Below are positions 1 to 45,378 of a stretch of 45,378 nt of DNA, piece by piece (within the stretch, counting starts at the first letter, position 1; each line of letters begins with the position of its first letter). The DNA comes from Thermoanaerobaculia bacterium (GTDB taxonomy: Bacteria; Acidobacteriota; Thermoanaerobaculia; Gp7-AA8), in assembly GCA_036388835.1 (NCBI GenBank), contig DASVRB010000365.1, positions 1-45,378 of the forward strand, written 5' to 3'. A program made the position numbers and the translations under genes. The notes below the pieces were generated by a model that worked only from the letters and a program-made list of their open reading frames with translations, ran no database searches and was not told where the DNA came from.

Positions 1-1
1 G

Positions 2-382
2 CGGGACGTCGTCTATCAGGCCCTCGGCGTGCTGGCCACCGGCATCTTCGCCATCGACCGCTCCAGTCCTCGGTGGCAGACCGACGTCGAGGCGCCGCTG
101 AGCCGGACCATTGCACGCGCGAAACTGGTGATGCCGCGCAATCTCGTGGCGGCCGCCTTCTACACGTTGAGCGATGACAACGGTCTCGCCGCGAGCCCCG
201 TCTCACGGGGTGCTCTCCGCATCGGCGTCAACGCCGTCGACTGCGAGTGCTCGACCCAGGATTCGTGGTGCCCGGAGCCACTGGTCTGTCAGGGGCGCCG
301 TCCCGGCGCGTTCTGCACGCCGGTGCCGTCGTACAACTGCGGCCCGTTCTTCACGTTCGCCTGCGACGGCATGTGCGTCTGA
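2..382 (+). CDS. Hypothetical protein, 5'-truncated at the window edge, with a Cys-rich C-terminus
   Basis: The frame is open from position 2 (RDVVYQALGVLATG...) to TGA at 380-382. The last ~55 aa hold 9 Cys (CECSTQDSWCPEPLVCQG...CTPVPSYNCGPFFTFACDGMCV). No family recognised. Confidence 0.4.
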   Translation, partial: RDVVYQALGVLATGIFAIDRSSPRWQTDVEAPLSRTIARAKLVMPRNLVAAAFYTLSDDNGLAASPVSRGALRIGVNAVDCECSTQDSWCPEPLVCQGRRPGAFCTPVPSYNCGPFFTFACDGMCV

Positions 383-404
383 AGATTCGCTGAGGTTCTC
401 TCGC

Positions 405-432
405 GGGGGACAGGCGTGATCGCCTGTCCTCC
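405..432. terminator. GC-rich hairpin between convergent genes (putative bidirectional terminator)
   Basis: GGACAGGCG (408-416), TGAT loop, CGCCTGTCC (421-429); extendable with one mismatch. It lies between the stop at 382 and the minus-strand stop at 441. Confidence 0.5.
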
Positions 433-440
433 ACCTCTAT

Positions 441-1034
441 TTATGAGCCGGCGGCGCCGCAGAGCGCGCCGATGACCAGACCGGTCGCGATCTCCGGCCA
501 GGTGTGGCGGGAGAGGTAGTGGCGCGACCAGGCGATCGCGGCCACGAACGGAATCGCGCCGAACGCGGCGGCAGGGTAGCCGCGGACGAGCGCGACCGTG
601 CAGAACGCCGCGAACATCATGTGCATCGAGATCTTGAGGAAGCGATTGCCCGCCAGCCCTGCCGCGAACATCACGGCGCCTGCGGCGATGCCGCGCATCA
701 GCTCCGCGCTCGCGCCGAGGAGATAGAGAAGGATGGCGGTGACGAGAAGGAGAGGAAAGCCGGCGTAGTAGACGCCGGAGCGCTGGTCATGACGCGAGAC
801 GTCGACGTCGCTCCAGGCGCCACGGCGGACGTTGCGGATGATGATCGCGAGCAGCGGCACGGACGTGCTCGCGGCGACGACGGCCGACCAGAAGAGGCTG
901 CGTGTGACAGCCGCGACGGTGATGGGAATCAGGAAGAACGGGTGGCCCACGACGGAGATCGCGCGGGCGAGGGCGGCGAACCGGCCGGGAGGGCCGGCGG
1001 GTGAAGGACAGGCGCGAGGGCCTGTCCTCCACAT
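441..1034 (-). CDS. Integral membrane protein, PAP2-like phosphatase (putative)
   Basis: Several hydrophobic helices. The C-terminal KISMH and SRHYLSRHTWPE fit PAP2 motifs C2 (SxH) and C3 (SRx5Hx3D/E). Start moved to the internal ATG at 1034 (MWRTGP...) because the longer ORF overlaps rpmB. Confidence 0.5.
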   Translation of the reverse strand: MWRTGPRACPSPAGPPGRFAALARAISVVGHPFFLIPITVAAVTRSLFWSAVVAASTSVPLLAIIIRNVRRGAWSDVDVSRHDQRSGVYYAGFPLLLVTAILLYLLGASAELMRGIAAGAVMFAAGLAGNRFLKISMHMMFAAFCTVALVRGYPAAAFGAIPFVAAIAWSRHYLSRHTWPEIATGLVIGALCGAAGS

Positions 1035-1036
1035 CA

Positions 1037-1231
1037 CTAACGTGCCGCTTTCTTGATCGCGCCGGAGCGGATGCAGCGGGTGCAGACCTGCATACGCTTG
1101 ACGGCTGCGCCAACCATCACGCGGACGCTCTGCAGATTCGGCATCCAGCGGCGGCTGGAAACGTTGTGGGCATGGCTGACACGGTTTCCGAAAACCGGCG
1201 CCTTGCCGCAGACTTCGCACATCTTGGCCAT
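1037..1231 (-). CDS. rpmB: 50S ribosomal protein L28
   Basis: [34 protein letters not shown]... is a typical L28 sequence. ATG at 1231 is preceded by GGGGAG. The upstream extension in the ORF track was discarded. Confidence 0.93.
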
Positions 1232-1408
1232 TCTTGACTCCCCTTGTTCACTTCGCAGCGGCGGGCGGAACCGCACCGCTGCCGATTCGTTCCGGCGATA
1301 AGCGAAAGGCGTGAATTGTAATCAGGCGTCCCGCCTCGCGCAAGCAAAGACGCTTGCGGACGCCGTTTAAGTCCGCGTCACCGCTTCACTTATCCAAATC
1401 CTGCCGAG

Positions 1409-1438
1409 TTGACAGGTGAAATTAAACGTTGTAATTTC
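1409..1438 (+). promoter_or_regulatory. Putative sigma-70 promoter for pilM with an overlapping palindrome
   Basis: TTGACA (1409-1414), 17-nt spacer, TAATTT (1432-1437), in an AT-rich island ~60 nt upstream of pilM. The 7-bp inverted repeat GAAATTA (1418-1424) / TAATTTC (1432-1438) overlaps the -10. Confidence 0.35.
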
Positions 1439-1500
1439 GCTCAACCTTTCTACATCCGGCCGGAGCCTGTGAGAAGTGAGTGAGATGGATGGGGTGAGCG

Positions 1501-2559
1501 GTGTTCTTCTCAAAGAGCAAAAATGTCGTAGGCCTTGATATCGGCTCCTCAGCAATCAAGTTAGTCGAGCTGAAGGAGAAGAAGGGCGGGAACTACTCGC
1601 TCGTGAAGCTCGGAACCGAGCGGCTCTCGCCGGAGGCCATCGTCGATGGATCCATCATGGATTCGTCCATGGTGGTCGATACGATCCAGCGGCTGAACAC
1701 AGACCAGGGCGTGAAGAATTCCAATTACGCCACCTCTCTGTCCGGGCATTCGGTCATCATCAAGAAGATCACGCTCCCTGCGATGTCGCCTGAAGAACTG
1801 GCGGAATCGATCCAGTGGGAAGCCGAGCAGTACATCCCGTTCGACATCAACGACGTCAATCTCGATTACGTACCGCTGACCGCTCCCGGCGCCGGCGACA
1901 ACATCGACGTGATCCTCGTCGCGGTGAAGAAGGAAAAGATCAATGACTATACGTCGGTGATCAGCCAGACGGGGAAGATGCCGGTGCTCGTCGACGTCGA
2001 CGCGTTCGCCCTGCAGAACTGCTACGAGGTGAACTACGAGGTCGACGACGGAAAGGTGCTGGCGCTCGTCAACGTCGGCGCTTCGGTCACGAACGTAAAC
2101 GTGCTCTCCGGGTCGACGTCGATGTTCTGGCGCGACATCACCTTCGGCGGCAATCAGTACACGGATGCGATCCAGCGCGAGCTGAGCCTCTCGTTCGAGC
2201 AGGCGGAAGAGCTCAAGCGCGGCCGTCCGGTGGCCGACTACACGATCCAGCAGGTCATCCCGATCCTCAACTCCGTCTCCGAGGACTTCGCGGGCGAGCT
2301 CCGCAAGACACTCGACTTCTTCACCGCCACCTCGGGCGCCGAGCGCGTCGACGAGATCGTTCTCGCCGGCGGCGGCTCGGGCGTGCTGAACCTCGACGCG
2401 ATCCTCCGCGACAAGTTCGGCATCCCGGTGGCGATCATGGACCCCTTCCGGAAAATCAACGTCGACGAGAGCCAATTCAACCCCGAGGAACTGGCTGAGA
2501 TCGCGCCGAGTATGGCGATCGCGGTAGGACTCGCCATGAGGAAGTTGGGGGACGCTTGA
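1501..2559 (+). CDS. pilM: Type IV pilus assembly ATPase-fold protein PilM
   Basis: N-terminal VGLDIGSSAIKLVELK (actin/FtsA-like fold), 352 aa, first gene of pilMNOPQ order; GTG start with GGGGTGAG upstream. Confidence 0.93.
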   Translation: MFFSKSKNVVGLDIGSSAIKLVELKEKKGGNYSLVKLGTERLSPEAIVDGSIMDSSMVVDTIQRLNTDQGVKNSNYATSLSGHSVIIKKITLPAMSPEELAESIQWEAEQYIPFDINDVNLDYVPLTAPGAGDNIDVILVAVKKEKINDYTSVISQTGKMPVLVDVDAFALQNCYEVNYEVDDGKVLALVNVGASVTNVNVLSGSTSMFWRDITFGGNQYTDAIQRELSLSFEQAEELKRGRPVADYTIQQVIPILNSVSEDFAGELRKTLDFFTATSGAERVDEIVLAGGGSGVLNLDAILRDKFGIPVAIMDPFRKINVDESQFNPEELAEIAPSMAIAVGLAMRKLGDA

Positions 2560-3203
2560 TCAAGATCAATCTGGTGCGGGAAGGGCGGGCGGTCCGGGGA
2601 GCAGGAGCAGCTCCCACGGCGGCCGCGGTGTCGGGCGCTGCAGGCGGCACCAAGATCAACAACATCCTCATCGGGACGTTCCTCGTTCTGGGAATCGTCG
2701 CGGCGCTGGCGTACTGGTTCATCAACAAGCGCGAGCTGACCGAGCGGCAGGAAGTCGCCTCCCAGCGCGAAGCCGAGGCCACCAAGCTCGAGGCCATCAT
2801 CAAAGAAGTCGAGGACTACCAGACGCGCAAGGACAGCCTCCAGCAGCGCATCGATCTGATCAACCAGCTCAAGCAGAACCAGAAGGGGCCGGTCCGGATC
2901 ATGGACCAGATCAGCCGCGACCTGCCGGACCTGGTGTGGCTCGATTCGCTCGAGATCTCGAGCGGCAAAGTGTCGCTGTCGGGCCGCGGTCTCAATCCGA
3001 ACGCGATCGCGCTCTTCATCGAGAACGTCAAGAACGACCCGTACTTTGAAGAGCCGCAGGTCGGCGCCGTGACGCAGGTCTCGGTCACTCCTCTGGTTTA
3101 CGGATTCGACATGAACTTCGCGTTCTCGTATGCGCCGCGCACCGCTGTTCCGGCAGCAGGTGCGGCCGCTCCGACGACCACGACCGCGACGGCCACGCAG
3201 TAG
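2556..3203 (+). CDS. pilN: Type IV pilus assembly protein PilN
   Basis: 4-nt overlap with the pilM stop. One N-terminal TM helix (ILIGTFLVLGIVAALAYWFI), coiled coil, PilN-type C-domain; position in the operon. Confidence 0.85.
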   Translation: MIKINLVREGRAVRGAGAAPTAAAVSGAAGGTKINNILIGTFLVLGIVAALAYWFINKRELTERQEVASQREAEATKLEAIIKEVEDYQTRKDSLQQRIDLINQLKQNQKGPVRIMDQISRDLPDLVWLDSLEISSGKVSLSGRGLNPNAIALFIENVKNDPYFEEPQVGAVTQVSVTPLVYGFDMNFAFSYAPRTAVPAAGAAAPTTTTATATQ

Positions 3204-3215
3204 CAGGAGAAGTCG

Positions 3216-3884
3216 ATGGCGATCACTCTGGACGACAAACCTTGGTGGGTAGGACTGCTGGCGGGCCTCGGCCTCGCCGGCGTAGTCCTCTACGGCACCG
3301 AGACGCTCGCGGTCAAAGACATCAAGAAAGACATCACGCGCACCGACAAGAAGATCTCGGAGCTCGATCAGAAGATCTCGCAGGGACGCGCGGCGGAGCG
3401 GAAGCTCCCGCAGTTCCGTGAGGAAGTGAAGCGCCTCGAGCTCGAGCTCGAGAAGTTGCGCCGCATTCTCCCGTCGACCCGCAACACCGAAGAGATCATC
3501 AAGAAGCTCAAGTCGCTCGTCGATCAGGGCGAGTTCACACTGCGCCGCCTAGCCTTCCCGCCGCTGGGCGCCGGGTCGGAGACGTACGCCGAGTGGCCGA
3601 TCGCCGTTGCGGTCGATGGCCGCTATCACGACCTCGCCATCCTCTTCAATCGCCTCGGCAACTTCTCGCGCATCATCAACGTGGAGAACATCAAGATCTC
3701 CGCGCTCGGCTCGCAGGAAAACAAGACGATCTCCGCCGACTTCGTGGCCAAGACCTTCGTCTACGTCGAGCCGAAGGAAGAGGAAACCGGGGACGGTGAA
3801 AACGGCGATGACGACGGCGACAGCTCGTCGAAAGCGAAGAAGAAGAAAAAAGGGAAGAAAGCCAAACCGGGCGGCGGGGACTAA
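3216..3884 (+). CDS. pilO: Type IV pilus assembly protein PilO
   Basis: TM helix, coiled coil, and PilO-like core (WPIAVAVDGRYHDLAILFNRLGNFSRIINVENIKI); position in the operon. Confidence 0.85.
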   Translation: MAITLDDKPWWVGLLAGLGLAGVVLYGTETLAVKDIKKDITRTDKKISELDQKISQGRAAERKLPQFREEVKRLELELEKLRRILPSTRNTEEIIKKLKSLVDQGEFTLRRLAFPPLGAGSETYAEWPIAVAVDGRYHDLAILFNRLGNFSRIINVENIKISALGSQENKTISADFVAKTFVYVEPKEEETGDGENGDDDGDSSSKAKKKKKGKKAKPGGGD

Positions 3885-3887
3885 GAC

Positions 3888-4412
3888 ATGAAGTATTCAT
3901 TCGCATTCTCGCTGCTTCTCATCACCGCCGCCGTGGCGAGCGTCGTCGCACAGACGCCCGCGAGCGGCACCGCGACCACGACCGATACCGGCGCTACGAC
4001 GGCCACCTCGGACGTGCAGAAATCGCTCGAAGAGATCCTCGAAGAGCCGACCACGACCGATACCTATCGTTACGATCCTCAGGGTCGCCGCGATCCATTC
4101 CGCTCCCTGATCGGCCCCTCGCCGAAGCTCGAGCCGGGACAGCGTCCTGCCGGTCTGGCGGGCTTCCTCATCGATGAGATGAAGCTCGGCGGCATCTTCC
4201 GCACCCGCGAAGGGATGACGGCGATGATCACGGGGCCCGACAACAAGAGCCATCTCCTCCGCGTCGGTCAGAAGGTGCTGGACGGAGAGGTGATCCGCAT
4301 TACCGCCACGGGCGTGGTATTCCGACAGGAAGTGAACGATCCGACTCGCATTGAGCGATTTCGCGAAGTCGTGAAAGACCTGGCGCCGTCTTCGGCCGCC
4401 GCGAACAGGTGA
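3888..4412 (+). CDS. pilP: Type IV pilus assembly protein PilP
   Basis: Signal peptide, Thr-rich linker, and C-terminal beta-domain (LGGIFRTREGMTAMITGPDNKSHLLRVGQKVLDGEVIRIT) typical of PilP; sits between pilO and pilQ. Confidence 0.75.
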   Translation: MKYSFAFSLLLITAAVASVVAQTPASGTATTTDTGATTATSDVQKSLEEILEEPTTTDTYRYDPQGRRDPFRSLIGPSPKLEPGQRPAGLAGFLIDEMKLGGIFRTREGMTAMITGPDNKSHLLRVGQKVLDGEVIRITATGVVFRQEVNDPTRIERFREVVKDLAPSSAAANR

Positions 4413-4458
4413 GGTGGGAGTGAAAGCGGTGCAGGTTCATGGGCGAGTGGAGGGCGAG

Positions 4459-7041
4459 ATGGTGAAGGGTACGAGTATGAGAAGAGCCAAGCGAATTCTG
4501 CTGGTTGCGGGCGTGCTCCTGGTGAACGTGAGCATGGCCGAAGCCGGTTTGTTCGGATCGCGGAAAGCCGATCCGGGCAAGACGGTCGATACGGCTGCTG
4601 CCAGCGCAATTGCACTGAGCGCGGTCGAGATCGACGGCTCTCGTGTCCTGCTCCGCACGAACGGCGCACCGGCATTCACCTCGTACAGCCCGTCGCCCGG
4701 AGTCTTCATCGTCGACCTGACGGACACGAGCCGCAACGCGGGCGTGACCGTTCCGGCGACCCTGCCGCCGGCCGTCTCGTCGATCACGGCGGACGAAGTG
4801 GTGGAGATGGGCAGCCGCCTGACGCGCATCACGTTCCGTCTCGCGCAGACGATGCAGCCGGAAGTCACGACCATCGACAAGGCGGTCGTGATCACGATCC
4901 CGGCGACCGCGATCCCGATCGAAATCGCCTCCGCCCCTTCCGTCGAAACGCTTCCGGCAGCAACTCCGGTCGCGCAGCACGAAGAGCCGGCAGTCATCGA
5001 AGAATCGCCTGCCGCGCCGATTGCGGAACCGGTCGTCGAAGAGATCACGGACGCCGTGCCGGTCGTGCCGCGCGTGGAAGAAGTCCTGCCGCGCGCACGT
5101 GCGGTCCGCGCCATCAACGCTGTGAACAATGACGGCAACGTCGAAGTGCGCATCGCCGGCGACGGACAGTTCAAGTACAAAGCCTTCCGCCTCGAGAATC
5201 CGTCGCGTCTGGTCATCGACCTCGATGGCGTGAAGAACGCGGCGTCGAAGAACAACGTCACCGTCGATGACGACGTCGTGAAGCGTGTCCGCGTCGCACA
5301 GTTCCAGCCGAACGTCGCCCGCGTGGTCGTCGATCTCGCGCACAAAGCGGAGTACGACATCGTGACGGTCGGTGAAGAAGTCCGTGTCGCGTTCGCTCCG
5401 TCCGCGCGCGCGTCCGTCGATCGCCCCGTCAGCGCGCCTGCCGTCTCGGCTCCGGTGAAGACGGCGTACGTCGAGCCGGTCTCGCCGAAACCGCAGCCGG
5501 TCGCACCGCGTGCGACGCCCGCACCCGCACCGGCGGCGCAGATGGAAGTTGTTGCGGAAAGCATCCCGGAAGGCATTCCGACGATCGTTCCCGCGGCACA
5601 GACCCCTGAGATGCAGGCGCGGTCGTGGGCAGTTCCGGAGCCGGCGTCGAAGGGCGCGCGCTCGCGCATCACTCCCGCCGTCGATCAGGCCCCGGCCCAG
5701 CGGCCGGCGACTCAGGAAGATGTGTTCAGCGACGCCGCCGTCCAGCAACAACAGCAAACGCAGCAGGCCGCACCGGCCGCGGCGGTCCAGAACCTTTCCG
5801 GCGGCTCGCGGACGCTCAGCGGCGGTCCGCGCACGTTCAACGGCGAGCCGCTCTCGCTCAATCTCAAGGACGCGGACATCAAAGATGTGCTGCGCACCTT
5901 TGCCGAGCTGACCGGCCTCAACATCGCGATCGATCCCGGCGTCAGCGGCTCGGTCACGGTCGACTTTGTCGATGTCCCGTGGGATCAGGCACTCGACCTG
6001 ATCCTGCGCCAGAACAACCTGACGTTCACGCTCGAAGGCAACGTGATGCGCATCGGCACGATCGAGCGCATCGCCGCCGAGACGGCTGCCTCCCGCCGGC
6101 TCGAAGAAGAGGAGCGGCTCCGCGTTCCGCTCACGACGCTGAGCATCAAGCTCTCGTACGCCCGTGCCCAGGAAGTGCAGGGGCTGCTGCGCGACATCGC
6201 CTCGCCGCGCGCCCGCATCATCGTCGACCAGCGCACGAACCAGATCATCATCAGCGAGATCCCGGAAGTGCTCCGGACGATGCAGAACCTGATCGTCACG
6301 GTCGACATCCCGTCGCGCCAGGTGATGATCGAAGCGCGCATCGTGGAGACGCTGCGGTCGTTCCAGCAGCTCTGGGGCTTCAACTTCAACTTCAATGGCA
6401 GCCTCGATCCGGCGCTTGGCACCGGCACCGGACTGGTCTTCCCGAACCGGGTCGGCTTCAACGGCGGTCCGTTCAACTTCGCGCCGGCGGGCACGCGCGT
6501 CTTCAACCTGTCCCTCTTCGACGTCCTCGGCACGTTCGACCTGAACATCGCCCTCCACGCCACAGAGGTGAACGGCTGGGGCAAGGTCGTCTCGGCGCCG
6601 CGCGTGACCACGCAGGACAACCAGGCCGCCGAAATCCAGAGCGGCTTCCAGATTCCGTATCAGACGCGCGTCAACTTCACGACAACAGTCAGCTACCTCG
6701 ACGCAACGCTTCGCCTGTCCGTGACTCCGCAGATCACGGAAGCCGGTACCGTGATCATGGACATCGCGGTACAGAAGAACGAGCCGGCGATCGGTCTCGC
6801 CATCGAAGGCTCGGCCGGTACGCCGCTCACCACCCGTCAGGCGCGCACGCGGCTGATGGTGCGCGACGGAGGGACGGCGGTCATCGCCGGCATCTTCACG
6901 ACGCGCGACAACCGGAACCAGTCACGTGTTCCGGTGCTGCACCAGATTCCGGTAATCGGTGCGCTGTTCCGCACGCACCGCATCGATACGTCAAACGACG
7001 AACTGCTCATCTTCATCACGCCGCGAATCGTGAGAGGCTGA
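4459..7041 (+). CDS. pilQ: Type IV pilus secretin PilQ with two AMIN domains
   Basis: Signal peptide MRRAKRILLVAGVLLVNVSMAEA. Two AMIN-like modules (VFIVDLTD..., SRLVIDLDGV...), a Pro/Ala/Gln linker, an N0/N1 region, and a secretin C-domain (VSAPRVTTQDNQAAEIQSG...VPVLHQIPVIGALFR). ATG 4459 has GGAGGG upstream; ATG 4477 is an alternative. Confidence 0.93.
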   Translation: MVKGTSMRRAKRILLVAGVLLVNVSMAEAGLFGSRKADPGKTVDTAAASAIALSAVEIDGSRVLLRTNGAPAFTSYSPSPGVFIVDLTDTSRNAGVTVPATLPPAVSSITADEVVEMGSRLTRITFRLAQTMQPEVTTIDKAVVITIPATAIPIEIASAPSVETLPAATPVAQHEEPAVIEESPAAPIAEPVVEEITDAVPVVPRVEEVLPRARAVRAINAVNNDGNVEVRIAGDGQFKYKAFRLENPSRLVIDLDGVKNAASKNNVTVDDDVVKRVRVAQFQPNVARVVVDLAHKAEYDIVTVGEEVRVAFAPSARASVDRPVSAPAVSAPVKTAYVEPVSPKPQPVAPRATPAPAPAAQMEVVAESIPEGIPTIVPAAQTPEMQARSWAVPEPASKGARSRITPAVDQAPAQRPATQEDVFSDAAVQQQQQTQQAAPAAAVQNLSGGSRTLSGGPRTFNGEPLSLNLKDADIKDVLRTFAELTGLNIAIDPGVSGSVTVDFVDVPWDQALDLILRQNNLTFTLEGNVMRIGTIERIAAETAASRRLEEEERLRVPLTTLSIKLSYARAQEVQGLLRDIASPRARIIVDQRTNQIIISEIPEVLRTMQNLIVTVDIPSRQVMIEARIVETLRSFQQLWGFNFNFNGSLDPALGTGTGLVFPNRVGFNGGPFNFAPAGTRVFNLSLFDVLGTFDLNIALHATEVNGWGKVVSAPRVTTQDNQAAEIQSGFQIPYQTRVNFTTTVSYLDATLRLSVTPQITEAGTVIMDIAVQKNEPAIGLAIEGSAGTPLTTRQARTRLMVRDGGTAVIAGIFTTRDNRNQSRVPVLHQIPVIGALFRTHRIDTSNDELLIFITPRIVRG

Positions 7042-7060
7042 GAAACACAATAGGGCGGGG

Positions 7061-7636
7061 ATGATGACCATGAAAAAACTGAAACTGCTAGCGGTCGTTG
7101 CGATGGCGGGACTTTCCGCACTGAGCTGCAGTAACGAGCTTACCGACGGCGGCGCACCGGTCGAACTGGTCGTGACGCACACGCAGGAGCTGAGCGTGCT
7201 CGACGTCGGACCAGGGAACGACTCGACCTGCAACGCGGAGATCGGCACGGTCACGATGCAGGTCATTCCGAAGAGCTCGAAAGCCACCGGAACGGCGTCG
7301 CAGGTGCGGGTGAACCGTTACCGCGTCTCGTATCGCCGCACCGACGGAGGCACGGTCGTTCCGGCGTCGTACGTTCGTCCGATCGACACTCTCATCACCG
7401 TCGGCGGCACGTCCGCCGGCTCCAATTTCCGGCTGTTCGAGCTCGGTTCGTTCGGCCTCGCGCCGTTCGCCGCGCTGCTCCCGCAGAACGGCGGGCGTGA
7501 TGCCGAGACGCTGCGCTCAGCGATCGGGATGGAAGTGGTGCTCGAGGTGTTCGGCGAAACGCTCGGCGGCGACAACGTCTATGACTTCACGGTCATCCCG
7601 CTGGAGTTTTGCTACAACTGTGGAGGGTGCCGGTAG
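7061..7636 (+). CDS. Lipoprotein of unknown function, immediately downstream of pilQ
   Basis: Lipobox LSALSC after MKKLKLLAVVAMAG; C-terminal CYNCGGCR; no family recognised. Confidence 0.6.
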   Translation: MMTMKKLKLLAVVAMAGLSALSCSNELTDGGAPVELVVTHTQELSVLDVGPGNDSTCNAEIGTVTMQVIPKSSKATGTASQVRVNRYRVSYRRTDGGTVVPASYVRPIDTLITVGGTSAGSNFRLFELGSFGLAPFAALLPQNGGRDAETLRSAIGMEVVLEVFGETLGGDNVYDFTVIPLEFCYNCGGCR

Positions 7637-7672
7637 CGGCGCGGCAACGCGTCCACTGGTGCGGGGGCTGAC

Positions 7673-9706
7673 ATGAAAACGATGCGACACAGCAAATCTC
7701 TGCTCGTCATTTTCGCGCTGCTGATGTTTTTCGGCGCGTGCAAGGGCGAGTCACCGACCGCACCGCCGACTGGCGGCGGCGGACCTCCCGGAGGTGGCGG
7801 CGGCGGTCAGGCGCCGACCGGGGTCGAAGTGACGCTCACCGCGTCCAGCACGAACCCTCTCGTCGACTCCACGTCGATCATCACCGCGACCGTCACACAG
7901 AACGGGCAGCCGGTGGCGAACGGCACGGCCGTCGAGTTCACGACGGACCGCGGCGCGTTCGACGGTACTTCCGCGACCAGCACCATCAAGACCACGACCA
8001 ACGGCGTCGCGACGGTCACTCTGACGTCGACTGTCCCCGGTGCAGCGCGCGTTGCGGCGATCGTGAACAACGTCTCGCGCAACGTCACGGTCACGTTCCG
8101 CGCCGAAGATCCCGAAGAACCAGAACCGGCCACCGATCCGGTGATTACGTCCGTCGGTACGGGCCTCGGGCGGCCTGCCGGCGGCGAGACGATTCGCATC
8201 ACCGGCCTGCGCTTCTTTGGCCCGGTGCGCGTTCTCTTCGACCTCGGCACGGGTCTTCCGGTCGAGGCGTTCGTGGTTGCCGCAACCGAGACGACCATTG
8301 ACGTCATCACTCCGGGCGTGAACCTCGGCAGCGGCCAGGAACTGACGGCCGACGTCATCGTCATCACCCGCGCCGGAACGGCCAACGAGCGCCGCGTCGA
8401 GCGCGAGGACGCGTTCACCTTCCGCAACGAGCAGCTCACGCCAATCATCTCCGCGATCACGCCGAACTCCGGTCCGGTGGTCGGCGGCACGACCGTGGCG
8501 ATTCTCGGCGAAGGTTTCCAGTATCCAGTGCAGGTCCTCTTCGGCGCGGCTGAAGCGCGCGTCATCAAAGTCGATTTCAATCGCATCGACGTCGAGGCCC
8601 CGGCCGGACGCGATACGTCCGACGACGGCTCCGAGGTCGTCACCGGTCCGATCAACGTCACGGTGCGGAACATCAACTCCGCTCGCGCCGCCACGCTCAA
8701 CGGCGGCTTCCGCTACGTCACGGCTGTCGCCGTCACCGCCATCTCGCCGGGCGCTGGCCTCTTCACCGGCGGCACTCGCATCACCATCGACGGTGTCGGC
8801 TTCGTCGGCCCGGTCGTGGTGGTCATCCGCACGCCGGACGGTGACATCGGCCTGCAGGTCATCTCCGTGAGCGGGACGCGCATCGTTGCGATCACGCCGG
8901 GCATCGCCATCGAGAACTGCGACGACGTCGAAGGCGTTCTGATCGTCACGAATATCGTCAACGGCGATCAGGCCGAGGGTCCTGGATTCCGGTTCGTGGT
9001 GCCGCCGCCGTTCGTCGTCAGCGTCCTCTCTGACGGCGACATCCGCGAGGGTGAGACGATTCAGGTCGTCCTGGCGAATGCGCAGGAAGGTGTGGCGCGC
9101 TTCCAGATCGGTGACCGCACGGTGTTCCCGAGCGCGGTGTCGATCAACCCAACCACCGGAGCGGCCACGTACACGCTGGCCGTGCCGCTGAATCTCACGT
9201 TCCCGACCCAGGCCTGCAGCGCCGGCGGAGTCGCCGGTCTGCGCCAGACTCCGCTCACGCTCAACGTGCTGTACGAAAACGCCAGCACCGGTTGTGAAGA
9301 CACGGCCGAGAACGCGATCACGATCAATCCGAGCACCACGGCGTGCGAAGTGCCGCCGACCTCGAACGCCGTCGTCGCGGTGAACCCGACCAACGGCTCC
9401 GGCTGCGCGGTTCCGGCGAACGCCACGATCGGCACGTCGACCACCGCGACCATCCGCTTCTCGAACACCGGCAGCGCACCGCTGACCGTTTCGGCCGGCA
9501 ACATCGCCGGCGCGAACGCGGCCGACTTCACGGTGACTCCGCCGCAGCGCACCGTTGCTGCCGGCTCGTTCCAGGACTTCGAAGTGACGTTCACCCCGAC
9601 CGCGGCCGGGACACGGAATGCCTCCGTGACGTTCACGACCAACGATCCCGATAACGGCACCATCATCACGTGCCTCCAGGGCACCGGCACCACGCCCGCT
9701 CCCTGA
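7673..9706 (+). CDS. Large surface lipoprotein with Big_1-like Ig domain, three IPT/TIG repeats and a choice-of-anchor-D-like C-terminal domain
   Basis: Lipobox FFGACK and a Gly/Pro linker. Invasin-like Ig segment (VTLTASSTNPL...VTVTF). IPT/TIG signatures (ITSVGTGLGRPAGGETIRITGLRF, ISAITPNSGPVVGGTTVAILGEGF, ISPGAGLFTGGTRITIDGVGF). C-terminal FSNTGSAPLTVS...FTVTPP...FEVTFTPTAAGTRNASVTFTTNDPDN. Confidence 0.75.
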   Translation: MKTMRHSKSLLVIFALLMFFGACKGESPTAPPTGGGGPPGGGGGGQAPTGVEVTLTASSTNPLVDSTSIITATVTQNGQPVANGTAVEFTTDRGAFDGTSATSTIKTTTNGVATVTLTSTVPGAARVAAIVNNVSRNVTVTFRAEDPEEPEPATDPVITSVGTGLGRPAGGETIRITGLRFFGPVRVLFDLGTGLPVEAFVVAATETTIDVITPGVNLGSGQELTADVIVITRAGTANERRVEREDAFTFRNEQLTPIISAITPNSGPVVGGTTVAILGEGFQYPVQVLFGAAEARVIKVDFNRIDVEAPAGRDTSDDGSEVVTGPINVTVRNINSARAATLNGGFRYVTAVAVTAISPGAGLFTGGTRITIDGVGFVGPVVVVIRTPDGDIGLQVISVSGTRIVAITPGIAIENCDDVEGVLIVTNIVNGDQAEGPGFRFVVPPPFVVSVLSDGDIREGETIQVVLANAQEGVARFQIGDRTVFPSAVSINPTTGAATYTLAVPLNLTFPTQACSAGGVAGLRQTPLTLNVLYENASTGCEDTAENAITINPSTTACEVPPTSNAVVAVNPTNGSGCAVPANATIGTSTTATIRFSNTGSAPLTVSAGNIAGANAADFTVTPPQRTVAAGSFQDFEVTFTPTAAGTRNASVTFTTNDPDNGTIITCLQGTGTTPAP

Positions 9707-9730
9707 TCCTTTCTCAAACATCAGTTGATC

Positions 9731-9756
9731 GAACCGCCCCTTGAACGGGGCGGTTC
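9731..9756 (+). terminator. Hairpin after the IPT lipoprotein gene
   Basis: GAACCGCCCC (9731-9740), TTGAAC loop, GGGGCGGTTC (9747-9756): a perfect 10-bp stem. There is no clear T-tract. Confidence 0.5.
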
Positions 9757-9810
9757 GTGTCTGATGCGGTTGCACCTCCCGGCGATGTACGCAAGAATTC
9801 AGGTCCGCGA

Positions 9811-10944
9811 ATGGCTCAACCGGCGACAAACCCAAAAATCGAAGAGCTGCGCTTCCGACTGAAGACGGATCCGAAGAGCCGTCTCTTCTATCAGCTGGCT
9901 GAAGAGCTCCGGCGCGCATCGCAGTTCACCGAAGCCGAGCACGTGCTGCGCACCGGCCTCACCGTCTATCCCGCGTACCTCGCGGCGTGGGTGAGTCTGG
10001 GACGCTGCCTGCGCGAGCAGAAGAACGACGCCGGCGCGGTCGAGGCGCTGACGACGGCGCTGCAGCTCGACCCGGGCAACGTCGTCGCCGCACGCATCCT
10101 CGCCGACTCCTATCTCGCCCTCGGCGAGAAGCTCGAAGCGCTCAAGAAATACAAGCTCGTCCACGCCTTGATCCCGGCGGACGAAGAGCTGCGCACCGTG
10201 ATCGACCAGCTCGATCGCGACCTCCGTCCGCCAGAGCCGGTCGCGGAGCCGGTCGCCGATCCGCCCGAGCCGGTCGCAGAAACGTCTCCCGATGTTTTCG
10301 ACGCGCCCGCGGCGGAAGCCGCTGACGTCGTTGAGGAACCAGCTCCGCTGCCGGCGATTGCGACTGTCGAAACGGACGCGATGGCTGACGCACCGGCGGC
10401 AGAAACATCAGCCGCGGAAGAATCGCCGTTCGATCGCACGACCCCCCCTTTCGCGGAAGCGGCGCAATCGCTCGGCGAGGAGATGCGGCTCGAGAGCGCG
10501 ACAGCCGACGTCGAGCCGATGTCGCGCGAGCACGAAGACAGTCCGTTCGAAGATCCGGTGGCCGGCTTCACCGCCGATTCGGTGCAGATCGAGGCGCCCC
10601 TCGGAATGCAGGTCGTCTCCGCCCCCCTGTCTGCCGACGTGCCGTCGTACCTCACCGACGATCTGCCGGCTGCCGACTCGACGCCGGTGTTCGACACGCC
10701 GCAGTCTGCATTCGCCGGCGAATCCGATGACGCCGCGAACACGCTCACCATGGCCGATCTTTACGCGCGCCAGGGGCTGATCGAAGAGGCGCGGCACATT
10801 TACGAAAGCATCCTCGCGCGCGACCCGCACAATGCCGCGGTGCGTGCGCAACTGAACGCGATCACGCCGCGCGTGAACCCGAAGGTGGTCGTGCTGGAAC
10901 GCTGGCTGAGCAAGGTCTCGAAGAGAGAGGTGGGGCGTGTTTAG
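9811..10944 (+). CDS. TPR-repeat protein with a long acidic Pro/Ala/Glu-rich central region
   Basis: N-terminal TPR-like helices (FYQLAEELRRASQFTEAEHVLRTGLTVYPAYLAAWVSLGRCL...). Acidic low-complexity core of ~190 aa. C-terminal TPR (ADLYARQGLIEEARHIYESILARDPHN). ATG 9811 was chosen because GTG 9757 lies at the edge of the upstream hairpin. Confidence 0.7.
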   Translation: MAQPATNPKIEELRFRLKTDPKSRLFYQLAEELRRASQFTEAEHVLRTGLTVYPAYLAAWVSLGRCLREQKNDAGAVEALTTALQLDPGNVVAARILADSYLALGEKLEALKKYKLVHALIPADEELRTVIDQLDRDLRPPEPVAEPVADPPEPVAETSPDVFDAPAAEAADVVEEPAPLPAIATVETDAMADAPAAETSAAEESPFDRTTPPFAEAAQSLGEEMRLESATADVEPMSREHEDSPFEDPVAGFTADSVQIEAPLGMQVVSAPLSADVPSYLTDDLPAADSTPVFDTPQSAFAGESDDAANTLTMADLYARQGLIEEARHIYESILARDPHNAAVRAQLNAITPRVNPKVVVLERWLSKVSKREVGRV

Positions 10945-11290
10945 AACCGTGCTCTCGGGCCTGCAGCAGCGCATCGAAGGCGCGCTGGCGGTCAGTCTCA
11001 TCGGCCTCGACGGAATCGCGGTCGAGACCGTCGGTGCCGGACAGGTTCCGCTCGACGTGCTCGGCGCGGAGTTCGGCGGCTTCGTCAAATCGATCCGCCA
11101 GACGAATACCGAGCTCGATACCGGCGACGTGCTGCAGTTCGCGCTCGTCACCGAGAAATACATCACGTTTCTCTCCGAGGTCACGCCGGAGTACTACATC
11201 CTCCTCGTGCTGCAGCCGGACGGCAATTACGGCCGCGCGCGATTCGAGCTGACGAAAGCGAAGTTCCTGCTTCGCGACGAGTTGATCTGA
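10937..11290 (+). CDS. Roadblock/LC7 (MglB-like) domain protein
   Basis: 117 aa; ALAVSLIGLDGIAVETVG...ELDTGDVLQFALVTEKYITFLSEV fits the Roadblock/LC7 fold pattern. GTG start overlaps the TPR gene stop by 8 nt, with GAGAGAGGTGG upstream. Confidence 0.7.
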   Translation: MFRTVLSGLQQRIEGALAVSLIGLDGIAVETVGAGQVPLDVLGAEFGGFVKSIRQTNTELDTGDVLQFALVTEKYITFLSEVTPEYYILLVLQPDGNYGRARFELTKAKFLLRDELI

Positions 11291-11302
11291 GAGGTAGCCG
11301 AC

Positions 11303-11785
<483 letters not shown>

Positions 11786-11793
11786 GCGACCGC

Positions 11794-13128
11794 ATGTTCT
11801 CGAAAGTCCTCATCGCCAACCGCGGCGAGATCGCGCTTCGCGTCATCGCGGCCTGTAAGGAAATGGGCATCAAGACGGTTGCCGTCCATTCGGAGGCCGA
11901 CCGCGACTCGCTGCACGTCCGCTACGCCGACGACGACGTCTGCATCGGTCCCGCGGTCTCGAAGCAGAGCTATCTCAGCATCTCCAGCATCATCGCCGCG
12001 GCCGAGATCACCGGCGCCGACGCGATTCATCCGGGATACGGCTTCCTCTCCGAGAACGCGCATTTCGCCGAGATCGTCGGCGAGTGCCAGTTGACGTTCA
12101 TCGGACCGCCACCCGAGGCCATTCGCCTCATGGGCGATAAAGCGCGGGCGCGCGAGACCGCGAAAAACGCCGGCGTGCCGATCATCCCCGGCAGCGAAGG
12201 CGCCGTGCGCACCGGCGACGAAGCGCGCGAAGTGGCGAAAGAGATCGGCTATCCCGTCATCCTCAAAGCGGCCGCCGGCGGCGGTGGTCGCGGCATGCGC
12301 ATCGTCTGGGAAGAGGACGATCTGCAGAACCAGTTCGACACCGCGCGCAACGAAGCGGAGCGCGCGTTCGGCGACGGCGCGGTCTATCTCGAGAAGTATC
12401 TCGAGCGTCCGCGCCACATCGAGATTCAGGTTTTCGCCGATCAGTTCGGCCGCGTGGTCTCCCTCGGCGAGCGCGAATGCTCGATCCAGCGCCGCCACCA
12501 GAAGCTCATCGAAGAATCGCCGTCACCCGCGCTCACCGACGAGCTGCGCGCACGCATGGGCGAGGCGGCGATCAAGCTCTGCAAGGCGGTGAATTACGTC
12601 AACGCCGGCACGATCGAGTTCCTCTTCCAGGACGGCCAGTTCTACTTCATGGAAATGAACACGCGCATCCAGGTCGAGCATCCGGTCACCGAAGAAGTGA
12701 CCGGCATCGATCTCGTGAAGGAACAGATTCGCGTCGCGGCAGGGGAGAAGCTCTCCGTTCCAGAAGGCGAGTTCAAACTGCGCGGTCACGCCATCGAGTT
12801 CCGCGTCAACGCCGAAGACCCCGTCACTTTCGCACCGAACCCCGGCAAGATTCGCGAGCTCCACATCCCCGGCGGCCCCGGTGTGCGCGTCGACACGCAC
12901 ATCTATCGCGATTACGTCGTCCCGCCGCACTACGACTCGCTCCTCGCGAAGCTCATCGTGCGCGGCAAAGATCGCCTCGACGCCATCGCCCGCGGCCGCC
13001 GCGCGCTCGAGCAGTTCGTGGTCGAAGGGGTGAAGACGACCATCCCCCTCCACCGCGCCATCCTCAACAACGAACAGTTCATTCGCGGGGATATCTCGAC
13101 GAGGTTCATGGATAAGTTCTCGTTGTAG
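11794..13128 (+). CDS. accC: Acetyl-CoA carboxylase biotin carboxylase subunit
   Basis: [26 protein letters not shown]..., ATP-grasp [24 protein letters not shown]; 444 aa. Confidence 0.96.
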
Positions 13129-13140
13129 CGCTTCCGGCCT

Positions 13141-13223
13141 GTTGCTGGTTGCTGGTTACTGGTTGCTCGTGAGGTCTCGCCCGAGCGACAACTCACAGTA
13201 ACCAATAACCAGCAACCAGCAAC
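13141..13223. repeat. 83-nt hairpin element with arms built from four tandem 7-nt units (GGTTGCT-type)
   Basis: Left arm 13141-13173 GTTGCT GGTTGCT GGTTACT GGTTGCT CGTGAG. Right arm 13192-13223 is its near-perfect reverse complement (one mismatch, one bulge). 18-nt loop. Lies between accC and aroK. Confidence 0.7.
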
Positions 13224-13249
13224 CACGTGCTAACCTCCCTCATCCCAAC

Positions 13250-13789
13250 ATGAAGATCTACCTCGTCGGCTTCATGGGCTCCGGCAAGACCACGATCGGC
13301 CGCGAGCTTGCGGCACGCATCGATGCACCGTTTTTCGATCTGGACGAGCTGGTCGAGGCGGCGGAGCGGATGTCGATCAAAGAGATCTTCGCGCAGCGCG
13401 GCGAGCCGTACTTTCGGAAGCGCGAGCGTGACGTGCTCCGCTCGACGAGGAACCTCGACGCTGCGGTGATCGCGACCGGCGGCGGGACGTTCACCTTCGA
13501 CGAGAACATCCAGTTCATCCAGTCGGAAGGGCTGTCGGTCTATCTCTCCGCGCCGTACGCGCTGCTGCGCTCGCGCGTCGGTACCAAGGCCGCCGACCGG
13601 CCGCTCTTCACCGACGATCTGGCCACACACGAGCTGTACGCGAACCGGATCCGCTACTACCGCACCTCGGACATCACCATCGAAGTCCGCGAGGAAGAGA
13701 CACCGATCGAGATCGTGGAGCGGCTCGTCCTCGAGCTCCCGAAGACGGTGCTCGAAGCGGCGCGGCGCACGACCTGGAGGTCGCGATGA
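13250..13789 (+). CDS. aroK: Shikimate kinase
   Basis: MKIYLVGFMGSGKTTIGRELA (P-loop), DLDELVE...SIKEIF...GEPYFRKRE...VIATGGG; 179 aa. Confidence 0.9.
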   Translation: MKIYLVGFMGSGKTTIGRELAARIDAPFFDLDELVEAAERMSIKEIFAQRGEPYFRKRERDVLRSTRNLDAAVIATGGGTFTFDENIQFIQSEGLSVYLSAPYALLRSRVGTKAADRPLFTDDLATHELYANRIRYYRTSDITIEVREEETPIEIVERLVLELPKTVLEAARRTTWRSR

Positions 13790-14526
13790 GGGCTCTGGTT
13801 GTCAGCGACCTGCACGCGAACTCGGAGGCGCTTCGCGCGGTGTTCAAGCGCGTGCGCCGGAAGAAGTTCGACACGGTGATCTGCCTCGGCGATTTCGTCG
13901 GCTACGGCGCGCACCCGAACAAAGTGCTCGACCAGATGCGCACGCTGAAGACGCGCAAGGTCTTCATCCGCGGGAACCACGATCGCGTGGCCTCGGGATT
14001 GGGCGACGCGAACGGCTTCAACAACGCGGCGAAAGCGTCGGCACTCTGGACGCGCGATCATCTCAGCGCGCCGAACCGCCGCTTCCTGCGCGAGCTGACG
14101 CAGGGGCCGCTCATGCACAAGGACGCGATGCTCTGCCACGGCTCGCCCTACGACGAAGACGAGTACGTGTTCAACGTGCATCACGCCGCGCAGGTGCTCG
14201 CGCTCTACAACGCGCCGTTCATCCTCTTCGGTCACACGCATCTGCCGGCCGTCTTTTCGATCGACGCCGACATGAACGTGAGCGGCTTCGCCGTGCGCGG
14301 CGATGCAACGATCAAACTCGAGCCGCATCTGCGCTACCTCATCAATCCCGGCTCGGTCGGCCAACCCCGCGACCGCAATCCAAACTCCGCCTTCATGATC
14401 CTCGACACCGACAAACGAACCGTGCAGTTCTTCCGCGTCGAGTACGACATCGAGCGGACGCAGGAGGCGATTTTGAAGGCGGGGTTGCCGGAGATTCTGG
14501 CCAGTCGTTTGTCGTACGGCAGTTGA
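13786..14526 (+). CDS. Metallophosphoesterase family protein
   Basis: VVSDLHAN, GDFVGYG, GNHD, GHTH motifs; ATGA overlap with the aroK stop. Confidence 0.85.
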   Translation: MRALVVSDLHANSEALRAVFKRVRRKKFDTVICLGDFVGYGAHPNKVLDQMRTLKTRKVFIRGNHDRVASGLGDANGFNNAAKASALWTRDHLSAPNRRFLRELTQGPLMHKDAMLCHGSPYDEDEYVFNVHHAAQVLALYNAPFILFGHTHLPAVFSIDADMNVSGFAVRGDATIKLEPHLRYLINPGSVGQPRDRNPNSAFMILDTDKRTVQFFRVEYDIERTQEAILKAGLPEILASRLSYGS

Positions 14527-14528
14527 TC

Positions 14529-14611
14529 GGAATTGAAAATTGAAAATGGCAAATTGAAAGATCGATCCGTCTCTCCGATTTTTCAATTTTCAATTCTCAA
14601 TTTTCAATTCC
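14529..14611. repeat. 83-nt AT-rich hairpin element with arms built from four tandem 7-nt units (ATTGAAA-type)
   Basis: Left arm 14529-14564 GGA ATTGAAA ATTGAAA ATGGCAA ATTGAAA GATCG. Right arm 14576-14611 CGATT TTTCAAT TTTCAAT TCTCAAT TTTCAAT TCC. 32/36 positions complementary; 11-nt loop. Begins 3 nt after the stop at 14526. Confidence 0.7.
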
Positions 14612-14768
14612 CCTCGCATCGTCTTCGATTCAGGACGCGGCCTCACCACACGAGGACACAGAGCCACCGGCCGCAGCAGCTAAGCTGTTGAAAACGCAGG
14701 CGGAATACTCATCCGTAGCGTGGCATGTCCGCCGCAACTGGAGCCGTCAACGTTGCAGGAGAGTCCCC

Positions 14769-16937
14769 ATGAAAAAAGCCTTCCTCCTTACCCTCCTCTC
14801 ACTGGTCATCACGTCGCTGGCCTTCGCTGACGACGACGGCCATCAATCCTATCTTTCGTACGACGACGGCGGCACGATCGTAAAGTCGGGCGACGACGGT
14901 CGCGAGATCGAAGCGCACCGCAATCTTCCGATCTACTCGGGCGACGAGATCGTCACCGCGCGACGCGGCCGTTCGGAAGTGCGTCTCTCCGACGGAAACG
15001 TGATCGGCATCGATCGCACGACCGCGCTGCGCTTCCGCTCGATCCTTGGCTCGTACGAGGGTGACGACCGCGACACGGTCGCCGAGCTGCGCTACGGCAA
15101 GGTGGCGGTGCATCGCACGGACCTCGGCCGCGAGAACGTGCGGCTCGACACCGAGAACGCGAGCTACATCGCCGAGCGCGAGGCGGTCTATTCAGTCGAG
15201 ACCGATGCGCATGGACGCGATCGCGTGACGGTTTTCGCCGGCTCGATCGAAGTGCGCACGCCGTCTCGCACGACGCGCCTCCGTTCCAGCGAATCGGCCA
15301 CGATCGACGATCGCGGCGTGTACGACCTCGCCGGCGATCAGCGCGATTCGGCCGACGATTTCGAGCGCTGGTTCCTCCGCCGCGCCGATCGCCTCGACAA
15401 ATATGAAAACCGCTACGTCGACCGCCGCCTCGGTTACTGGACCGATGACCTCGACGATTACGGCCGCTGGGTGCACGTGGCCGGTATCGGCTGGTCGTGG
15501 CGCCCGTACGTTTCGGCCGGCTGGCGTCCGTATCACAACGGCTACTGGCACCACGGCCGCGGCGGCGCGCTGGTCTGGGTCTCCTACGACCCGTGGGGCT
15601 GGGGCACGCATCACTACGGACGCTGGGCCTTCGATCCCGGCTACGGCGGCTGGTTCTGGGTGCCGGGCTACGGCTACTCACCGGCGTGGGTCTACTGGAC
15701 GTATGGCTCCGGTTATGTCGGCTGGGCTCCGGCCGGTTGGTGGGATTGCTATCGCCCTTACTACAACTGGGCCTATCACCCGTACCGCAATTACGGCGCG
15801 CGCAGCCACGGCTTCGGCTTCTACGGACGCGTGCGTGTGAATGATCTCGACCTGCGTCCCTGGACGTTCGTCGATTCGGGCACGCTCGTCTCGAATCGCA
15901 TCGATCGCGCGGCACTGACGACCGATGCCGTCAAAGCGCGGCTGATGCGTGCGAAAGACGGCTTCGCTCCGATCTCCGGCGGTGCGGCGCGTTTCACTCG
16001 CGAGGAAATGCGCGACCCGGCGGAGGCCATTCGCCGCCGCGGCATCGAAGGCGGCCTGACCGGCCGTGAGACCGGCGGCCCGACCAACGACCTGACGCCG
16101 TTCGTCCGTCGCGACACGGATCTCGGCAACACGATCCGCGATCGCGTGGTCCGCGCACGTGGCGGGGCACCGTCGACCGTCGCCGGCACGCCTTCGGTTC
16201 CGTCGCGCGGCGCCGGCTCGGCTCCTGCGGTCGGCGGCATCGAAGGCCGTCGCTCGGGCAGCGGCGAAGGCCGCATCGGACGCGGTTCGCGTGCGGATGA
16301 ACCGGCAGCAGCGCCGCGCGTGATCGGCCGCGATCGCGGTACGTCCACCACTCCTCGGTCGTCCGAGCCCGGCACGAGCCGCGGCTGGCGCGATCGGGTC
16401 GTGGAACGCGGCGACCGCGGCGACCGTGGCGACGACCGTCAGGTCGCGCCGCCGGCCAGCGGTACGCCGTCCGCCGACGCTCCGCAGCGCGCGCCGCGCG
16501 AATCGTGGCGCGACCGCTCACGCCGCGGCGGTGACGACGGCCGCGCCTCGGCCGGCTCCGGTTCGTCCGAGGGTTCCAACGACCGTGGCTCGAGCACGGG
16601 GTCCAGCGATGTGCCGCGCCGCATCATCGACCGCATCGGCGGCGCGCGCGTCGTGCCTCGCGAAGGTGGCGGCAGCTCGTCAACGCGTGAGAGCGGCGGC
16701 AGCTCGTCCACCCGTGAGAGCGGCGGAAGCCGCGACCGCGGCAGCAGCAGTCGCGATCGCAGCAGCAGCACCCGCGACAGCGGCGGCAGCAGCAGCGGCG
16801 GAGGAAGCTCGGCGCGTCAAAGCCCGCCGCCTCCTCCTCCGAGCAATACGGGCGGAGCCGGTGGCCGCAGCAGCGGCGGCTCGGGTCGCTCGGAAGGCGG
16901 CCGCTCGGAAGGCGGCCGCGTCAAACGCGATCAGTAA
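14769..16937 (+). CDS. FecR-domain protein with a Trp/Tyr/Gly-rich module and an Arg/Ser/Gly/Asp-rich disordered tail
   Basis: ATG 14769 with AGGAGA upstream; signal peptide MKKAFLLTLLSLVITSLAFA. FecR-like beta segment (IYSGDEIVTARRGRSEVRLSDGNVIGIDRTTALRF). Aromatic block WSWRPY...GGWFWVPGYGYSPAWVYWTYGSGYVGWAPAGWW. Tail with GGSSSTRES repeats. Confidence 0.7.
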   Translation: MKKAFLLTLLSLVITSLAFADDDGHQSYLSYDDGGTIVKSGDDGREIEAHRNLPIYSGDEIVTARRGRSEVRLSDGNVIGIDRTTALRFRSILGSYEGDDRDTVAELRYGKVAVHRTDLGRENVRLDTENASYIAEREAVYSVETDAHGRDRVTVFAGSIEVRTPSRTTRLRSSESATIDDRGVYDLAGDQRDSADDFERWFLRRADRLDKYENRYVDRRLGYWTDDLDDYGRWVHVAGIGWSWRPYVSAGWRPYHNGYWHHGRGGALVWVSYDPWGWGTHHYGRWAFDPGYGGWFWVPGYGYSPAWVYWTYGSGYVGWAPAGWWDCYRPYYNWAYHPYRNYGARSHGFGFYGRVRVNDLDLRPWTFVDSGTLVSNRIDRAALTTDAVKARLMRAKDGFAPISGGAARFTREEMRDPAEAIRRRGIEGGLTGRETGGPTNDLTPFVRRDTDLGNTIRDRVVRARGGAPSTVAGTPSVPSRGAGSAPAVGGIEGRRSGSGEGRIGRGSRADEPAAAPRVIGRDRGTSTTPRSSEPGTSRGWRDRVVERGDRGDRGDDRQVAPPASGTPSADAPQRAPRESWRDRSRRGGDDGRASAGSGSSEGSNDRGSSTGSSDVPRRIIDRIGGARVVPREGGGSSSTRESGGSSSTRESGGSRDRGSSSRDRSSSTRDSGGSSSGGGSSARQSPPPPPPSNTGGAGGRSSGGSGRSEGGRSEGGRVKRDQ

Positions 16938-16954
16938 TCATCGATCCACTCGCG

Positions 16955-16984
16955 AAAAGGGCCTCCTCGGAGGCCCTTTTCATT
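16955..16984 (+). terminator. Intrinsic terminator after the FecR-like gene
   Basis: AAAAGGGCCTC-CTCG-GAGGCCCTTTT followed by CATT: 7 GC-rich bp plus A/T extension, with a T-run. Confidence 0.75.
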
Positions 16985-17004
16985 GACATACAATCCGCCC
17001 CCGA

Positions 17005-17247
17005 ATGTCGGTGCCTCTCTTCTTCGCCCTCTATTGCGTCGAGGCGGGGCTGTTCTTCACGATCGTTCCCTGGACGATGATCTGGACGCTCAACCCGCTG
17101 CTGCACAGCAGCGTCGCGGTCGGCACCATCGCCGACAATCCGTTCCTGCGCGGCTTCGTCTCCGGTCTCGGCCTGTTGCATCTCATCATCGGCATCCGCG
17201 ACCTCACGCGCATCATCCGCGCGCGGCGGGGGAGCTCGATCCCGTGA
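17005..17247 (+). CDS. Small membrane protein (80 aa), unknown function
   Basis: Two or three hydrophobic helices (LFFALYCVEAGLFFTIVPW, GFVSGLGLLHLIIGI). Its TGA overlaps the GTG of the next gene (GTGA). Confidence 0.5.
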   Translation: MSVPLFFALYCVEAGLFFTIVPWTMIWTLNPLLHSSVAVGTIADNPFLRGFVSGLGLLHLIIGIRDLTRIIRARRGSSIP

Positions 17248-18626
17248 AACGGCGCTCGCGCCTTTTCTTCTCGCTCGCCCTCGGCGTGGCGCTGCTCGCG
17301 CTCTACTGGTTCCTCGGCGAGAACCGTCCGTACCTCGGCACGACCGCCGCCGATCAGAAGCGCATTCTCAACATCACGCTGTTCGTCGCGTGCATCCCGC
17401 TGATCGTCTTCGCGGTCCGCCTCGTCGATCTCCTCGCGTTCGACTTCTTCATCTCGCGACGCAAACACGTGCAGGCGCCGCTGCTGTTGCGCGAGCTCGT
17501 GCAGGCGCTGCTCTACATCGTGCTGCTCGCCTGGGCGGTCTGGTCGATCTTCGAATACAAGATCACCGCGCTGCTGGCGACCGGTACGGTCGTCGCCGCG
17601 ATCCTCGGCCTCGCGCTGCAGGAGACGCTCGGCACTCTCTTTTCCGGCATGGCGCTGCATCTCGACGAGACCTTTTCGCCGGGTGACGTGATCCGCGCCG
17701 GCGACATCCTCGGCGTGGTCGAGGTGGTGCGCTGGCGCGGCACGCGTCTGCGCACGTTCAACAACAACGTGATGATCGTGCCGAACTCGGTGCTCGCCCG
17801 CGCGAGTGTCGAAGTCTTCCCGCGCAACAACCTGAATGCGCGCGTGCTGCAGATCGGCATCGACTATCACGTGCCTCCGGCCACGGTCATCAACGTGCTG
17901 GTGCAGGCGGCCTCGAACGTCGAAGGCGTGTCGCACGACATTCCGGCTTTTGCGCGCGTCGGCAACTTCGGCGACTCGGCCGTGATCTACGAAATCAAGT
18001 ACCACATGCACGATTACTCGCAGCGCGACCGCATCGACGCCGACATTCGCAAGGCGGTCTGGTACGCGCTGCGACGCAACGCGATCACGATTCCGTTCCC
18101 GATCCGCACGTTCCACCGCTACACGCCGCCGGAGTCGCACCATCAACCGAACGCGGGTGAGATCCTGCATCGCCTCGCGCGCGTCGACGTCCTCTCGCCG
18201 CTTTCCGCCGAAGCGCTCGATGCCATTTCACATGCCGCGCAGGTGCACGTCTTCTCGCGCGGCGAGACGATCATCAGCTTCGGTGCGGCCGGCAATTCGA
18301 TGTTCATCGTGCATGAAGGAGCGGTGTCGGTCCGCGTCGATGATGCCGAGGTTGCGCGGTTGCAGCCGGGAGACTTCTTTGGGGAAATGGCGCTGCTGAC
18401 CGGCGAGCGCCGCACCGCCGACATCATCGCCCTCAGCGACGTCGTCGCGGTCGAGATCACGAAAGAGGCGATCGAGCCGGTGCTGCGCGATCACCCCGAT
18501 CTCGCCGCCGCGATCTCGACCAAAGTCGCGCAGCGCCGCGGTTCGCTCGACTCGCTGCGCGCCGGCGCGCCGGCGGAAGAATCGGGGAGCATCCTGTCGA
18601 GAATCCGGGCGTACTTCCGCTTATGA
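17244..18626 (+). CDS. MscS-family mechanosensitive channel fused to a cyclic-nucleotide-binding domain
   Basis: TM helices, then the MscS beta-domain (FSPGDVIRAGDILGVVEVVRWRGTRLRTFNNNVMIVPNS). C-terminal cNMP-binding fold (FSRGETIISFGAAGNSMFIVHEGAVSV...GDFFGEMALLTGERRTADIIA). Start set to in-frame GTG 17244; the upstream Arg/Pro-rich extension looks non-coding. Confidence 0.85.
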   Translation: MKRRSRLFFSLALGVALLALYWFLGENRPYLGTTAADQKRILNITLFVACIPLIVFAVRLVDLLAFDFFISRRKHVQAPLLLRELVQALLYIVLLAWAVWSIFEYKITALLATGTVVAAILGLALQETLGTLFSGMALHLDETFSPGDVIRAGDILGVVEVVRWRGTRLRTFNNNVMIVPNSVLARASVEVFPRNNLNARVLQIGIDYHVPPATVINVLVQAASNVEGVSHDIPAFARVGNFGDSAVIYEIKYHMHDYSQRDRIDADIRKAVWYALRRNAITIPFPIRTFHRYTPPESHHQPNAGEILHRLARVDVLSPLSAEALDAISHAAQVHVFSRGETIISFGAAGNSMFIVHEGAVSVRVDDAEVARLQPGDFFGEMALLTGERRTADIIALSDVVAVEITKEAIEPVLRDHPDLAAAISTKVAQRRGSLDSLRAGAPAEESGSILSRIRAYFRL

Positions 18627-19987
18627 AGCGCCTGCTCATCGTCGAAGACAAAGAGTCGCTCGCGCACATGCTGCGCGAGGCGGTGGAGGCGGACGGCTTC
18701 GAGCCGGACGTTGCCTCGACCGGCTCGCAGGCGATGCGTTGGCTCGCGGAAGGACGGCGATACGTGGCGGTGTTGACCGACCTGCGCTTGCCGGGCGCGG
18801 ACGGCATCGCGGTGCTGCGGCAGGCGAGGGAGAGCGATCCCGATTGTCCGGTGATCGTGATGACGGCGTTCGGCACGATCGAGAACGCGGTCGAGGCGAT
18901 GAAGCTCGGCGCGTACGACTTCATTCAAAAACCGGTGGACGTCGATCACCTCTCTCTGATGCTGCGCCGCTGCCGCGAGCATCGCGAGCTGCGCCACGAG
19001 AACCTGCTGCTGAAGGAAGAGTTCCAGAAGCAGTACCGCCTCCCGGCGATCATCGGTGAGTCGCCGCGGATCGTGGAGGTGTCGCACGCGATCCAGCGCG
19101 TCGCGCCCACCGATTCGACGGTGCTGCTGCAGGGCGAGTCGGGCACCGGCAAGGAGTTGTTTGCGCGCGCGATCCATCAACTCTCGCCACGCCGCGACCG
19201 GCCGTTCGTGGCGCTGAACTGCGCGGCGATTCCGGTGACGCTGATCGAGAACGAGCTGTTCGGACACGAAAAAGGCGCGTTCACCGGCGCCTCGGCGCGG
19301 CAGCTCGGAAAGTTCGAGCTGGCCGACACCGGAACGATTTTTCTCGACGAGATCGGCGAGTTGGAGCTCGCGGTGCAATCGAAGGTGCTGCGCGTCGTGC
19401 AGGAACGGCGCTTCGAACGGATCGGCGGCACCGCCACGGTGGACGTCGATGTGCGCATCATCTGCGCGACGAACCGCGATCTGGAGGAGACGGTGAAACG
19501 CGGCGCGTTCCGCGAGGATCTCTTCTTCCGCATCAACGTTTTCCCGGTCACGATCCCGCCGCTGCGCGCGCGGCGCGAGGATGTGGATGCGCTGATCGAT
19601 CACTTTCTGCAGCGGTTCGCGCGCGAGCTCGGGCGCCCTGAATTGCGCATCACGGACGCGGCTCGCGCGCTGCTGCGCGCGCACGACTGGCCGGGCAATA
19701 TTCGCGAGTTGCAGAACGCGATGGAGCGCGCGGCGATCCTCTGCGACCGCAATACGATCGACGTACGCGATGTGAACGTTGCCGGCTCGTCGAGCGATGC
19801 GCTGCGCGAGGCGCTCGATCTCACCGGCTCGCTCGAAGAGGCAACGGAACGGACGACGCGCATCATCGAGCGGATGAAGATCGCGGACGCGCTCGCGCGC
19901 ACGCAATCACGGAACGCGGCCGCGGAATCGCTCGGCATCTCGCCACGATCGCTCGCGGCGAAGATGAAAGAGCTGGAGATCGAATGA
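18623..19987 (+). CDS. Sigma-54-dependent response regulator (NtrC family)
   Basis: Receiver (LLIVEDKE...VLTDLRLPGADG), AAA+ (GESGTGKELFARAIH, GAFTGA, ERRFERIGG), and C-terminal Fis-type HTH. ATGA overlap with the upstream gene. Confidence 0.93.
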   Translation: MKRLLIVEDKESLAHMLREAVEADGFEPDVASTGSQAMRWLAEGRRYVAVLTDLRLPGADGIAVLRQARESDPDCPVIVMTAFGTIENAVEAMKLGAYDFIQKPVDVDHLSLMLRRCREHRELRHENLLLKEEFQKQYRLPAIIGESPRIVEVSHAIQRVAPTDSTVLLQGESGTGKELFARAIHQLSPRRDRPFVALNCAAIPVTLIENELFGHEKGAFTGASARQLGKFELADTGTIFLDEIGELELAVQSKVLRVVQERRFERIGGTATVDVDVRIICATNRDLEETVKRGAFREDLFFRINVFPVTIPPLRARREDVDALIDHFLQRFARELGRPELRITDAARALLRAHDWPGNIRELQNAMERAAILCDRNTIDVRDVNVAGSSSDALREALDLTGSLEEATERTTRIIERMKIADALARTQSRNAAAESLGISPRSLAAKMKELEIE

Positions 19988-20214
19988 CTGCGATCCCGAC
20001 GTCGAAGGATGTGGTGGCTTACCTCAACGAACGCTTCGCCGCGCGCGGCCTGCCGTACCGCCTCGAGCACATCGCGGTCGTGCCGTACATGAACCCGATG
20101 TGGCTCTCGAACTGGGACGTCCCGCAACTGGCCGACGCGCCGGAGCAGGATGTGATCGAAGAAGAGATCCGCGAAGCGCGCTGGCAGTTTCCTCAGATTT
20201 ACGACGAGTACTGA
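19984..20214 (+). CDS. Small hypothetical protein (76 aa) coupled to the sigma-54 activator gene
   Basis: ATGA overlap with the activator stop; acidic C-terminus; no family recognised. Confidence 0.5.
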   Translation: MTAIPTSKDVVAYLNERFAARGLPYRLEHIAVVPYMNPMWLSNWDVPQLADAPEQDVIEEEIREARWQFPQIYDEY

Positions 20215-20230
20215 GGGCGACGACGAGGGC

Positions 20231-20350
20231 GCCTCCGGCGGGCCGGCACGGCCGGCAGCGTCTGAGTTCGCACGGACGGCGTTCACCGCGACGTGCGCGC
20301 GTTCAGCCTTGGGCAACAAACGCCGCCGGCCGTGCCGGCCCGCCGGAGGC
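20231..20350. repeat. Perfect 26-bp GC-rich inverted repeat with a 68-nt spacer between convergent genes
   Basis: GCCTCCGGCGGGCCGGCACGGCCGGC (20231-20256) and its exact reverse complement (20325-20350). Partial complementarity continues outward. Confidence 0.7.
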
Positions 20351-20371
20351 ACCCGGTCGTTCTCCGTCGCC

Positions 20372-22027
20372 TCACTCCGCCGCAGTGGGCGGCGTAATCC
20401 CGAGCAGGCCGGCGACGAACCGGGCGATCCGCGTCTGCGCGATCTCGCCCACTGGCCCGGGCGTCACACCCGTGCCGTACGCGAACAGCACCGTCTGCAG
20501 CTCGCGATGCGTGTTCAGCGCGCCGTGTTGGCCGTGCGGATCTTTCGCCATGTCATCGCTCGTGAGCGCCACATTCGGTGATGCGTACGCCACCACATCG
20601 CCGCTGTTGCGATGCATCGACGCGTTCTTCTTTTCGATGCGTTCGAAGATGGCGGTGCCGGTCAACATATTGACCAGCATGTCGCTGTCGTCGGTCCCGC
20701 CGAAGCGGTAGAAGTGCGCGTGTGCTCCCGATGTGAATGCGCGCCAGCGCGGTGCGAAGCCGCGCTCCGCGAGCAGGCGATTGAGCAGGATCTCGCGCGT
20801 GACCGGGACCAGCCCGTGATCGCCGGTCACGATCAGCGCGTCGGTCGGTCGCATCGCCTCCGTGATGGCGGCCAGTCCGCGATCGGCCGCCACGTACGCG
20901 GCGCCGATCACCCGCTCAGCGTCGGCGGTGCCGAGGAACGCGTGTGAGGCTTCGTCGATCTGCGGTTGATACGTGAGAAGGAGATCGAACGGCATCCGCG
21001 CGATCGTCAGCGTCTGCACGCGCGTGTAGAACGCGGCGAGCCGTTCCATCTGCTCGACGAAGAGAGAGGTGTCGACCGGCAGCCCTTCTTCCGGCGCTCC
21101 GGGCCAGAAGCCCGCCTCGTCGTCGAGCATGTCGCGATACGACGCCGGCCACGCCTCATTGCGCGCGATCGAGCCCCAGTAGATCTCCACGTTCAGCGAC
21201 GGCGTCGCGCGCGTGACCTTCGACCACGAGCCGTGCAGGCCGCTACTGGTGCGTTGCGCGATCGGGAACCATCCGCGCGCGTCGTGTTCGCGCTCGCCGG
21301 TTTCGACAAAGTAGGTGTCGTAGTTCTCGATGCGATCGTCGGTCGTGTCGTACGCGACGATATCGACGTCGGCGCGCGTGACGCGCGGGACGCTCCATTC
21401 GACGCGCGCACGCATGATCGGACTGTACGAGTGGCGTCGCTGCGGACGTGCGGTCCACGTCGGCGGCACCCATTCGCGCTTGAAGTCGGCGCGTGTGAGC
21501 GCGATGAGGCGCGCCGGTACGAGCCGGTTGCTCCAGGCGAGGCCGAAGTCGGCTGTGCGCCGCGGCGTGCTGTTGTCGATGGTGGGAAACGAAACGCTGC
21601 CGACACGTTTCCCCTGGCGCCGAGCCGCTTCGATCATCGACTCGACTTCCGGATCGAGGTTGATGCCGCGCGCGACTTCCTCCGGCGGCCGGCCGGCGAG
21701 ATGGAAGCGATTGGCGATCACGCCGTGCCGTTGCGGATCGGTGCCGGTGAGGATCGATACGTGCGACGGCACGGTCAGCGTCGGATTGACGTTGATCACG
21801 CGCGCCGACATCCCTTCGCGCGCGAGCCGTTCGAATGCAGCGAGGTTGCGCTGTTGCGCGAGCGCGTCCGCGCCGAGGCCGTCGAAGGAGATCAGCACCA
21901 CGCGCGGCGCGACTGCCGTTGCGGCGAACTGCGGCGATCGCGGCGGTGCGACGCGCGGTGCGGTCGTGTTCGTGACCGCGGGCGCGCAGGAGATGAGAAC
22001 GAGGAGAAGGGGGACGAGAAGGCGCAT
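20372..22027 (-). CDS. Nucleotide pyrophosphatase/phosphodiesterase (alkaline phosphatase superfamily) lipoprotein
   Basis: VVLISFDGLGADAL...NPTLTVPSHVSILTGTDPQRHGVIANRF and later DEASHAFL...VTGDHG...HGQHGA. Start at ATG 22027 (MRLLVPLLLVLISCAP, lipobox). Confidence 0.85.
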   Translation of the reverse strand: MRLLVPLLLVLISCAPAVTNTTAPRVAPPRSPQFAATAVAPRVVLISFDGLGADALAQQRNLAAFERLAREGMSARVINVNPTLTVPSHVSILTGTDPQRHGVIANRFHLAGRPPEEVARGINLDPEVESMIEAARRQGKRVGSVSFPTIDNSTPRRTADFGLAWSNRLVPARLIALTRADFKREWVPPTWTARPQRRHSYSPIMRARVEWSVPRVTRADVDIVAYDTTDDRIENYDTYFVETGEREHDARGWFPIAQRTSSGLHGSWSKVTRATPSLNVEIYWGSIARNEAWPASYRDMLDDEAGFWPGAPEEGLPVDTSLFVEQMERLAAFYTRVQTLTIARMPFDLLLTYQPQIDEASHAFLGTADAERVIGAAYVAADRGLAAITEAMRPTDALIVTGDHGLVPVTREILLNRLLAERGFAPRWRAFTSGAHAHFYRFGGTDDSDMLVNMLTGTAIFERIEKKNASMHRNSGDVVAYASPNVALTSDDMAKDPHGQHGALNTHRELQTVLFAYGTGVTPGPVGEIAQTRIARFVAGLLGITPPTAAE

Positions 22028-22098
22028 GTCAGGGACGTTGCTGGCGACCGTATGAACATGCAGCAAGTACTACCGGCCACCAGCAACAAAACGCGCAA

Positions 22099-23481
22099 CT
22101 ATTTCGCGAGGCTCCTCAGGATCTTGTCGCGGTACTCCTGCGCTTTCCGCATGACCTCGGCCTCATCGACGGTGAGGATCTGGCCACGTCGCATCAGGAT
22201 CTTGCCGTCGACGATCGTGGTGACGACGGAGTTGCCGGACGCGGCATAGACGATCGCCGATTCGACCGAGTAGACCGGTTGTACTTTCGGCTGCTGCAGA
22301 TTGATCAGCACGACGTCGGCGCGTTTGCCGCGCTCGAGCGTGCCGATGCGATCGGCCAGACCGAGGACCTGCGCGCCACCGATTGTGGCGAGGCGGAGCA
22401 CTTCACGCGCGGTGATCGCTTTCGGGTCATTGCGCGTGACCTTCTGCAGCCGCGCGGCGCTGGCCATCTCTTCGAGCATGTCGAGGTTGTTGTTCGAGCC
22501 GGCCGGCCCGTCCGTGCCGAGTCCGACTTCCATGCGCGCGGCGATCATCTCCACGACCGGCGCGACGCCGGAGGCGAGCATCTGATTCGATTCGGGGCAG
22601 TGCACGACGCCGGTCTTTCGCGCGGCGAACGTGCGCAGCTCATCGCTCGTGAGATGCACGCCATGCGCGGCCACGACGTCATCGCCGAGGAAGTTGATCG
22701 AGTCGAGATAAGCACCGGGCGTCATCCCGTTCTGCTTCTCCGCGACCTGGCGCAGCTCGTCGCGCGTTTCGGAGACGTGGATGAGGATCGGCAACCCGAG
22801 CTCGGTCGCGAGCGCGCGCACCTGCTGGAGGTGTTCGCGCGACACGGTGAACGGCGCGTGCGGCGCGAGCGCGGGCGTGATCAGGCGATCGCCCTTCCAC
22901 TGCCGCGCGTAATCGCGCATGTACTGGATGGCCGCGTCCCACGTCTTGTTGTCGGGAGCGGGAAAGTCGATGAGCGTCTGACCGAGCACGCCGCGAAGGC
23001 CGGCCGCCTTCGTCTCGCGCGCGATGTCGGACTCGTAGTAGTACATGTCGGCGAACGTCGTCGTGCCGGTGCGGATCATTTCCGCGGCGGCGAGGCGCGT
23101 GCCCCACTTCACGAATTCGCGATCGACGTTCTTCGCTTCTGCCGGAAACATGTAGTTCGTGAGCCAGTCCATCAGCTCGCGGTCATCGGCGATGCCGCGG
23201 AAGAGCGTCATCGGCGCGTGCGTGTGCGCGTTCACGAAGCCGGGGACGACCGCGTGTCCGGCCGCCTTGATGACCGTTTTCGCGGTGTAGTTGCGATCGA
23301 TCTCCGACGACGCGCCGACCGCAACGATCTCGCCGTTGCGAATGGCCACCGAGCCGCGCTCGATGTTCGGCCCGGCCATGGTCACAACGGTGCCGCCGGT
23401 GATCAGGATGTCGACGCGCTCGGCGGCATACGTGGTCGTGGTGAGGAGGATTGCAGCGAGTGCGAACAAAGTGCGCGGCAT
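22099..23481 (-). CDS. Amidohydrolase (TRZ/ATZ / MtaD-like deaminase family) with signal peptide
   Basis: ILITGGTVVTM...GFVNAHTHAPMTLFRGIADD...HVSET...VAAHGVH...GLGTDG. Start at ATG 23481 (MPRTLFALAAILL). Confidence 0.85.
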   Translation of the reverse strand: MPRTLFALAAILLTTTTYAAERVDILITGGTVVTMAGPNIERGSVAIRNGEIVAVGASSEIDRNYTAKTVIKAAGHAVVPGFVNAHTHAPMTLFRGIADDRELMDWLTNYMFPAEAKNVDREFVKWGTRLAAAEMIRTGTTTFADMYYYESDIARETKAAGLRGVLGQTLIDFPAPDNKTWDAAIQYMRDYARQWKGDRLITPALAPHAPFTVSREHLQQVRALATELGLPILIHVSETRDELRQVAEKQNGMTPGAYLDSINFLGDDVVAAHGVHLTSDELRTFAARKTGVVHCPESNQMLASGVAPVVEMIAARMEVGLGTDGPAGSNNNLDMLEEMASAARLQKVTRNDPKAITAREVLRLATIGGAQVLGLADRIGTLERGKRADVVLINLQQPKVQPVYSVESAIVYAASGNSVVTTIVDGKILMRRGQILTVDEAEVMRKAQEYRDKILRSLAK

Positions 23482-23557
23482 GGGCGGGAACTTAGCACAC
23501 CCACAGCAGCATCGCTGGCGTGAGGGGAGCGGCGGGGGAGCGGCTCGCATCTTCCGG

Positions 23558-23648
23558 TGTCATTCCGCGCTTCAGCGCGGAATCCCCTTCCGGAGAGCAA
23601 CGGTACGTCGCTTCGGCAGGGGATCCCGCGCTGAAGCGCGGAATGACA
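23558..23648. repeat. Inverted pair of REP-like palindromic units
   Basis: TGTCATTCCGCGCTTCAGCGCGGAATCCCC (23558-23587) and GGGGATCCCGCGCTGAAGCGCGGAATGACA (23619-23648). Each unit is itself a hairpin (ATTCCGCGC-TTCA-GCGCGGAAT). Confidence 0.65.
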
Positions 23649-23730
23649 CAGAATGCTGTTCTTAGCACCACAGTAGCGATCGCGGAGTACGCGCATGCGA
23701 GCAAAGTGCGCGGCAAGGCATAATTGAGAG

Positions 23731-24303
23731 ATGTCCGCACGCATACGCGAGCACGCGACGTATCAGGACCTGCTGAAGGTGCCGGACAACATGGTCGCGG
23801 AGTTGATCGAAGGGGAATTGTTCGCGTCACCGCGGCCGCGCATCCGTCACGCGGAGGCGCAAACGGAGCTGGCGGCGATCCTGCGCTCGACGTTCGGACG
23901 AGGCGGTGGCGGATCGGGCACGTGGCACATCCTCATCGAGCCGGAGCTTCACCTCGGCGCTGACATCCTCGTTCCCGATATCGCCGCCTGGCGCGTCGAA
24001 CGCGTCGGGCCGCGGATGCCCGACGTTGCGGCGATGACCCTCGCGCCCGACTGGGTCTGCGAAATCCTCTCGTCCTCCACAGCGCGCCTCGATCGGGCGA
24101 GGAAGCTCCCGGTGTATGCGAGACACGGCATCCCGTACTCGTGGATCGTTGCGGTCGATGAGCAGGTGCTGGAGGTCAAGCGCCTCGAGAACGGCAAGTG
24201 GACTGACATCGGAACCTTTGCGGCGGGTGACGTCGTGCGAGCGGAGCCGTTCGACTCGATCGAGATCGACATGACGCGCGTCTGGGGCCCACCCCCCTCT
24301 TAA
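23731..24303 (+). CDS. Uma2-family (DUF820) putative endonuclease
   Basis: [20 protein letters not shown]...PDIAAW...[35 protein letters not shown] matches the Uma2/PD-(D/E)xK pattern. Confidence 0.85.
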
Positions 24304-24860
24304 CGCGCGCGCTTCTCCAGCTCCGCGCCCACCTCCTCCCAACCGATCCCTTCATTCACCATCAACACCGACAGGTGAAAGACCAGATCGGCGATCTCGC
24401 TGATCGTTCGGTCGCGGCCCTCTCCTGATGCGGCGATGACGACCTCGGTCGCTTCTTCGCCGATTTTCTTCAGGATTTTGTTGCGGCCGGCGTTGAAGAG
24501 CGTTGCGGTGTACGAGCCTTCCGGCCGCGACTCGTAGCGCTCGCCGAGCACGCGCATCAATCGTTCGAGCGGCAGCGGTGGGACGTCGGCGAAGCAGGAG
24601 TCGGCGCCGGTGTGACAGGCAGGGCCCGCCGGCACGACCGTTACGACGAGGGCGTCGTTGTCGCAGTCGGTGGCGATGTGCACGACGCGCTGTGTGTTGC
24701 CGGAGGTCGCGCCTTTGTGCCACAGCTCGTTGCGGCTGCGGCTCCAGAACCAGGTCTCGCCGCTCTCGCGCGTCTTCGCGAGCGACTCTTCGTTCATGTA
24801 GGCGAGGGTGAGGATGGCGCCGCTGCGTGCGTCGCGGACGATTGCGGGGATGAGGTTCAT
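24300..24860 (-). CDS. hisI: Bifunctional phosphoribosyl-AMP cyclohydrolase / phosphoribosyl-ATP pyrophosphatase
   Basis: HisI part: [38 protein letters not shown]...CDNDALVV...CHTG. HisE part: SYTATLF...[17 protein letters not shown]. Confidence 0.93.
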
Positions 24861-26317
24861 CGGATGGGGATCCCTTCTGCGGCGAGGTATTGCTTCACGT
24901 CGCCAACGGTGAGCACGCGGTCGTGAAAGAGGGAAGCGGCGAGCACGGCCCGCGCGCCGCCGGATTCGATGGCGTCGCGAAAGTGGGTGAGGTTGCCGGC
25001 GCCGCCGGAGGCGATGACGCCGATCTGCAGACGCGAGCTGACGGCGCGCAACAATTCGATGTCAAAGCCGGAGCTGGTGCCGTCGCGATCGACGGAGGTG
25101 AGGAGGATTTCTCCGGCGCCGAGCTGCTCCGCTCGCACGCACCACTCCACCGCATCGACATCCGTCAGTTCTTTCCCGCCGCGCACAGCGGCGAACCCGC
25201 CCCTCGCATCACACGACAGGACCACCGCCTGCACTCCAAACTCCTCGGCGCATTCGCGGATGAGCTCCGGCCGGCGCAGCGCGGCGGTGTTGATGGCGAC
25301 GCGATCGGCACCGGCGCGCAGCAGCGCGCGGAAGTCGTCGATCGTGCGGACGCCCCCTCCGACGGTGAGTGGAATGAAGAGCGCGTCGGCCACGCGGCGA
25401 ACGGTGTCGAGCGCGGTCTCAGTAGCGCGATCGGTCGCGGAGATGTCGAGCAGCACGAGCTCGTCGGCACCTTCGGTTTCGTAGCGCATCGCGCATTCCA
25501 CCGGATCGCCTGCATCGCGGATCTGCTCGAACGAGACCCCCTTGACCACGCGGCCGTCGCGGACGTCGAGGCAGGGGATGACCCGCTCCGGAATCGCATT
25601 CGGCGTCGCCACGCGCGCCTGCGCTTGCGCGAGATCGAGCCGTTTTTCGAGCAATGCCTTGCCGATCACGCAGCCGCTCACATTGCCGAGGCGCGAGAGC
25701 GAGACCGCGTCGCTGATGGTGGAGACGCCGCCGGATGCGATCAGACGGACGCGGGTGAGCGCCCGCAGCTCGCGATAGAGCGTGAACGATGGACCGCGCA
25801 ACGCGCCGTCTCTCGAAATGTCGGTGACGAGCGCTTCGTCGATGCCGAGCGATTCGAGGCGCGCGAAGATCTCGGCAAGCGAGGACGACGAGGCGCGCTC
25901 CCAGCCGTCGGTGCGCACCACGCCGTCGCGCACGTCGATGGCCGGGATGATGCGCGTCGCGCCGAACGCGTTCACCAGCGATTCGAGCAGCGCCGGCGAT
26001 TCGGCGGCCACGGTGCCGACGACGAGCCGTTGCGCGCCGCAGTCGAGCCAGCGTTGCGCATCTTCGAGCGAGCGGATGCCGCCGCCGACCTGCACGATCA
26101 GCTCGCGTGAAGCGAGACGCCGCACGACGTCCGATTCAATCGGCCGGCCGCGGCGCGAGCCTTCGAGATCGACGACGTGCAGGCGCGAGCCACGCGGTAC
26201 GTCGAGCGCATCGAGCACCTGTTCGGGCTCGCCGTACACGCGCGCGGTCGCAAAGTCGCCGTGCGTCAGTCGCACGACCTTACCGTCGAGCAGATCGAGG
26301 GAGGGGATCAGTTGCAT
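24857..26317 (-). CDS. hisA/hisF: Fused HisA (ProFAR isomerase) - HisF (imidazole glycerol phosphate synthase cyclase subunit), single 486-aa ORF
   Basis: aa 1-233 are HisA-like ([17 protein letters not shown]...IPAIDVRDG...ASGGVS...GCVIGKAL). There is a 10-aa linker. aa 244-486 are HisF-like ([16 protein letters not shown]...LTVGGGVRT...ASGGAG...ASLFH...[10 protein letters not shown]). No stop codon at the junction (25589-25618). Confidence 0.9.
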
Positions 26318-26898
26318 TGCACGAAGTTCCTGAGGACGCGCAGTCCGGCGGCCGACGATTTTTCGGGATGGAACTGCACGCCGAACACGCGTTCGCGCTG
26401 CACGGCGGCGGTGAAGCGGCCGTTGTATTCGGCCGCCGCGATCTCGTTGTCCGCGTCACGTGCGGCGTACGAGTTCACGAAGTAGAAGGAGGTGCCGTCG
26501 GCAATTCCGTCGAAGAGGATTGCCTCTTTTCCACGCACGCGGTTCCAGCCGATTTGCGGGACCGGCAGCGGCCCGTCGATGCGTCGAATGCTGCCGCGAA
26601 TCAGGCCGAGCCCGCGCGTCTCGCCGTGCTCGTACGAAACGTCGAAGAGAAGTTGATGACCGACACAGATACCGAGGAGAAACGCGTTGCGCTCGACGGC
26701 AGTGGTGATGGCGGAGTCGATGCCGCTCTGCGCGAGCCACGCACGCGCGGCCGCAAACGAGCCGACGCCCGGCAGCACGAGCTTCCCCGCGCGCGCGACG
26801 ACGTCCGGATCGCGCGACAGCTCGATCGTGGCGCCGGCGGCACGCAGCGCGCGCGCGATGTTGGCGGTGTTGGCGACGGGAGAATCGATGAGGATCAA
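26308..26898 (-). CDS. hisH: Imidazole glycerol phosphate synthase glutaminase subunit
   Basis: ILIDSPVANTANI..., GICVGHQLL (catalytic Cys), VQFHPEKS. TTG start at 26898 with AGGAG 4 nt upstream; TTGA overlap with the hisB stop. Confidence 0.92.
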   Translation of the reverse strand: MILIDSPVANTANIARALRAAGATIELSRDPDVVARAGKLVLPGVGSFAAARAWLAQSGIDSAITTAVERNAFLLGICVGHQLLFDVSYEHGETRGLGLIRGSIRRIDGPLPVPQIGWNRVRGKEAILFDGIADGTSFYFVNSYAARDADNEIAAAEYNGRFTAAVQRERVFGVQFHPEKSSAAGLRVLRNFVQCN

Positions 26899-27482
26899 AT
26901 CACTCCTTTCGTGCTCGGCACCTCGTTGCTCACGACTTCTTTCGCGGCGCGGACGGCGATCGCGAAGGCTTTGAAGATCGCTTCGGCGGCGTGGTGTCCG
27001 TTGCGGCCGCGCAGGAGGTCGACGTGCACGTTCGCGGCGCATTTGTTCGCGAATGACTTGAAGAACTCTTCGACCAGCGCGAACGGAAAATCCTTGTGGA
27101 TGAGCAGCATCTCGCGATCGAGCGGCGCTTCGAAGACGAGGAACGGGCGGCCGGAGAAGTCGACCACCACGCGCGCCATCGCTTCGTCGAGCGGGACGTA
27201 GGCGTGGCCGAAGCGGCGGATGCCGCGTTTGTCGCCGAGTGCCTGCGCGAACGCCTCGCCGAGGACCAGGCCGACGTCTTCGACCGTGTGGTGATAGTCA
27301 ATGTGTGTATCACCTGTCGCGGCGACGTCGAGGTCGACCTGCGCGTGCCGCGCGATCGCGTCGAGCATGTGCGAGAGGAAGCCGATCGGCGTGTCGATGT
27401 TCGCGCGGCCGCTGCCGTCGAGATTCACCGTGATGTTGACCGACGTTTCTTTGGTGACGCGTTTGATGGTGGCGGTTCTCAT
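26895..27482 (-). CDS. hisB: Imidazoleglycerol-phosphate dehydratase
   Basis: MRTATIKRVTKETSVNITVNLDGSG...IDYHHTVEDVG...GRNGHHAAEAIFKAF; 195 aa. ATGA overlap with the hisC stop. Confidence 0.94.
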   Translation of the reverse strand: MRTATIKRVTKETSVNITVNLDGSGRANIDTPIGFLSHMLDAIARHAQVDLDVAATGDTHIDYHHTVEDVGLVLGEAFAQALGDKRGIRRFGHAYVPLDEAMARVVVDFSGRPFLVFEAPLDREMLLIHKDFPFALVEEFFKSFANKCAANVHVDLLRGRNGHHAAEAIFKAFAIAVRAAKEVVSNEVPSTKGVI

Positions 27483-28495
27483 GCGAGCTCCTGCAGTGCG
27501 GCGAAAAAGCGGTCGTTCTGTTCGGGCGTGCCGATCGAGACGCGCAGCGTCGCGTCGAGCGGCGTCTTGCGGATCAGAATGCCGCGCTCGAAAAAGTCGT
27601 CGAACGTGGCGCGTGTGCGGAAGGCGATGAAGTTCGCGCAACTCGGATAGACGGCGATCGAGCGAATGCCGCGCATCGCGGCGAGCAGCCGTTCGCGCTC
27701 CGCGACGATCCGCGCGACATTCGCATCGCGCATGTCCCGGTTCTCCAGCGCCACCGCCGCGATGTGCTCGCTGATGACGTTCAGCGAATACGGCAGCTTC
27801 ACCTTCCGAATCTCGCGACACGTCGCGGCGGTGGAGGCGAGCCAGCCGGTGCGCAGCGCGGCCAGTCCCCACGCTTTCGAGAAGGTGGAGAACGTCACCA
27901 GCCGGTCGTCGAGCGGCGGCAGCTCATCGTCCGCAAAGTCGCCGTACGCGCGGTCGAACAGCACCGTTGCGCCGCTGTCGAGCAACCGTTGCAGGCCACC
28001 GTGCGCGAGCACGCTGCCGGTCGGATTGTTCGGCGAGCAGACGATCGCGACCGCGCCATCGAGTGTCGCGAGCGCCCTGAGCATTTCGTCGAGCGGCAGC
28101 AATCCCGACGTGGGATCGAAATCGATCGGCACCGGCAGGCCCCCAGCGATCGTGACGAGCTTCTCGTACAGCGCGAACGTCGGACGCGGAAAGACGACCG
28201 GCGTGCCGGGGCCGACGAACGCGGCAATTGCCGCAGCGAGCAGCTCGTTCGAGCCGTTGCCGACCAGGATGTTCTCCGCCGCGAAGCCGTACGCATCGGC
28301 GAGCGCGGTGCGCAGCGCGGTCGATTCGAAATCGGGATAGAGGTTCCATGGCCGCTCCGCCATGCGTGCGAGCGCCTGCTCCTTCAACTCGCGCGGAAAG
28401 TCGTACGGCGATTCGTTTTGATTGAGCTTGATCTCCGCTTCGCGAAGCTCGAGCGTGTAGGCGGTCATTGCGGCAACGGTGGCGCGCGCGCTCAT
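27479..28495 (-). CDS. hisC: Histidinol-phosphate aminotransferase
   Basis: IKLNQNESPYDFP...GNGSNELL...CSPNNPTG...FSTFSKAWGLAALRTGW. ATG 28495 overlaps the hisD stop (ATGA). The 646-aa track ORF is an upstream extension through hisD. Confidence 0.92.
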   Translation of the reverse strand: MSARATVAAMTAYTLELREAEIKLNQNESPYDFPRELKEQALARMAERPWNLYPDFESTALRTALADAYGFAAENILVGNGSNELLAAAIAAFVGPGTPVVFPRPTFALYEKLVTIAGGLPVPIDFDPTSGLLPLDEMLRALATLDGAVAIVCSPNNPTGSVLAHGGLQRLLDSGATVLFDRAYGDFADDELPPLDDRLVTFSTFSKAWGLAALRTGWLASTAATCREIRKVKLPYSLNVISEHIAAVALENRDMRDANVARIVAERERLLAAMRGIRSIAVYPSCANFIAFRTRATFDDFFERGILIRKTPLDATLRVSIGTPEQNDRFFAALQELA

Positions 28496-29724
28496 CGCGT
28501 GCCTCCGTTCAGCGCGGACGCGGGGACAGGCAGGATTGCCTCTCCTCCACTTCTTGCTTCGATCGACTCGGCGTGTTTCGGCAGACCTTCGAACCGGGCG
28601 ATGCGCGCGGCGGCATCGGCGATGTCGCCGAGCTTCTCCTCGCTCAACATCACCACGTTCGAGCGCTTCACGAAGTCGTACACGCCGAGCGGCGAGAAAA
28701 AGCGCGCGCTGCCGGCGGTCGGCAGCACGTGATTCGAGCCGATCGCGTAATCGCCTGCCGCCGGGGCGGAGAACGAGCCGACATAAATCGCGCCGGCGTT
28801 CTGCGCACGATCGGCGATCGACGCCGCGTTTCGCGCGTGAATCGAAAGGTGTTCCGGCGCGATGCGATCCGAGAGCGCGATCGCTTCTTCGACGGAATAG
28901 GCGACGAGATTCAGCGTCGCGCGGACGTCGAGCGGCGCGCCGACGGAGATGCAGATCACGGCGGAATCGGGACCGTGCTCCTGTTGCGCGTCGAGGTCCG
29001 CCTGCACCAGTGCCGCGTTCGCGCTGTCGTCGGCGATCACGATCAATTCGGTCGGGCCGGCGGTCATGTCGATGCCGACTTCGCCGATGAGCCGCGTCTT
29101 CGCGGCGGTCACGTACGCGTTGCCGGGACCGGCGATTTTGTCGACGCGGCGCAGCGACTCGGTGCCTAACGCGAGCGCGGCGATGCCGGCCGCGCCGCCG
29201 CAGCGATAGAGCTCCGTGATGCCGAGGCGGTTGCAGACGTAGTGCAGCTCCTCGCGCGAGGCGGCGGCGGGAGTGGTCGCCACAACCAGCTCCGGCACGC
29301 CCGCGATGCGCGCGGGAACCGCGCACATGATCAGCGTCGAGATGTAGACCGCGCGTCCGCCCGGCACGTACAAACCGGCGCGCTGCAGCGGGCGCACGCG
29401 GTGCGTGACCCCCTCCCATTCGTACGACCGCGGCAGTTGTTGGAGGTGAAACGCCTCGACGCGCGCGATCGCCAGATCGAGTGCATTCGCGAGCTCGCGA
29501 TCGATGCTCACCCGGCGCGGCTCGATCCGAATGGCGTCGGGTGCGAGCTGCACGTTGTCGAAGCGGGCGATCTGCTCGGCGACGTACGCGTCACCGCGTG
29601 CGCGCACGCCGGCGATCATCTCGTCGGCGACGCGGAACGCGTTTTCATTCGAGGCGTTGCGGCGCTGTTCCAGCGCGCGCAGCGCGGCTTCTGCTTCAGG
29701 CGATGAGGGTCGGAACCATTGCAT
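28492..29724 (-). CDS. hisD: Histidinol dehydrogenase
   Basis: LYVPGGRAVYISTLIM...KIAGPGNAYVTAAK...AGPTELIVIAD...QQEHGPDS...APEHL...GDYAIGSNHVLPT; 410 aa. Confidence 0.94.
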   Translation of the reverse strand: MQWFRPSSPEAEAALRALEQRRNASNENAFRVADEMIAGVRARGDAYVAEQIARFDNVQLAPDAIRIEPRRVSIDRELANALDLAIARVEAFHLQQLPRSYEWEGVTHRVRPLQRAGLYVPGGRAVYISTLIMCAVPARIAGVPELVVATTPAAASREELHYVCNRLGITELYRCGGAAGIAALALGTESLRRVDKIAGPGNAYVTAAKTRLIGEVGIDMTAGPTELIVIADDSANAALVQADLDAQQEHGPDSAVICISVGAPLDVRATLNLVAYSVEEAIALSDRIAPEHLSIHARNAASIADRAQNAGAIYVGSFSAPAAGDYAIGSNHVLPTAGSARFFSPLGVYDFVKRSNVVMLSEEKLGDIADAAARIARFEGLPKHAESIEARSGGEAILPVPASALNGGTR

Positions 29725-30337
29725 TGCGGGCTTCCTCGATGCGCGCGATCAGCTCGCGCGCGGTTTTGTTGTTCGTTCTGAGGGCATTCGTCGCGACGAT
29801 GAGCCGCGGCGTGATGTCAGTGACGAGCTCCTGCAGCTCGAGCTTGTGGACGCGCGCCGTCTCGCCGCTTTCGACGAGGTCGATGACGTGGGAGGTGAGA
29901 TGGAGCACCGCCGCGAGCTCGACCGAGCCGCCGAGGGGGACGATCTCCGCGCGCAGGGACAACGAGTCGAGATACTGCCGCGCGATGCGCGGGTACTTGG
30001 TCGCGACCGTCGCGCGATGCGACAGGGGAGGCGCGCCCGTGGCGCCGATGACCATCATCCGGCAGCGTCCGAACGGCAGCTCGACCGCCTGCGCGGCGCT
30101 GCATTCCTGCTCGAGAATTTGATCGAGTCCGGCCACGCCGGCGTCGGCCGCGCCGTGCTCGACGTACACCGGCACGTCGCAGTCTTTGACGAAGATCCAT
30201 TCGATCGCACCGCGCGTGAAGACGAGCTTGCGCGTGGCGAGATCGGCGCTGTCGGGCACGTCGTAGCCGGCCGCCGCGAAGAGCGCGAGTGAGGGAGGGA
30301 GGAGACGTCCTTTCGGAATCGCGATTCTCATCATCAA
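29696..30337 (-). CDS. hisG: ATP phosphoribosyltransferase, short (HisZ-dependent) form
   Basis: MRIAIPKGRL...DCDVPVYVEHGAADAGVAG.D...VATKYPRIARQY...LGGSVELA; 213 aa, without the C-terminal regulatory domain. Confidence 0.92.
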   Translation of the reverse strand: MMMRIAIPKGRLLPPSLALFAAAGYDVPDSADLATRKLVFTRGAIEWIFVKDCDVPVYVEHGAADAGVAGLDQILEQECSAAQAVELPFGRCRMMVIGATGAPPLSHRATVATKYPRIARQYLDSLSLRAEIVPLGGSVELAAVLHLTSHVIDLVESGETARVHKLELQELVTDITPRLIVATNALRTNNKTARELIARIEEARNAMVPTLIA

Positions 30338-31047
30338 TCCTCGAGCGCGTCGACGGTCAGGGTGAAGCCGACCGCGGGGGCCGCGTAGCCGAAGCGCGCG
30401 TAGAGCGCGTCGTAGCGGCCACCCTGCGCCAGCAGCGTGCGGCGATCGGCGGCGTAGAGCCAGAAGCGCAGGCCGGTGTAGTAGCCGGCGTCCGTGTCGT
30501 CGCTGTCGTGCCGCACGAAGCGCGCATCGCTTGCTAGCGCGCGCTGCAACTCGTCGTCGCGCTCGACGGAGCCGATGACGCTGTAGACGACGAGCGCGTT
30601 CTCGACGAGCGAGGCGGCGATCTGCAGCAGCTCGACGTCCGCTTCAGCCGAGGCGTCGCCGATCAGCTCTGCACCGATCTGGAACAGCTCGCGATTGCTG
30701 CCGAGACGTGAGGCTTCGCAACGAATGACATCGCCGCGATAGAACACGCGCAGCGGCAGGTTGCGCTCATCGAGCGACGGTGCGAGCGCGCGCGCCACCA
30801 TCGGCGTGAAGTCGGAGCGGACGGCCACGAGCTCGCCGTCGCGGTCGGTGAAGCGGTAACTCTGCCGCGCATCGTTCGCGGTGACGCCGGCATACGGTTC
30901 CGCGAAGTCGATGATCGGGAGCACGACCTCGGCGAAGCCCGCGTCTTCGAGCGACGAGACGATCCGCGTCTCGATGCGTCGTCGCCGCGCCGTCTCTTCG
31001 ACGAGCAGCGGGCGCGCTCCGGTTGGATATCTGAATGTTGTGGCCAT
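30334..31047 (-). CDS. hisZ: ATP phosphoribosyltransferase regulatory subunit HisZ (compact, 237 aa)
   Basis: Class-II aaRS-like motifs (PTGARPLL..., YRFTDRDGELVAVRSDFTPMVAR, RVFYRGDVIR, ELFQIGAELIG, GGRYDAL...AVGFTL). ATG at 31047; 4-nt overlap with the hisG start. Confidence 0.8.
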   Translation of the reverse strand: MATTFRYPTGARPLLVEETARRRRIETRIVSSLEDAGFAEVVLPIIDFAEPYAGVTANDARQSYRFTDRDGELVAVRSDFTPMVARALAPSLDERNLPLRVFYRGDVIRCEASRLGSNRELFQIGAELIGDASAEADVELLQIAASLVENALVVYSVIGSVERDDELQRALASDARFVRHDSDDTDAGYYTGLRFWLYAADRRTLLAQGGRYDALYARFGYAAPAVGFTLTVDALED

Positions 31048-31051
31048 CAAG

Positions 31052-31085
31052 TCAAAAACCTCTTCCGTGGGATCAGGAAGAGGTT
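31052..31085 (-). terminator. Intrinsic terminator (attenuator) immediately upstream of hisZ
   Basis: Minus-strand RNA AACCUCUUCC-UGAUCCCAC-GGAAGAGGUU followed by UUUGAC. 10-bp stem, 5-U run. It ends 4 nt before the TTG/ATG of hisZ. Confidence 0.7.
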
Positions 31086-31151
31086 GTCGACTCGGCGCTG
31101 CTCAGCGTTGGCCCCTTCCTTTCGGCGGGGCACAAACGACACGCACCCCTA

Positions 31152-31199
31152 TCACTCGTGGTGATGGTGGTGGTGGCGGTGAGCGCGGTTGAACGTCAT
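31152..31199 (-). CDS. hisL: His operon leader peptide, MTFNRAHRHHHHHHE
   Basis: ATG ACG TTC AAC CGC GCT CAC CGC CAC CAC CAC CAT CAC CAC GAG TGA on the minus strand. 7 His codons in 8 positions, 104 nt upstream of hisZ and followed by alternative hairpins and a terminator. No clear SD. Confidence 0.75.
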   Translation of the reverse strand: MTFNRAHRHHHHHHE

Positions 31200-31244
31200 T
31201 ACGGCGAGGAGTGTAGCAGTGGAGTCAAGCGAGATAATGAAAGG

Positions 31245-32921
31245 ATGGAAGTGAGCGCTGCCGAACCGACTCGTTCGAACGTCATTCGTTACGCCGGAGG
31301 GGTGTCGCTGGCGACGATCCTGATCGTCGGGCTGTGGCCGGGACTCGTGCCGAAGCTGTTCGGTACCGGCAAATTCCTACCGCACTCGTTCTGCTATCTC
31401 CGCGATCCGGCGCTGGTCTGGACGCACGCTGCCACCGACATGCTGATCGGCCTCTCGTACGTCGCCATCTCGGCGATGCTCACGCTGCTCGTGCACCGCG
31501 CGCGGCGCGACATTCCGTTCAGTTGGATCTTTCTCGCCTTCGGTCTCTTCATCGTCGCGTGCGGCGCGACGCATTTCATGGAAGTGCTGGTGCTGTGGAA
31601 GGCGGCGTACTGGCTTTCCGGCGCGGTGAAGATCGTGACCGCGGTCGCGTCGGTGGCGACCGCGCTCGTGCTGCCGCCGCTGATCCCGAAAGCGGTGGTG
31701 CTGGTGCGCGAGGCGAAAAAGTCGGAGCAGCGGCGCATCGAGTTGCAGGAGCGGCTCGAAGCGCTGGAAGCGGAGCGTGCGGCGCGCGCGGAAGCGGAGG
31801 AGGCAAATCGCGCGAAAGACGCGTTCCTCGCCACGATCTCGCACGAGCTGCGCACGCCGATGACGTCGATCCTCGGATGGTCGTCGATGCTGCGCGGCGG
31901 CTCACTCGACGACGAGACCGCGCGCACCGGCGTGCTCGCGATCGAGCAGAGCGCGCGCGCGCAGGCGCAACTCATCGACGATCTGCTCGACGTCTCGCGC
32001 ATCGTCGCCGGGAAGCTCGCGCTGGAGTTGCGGCGCTCCGATCTGGCCGACGTGGTCCGTTCGGCCGTCAACACCGTCGCGCTCGCGGCAGAGACGAAAG
32101 AGGTGCGCATCGAAGTGGTCCTGCCGCCGTCGCCGGTGACGCTGGTCGCCGATGCGGCGCGGCTGCATCAGGTGGTCACGAACCTGCTGTCGAACGCGGT
32201 GAAATTCACGCCGGCGCAAGGCACGGTGCGCATCGAGCTGCAGCGCGAGGACGGCGACGGCGTGCTCAGTGTCACCGACACCGGCATCGGCATCGATCCG
32301 CAATTCCTGCCGTTCATCTTCGATCGCTTCACGCAGGCCGATACGTCATCGACGCGCGGCTTCGGCGGACTCGGGCTCGGCCTCGCCATCGTGCGGCATC
32401 TCGTCGAATTGCACGGCGGCTCGGTGCGCGCCGAGAGCGCCGGCAGCGGGCAGGGGAGCACGTTCACCGTTCGCCTGCCGCTCGTCGCGTCGATCGCGGA
32501 GACGAGCGGGCTCGCGCACGATTCGGCCGCCACGGTCAGCCTGCGCGGCATGCACCTGCTGCTGGTCGAAGACGAGCCGCTCGCGCGCGAGATGATGATG
32601 GTCGTGCTGACGCAATACGGTGCCGATGTGCGTGCGGCCGGCTCCGTGCGCGATGCGATGCGGCTGCTCGATGCCGCAACGCCGGACGTGATCATCACGG
32701 ACATCGCGATGCCGGAGGAGGACGGCTTTTCATTTCTCAAAAGGCTGCACCTCCGCGATGCGGAGCGCGGAAAAAAGACGCCGGTGATCGCGGTCTCGGC
32801 GTTGACGCGCGCCGACGAACGGACGCGGATCATGCTGGCCGGATTCGACGATTACCTGCAGAAACCGGTGCAGCCGGCGCGTCTCGCGGAAGCGATCGCG
32901 CGGAAGTTGCAACGCACCTGA
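31245..32921 (+). CDS. Hybrid sensor histidine kinase with ETR1-like (ethylene-binding-type) N-terminal transmembrane domain
   Basis: Three TM helices with TDMLIGLSYVAIS, FIVACGATHFMEV and KIVTAVASVATAL. Coiled coil; HisKA (FLATISHELRTPMTSILGW); HATPase_c (DTGIGI, GGLGLGLAIV); C-terminal receiver (LLLVEDEP...ITDIAMPEEDG...KP). Start at ATG 31245 or GTG 31251; the upstream track extension overlaps hisZ/hisL. Confidence 0.88.
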   Translation: MEVSAAEPTRSNVIRYAGGVSLATILIVGLWPGLVPKLFGTGKFLPHSFCYLRDPALVWTHAATDMLIGLSYVAISAMLTLLVHRARRDIPFSWIFLAFGLFIVACGATHFMEVLVLWKAAYWLSGAVKIVTAVASVATALVLPPLIPKAVVLVREAKKSEQRRIELQERLEALEAERAARAEAEEANRAKDAFLATISHELRTPMTSILGWSSMLRGGSLDDETARTGVLAIEQSARAQAQLIDDLLDVSRIVAGKLALELRRSDLADVVRSAVNTVALAAETKEVRIEVVLPPSPVTLVADAARLHQVVTNLLSNAVKFTPAQGTVRIELQREDGDGVLSVTDTGIGIDPQFLPFIFDRFTQADTSSTRGFGGLGLGLAIVRHLVELHGGSVRAESAGSGQGSTFTVRLPLVASIAETSGLAHDSAATVSLRGMHLLLVEDEPLAREMMMVVLTQYGADVRAAGSVRDAMRLLDAATPDVIITDIAMPEEDGFSFLKRLHLRDAERGKKTPVIAVSALTRADERTRIMLAGFDDYLQKPVQPARLAEAIARKLQRT

Positions 32922-32924
32922 TCG

Positions 32925-34787
32925 ATGTGCGGAATCGCCGGAATCTGGCAGTTCGGCGGCGGCGCGGACGAGGAATTGCGCGCGCAGACGGCCGCGATGA
33001 GCGGCGCGCTGCGGCATCGCGGCCCTGACGATGACGGGATCTGGTGCGACGAGCGCGCCGGCCTCGCGCTCGGTTTCCGCAGACTGGCAATCCTCGACCT
33101 GACGCCGACCGGCGCGCAGCCGATGACGTCGGCGAGCGGGCGTTACGTGATCGTCTTCAACGGCGAGATCTACAACTTCCGCCGCCTCATCGACGACCTC
33201 GGCGCGACGAGTCTGCGCGGCAGCTCGGACACGGAGGTGCTGCTCGCGTGCGTCGAAGCGTGGGGACTCGAGCGCGCGGTGACGCGGTTCATCGGCATGT
33301 TCGCGTTCGCGTTGTGGGATCACGTCGAGCGGCGGCTGTCGCTCGTGCGCGACCGCGTCGGCGTGAAGCCGCTCTACTACTCGCTGTCGCCCGGCGGGCT
33401 CGCATTCGCCTCGGAATTGAAAGCGCTCGGCGGCCGCGAGATCGATCGCGCCGCGCTCGCGCTGTACGTCCGCTATGGCTACGTGCCGGCGCCGCATTCG
33501 ATCTTTCGCGGCACGCGCAAGCTGATGCCGGCAACGATCCTCACGATCGACGCGGATGGTGCGACGAGCACACACGCGTACTGGGACGCCGCACGCGTCG
33601 CGGAACAGGCGCATGCGAATCCGTTTCGCGGGTCGGAAGACGAGGCGTTGGACGCGGTGGAAACGCTGCTCGACGATGCGGTGCGGCTGCGGATGATCGC
33701 GGACGTGCCGCTCGGCGTTTTTCTTTCCGGCGGTATCGATTCGCCGCTCGTCACCGCGCTGATGCAGCGCGCGGCCGGTGCGGTGTCGACGTTCACGATC
33801 GGCTTCGAAGGTCTGCCGAACGAAGCGCCGCAAGCGGCGGCGATCGCACGTCACCTCGGCACGCGGCACACCGAAGCGATCATCGGCGGGCGCGATGTGC
33901 TCGATGCGATTCCGCTCATGGCTTCGATTTACGACGAGCCGTTCGGCGACTCGTCGGCAATTCCGACGTACCTCGTCTCGCGCGTGGCGCGTCAGCAGGT
34001 GACGGTCGCGCTGTCGGGCGACGGCGGCGACGAGTTGTTCGGCGGCTACCATCGCTACTTCCTCGGCCAGCGTCTCGATGCGCGAGTCGCACGCGTGCCG
34101 CGGCCGTTGCGCGCGCCGCTCGGACGCACGTTGCAGCGCACCGCGCCGCTCGCACGCAAGCAGAACCTGCGCGATCGCATGCACGGCCTCGGACGCGCGC
34201 TGCTGCTCGACGATCCGATCGCGCGATTTCAGCAGGAAGTCGCGAGCGACGTGCTCGCGGTGCGCGACGCCGAACCGCAGCTCGTGCCGCTCACCGATCG
34301 CGCCACGTGGCCGCGCCTCGGCGATCCGACCGAGCTGGCGATGTACCTCGACGCGATCAGCTACCTGCCGGACGACGTCCTCGCGAAAGTCGATCGCGCC
34401 AGCATGGCCGTCAGCCTCGAAGCGCGCGAGCCGCTGCTCGATCATCGTCTGATCGAGCTCGCCTGGTCGCTGCCGTTGTCGATGAAGACGCGCGACATGC
34501 GCGGCAAATGGATCCTGCGTCGATTGCTCGCGAAGTACCTGCCGGCGGCGCTCATCGATCAGCGCAAGCAGGGATTCGGCTTGCCGATTGACGCGTGGCT
34601 GCGCGGGCCGCTGCGCGAATGGGCCGCGTCGCTCGTCGATGAACGGCGCATCGCGCGTGAAGGGTGGTTCGACGTTGCGAGCGTGCGCCGCGTCTGGAAC
34701 GACGGCCCGGTCGCGGGGGCGGAGCAGGAGCTCTGGCGGCTGCTGATGTTCGAGCAGTGGAACGAGCGGCGAGTCGCGTCGAAATGA
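32925..34787 (+). CDS. asnB: Asparagine synthase (glutamine-hydrolysing)
   Basis: MCGIAGIW (N-terminal nucleophile Cys), RGPDD, FNGEIYN, SGGIDS PP-loop; 620 aa. Starts 3 nt after the kinase stop. Confidence 0.93.
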   Translation: MCGIAGIWQFGGGADEELRAQTAAMSGALRHRGPDDDGIWCDERAGLALGFRRLAILDLTPTGAQPMTSASGRYVIVFNGEIYNFRRLIDDLGATSLRGSSDTEVLLACVEAWGLERAVTRFIGMFAFALWDHVERRLSLVRDRVGVKPLYYSLSPGGLAFASELKALGGREIDRAALALYVRYGYVPAPHSIFRGTRKLMPATILTIDADGATSTHAYWDAARVAEQAHANPFRGSEDEALDAVETLLDDAVRLRMIADVPLGVFLSGGIDSPLVTALMQRAAGAVSTFTIGFEGLPNEAPQAAAIARHLGTRHTEAIIGGRDVLDAIPLMASIYDEPFGDSSAIPTYLVSRVARQQVTVALSGDGGDELFGGYHRYFLGQRLDARVARVPRPLRAPLGRTLQRTAPLARKQNLRDRMHGLGRALLLDDPIARFQQEVASDVLAVRDAEPQLVPLTDRATWPRLGDPTELAMYLDAISYLPDDVLAKVDRASMAVSLEAREPLLDHRLIELAWSLPLSMKTRDMRGKWILRRLLAKYLPAALIDQRKQGFGLPIDAWLRGPLREWAASLVDERRIAREGWFDVASVRRVWNDGPVAGAEQELWRLLMFEQWNERRVASK

Positions 34788-34824
34788 AAAAGCGTGCGGC
34801 GCATCGACGCGCCGCACGCTGTCA
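34787..34824. terminator. Bidirectional hairpin terminator between asnB and the convergent gene
   Basis: AGCGTGCGGCGC (34791-34802), ATCGAC loop, GCGCCGCACGCT (34809-34820): a perfect 12-bp stem flanked by AAAA and GTCATT. Confidence 0.7.
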
Positions 34825-34828
34825 TTGA

Positions 34829-35905
34829 CTAGCGGTACTGCATCGGGATGACGAGGATCGCGGACGACGTGCCGCTCGTCGCGCGCACGCGGATCTCGCC
34901 GGTCTTCTCACGCACGTTGCCACCCGCTGCGACGCGCAGCGTTCCCTGATCGTCGAGCAGGTCGGCGTCGACGTTCGGCGCGGAGAGCACTTCGAACTGC
35001 ACGGCCTCACCGAACTCGCCGCTGGCAACGAGGCGGAAGTAGCTCGGGAAGAGCGACTTCGTCATCGTCACCGGCGCGTCGAGCACGCCGTCGCCATTCG
35101 CGTCTGCGATGTCGACGGTGCCGTTCTCATCGAGATCGACTCCTGCGAACTGGATCGCGATGTCCTCACGCGTGCGGATGCCGGGGACGAAGCCGGGGTC
35201 GCCGGTCGCGTTGATGACGCTGCCGTAGAAGATCGCGCGTCCGCTGAGCACGCGCGCGTGGATGGTGTCGTTGTCGGCGGATTGTGCGCCGAGGAGAAGC
35301 TGCGTGCCGCCGTTGTGCTGCACGTGCCGGCCAGCGCCGTACGACAGGTCTTTCGTGGCAGCGATCGTGCCGTTGGCTCGGACGAGCTCCCAGCGCACGT
35401 TCGTCGCTTCGATCGCGTAAACGCCGAAGTTGAAGCGGCTCGTCGCAGCGTCGGACGCCGCGGGAAGTGCAGTGACGTCGCCGGCGACGCTGGCGGCAGC
35501 TATGTTGATGGCCGGGATGTCCTGACCGAACACGCCGTCGGGTGTGGTGTTGAACGTGCGCGAGGTGACGGCGAGCGACTTCGCGTCGCGATCGGCGACG
35601 TCGATGACCAGCGCACCGGCCCCGCTGGTGAGGCCGAACTTCGTCCGCGCGACGTCTTCGATGGAGAGCGTTTCGCGCGGCTGCAACGTGAGAGTGACAG
35701 GGCCGATGATCGTTGTGTGCTGGTGCAGCATGAGCGTGAGCGTGACGACGCGCGGAGCGACGCTGTGCAGCGTGAGCTCGCTCTGCCACTGACTGTTGTT
35801 TGCGCCGGCGCCGGTGCCGACTGCCGGCACGACGAGCGATGCTGCCTGCGCTGCGAGCGGCATCATCGAAATGGCCGCGGCGGTGATGAGATGACGGAAC
35901 TTCAT
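34829..35905 (-). CDS. Secreted hypothetical protein with Asp-rich calcium-binding-like loops
   Basis: Signal peptide MKFRHLITAAAISMMPLAAQA. Beta-rich sequence; DLDENGTVDIADANGDGVLD near the C-terminal third. No family recognised. Confidence 0.6.
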   Translation of the reverse strand: MKFRHLITAAAISMMPLAAQAASLVVPAVGTGAGANNSQWQSELTLHSVAPRVVTLTLMLHQHTTIIGPVTLTLQPRETLSIEDVARTKFGLTSGAGALVIDVADRDAKSLAVTSRTFNTTPDGVFGQDIPAINIAAASVAGDVTALPAASDAATSRFNFGVYAIEATNVRWELVRANGTIAATKDLSYGAGRHVQHNGGTQLLLGAQSADNDTIHARVLSGRAIFYGSVINATGDPGFVPGIRTREDIAIQFAGVDLDENGTVDIADANGDGVLDAPVTMTKSLFPSYFRLVASGEFGEAVQFEVLSAPNVDADLLDDQGTLRVAAGGNVREKTGEIRVRATSGTSSAILVIPMQYR

Positions 35906-36078
35906 GGGGAACTGCCTCCTTTAGGTCGACTGCGTTTCGTGCAAGTAGTACGGAGGCTTCGGCAGGAATGTCTAACGATAAAGTGTGCCGAAAAGTTGTG
36001 CTGGAAACAGTGATGATGCGGCGTCAGTGATACGCGCCGGGACTGACGAACGTCTATTGACGTAGACTCCGCGCCGCT

Positions 36079-37203
36079 ATGCCGATACCGCTACTGGACC
36101 TCAAACAGCAGTACGCCACGATCCGCGAAGAGGCGCTCCGCGTCACCGCCGAGATCTACGAATCGCAGCTCTTCATCCTCGGGGAACGCGTCGAAGAATT
36201 CGAGCGCGATTTCGCCGCCTATTGCCAGACCAAACATGCACTCGGCGTCTCCTCCGGCACCGACGCGCTGCTCGAAGCGCTGATGGTGCTGAACATCGGC
36301 CCGGGCGATGAAGTGATCGTGCCGGCCTACTCGTTCTTTGCAACGGCCGGCGTCGTGGCGCGGCTCGGCGCAACGCCGGTCTTCGTCGACATCGACCTCG
36401 CCGACTACAACATCGACCCGCGGCAGATCGAGCCGCGCATCACGCCGCGCACGAAAGCGATCATGCCGGTGCACCTGTACGGCCAGTGCGCGCCGATGGA
36501 CGAGATCATGGCCATCGCCGCGAAGCACGACATTCCGGTGATCGAAGACGCGGCGCAGGCGGTCGGCTGTGATTACAACGGACGGCGCGCCGGCTCGATC
36601 GGGATGATGGGCGCGTTCTCGTTCTTCCCGTCGAAGAACCTCGGCGCGTTCGGCGATGCGGGGGCGATCACTGCGAACGACGACGAGCTCGCGCAGAGGC
36701 TGATCGACTTCCGCGTGCACGGCATGCGGCCGAAGTACTTTCATCATTACGTGGGCGGCAACTTCCGCATTGATGCACTGCAGGCGGCGATGCTCCACAT
36801 CAAACTGCCGCTGCTCGAGGGGTGGCACGAAGGACGCCGGCGCAACGCCGCGATCTATCGCCGCGAATTCGAGAGCGCCGGCACCGGCGAGCGAGTCGTG
36901 CTGCCGGAAGAGCTGCCGGGCCGCCGCCACATTTACAACCAGTACATCGTTCGGTTCACCGAGGGGCGGGAGACGCGCGACCGGGTCATGGAGCACCTCA
37001 AGAGCGTGCAGATCGGTTGCGAGGTTTACTACCCGCTGACTCTGCCGCAGCAGACGTGCTTCAAAGACGTACCGGGCGCGCAGGACCGCTATCCGAACTC
37101 AGAGACCGCATCGGAGCAGACGCTGGCCATTCCGGTGTATCCGGAGCTGAAAGAGGAGCAGGTGGTGGAAGTGGTGCGGGAGATCGCAAACGCGCTCGGC
37201 TAG
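36079..37203 (+). CDS. DegT/DnrJ/EryC1/StrS-family sugar aminotransferase
   Basis: PLLDLKQQY...FE..FA.YC..KHALGVSSGTDAL...FFPSKNLGAFGDAGA (PLP Lys)...YYPLTLPQQ; 374 aa. Confidence 0.9.
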   Translation: MPIPLLDLKQQYATIREEALRVTAEIYESQLFILGERVEEFERDFAAYCQTKHALGVSSGTDALLEALMVLNIGPGDEVIVPAYSFFATAGVVARLGATPVFVDIDLADYNIDPRQIEPRITPRTKAIMPVHLYGQCAPMDEIMAIAAKHDIPVIEDAAQAVGCDYNGRRAGSIGMMGAFSFFPSKNLGAFGDAGAITANDDELAQRLIDFRVHGMRPKYFHHYVGGNFRIDALQAAMLHIKLPLLEGWHEGRRRNAAIYRREFESAGTGERVVLPEELPGRRHIYNQYIVRFTEGRETRDRVMEHLKSVQIGCEVYYPLTLPQQTCFKDVPGAQDRYPNSETASEQTLAIPVYPELKEEQVVEVVREIANALG

Positions 37204-37221
37204 TCGACACGCATCGAAAAA

Positions 37222-37917
37222 ATGATCCCTCTTCGCCACACGCTCGAGCGGCACGGCCCGTCGCTGCTGAATCGCTCGCTCGTGGCGGCGAACGTGATCA
37301 TGTTCATCGCGCAATTGACGATGGGGCGGATGACCGAGCAGGTCATCCACACATTCGGCTACATCCCGGCGCGCCTGCACGAGCCGGGTGCGTTCAATTA
37401 CGCGCCGTGGGAAGTGGGGATCACGCTGGTCACGTCGCTGTTCCTGCACGGCGGCTTCGTCCATCTGATCGGCAATCTCATTTATCTCTGGGTCTTCGGC
37501 GGTGCGATTGAAGACGTGATGGGGCCGGTGCGCTTCTTCTTCTTTTATGTCGCGTGCGGCGCGGCGGGGAGCCTGGCACACACGGTCGTCTTCCCGACGT
37601 CGAACATCCCGTCGATCGGCGCGTCCGGCAGCATCGCCGGACTCCTTGGCGCGTTCCTCGTGCTGCGGCCGCACGCGCGGATCGTCACGCTTTTTCCGCT
37701 GGTCGTTTACTGGGCGATGGCGGAGATTCCGGCGCTGCTGTTTCTGCCGATCTGGTTCGGGATGCAGTTCTTCAACGGCTTCCTCTCGCTCGAAGCGGCG
37801 CGGCGCACGCAGGAAGTGGCGGGCATCGCATGGTGGGCGCACGTCGGCGGGTTCGTGTTCGGTGCGGTGGTCGCGATGCTGTTCCGCATCTTCGCGGCGA
37901 AGCGCGTCAACCGCTGA
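37222..37917 (+). CDS. Rhomboid-family intramembrane serine protease
   Basis: HGGFVHLIGNLIYLWVFG, GASGSIAGLLGA (catalytic Ser), AHVGGFVFG (catalytic His); six TM segments. Confidence 0.88.
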   Translation: MIPLRHTLERHGPSLLNRSLVAANVIMFIAQLTMGRMTEQVIHTFGYIPARLHEPGAFNYAPWEVGITLVTSLFLHGGFVHLIGNLIYLWVFGGAIEDVMGPVRFFFFYVACGAAGSLAHTVVFPTSNIPSIGASGSIAGLLGAFLVLRPHARIVTLFPLVVYWAMAEIPALLFLPIWFGMQFFNGFLSLEAARRTQEVAGIAWWAHVGGFVFGAVVAMLFRIFAAKRVNR

Positions 37918-37931
37918 TCGTCACCCGCTGA

Positions 37932-38885
37932 TCAACGCTCGAGCGTGCCGCCGTCGCGGCGCGCGCGGTACTCCTCGATCATCAGCTCCACGCCGCGCTC
38001 GAGCGGAATCGAGGGAGTGAATCCGAGGGAGGCGAGACGCGACACGTCGAGCAGCTTGCGCGGAGTGCCGTCCGGCATCGACGTATCCCAAACGAGCTCG
38101 CCGCGGAAGCCCGCTTTCGATGCGATCAGCTCCGCGAGCTCGCGGATCGAGCAGTCGGTGCCGGAGCCGACGTTCACGATCTCCGGTGAGTCCCACTGTT
38201 CGGCGAGCAGCACCACCGCGCGCGCGAGGTCGTCGACGTGGAGGAACTCGCGGAGCGGCGTGCCGGTGCCCCACACCGTGACCTGCGACTGGCCGCCATC
38301 GACGGCATCGACGAACTTGCGCACGAGCGCCGAGAGCACGTGCGACGAGCGGAGATCGAAGCTGTCGTTGGTCCCGTACAGATTGCACGGCATGACGCTG
38401 AGGACGGAGAGCCCGTGCTGCGCGTGATACGCCTGGGCCATGCGAATGCCGGCGATTTTCGCGATCGCGTACGCCTCGTTGCTCGGCTCGAGCGGTCCGG
38501 TGAGGAGGTACTCCTCACGGATCGGCTGCGGACAGTCGCGTGGATAAATGCACGAACTGCCGAGGAAGATGAAGCGTTTCGTGCCGTTGCGCCAGGCGAC
38601 GTCGATGACGTTGTTCTGAATGGCGAGGTTGTCGAAGATGAAATCGGCGGGGGCGCGGCGGTTCGCCTCGATGCCTCCCACGCGCGCGGCGGCGAGGAAC
38701 ACGGCCTCCGGTTTCTCGCGCTCGAAGAACCGTTCGACCTGCGTGCGATCGCGGAGATCGACCTCGCCGCGCGGCGCCGTGATGATGTTTTCGTAGCCGG
38801 CCGCGGTGAGCGTCCGCACGAGCGCGCTGCCGGCCATCCCGCGATGACCGGCAACGAAGATGCGTTGATTTTTTTCGAGCAGCAC
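37932..38885 (-). CDS. fcl: GDP-L-fucose synthase
   Basis: RIFVAGHRGMAGSAL, NLAIQNNVI, FLGSSCIYP, YAIAKIAG, NLYGTND, VWGTGTPLREFLHVDD; 317 aa. Confidence 0.92.
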   Translation of the reverse strand: MLLEKNQRIFVAGHRGMAGSALVRTLTAAGYENIITAPRGEVDLRDRTQVERFFEREKPEAVFLAAARVGGIEANRRAPADFIFDNLAIQNNVIDVAWRNGTKRFIFLGSSCIYPRDCPQPIREEYLLTGPLEPSNEAYAIAKIAGIRMAQAYHAQHGLSVLSVMPCNLYGTNDSFDLRSSHVLSALVRKFVDAVDGGQSQVTVWGTGTPLREFLHVDDLARAVVLLAEQWDSPEIVNVGSGTDCSIRELAELIASKAGFRGELVWDTSMPDGTPRKLLDVSRLASLGFTPSIPLERGVELMIEEYRARRDGGTLER

Positions 38886-38894
38886 GACGCGTGC

Positions 38895-40499
38895 TTACGC
38901 CGCGCCTTCCATGCGCGAAGCGGGGCCGGTTGAGTCGATCGAAGCGATCTCCTCGCGCTCTTCCTGACGGACGCGCGCATGCAGCAGCACGCCGAGGAGA
39001 ATCACCGGGATCGCGATCAGGAAGAGCGCGAAACCCCAGAGAAGAATGCGCGACGGGCGGATGCTCCGCTCCACGCGCGTGACCGGAGGGCCGGCCAGCG
39101 TGAACAACTGCGTCGACGGATTCAGGTTCCGCGAGACCGCGGCGTAGATCTCGTTGACCTTCATCACGAGCTGCCGAACCTCGGTGCGCGTGGCTTCGAG
39201 CTGCTGACGCACCGTCACGGCGTTCGCGGTGCCGCCGCCACCGGCCGGCCCCCGCATCTGTTCGATGAGCTGGCGGTCATACGCCACCGCCTGTTCGGCC
39301 GGGATGATTGCCAGCGAATAGTCGCGGTACTGATTCACCATCCGCTGCCGGAAATCGGTGTCGGCCGACTGGCTGGCGAGTGCGACGACGCGATCGAGGA
39401 ACGAGTCGCTCAGTTGCGGCATCACCGTGTCGCCGCGCGGTCCGGTCGGCGGCGCTCCGTCGGTCAGCACCCGCTCGGGCGTGATCTGCGTCGAATCACC
39501 CGAGTAGACCGCCAGCGACTGGCGAACCGCTTCGGCGCGGTACTGCAGCGCGCGCAGCTCGCGCTCGTCGTAGGCGAGCTGGGCCTCGAGGAAACGCATC
39601 GTGCCGGCAGGATCGGTGATGAGGCCACTCGAGCGAACGAGCGGCACCAGCGGCTCGAGCCGGAACCTCAGAATCTCCTCGAACCGGACGTTGAGGTCGG
39701 CCAGCGAAAGGCGGTCCTCGGTGCGGGCGAGATCGGCCGCCGGGAGCTGCCCGATCTCCTGAATGTTCGCCATGACCCGCGAAACCTTCGATCGGAGGAT
39801 CTGCACCCCCGCGACGAGGTCGGTTTCCTCGAGCGGCGTCGGCGCGAGCAGAGTCGGGGAGAGGACGAAGACGCGATACGACAGCACGTGCTGTTCGTTC
39901 GCAGCAAAGTTCGCCCAGTTCGTCAGGATGTCGGACAACGCTTTGCTGATCAGCTTCTCCGGGATCTTCCTCGTGCCTGAGGTCTGCGCGAAATTGATCG
40001 AATACTCGTTCTTGGCGAGGCTCTCCCGCTTCAGCTCGAACTCGCGCTGAATGCGCTCGCGGTCGACCGGAGTCAGCTTCGGGTCCGCCAGACGGGACTG
40101 GTAGGCAGCGGCGAGCTCTTCATAAGCTGTGTTCGCTTCGAGCACGAAAATCGCGCGGCTGAAGTCATTGAAGGCGGCGAAGCGCTGCAGGTCGTTCTGC
40201 TGATAAGTCTTCAGAAGGATCGGCGTATTGATGATCTCGGTAGGGGCGAACTTGTTGCCGTTCGGGTACTTACCGGCGTTGGCGCCGACGAAGTCGACGC
40301 GGAAGCGCTGCGTCGTGACGCGCTGCCCCGGCGTGAGGAGATACGCGAGCACCGCCAGGATGAGGTAGCCGATCAGGACGGCGGCGAGGCTCAGGCCGAT
40401 CAGTGGCAGATAAGAGCGGAGGGTGTGAAAAAAACGGCTGAGCGACACCGGCGCCTCGGCTGCTTCGATCGGTTGATGCTCGTAGTGGTGATCTGCCAT
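38895..40499 (-). CDS. Polysaccharide co-polymerase (Wzz/GumC-like chain-length determinant) candidate
   Basis: N-terminal TM (LIGLSLAAVLIGYLILAVLAYLL), long helical/coiled periplasmic region, C-terminal TM (ILLWGFALFLIAIPVILLGVLL). Lies upstream of fcl. Assigned by topology and context only. Confidence 0.55.
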   Translation of the reverse strand: MADHHYEHQPIEAAEAPVSLSRFFHTLRSYLPLIGLSLAAVLIGYLILAVLAYLLTPGQRVTTQRFRVDFVGANAGKYPNGNKFAPTEIINTPILLKTYQQNDLQRFAAFNDFSRAIFVLEANTAYEELAAAYQSRLADPKLTPVDRERIQREFELKRESLAKNEYSINFAQTSGTRKIPEKLISKALSDILTNWANFAANEQHVLSYRVFVLSPTLLAPTPLEETDLVAGVQILRSKVSRVMANIQEIGQLPAADLARTEDRLSLADLNVRFEEILRFRLEPLVPLVRSSGLITDPAGTMRFLEAQLAYDERELRALQYRAEAVRQSLAVYSGDSTQITPERVLTDGAPPTGPRGDTVMPQLSDSFLDRVVALASQSADTDFRQRMVNQYRDYSLAIIPAEQAVAYDRQLIEQMRGPAGGGGTANAVTVRQQLEATRTEVRQLVMKVNEIYAAVSRNLNPSTQLFTLAGPPVTRVERSIRPSRILLWGFALFLIAIPVILLGVLLHARVRQEEREEIASIDSTGPASRMEGAA

Positions 40500-40613
40500 A
40501 GGTGCTTCAAATATCCTTTCGAGACGGACAGCATCTCAGCGCGTCCGGCATGAGTCAAGCGCCGCCCCGCCGTGAAAATTGCGCGCGCGGCGAGGCGGCC
40601 ATACAGTGTCGCC

Positions 40614-41162
40614 ATGCCTCTGCTGCCGCACGAGACGGAGATCTTCCCGGACGACCTCTTTGCGCTCGACACGGCCGAGCTCCTCTGGACCGTGGCGCAC
40701 GTGAGGAGCCGGCAGGAGAAGGTGCTGGCGCGCTTCCTCCTCGAGCAGCAGGTGCCGTTCTACCTGCCGCAGGTCGAGACCGTCCGGAAGCGCGGCGGCC
40801 GGACGTACCGGTCGCACCTCCCGCTGTTGCCCGGGTACGTTTTCCTCCGGCTCGGGCCGCGGCAGCGCGACCTACCGTGGCGGAGCAACGTCGTGGCGGC
40901 GCTCCTCGACGTGCCCGACCAGGAGCAGCTCGGGAGCGAGCTCGCGCAGATCCGCCAACTGCAGCTCGCCGGCGCCTCGCTTCGTCCGGAGCCGGTGTTC
41001 GCGGCAGGAGACGCGGTCCGGGTGACCGCGGGCGTCTTCGCCGGCTACACCGGAACCGTGGTGCGGCAGCGCGGCGAGACGAGGCTGATCGTGCAGATTT
41101 CGCTGATCAGGCAGGCAGTTGCGGTCGAGTTCGACAGAGACGCCGTCACGCACGGACGCTGA
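40614..41162 (+). CDS. NusG-paralogue transcription antiterminator (RfaH/UpxY/LoaP-like)
   Basis: NGN-like WTVAHVRSRQEKVLARFLLEQQVPFYLPQ...LPLLPGYVFLR and KOW-like GDAVRVTAGVFAGYTGTVV. Start at ATG 40614 or GTG 40572. Confidence 0.75.
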   Translation: MPLLPHETEIFPDDLFALDTAELLWTVAHVRSRQEKVLARFLLEQQVPFYLPQVETVRKRGGRTYRSHLPLLPGYVFLRLGPRQRDLPWRSNVVAALLDVPDQEQLGSELAQIRQLQLAGASLRPEPVFAAGDAVRVTAGVFAGYTGTVVRQRGETRLIVQISLIRQAVAVEFDRDAVTHGR

Positions 41163-41222
41163 CTTGCGGACACCCGCCGCGTGTGTTTCAATCGCCAGCG
41201 TTCAACGGTTGAACGTCCAGGC

Positions 41223-41579
41223 GTGTCCCACCTCATCAGCGACGAACTCAGATACCGACTGCTCAAGTATGTCGACGAGCACCCGGACTCCTCCCAGCGC
41301 CAGGTTGCTCAGGCGCTCGGCATGAGCCTCGGGAAGGCGAACTATTGCCTTCACGCACTGATGGAGAAGGGGCTCGTGAAGATGCGCAACTTCACGAACA
41401 GCAACAGCAAAACGGCGTACGCGTACATCCTCACTCCTCAGGGCATCGAGGCAAAGATCGACGTCACGTACGCCTTCCTCCGCCGAAAAATGGCTGAATA
41501 CGATCACCTGCAGAAGGAGATCGAACAGTTGACGGCGGAGGTGACGGCGCTCGACGGCCAAGCCAACGGCGCCGGCTGA
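41223..41579 (+). CDS. EPS-associated MarR-family winged-helix regulator
   Basis: [74 protein letters not shown]...[19 protein letters not shown] matches the EPS-locus MarR pattern. GTG start at 41223. Confidence 0.8.
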
Positions 41580-41679
41580 ACACAAGACCGGTGAATCGCC
41601 TCAGCCGAATCACTCGACCACGGGTAGGTGTGTACACCGAAGGGGGCGGAGCCTGTCCGCCGGACAGAGGAGTCCGACC

Positions 41680-42687
41680 ATGATTCTCGTCACCGGTGCG
41701 GCCGGTTTCATCGGAAGCCACGTAGCGAAGCGCCTGCTCGAGCGGGGAGACGACGTGGTCGGTCTCGACAACCTCAACGACTACTACGATCCGACCTTGA
41801 AGGAAGCGCGCCTGCGCCGGATCGCGCCGTTCGAGCGCTTCCGTTTCATCAAGGGCGACATTGCGGACCGGGAAGCGATGTCGCGGCTGTTCGCGGAGTA
41901 CAAACCGAAACGCGTCGTGCACCTCGCCGCGCAGGCGGGCGTCCGCTATTCGCTGACCAATCCGCACGCGTATGTCGAGGCCAACGTGCACGGTTTCCTC
42001 AATGTGCTCGAGGAGTGCCGCCACAATCAGGTCGAGCATCTCGTCTATGCGTCGACGAGCTCTGTTTACGGCGCCAATACGCGTCAGCCATTTTCAGAAA
42101 AACAGAACGTCGATCATCCGATCTCACTGTACGCCGCCACGAAAAAAGCCAATGAGCTGATGGCGCATACGTACTCGAGCCTGTTCCAGCTTCCTTCAAC
42201 CGGGCTCCGCTTTTTCACCGTGTATGGACCGTGGGGCCGGCCGGACATGGCGCTGTTCAAATTCACCCGCGGAATTCTGGCGGGCGAGGCCATACCGGTT
42301 TTCAATGAAGGAAAAATGGTTCGCGATTTCACGTTCATCGACGACATCGTCGAAGGGGTGATTCGCGCACTGGACCAGACCGCGCAGAGCGATCCTCAAT
42401 GGAGCGGCGACGATCCCGATCCCTCCGGGAGTTTCGCGCCGTACCGCATCTTCAATATCGGAAACAACAATCCGGTACAGCTTCTCGATTACATCGCCGT
42501 CATTGAGGAGTGCCTCGGGAAAAAAGCAAAACTCGAATTGCTCCCGATGCAGCCGGGCGATGTTCCAGCCACGATGGCCGACGTCAGCAGGCTCGAGCGT
42601 GCCGTCGATTTCCGGCCCGCCACGAGCGTTGCGGAAGGCGTGCGCCGCTTCGTCGATTGGTACCGCGATTATTACGGCGTGGCCTGA
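41680..42687 (+). CDS. UDP-glucuronate 4-epimerase (NAD-dependent SDR epimerase)
   Basis: [56 protein letters not shown]; 335 aa. Confidence 0.88.
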
Positions 42688-42824
42688 TTTCAGGAATGGA
42701 CCGGGTCCGTTCTTCCTTCTTCCCGAAAAATTGTGGGCTGGATCACGGCGCCTTGCGCGAGCATGCCGTAATCTGACTGCACGATCGGTTCATCGGTCCG
42801 TCCAAACAAGAGAGGGAGCATCAA

Positions 42825-45378
42825 ATGACCAAGTCCCTGCGTATGCTCTGCGCGGCGTTCGCGCTGAGCGTGCTCGCTGCCACGAGTGCGGATGCTGCGA
42901 TGCAGCACAAGATCAACGGCGATTCGCTTTCGCCGCTCTCCCGCGATGTCAAAAAGGGTGAGAAGGTGCGCGTTGCCGGCGTTGCTGTCGGTGACGGCGA
43001 GGCGCGCGACCTGATCCTCGAGCGCTTCGAAGTCTTCCGTCCCGATGCGGCCATCGCGCTGTACGGTGCGAACGACGAGCTCCTCGAGACGCTCGACGCC
43101 CCCGAGACCCGCTACTTCCGCGGCCATGTCGACGGCGACGCGGATTCGCTCGTCTTCATCGGCGTCAGCGACAAGCGCCTCGAGGGCTTCGTCTTCCGCG
43201 GAGAGCGCCGCTTCGCCCTTGGCTCGACGCCGCGTCTCGCGGTCGGCGCACGCCGCGCGGGCATCGATCTCATGATCCAGGAGATCGAGGACATCGACGA
43301 CATTCCGCTCGACGGCCGCGGCTTCACGTGCGAGCTCGAGGGGATCAACGTCCGCTCCTCGCGTCCGCGCCTCTCCACCGTCATCAACGGCTTGAGCAAA
43401 GACGTCAGGACGAACGACGCTCTTTCGACCGGCACGGCCACCTGGACGCTGAACCTCGCCATCGACACCGATTACGAGCTGTACGTGAACTCCGGCAGCT
43501 CGGGTGCGAACGTCACGACCTTCATCGGCAATCTGATCGGCGCCGCGTCGACGATTTACCAGCGCGATCTGAAGACGGACCTGCAGGTGAGCTTCCTCGG
43601 CGTGCAGACCAGCAGTTCCGATCCGTTCGCGGTCGTCCCCGGCCAGAGCGGCACCTGGAACGGTGTCACCAAGACGCTCTCCTCCTTTCACGCGCTTCTC
43701 GAGCTCGGCGATCGCTGGCACAACACCCCGCCCGCTGCCGCCGCCGGCAAGCCGCGCTCCTCGACGCTCCTCATCAGCGGTAAGGCGCAGCTCGCCGGTA
43801 TCGCGTGGGTCGGCACCATCTGCTCCGGCGACTTCCCCTGCGCGAACGGCAACTGCGGCAACGCCGACGCGAACGGCCACTACGGCGGCGCGTACGCGTT
43901 CTGCGGCGGCATCGATCCTCCTGTTGACCTCTCCGTTCCGAATCCGAACGGCACCGTCAACTACGTCGCCGGCTCGAACTACTGGCCGCTGATCCAGACC
44001 ACGCACGAGCTCGGTCACAACGTCGGCAGCGACCACACGCACTGCATCACCCTCAATGAGGCCGACCAGGTCACCTACGGCCGTACGTACGTCGACACCT
44101 GCTACAACGGTCAGGCCGGCAGCGGCTGCTACGGCGGCACGAACATCACCCCGGCCGAGAAGGGCACGATCATGAGCTACTGCCACCTCAACGGCGGCGG
44201 CTCGCAGACGCGCTACACGTTCGGCAAGACCGGCGAGGCGACCTATGTCGTCCCTGCGGCGATGAAGAGCTGGATCGAGGCGTACACGCCGTCGCTCTCC
44301 AGCGTCACCGCGCCCGCCTCGGTTGCCGCGGGCGCGACCGGCAACGCCTCAGTCGCGGCCGTCGGCGGCATCACTTACGAATGGACCATCACCAACGGCG
44401 TGATCAACGGTTCGTCGACTTCGAACACCGTCAACTTCAGCGGTAGCGCGCACCCGGTCACCCTCCGTGTGAAGGCGACGAACAGCTCCGGCTGCTCGGT
44501 GTCCGACTACGCCACCATCTCCTACACCAACTGCACCTACTCGCTCGGTGCGAGCGCCGTGAACGTCGGCGCGGGCGCGCTCGGCGGCAACACCGTCAGC
44601 GTCACCGCGGGTGACAGCTGCGCGTGGACCGCGGTCAGCAACAGCGCGTTCATCAGCGTCACCGGCGGCGCCAACGGGACCGGCAACGGCACCGTGACGT
44701 ACTCGGTGCAGGCGAACATCGGCGGCGCACCGCGCGTCGGAACGCTGACCATCGCGGGCAAGACCTTCACCGTCAATCAGGCCGCGCAGCAGTCCTGCTC
44801 GGTCTCGGTGACGGACGGCACGTCGCGCTTCATCATTCGCGACGGCGCGAGCAACACCATCAACTTCACCTCTGCCTGCTCCTGGAGCGCCTCCTCGAAC
44901 GCGGCCTGGCTCGTCCTCAACAATCCGAGCGGCGTCGGCAACGGCCAGCTCTCGTTCACCGTGACGGCGAACCAGACCCGTTACCGCCGCATCGCGACCG
45001 TCACCATCAGCGGCACGCCGGTCACCATCACGCAGATGGGTACCTCGTTCCGCGGCGACTTCGACGGCAACGGCCGCGTCGACATGCTGTGGCGCAACCC
45101 GGTCAACGGGCAGAACCAGATTCGTCTGCAGACCGGCCTGACCAGCCTCGGTACCGTTGCGCTCCCGAGCGAAGCCGACGCCAACTGGTCGATCATCGGC
45201 GCCGGCGACTTCAACGCCGACGGCTCGCAGGACATCGTCTGGCGCAACACCAGCACCGGCGCGAACCGCGTCTGGTTCATGATCGGCACGACCTACACCG
45301 GTGTTGATGCGCTGGCCGGCGTGGCCAACACCGCCTGGCAGCTCGCCTCGGTCTTCCCGTACGACACGCAGGGCAGCT
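42825..45378 (+). CDS. Secreted metzincin (reprolysin/M12B-like) zinc metalloprotease with BACON-like and FG-GAP/VCBS repeats, 3'-truncated by the window end
   Basis: Not in the ORF track because no stop is reached. GAGGGAG then ATG 42825; signal peptide MTKSLRMLCAAFALSVLAATSADA. Propeptide-like RYFRGHVDGD...LEGFVF. Zinc site HELGHNVGSDH at 44004. Two C-x-W...GNG...T(I/V)xQ modules (about 44610-45050). GDFDGNGRVDMLWRN and GDFNADGSQDIVWRN follow. Confidence 0.8.
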   Translation, partial: MTKSLRMLCAAFALSVLAATSADAAMQHKINGDSLSPLSRDVKKGEKVRVAGVAVGDGEARDLILERFEVFRPDAAIALYGANDELLETLDAPETRYFRGHVDGDADSLVFIGVSDKRLEGFVFRGERRFALGSTPRLAVGARRAGIDLMIQEIEDIDDIPLDGRGFTCELEGINVRSSRPRLSTVINGLSKDVRTNDALSTGTATWTLNLAIDTDYELYVNSGSSGANVTTFIGNLIGAASTIYQRDLKTDLQVSFLGVQTSSSDPFAVVPGQSGTWNGVTKTLSSFHALLELGDRWHNTPPAAAAGKPRSSTLLISGKAQLAGIAWVGTICSGDFPCANGNCGNADANGHYGGAYAFCGGIDPPVDLSVPNPNGTVNYVAGSNYWPLIQTTHELGHNVGSDHTHCITLNEADQVTYGRTYVDTCYNGQAGSGCYGGTNITPAEKGTIMSYCHLNGGGSQTRYTFGKTGEATYVVPAAMKSWIEAYTPSLSSVTAPASVAAGATGNASVAAVGGITYEWTITNGVINGSSTSNTVNFSGSAHPVTLRVKATNSSGCSVSDYATISYTNCTYSLGASAVNVGAGALGGNTVSVTAGDSCAWTAVSNSAFISVTGGANGTGNGTVTYSVQANIGGAPRVGTLTIAGKTFTVNQAAQQSCSVSVTDGTSRFIIRDGASNTINFTSACSWSASSNAAWLVLNNPSGVGNGQLSFTVTANQTRYRRIATVTISGTPVTITQMGTSFRGDFDGNGRVDMLWRNPVNGQNQIRLQTGLTSLGTVALPSEADANWSIIGAGDFNADGSQDIVWRNTSTGANRVWFMIGTTYTGVDALAGVANTAWQLASVFPYDTQGS

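Follow-up and report, generated by a model that had tools for sequence, protein, structure and literature searches.

Histidine biosynthesis is the classic pathway for studying how gene fusion contributes to the evolution of pathways, and HisA and HisF are the classic case of enzyme evolution by barrel duplication. The his locus in the 45,378-nucleotide stretch of Thermoanaerobaculia DNA analysed here (the window) carries a single 486-residue open reading frame in which the two barrels appear to be joined. This raises the questions of whether the fusion is real, whether its product would catalyse both reactions, and whether tethering the two active sites might matter for the hand-over of the intermediate PRFAR. 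The genes of the locus, and the parts of the fused gene, which we call hisAF, are the following.

30334-31050, minus strand: hisZ (NCBIfam)
29696-30337, minus strand: hisG, short form (NCBIfam)
28492-29724, minus strand: hisD (NCBIfam)
about 27479-28555, minus strand: hisC (NCBIfam)
26895 to about 27500, minus strand: hisB (NCBIfam)
26308-26898, minus strand: hisH, glutaminase subunit, a separate gene (TIGR01855, 192 bits against a cut-off of 105; GICVGHQ and FHPEKS motifs intact)
24857-26317, minus strand: hisAF, HisA fused to HisF in a single 486-aa ORF (ORF listing; two His_biosynth domains; both equivalog models above cut-off; full-length fused orthologues)
25610-26317, minus strand: HisA (ProFAR isomerase) barrel, residues 1-236 (TIGR00007; invariant D8 and D128; eight beta-strands in the AF2 model)
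25589-25621, minus strand: inter-barrel linker of about 10 residues, residues 233-243, between the C-terminal helix of HisA and strand beta1 of HisF
24860-25588, minus strand: HisF (IGP synthase cyclase subunit) barrel, residues 244-486 (TIGR00735; residue equivalences to T. maritima HisF, 1vh7/2a0n; Foldseek TMt of about 0.9 to HisF structures)
24300-24860, minus strand: hisIE, bifunctional PRA-CH/PRA-PH (NF002747, 245 bits against a cut-off of 187)

According to the ORF listing, hisAF runs without interruption on the minus strand from an ATG at position 26317 to a stop codon at 24857-24859, and translation of the plus strand over the same interval is interrupted by a stop. A sequence-only reading of this DNA had given the correct coordinates, although the strand needs to be stated. 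Pfam assigns two His_biosynth domains to the protein, and both halves exceed the cut-offs of the corresponding NCBIfam equivalog models, with residues 3-231 scoring 341.3 bits against TIGR00007 (cut-off 228.95) and residues 243-486 scoring 396.9 bits against TIGR00735 (cut-off 294.55); that reading was therefore right to see a complete HisA and a complete HisF in one 486-aa ORF. Agreement of this kind goes far beyond chance. The four catalytic-aspartate contexts that it listed are all found in the translation, namely IPSLDLLDG (residues 4-12), IPAIDVRDG (124-132), IPCLDVRDG (247-255), and LSCDARGG (367-374), and the HisA half also carries a TDIxxDG motif at residues 165-171. Identity between the two halves is about 30%, so that the paralogy of HisA and HisF, to which the same reading had drawn attention, is visible within one chain. 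Its description of the junction as an in-frame join of about 10 residues also stands, although the positions that it gave for this segment (25589-25618) are displaced by 3 nt, residues 233-242 corresponding to 25592-25621. There is no second copy of hisA or hisF within the window.

The operon around hisAF is complete and compact, lies on the minus strand, and has the order hisZ-G-D-C-B-H-AF-IE, its upstream part from hisZ to hisB spanning 26895-31050. An intact, separate hisH is present just upstream, as had been expected; its start is probably the TTG at 26898, which has AAGGAG in front of it, and its stop codon forms a 10-nt overlap with the hisAF ATG. At the other end of the gene, the hisAF stop codon and the hisIE ATG share an ATGA overlap. 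The overlap of hisH with the start of hisAF is kept in all related loci, in which HisH is well conserved, and both catalytic motifs of HisH are intact in these loci as well as in the window. A regulatory RNA was also considered at this locus and set aside, as an Rfam scan of the whole window gave no match to any family.

The residues required for both activities, and for the interaction with HisH, are retained. In the HisA half, the catalytic aspartates D8 and D128, on strands beta1 and beta5, which we take to be D8 and D127 in T. maritima numbering, are invariant in 121/121 family members and in alignment A1. Alignment of the HisF half to the T. maritima structures 1vh7 and 2a0n gives the equivalences R5=R245, D11=D251, E46=E286, D98=D338, K99=R339, D130=D370, E167=E403, and R249=R486 (T. 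maritima residue first), by which D251 and D370 are catalytic, R245, E286, R339, and E403 form the ammonia gate, and D338 and the C-terminal R486 are the HisH anchors. All eight residues are invariant in alignment A1, and R245, D251, and D370 are also invariant in the 121 family members. The sole change is the conservative replacement of Lys by Arg at gate position K99 in the window family, and the invariance of the gate and anchor residues implies retention of the ammonia gate and of the residues that anchor HisH. Each half of hisAF is the same canonical barrel as the separate HisA and HisF proteins of, for example, Thermotoga maritima (PDB 1thf, 1gpw, 1vh7), and has kept their catalytic Asp pairs, ammonia gate, HisH anchors, and motifs for phosphate binding. 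Against solved HisF structures, the HisF half reaches 44-59% identity (about 48% for wild-type T. maritima HisF) and a TMt of about 0.9. What distinguishes the window protein from these separate enzymes, apart from the K99-to-Arg replacement, is that its barrels form one polypeptide with a join of about 10 residues.

Searching a collection of 5.8 billion proteins with the hisAF product shows that all of the best 120 matches are full-length fusions of 477-510 aa, with 100% query coverage and 75-86% identity, and the named sources among these matches are Thermoanaerobaculia (Acidobacteriota). The lineage that bears the fusion is one of soil bacteria. A scan with one genome per species reveals 26 Thermoanaerobaculia/Acidobacteriota loci in which a single open frame extends over both barrels, the order of the his operon is identical in all related fused loci, and both the fused gene and its operon setting recur in a relative (GCA_041748075.1) at only 56% identity. 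The sequence-only reading had proposed a search for orthologous fused ORFs, and had held that relatives uniformly carrying separate genes would tell against the fusion; the outcome is the reverse, in that these 120 matches and 26 loci are all fused. Moreover, just as it reported neither a stop codon nor a frameshift at the junction, none is present in any of the related sequences examined. Judged from these comparative data, which exclude an assembly error, hisAF is a genuine in-frame fusion, and the HisA-HisF fused state is conserved across a whole class of Acidobacteriota. Four loci of other phyla, from Solirubrobacteraceae (L025), Christensenellaceae, Symbiobacteriaceae, and Erysipelotrichaceae, have hisA and hisF adjoining but separate, and in the first of these the two genes lie in the same frame with a single stop codon between them. 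These four non-Acidobacteriota loci (L025, L033, L038, and L045), with matches of roughly 1.5 kb, were considered as additional fusions before they proved to be separate adjacent genes.

The AF2 model of the hisAF protein has eight strands in each half and high overall confidence (pLDDT 91.6, pTM 0.87). The two barrels of the sequence-only reading are thus recovered, whereas their packing, for which it had proposed such a prediction, is at most suggested by the pTM of 0.87, which may overstate confidence in the barrel-barrel arrangement because the 48-sequence input alignment is shallow (75-86% identity). Foldseek comparison of this model with the PDB gives TMt values of 0.88-0.93 to HisF chains with TMq no higher than 0.48, and neither sequence nor Foldseek searches find a PDB chain with both barrels; the sequence search yields nothing beyond single HisF or HisA chains, each about 250 aa long, and the 555-aa yeast HisHF. 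The docking site of HisH is the N-terminal face of HisF (PDB 1gpw, 1jvn), and a HisA barrel tethered to the HisF N-terminus must be reconciled with this geometry. For a natural HisH-HisA-HisF triple fusion of CPR bacteria, the AF2 model, built from 76 diverse sequences, has a pLDDT of 92.3 and a pTM of 0.78, and superimposes on yeast HisHF with a TMt of 0.73-0.76 over both domains and about 785 alignment columns. An alignment of this length over the whole two-domain target implies that the HisA barrel is accommodated as an insertion, and the superposition places HisH canonically on HisF, with HisA alongside, in the model; the corresponding TMt of the hisAF model against the same yeast target is 0.42. 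The prediction is therefore that HisH can still dock canonically when HisA is tethered to the HisF N-terminus. It is modelled on a triple fusion other than the window protein, and, given that HisH:HisF complexes are part of the AF2 training data, the model supports plausibility and is no proof.

Neither this genome nor its lineage is alone in carrying such a fusion. When 1.84 billion cluster representatives were searched exhaustively, 21 further 50%-identity clusters with a collinear HisA-to-HisF architecture were identified at 36-56% identity, a sample of which was confirmed by NCBIfam. Larger fusions also exist, including HisH-HisA-HisF (P0127, 707 aa), HisH-HisA-HisF-HisIE (P0133, 933 aa), and HisA-HisF-HisI-HisE (P0144), the 933-aa gene standing in for four genes in a hisZ-G-D-C-B-[HAFIE]-trp cluster with a GC content of 70%. 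A 500-aa HisAF, which occurs in a MAG from NCBI as well as in a JGI metagenome, belongs to an operon of another layout, in which hisG is of the long form, hisZ is absent, and hisIE lies upstream; the GC content is 32%. With P0127 as query, the best 120 clusters comprise 81 triple and 38 double fusions, and the carriers named among them are Candidatus Peregrinibacteria, Candidatus Kerfeldbacteria, Patescibacteria, and the 'ACD' uncultured bacteria of 2012. HisA-HisF fusion is, then, common in CPR/Patescibacteria, sometimes together with HisH and HisIE. The fusions of these bacteria and of other MAGs resemble the window protein in their A-to-F order, short linker, and his-operon setting; they differ from it in being 37-45% identical to it and in that many add HisH and/or HisIE. 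When nearest neighbours of the HisF halves are compared, P0121 is the only one to join the window family, in 83% of bootstrap replicates, and most of the other fusions have unfused nearest HisF neighbours in at least 90% of replicates. These unfused neighbours, and host GC contents that range from 32% to 70%, point to independent fusion events; a single origin of all fusions is also at odds with the differing operon layouts, and from the sequence comparisons HisA-HisF fusion is judged to be polyphyletic. The domain order in the fusions is always that of the operon, H-A-F-IE, and this fixed order, like the single-stop arrangement at L025, fits an origin by stop-codon loss.

Together with the identity of the two domains, the operon context, and the intact residues for catalysis, ammonia gating, and HisH anchoring, the conserved fused frame makes it very probable that hisAF encodes a genuine enzyme, predicted to be bifunctional for HisA and HisF, that still partners with the separate HisH. 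The N-terminal HisA barrel would convert ProFAR to PRFAR, from which the C-terminal HisF barrel would form IGP and AICAR using ammonia that the separately encoded HisH would supply through the HisF barrel. The product would be one chain that assembles with HisH into a complex with three active sites, which would fix a 1:1 stoichiometry and bring consecutive steps into proximity, and hisAF would serve as the only hisA/hisF gene of a complete, translationally coupled his operon. Most likely, an ancestor of this Thermoanaerobaculia lineage had hisA and hisF next to each other and lost the stop codon of hisA, after which purifying selection would have kept the fusion.

Single-base errors can merge adjacent genes, and an artefact of sequencing or assembly in which a lost stop codon or an indel conceals two real genes is easily imagined from L025, where one substitution would mimic a fusion. 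The 120 fused matches come, however, from a large number of independent assemblies (JGI, ENA, NCBI, and Logan), the fused frame recurs in the 26 species-level genome loci and in the 56%-identical relative, and the linker varies in length only by multiples of three, so that the probability of an artefact is vanishingly small. It is also very unlikely that one of the barrels is no histidine enzyme at all, whether because it is a degenerate or regulatory pseudo-enzyme or because it is a paralogue of the WbuZ/HisF2 or PriA type. Such a reading could appeal to the HisF half also scoring above the WbuZ cut-off (343.5 bits against 299.7), and to a distant Acidobacteriota fusion (P0128) in which the HisF half is degenerate (178.6 bits, below the cut-off) and D11 is replaced by Glu. 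In the window family, the HisA and HisF equivalogs nevertheless give the two halves their highest scores, both of which exceed the cut-offs, the WbuZ score being below that for HisF; AglZ/HisF2 remains under its cut-off (289.8 bits against 310), as does PriA (TIGR01919, bifunctional HisA/TrpF; 199.1 bits against 306.45), and the invariant catalytic, gate, and anchor residues, together with a complete his operon that has no other hisA or hisF in the window, argue in the same direction. A WbuZ or HisF2 gene would be expected in a cluster for polysaccharide modification, which this operon is not. Whether the continuous ORF nonetheless yields two proteins, by initiation within the linker or by proteolysis, so that it functions like unfused genes, can be judged from the linker itself, which is exposed, is the least conserved part of the protein (0.72, compared with 0.85 and 0.88 for the barrels), and in the window contains a GTG at codon 236. 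This GTG has no SD-like motif ahead of it, ATG, GTG, and TTG are absent from the linker in 9 of 24 family CDSs and vary in position in the rest, and an SD-like motif precedes candidate linker starts in only 2 of the 24; the lack of conservation of start codons and SD motifs implies that the conserved product is the fused chain. In addition, a stop codon would be expected to return if separate products were needed, whereas the frame has stayed open through a class of 4-aa deletions and one 20-aa insertion, and the linker has a pLDDT of 82-88 in the AF2 model with no disorder predicted. We consider separate products to be improbable, and a single bifunctional chain remains the preferred reading.

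Whether the fused chain does more than two separate proteins would do is a more finely balanced matter. PRFAR channelling in hisAF is possible, and a more specific version of this idea would have HisA held beside the HisH:HisF complex, so that labile PRFAR is handed from HisA to HisF and switches on the HisH glutaminase in a machine with three active sites. We put this forward tentatively, as a proposal that we regard as rather doubtful. A real and bifunctional fusion might equally be selectively neutral, a frozen accident of stop-codon loss between neighbouring or overlapping genes of the operon, with neither channelling nor a defined barrel-barrel interface, and we give this explanation serious weight even though we lean against it. 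Simple stop-codon loss would predict that the same pair is fused repeatedly in unrelated lineages, always in the order H-A-F-IE, as is seen, and neither the length nor the sequence of the linker is constant from lineage to lineage; the argument, quoted in PMC10138114, that metabolite diffusion is rarely rate-limiting points the same way. Persistence of the fusion to 56% identity and through linker indels, the fixed packing suggested by the pTM of 0.87, and repeated independent fixation that includes streamlined CPR genomes, perhaps hinting at an advantage, all speak for a functional role, although none of these observations is decisive.

The fused gene can be compared with other his fusions. 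As in HisHF/yeast HIS7 (PDB 1jvn, 1ox4-6), a partner is tethered to the N-terminus of HisF and consecutive or cooperating activities reside in one chain, but HIS7 joins HisH to HisF, whereas the window protein joins HisA to HisF and leaves HisH separate. The CPR HisH-HisA-HisF proteins combine the two designs, and the model of one retains a HisH:HisF geometry like that of HIS7. Adjacent or functionally linked his genes have likewise been merged in hisIE, hisNB, and HIS4 (hisIED), and hisIE is present in the window itself. Engineered 'HisAF' chimeras from the Hoecker and Sterner laboratories are reportedly single barrels assembled from one half-barrel each of HisA and HisF for studies of barrel evolution. 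The window protein is instead natural, with 486 aa and two complete eight-stranded barrels, and its identification as a half-barrel chimera was rejected for this reason; in the open-access literature, 'hisAF' occurs as a name only in a paper on barrel chimeras.

Reviews of histidine gene fusions from 2007, 2020, 2021, and 2023 list hisD, N, B, H, F, I, and E as the fused genes, with hisA absent, which bears out the view of the sequence-only reading that hisA-hisF is no standard his fusion; hisA and hisF appear in these reviews only as paralogues derived by gene elongation. A survey of archaeal fusions from 2024 describes HisHF and, joined to HisIE, one barrel of the HisA/F type, and includes no HisA-HisF. 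No description of a natural HisA-HisF fusion was found in the open-access literature. The catalogue of his fusions is accordingly extended by HisA-HisF, by the widespread CPR HisA-HisF and HisH-HisA-HisF proteins, and by the four-gene HisH-A-F-IE. According to a 2023 review, the hisBHAF metabolon is a proposal that still awaits experimental confirmation, and the HisA-HisF, HisH-A-F, and HisH-A-F-IE proteins constitute Rosetta-stone-type evidence bearing on this proposal, which would amount to Rosetta-stone proof of the metabolon if channelling among three sites were true. In that event they would also offer a natural two-barrel scaffold for studies of (beta-alpha)8 barrel evolution. Fusing of adjacent operon genes is common, and hisAF represents no departure from known chemistry; the fused proteins nonetheless provide natural material with which PRFAR channelling can be tested.

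The fusion is already present in public databases without having been recognised, and adds an undescribed variant to the known his-gene fusions. NCBI and JGI names for the fused proteins are only 'HisF', 'cyclase', or 'HisA', and the HisA-HisF architecture is presumably listed in domain-architecture databases. Because each of these names covers only one of the two activities, completeness tools could score hisA or hisF as missing, with the possible result that uncultured hosts are wrongly called histidine auxotrophs.

Fused barrels of HisA and HisF, both with and without an N-terminal HisH domain, are common in CPR/Patescibacteria (Peregrinibacteria, Kerfeldbacteria and the 2012 ACD bins). Among the best 120 clusters recovered in a search with P0127, a 707-aa HisH-HisA-HisF protein, 81 are triple HisH-HisA-HisF fusions and 38 are double HisA-HisF fusions, the corresponding database proteins being listed here.

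P0127, P0285-P0364: triple HisH-HisA-HisF proteins
P0365-P0403: double HisA-HisF proteins

In the NCBI annotation these CPR/Patescibacteria proteins, whether triple or double, are labeled only as "HisF" or "HisA", and because of this single name pathway tools may score one of the his genes as absent.

The merging of his genes goes further in a 933-aa protein that combines four genes, and five catalytic domains, in one chain.

L057:5001-7802 (GCA_964599475.1, CAZRFU010000051.1): HisH-HisA-HisF-HisIE, 933 aa, one protein (P0133/P0283/P0284)

This fusion, which is present in assemblies from NCBI, JGI and Logan, is encoded in the gene order hisZ-G-D-C-B-[HAFIE], followed by trpEGDCFB. An identical domain set is seen in P0291, a CPR-related protein of 903 aa. 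A different arrangement, HisA-HisF-HisI-(~75-aa insert)-HisE, is found in P0144 (773 aa), the HisF half of which scores 269 bits, a little under the cut-off of 294.55 for TIGR00735, the NCBIfam HisF equivalog. The reverse order, in which a HisF-like barrel precedes a HisA-like one (class "FA"), may occur in one representative from the exhaustive search of 1.84 billion cluster representatives.

The HisF half of a distant HisA-HisF fusion from an Acidobacteriota MAG (P0128/P0273; MBW3565518.1) reaches only 178.6 bits against the same TIGR00735 cut-off, and has glutamate at the equivalent of the catalytic residue D11 of T. maritima HisF (VPVMEIRDG). Judged on its sequence, this half looks degenerate, and it may be a pseudo-enzyme or a repurposed barrel. 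In HisAF, the fusion protein of the window, Arg-339 (codon at 25301-25303) is the equivalent of the ammonia-gate residue Lys-99 in T. maritima HisF. Arginine is invariant at this position across HisAF and its close fused relatives, whereas the solved HisF proteins aligned with HisAF have lysine.

The ease with which a HisA-HisF fusion can arise is exemplified by a Solirubrobacteraceae MAG (JANRFB010000012.1; L025:2410-3921), in which neighboring hisA and hisF genes are in-frame and parted by a stop codon alone, so that one substitution would join them.

Elsewhere in the window, an inverted repeat without an Rfam match in a scan of the window lies between an amidohydrolase gene and a gene for a Uma2-family endonuclease.

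23548-23658: 48-nt inverted repeat, arms 85% complementary, 15-nt spacer

Each arm contains a palindrome of its own (ATTCCGCGCTTCAGCGCGGAAT). HisZ of the window (30334-31050, minus strand) is unusually short, at 238 aa versus 316 aa for HisZ of locus L055. Some 75 residues are missing from its middle part, and its score of 164.7 is under the hisZ equivalog cut-off of 271.65. Short HisZ matches are also seen in related loci. At L012 (CAVTGG010000017.1, MFD09212 MAG), hisH, hisD and hisZ each seem to be in two pieces, probably reflecting indel errors of long-read assembly rather than biology, and hisAF is whole.

Follow-up and report, generated by a model that had tools for sequence, protein, structure and literature searches.

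How is a complete histidine biosynthesis operon controlled in Acidobacteriota, a phylum that is abundant in soil and almost unstudied genetically? This question is raised by a stretch of DNA of 45,378 nucleotides (hereafter the window) from a genome of the class Thermoanaerobaculia, in which a very short reading frame crowded with His codons precedes hisZ, the first gene of a his operon. The best known arrangement of this kind is the enterobacterial his leader (hisL, Rfam RF00514), which encodes a leader peptide with a run of His residues (MTRVQFKHHHHHHHPD in E. coli). The his leader of Salmonella is divided into six segments, A to F, that can form five mutually exclusive helices, the last of which is an intrinsic terminator. 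Apart from Gammaproteobacteria, where they precede hisG, His leader peptides in the literature come from the Bacillus cereus group and Clostridioides difficile (hisZ and a hisS paralog) and from Actinobacteria.

A first-pass annotation of the window, made from its letters alone, had likened the region upstream of hisZ to hisL in a genome that did not look enterobacterial; the genome is indeed that of an acidobacterium. Here we analyse this region together with its counterparts in related genomes. With a probability of roughly 0.85, we read it as a histidine-responsive, ribosome-mediated transcription attenuator of the whole hisZGDCBH(AF)IE operon. The transcription start, the translation of the leader, the termination event and the response to histidine are all features that we infer from sequence and from models of RNA folding.

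Results

A His-codon mini-ORF in front of the his operon

The his operon occupies positions 24300 to 31047 on the minus strand, as judged by Pfam assignments and ORF coordinates. Its genes are hisZ, hisG, hisD, hisC, hisB, hisH, a fused hisA-hisF ORF and hisIE, the last ending at 24300, and they abut or overlap, leaving no gaps between them. The hisA-hisF fusion is an ORF of 486 amino acids with two His_biosynth domains (Pfam). The first gene, hisZ (31047-30334, minus strand; Pfam PF13393, E=1e-48), starts at a conserved ATG at 31047, and an additional TTG lies close to this ATG, at 31050.

Upstream of hisZ and separated from its ATG by 104 nt, a hisL-like leader ORF (31152-31199, minus strand) encodes the putative peptide MTFNRAHRHHHHHHE, ending in a stop codon. 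Read on the minus strand from 31199 to 31152, its codons are ATG ACG TTC AAC CGC GCT CAC CGC CAC CAC CAC CAT CAC CAC GAG TGA, i.e., 15 codons with 7 His in a stretch of 8, which agrees to the base with the His-rich ORF that the first-pass annotation had placed 104 nt upstream of hisZ. The run CAC CGC CAC CAC CAC CAT CAC CAC (31158-31181, minus strand), recognised from the sequence and the folds, is the putative stall site and sensor, and it also takes part in RNA pairing as segment 0 (see below). On the other side of the leader lies a divergent gene for a hybrid histidine kinase with its ATG at 31245, leaving an intergenic gap of 45 bp between the kinase ATG and the leader ATG; the gap had been given as 45 bp before, and the gene call in the closest relative of the locus, L081, concurs. 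Because the upstream gene is divergent, there is no co-directional gene that a terminator in front of hisZ could otherwise serve.

To what extent is the mini-ORF conserved? Relatives were collected with a HisZ protein scan, keeping one genome per species, which gave 80 loci, 79 of them including upstream DNA. All 80 belong to Acidobacteriota and nearly all are labelled Thermoanaerobaculia; in a HisZ protein search for other classes of the phylum, the best 120 of 1086 matches were all close relatives. A mini-ORF with 5-8 His codons in 8 is found at the same position in 78 of the 79 related loci, nearly always with 93-130 nt between its end and hisZ. Only L075 lacks it, with palindromic repeats and tyrS in its place upstream of hisZ.

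The 78 leaders are 11-19 codons long and start with ATG (59), GTG (18) or TTG (1). His accounts for 512 of their 1185 sense codons (43%), with CAC (345) and CAT (167) mixed. In the relatives the final His usually stands two codons ahead of the stop, which is UAG in 69 of the 78 leaders. Elsewhere in the peptide, sequence and length differ among loci with the frame preserved, and selection therefore acts on the His run, the frame and the RNA register rather than on a peptide fold.

A different reading of the same ORF is that its product is a His-rich micropeptide with a function of its own, such as metal binding, and that the hairpin in front of hisZ is an unrelated structural feature or an insulator. 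Poly-His peptides do bind metals and the His run is conserved, yet this run is the sole conserved feature of the peptide, the ORF invariably accompanies the his operon and a conserved RNA of five segments, and conservation is as strong in the RNA between the ORF and hisZ as within the ORF. Moreover, the leader is the sole short ORF with a His run in the 45 kb of the window, with no second copy elsewhere. We therefore regard the micropeptide as hardly credible. In about 500 kb of related loci, only 6 further His runs occur, none in a comparable context except in L023, which carries an inverted duplicate of its own leader at a contig end. Short ORFs with runs of Trp, Phe, Thr, Leu, Cys or Met codons were also sought in the window, and nothing convincing was found.

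A conserved promoter element and a probably leaderless mRNA

In the window, a -10 hexamer TACACT (31215-31210) ends 10 nt upstream of the leader ATG and forms part of an extended -10 element, TGCTACACT (31210-31218, minus strand), recognised by its sequence and its conservation in relatives. Of the 78 leaders, 72 have a TAnnnT hexamer whose end lies 7-12 nt upstream of the start codon, and in 49 it is TACACT. Nearly all of these hexamers (66/72) are accompanied by a TG at -15/-14 or by a TTGACA-like -35 element (at least 5 matches of 6) at a spacing of 16-18 nt. The TG of an extended -10 is present in 23 leaders, including TGCTACACT of the window, and the TTGACA-like -35 at 16-18 nt in 44, for example GGAATTTGACA-N17-TACACT. 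The leader had been noted to have no obvious Shine-Dalgarno (SD) sequence, and none of the 78 leaders carries an SD motif upstream of the ORF.

Transcription starting about 7 nt after the -10 element would give a 5' untranslated region of only 0-5 nt. This spacing, together with the lack of an SD, leads us to infer that the leader mRNA is leaderless or nearly so. The first-pass annotation had left a choice between a promoter inside the kinase gene and a nearly leaderless mRNA, and the conserved -10 element favours the latter: a compact promoter fits within the 45-bp gap, and only its weak -35 region extends to the divergent gene. In the proposed mechanism, transcription would begin from the extended -10 promoter at the leader AUG or a few nucleotides before it, so that a ribosome could load at the 5' end without an SD. 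As a separate observation, 18 leaders would start with GTG on a presumed leaderless mRNA, which counts against the attenuator reading.

The comparison with L081, whose HisZ is 91% identical, points to the same boundaries. From the -10 element to the hisZ ATG the two loci have 2 differences in about 170 nt, versus about 20 differences in the 90 nt upstream of the -10 element, a contrast suggesting that the region from the -10 to hisZ is under purifying selection.

Another candidate -35, TTGACT at 31229-31224, was rejected since it stands just 7 nt from the -10 and reads TTGCTT in L081; a TTGACA-N7 arrangement also occurs in several relatives. A consensus promoter and terminator scan of the window reported neither feature at the leader: the promoter is missed because its -35 is weak, and the terminator because its hairpin loop of 9 nt exceeds the limit of 8 set by the tool.

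Six RNA segments between the promoter and hisZ

The leader region folds with a z score of -4.99 relative to dinucleotide shuffles. Its RNA can be divided into six segments, namely segment 0, which is the His-codon run, followed by A, B, C, D and finally E with its U-tract, all read on the minus strand. Segment A, GGGGUGC (31143-31149), starts 2 nt after the stop codon and is the 5' partner of segment B, GUGCCCC (31127-31133), which can pair with either A or C. Segment C, AGGAAGGGGC (31111-31120), pairs with B through GGGGC and with D through AGGAAGGGG, the latter helix being the putative antiterminator. Segment D, AACCUCUUCCU (31075-31085), would serve both as the 5' arm of the terminator and, through CCUCUUCCU at 31083-31075, as the 3' partner in the antiterminator. 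Segment E, GGAAGAGGUU with a run of U (31054-31066; UUUUU at 31058-31054), is the predicted 3' arm and U-tract of the terminator, whose arms AACCUCUUCC and GGAAGAGGUU lie at 31085-31076 and 31066-31057 and are followed by UUUGAC. In minimum free energy (MFE) folds, a spacer hairpin, CGCUGAGCAGCG (31095-31106, minus strand), sits inside the antiterminator loop, and it falls in a variable part of the leader alignment.

All pairing segments listed in the first-pass annotation were found where it had put them. What its list had missed is that the His run itself pairs with GGGGUG and thus acts as segment 0. In the MFE fold of the free window RNA, the His run pairs with UGAUAGGGGUG, and when the RNAs of all 79 loci are folded without a ribosome, segment A pairs with leader codons in 69, because CAC repeats are complementary to GGUG. 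Segment A also overlies the footprint of a ribosome at the stop codon, i.e., it would be covered by a terminating ribosome. In 68 of 78 leaders, the conserved GGGGUGC overlaps the stop codon, whose G serves as its first G; the window differs in this respect, its segment A beginning 2 nt after the stop.

An alignment of the 79 leaders contains five conserved blocks 3' of the stop codon with variable spacers between them: A is GGGGUGC, B is GYGCCCC, C is (A)GGAAGGGGC or GGACAAGGGGCGC, D is AACCUCUUCC, and E is GGAAGAGGUU followed by U4-7.

Could the CAC/CAU repeat act as RNA without being translated? It might be bound by a protein or a second RNA, or belong to an RNA that senses a metabolite or tRNA, and the factor concerned would then drive the alternative folds. 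Its complementarity to segment A speaks for a role at the RNA level, the C/U variation at third codon positions would be tolerated by G-U pairs as well as by the genetic code, and translation of the leader is itself read from sequence. Against this stand the frame and its surroundings. All aligned leaders but L060 (78 of 79; ATA at that position) have, at a fixed distance from the -10 element, an ATG, GTG or TTG that is in frame with a stop 11-19 codons further on, the register of the stop codon with segment A is constant in the 68 leaders just mentioned, and the N-terminal part of the ORF changes in sequence and length without loss of frame. An Rfam 15 search at gathering scores also matched no T-box, riboswitch or other family in the window or in 20 diverse relatives. 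An untranslated repeat is thus very improbable in our view.

A permissive Rfam scan of 30900-31400 (E<=10) likewise returned neither RF00514 (His_leader) nor a T-box (RF00230). It gave a match to Thr_leader of 14.4 bits against a cutoff of 55 bits (E=5), which is at chance level and is explained by the ACC/CAC repeats together with the terminator.

Covariation in three of four competing helices

The helices compete because neighbours have one segment in common: B in A:B and B:C, C in B:C and C:D, and D in C:D and D:E. The terminator state (B:C + D:E), which is also the RNAalifold consensus, has 96.3% of cells paired over the 79 sequences versus 47-70% with slid partners, and 8 of its pairs show double changes. 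One example is the B:C pair of alignment columns 83 and 107, with CG in 46, UG in 19 and UA in 7 sequences. For the antiterminator state (A:B + C:D), 95.6% of cells are paired versus 44-69% with slid partners, and columns 97 and 172 vary among GC (40), AU (22) and GU (9). The A:B helix is 97.5% paired and invariant, without covariation.

In addition, a swap test compared the pairing of each segment with the partner from its own locus and with the partners from other loci, using 2000 permutations that ignore kinship. Cognate partners paired better for C:D (-15.6 versus -13.6 kcal/mol, 1.9 better), for D:E (-19.8 versus -17.7 kcal/mol) and for B:C (-16.7 versus -16.1 kcal/mol, 0.6 better), and for each of these helices 0 of 2000 permutations were as good. 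For A:B, cognate and non-cognate partners were equal (-14.9 versus -14.9 kcal/mol), with 500 of 2000 permutations as good. Covariation therefore lends support to B:C, C:D and D:E, with controls that ignore kinship, and conservation only to A:B.

The first-pass annotation had proposed mutually exclusive structures and suggested an alignment of upstream regions as a check. The alignment bears the proposal out, with the His run in 78 of 79 loci, all four helices conserved, and covariation in three of them.

Nascent RNA folding and the predicted switch

Folding with and without a masked ribosome had also been suggested. When the full-length leader is folded to equilibrium, the terminator forms under every ribosome mask, and the decision must therefore be taken during transcription, as in classical attenuators. 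On this folding model, the switch must rely on kinetic trapping and on coupling between transcription and translation; to our knowledge, such coupling has not been studied in Acidobacteriota.

Nascent RNA was accordingly represented by the transcript up to the end of segment D, before E, with the ribosome footprint masked, and here the switch is reproduced. With the ribosome on a His codon 15 nt or more ahead of the stop, the median probability of C:D is 0.92, and it exceeds 0.5 in 61 of the 79 sequences and is below 0.5 in 18. With the ribosome at the stop codon the median falls to 0.003 (above 0.5 in 8/79), and with no ribosome it is 0.02 (above 0.5 in 15/79). In the window itself, the MFE fold of the free RNA combines the pairing of the His run with A and that of B with C, leaving D unpaired; with the ribosome at the stop, B:C forms and D is again unpaired; and with the ribosome on the His run, A:B (8 bp) and C:D (9 bp) form, the latter enclosing the spacer hairpin. 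In the window ensemble under stalling, the antiterminator probability is only 0.1-0.58 at one truncation point, and at a slightly longer truncation the antiterminator is the MFE structure.

As an attenuator, the leader would work in the following way. When charged tRNA-His is plentiful, the ribosome would reach the stop codon and cover segments 0 and A; B would then pair with C, leaving D free to pair with E, and RNA polymerase would terminate just before hisZ. When charged tRNA-His is scarce, the ribosome would stall on the His codons and cover segment 0 only, so that A:B and the C:D antiterminator could form, E could not build the terminator, and transcription would read through into hisZ. 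This antiterminator state would also expose an SD-like GAGGU in E. In the case of no translation, 0:A, B:C and D:E would form and lead to termination.

The predicted terminator and the hisZ ribosome-binding site

The D:E hairpin of the window has a predicted energy of -15.7 kcal/mol with its 9-nt loop, and across the 79 sequences the hairpin has 9-17 bp and a median dG of -18.1 kcal/mol. In every one of them (79/79) 4-7 U are present in the 8 nt after the stem, and the stem carries A's on its 5' side and U's on its 3' side, as in canonical intrinsic terminators. The U-tract of the window is short, UUUUUGAC, an observation that counts against the attenuator reading.

The same hairpin is tied to the translation start of hisZ. 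As had been claimed, the only SD-like sequence for hisZ is found in the 3' arm of the terminator: it is the GAGGU of segment E. In 69 of the 79 sequences, the hisZ start follows the GAGG or GGGG of the 3' arm by 9-12 nt. Does the hairpin, then, regulate translation rather than transcription? In a purely translational attenuator of the ermC type, D:E would hide the hisZ ribosome-binding site (RBS) without terminating, and a stall at the His codons would open it. The position of the sole SD-like sequence, the spacing to hisZ in 69 of the 79 sequences, and the equilibrium fold, in which the hairpin always forms and would mask the SD on the full-length mRNA unless leader ribosomes keep stalling, all suit this logic. 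An RBS mask, however, needs no U's after its stem, which are universal here, nor the arrangement of A's and U's along the two sides of the stem. Five divergent loci weigh further against it (L072, L076, L078, L079 and L080), in which the hairpin and U-tract are kept with the hisZ start well downstream, about 20-65 nt past the U-tract where the start codon is clear. A clear SD of its own precedes hisZ in four of them (L072, L076, L078 and L080), and the start in L079 is ambiguous.

Since the hairpin and U-tract persist in the loci with a detached start, the hairpin must be more than an RBS mask, and this argues from sequence for termination as an independent function. Fused and separate arrangements of terminator and RBS coexist within the clade, and the overlap of the two may reflect compaction and bring in a translational layer. 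Such a layer may well exist besides termination; as the only mode of control it is unlikely.

How far could such a layer extend the attenuator? We entertain, tentatively and with more doubt than confidence, a dual-level switch on a leaderless mRNA, in which the hairpin is both terminator and mask of the hisZ RBS. The position of the leader ribosome would first set read-through, and on the full-length mRNA the translation of hisZ would then be set at each round of leader translation. In the equilibrium folds, the hairpin is thermodynamically favoured on the full-length mRNA.

A role for the terminated product can be conceived as well. In Sinorhizobium, rnTrpL is a terminated leader RNA that is active in trans, and by analogy the terminated leader RNA of about 150 nt might possibly act in trans too.

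Discussion

The first-pass annotation had recognised the logic of hisL in this region, and all structural predictions of a ribosome-mediated his attenuator that are open to a test in silico were found to hold. By analogy, the predicted relay is logically isomorphic with the his leader of Salmonella and E. coli. In both, a leader peptide with a run of His codons is built into a relay of six segments with five mutually exclusive helices, the last of them an intrinsic terminator, and the whole his operon is controlled (here as a prediction); a ribosome on the His codons leads to the antiterminator, and a ribosome at the stop or no ribosome at all leads to the terminator (here in silico). The differences lie in the construction. 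The acidobacterial leader has no detectable homology with hisL in sequence or structure, as judged by the lack of an RF00514 match, and it precedes hisZ of a short-form HisG system rather than hisG. Unlike hisL, it has no SD, and its start codon would lie only 0-5 nt after the transcription start. Its stop codon lies within or abuts the second segment, the 3' arm of its terminator also supplies the SD region for the first gene, and it belongs to the phylum Acidobacteriota.

Other known systems resemble it in single traits. For the Bacillus cereus group, a survey by comparative genomics alone has predicted His leader peptides in front of hisZ and of a hisS paralog (Naville and Gautheret 2010, PMC2965389), and C. 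difficile is also named for a His leader in another report (PMC4833913). As described in that survey, the B. cereus-group leaders share a short ORF with His codons in the hisZ 5' UTR, followed by a premature terminator (PMC2965389). They differ in belonging to Firmicutes and, so far as the available description goes, a leaderless arrangement is not reported for them (PMC2965389). In Actinobacteria, polycysteine leaderless sORFs of mycobacteria are described as cognate-codon attenuators (bioRxiv 10.1101/834739). Their sensing ORF is rich in cognate codons, as in the present leader, and forms the first cistron of a leaderless mRNA, as predicted here (bioRxiv 10.1101/834739); they differ in sensing Cys instead of His and in phylum, and the leaderless status in our case is deduced from promoter spacing. 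T-box leaders precede histidine genes in Firmicutes and Actinobacteria, and they likewise read the charging of tRNA-His and choose between terminator and antiterminator in front of his genes (PMC9413887). A T-box nevertheless differs from the leader proposed here in that it binds uncharged tRNA directly and needs neither a ribosome nor a leader ORF.

The mechanism is thus the known logic of his attenuators, and what is new is a well-conserved and uncatalogued case in Acidobacteriota. A leaderless leader mRNA and a terminator fused to an RBS both have precedents elsewhere. The possibility that the element had already been catalogued for this lineage is not borne out: besides the lack of an Rfam match, no description of a His leader in Acidobacteriota was found in the searchable literature (subscription journals were outside the scope). 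According to the 2010 survey, almost no predicted acidobacterial attenuators had an assigned function (PMC2965389).

What does the element mean for the biology of these bacteria? It reveals no new mechanism and leaves the understanding of attenuation unchanged. Its value is that of a clear and testable candidate for a cis-regulator of a complete amino-acid operon in the class Thermoanaerobaculia. If the attenuator reading is right, it would imply that transcription and translation are coupled in Thermoanaerobaculia and that a regulatory ORF there is initiated on a leaderless mRNA. With its 79 sequences, the alignment is good enough as the seed of a new RNA family, an entry that the element would merit and that would help to annotate a region of 150 nt that is currently left blank.

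Leader promoter architectures

Comparison of the upstream regions of related hisZ loci revealed that the same His-rich leader is preceded by two types of promoter. In one clade, which comprises L031-L048 and other loci, the promoter reads GGAATTTGACA-N17-TACACT, and the clade of the window carries an extended -10 element, TGCTACACT, with no good -35 element. Some related loci (L003, L007, L015, L019, L024 and L025) form a subgroup in which a TTGACA-like hexamer precedes the -10 box at a spacing of 7 nt, and the version of this hexamer in the window is TTGACT (31224-31229, minus strand), likewise 7 nt from the -10 box. This hexamer was considered as a -35 element and rejected, because a spacing of only 7 nt places it too near the -10 box. 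TTGACT is also not kept in L081, the closest relative, which reads TTGCTT at that site.

The neighbour of the leader on its promoter side is a divergent gene for a hybrid histidine kinase (31245-32921, plus strand), with HisKA, HATPase and receiver domains and an ethylene-receptor-like N-terminal domain (ETR1_N, PF25487). Only 45 bp separate the start codon of the kinase from the leader ATG in the window, and therefore the promoters of the two must overlap.

Exceptional related loci

Among the 79 related loci with upstream DNA, L075 is the only one without a leader; in the region 1630-2050 of this locus, palindromic repeats of the REP type, with the sequence CCGGTGGCAAGCGCCGAAGGCGCGCTGCCACCGG and the complement of it, lie between a tyrS-like gene and hisZ. 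L023 carries a second, inverted copy of the leader ORF (1-120, minus strand) at the extreme end of its contig; this copy is probably a terminal inverted duplication introduced artificially during assembly. L060 has ATA at the position of the leader start, in contrast to the ATG of L059 and L077, to which it is closely related; decay of the leader, use of a non-canonical start codon or an error in sequencing could each account for the difference.

Gene content of the his operon

Within the operon, hisA and hisF appear to be joined as a single gene, because two His_biosynth domains (PF00977, Pfam assignment) share one ORF of 486 aa (24857-26317, minus strand). At the operon end, a gene for a Uma2-family putative endonuclease (23731-24303, plus strand) is convergent with hisIE and overlaps its 3' end by a few bases in the window. 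The first gene, hisZ (30334-31047, minus strand), encodes a product of only 237 aa, and its best match to the Pfam model tRNA-synt_His falls in the first half of that model. HisZ homologues are likewise short (223-287 aa among the best 120 of 1086 matches in a protein search), so the short form characterises the clade and does not result from truncation.
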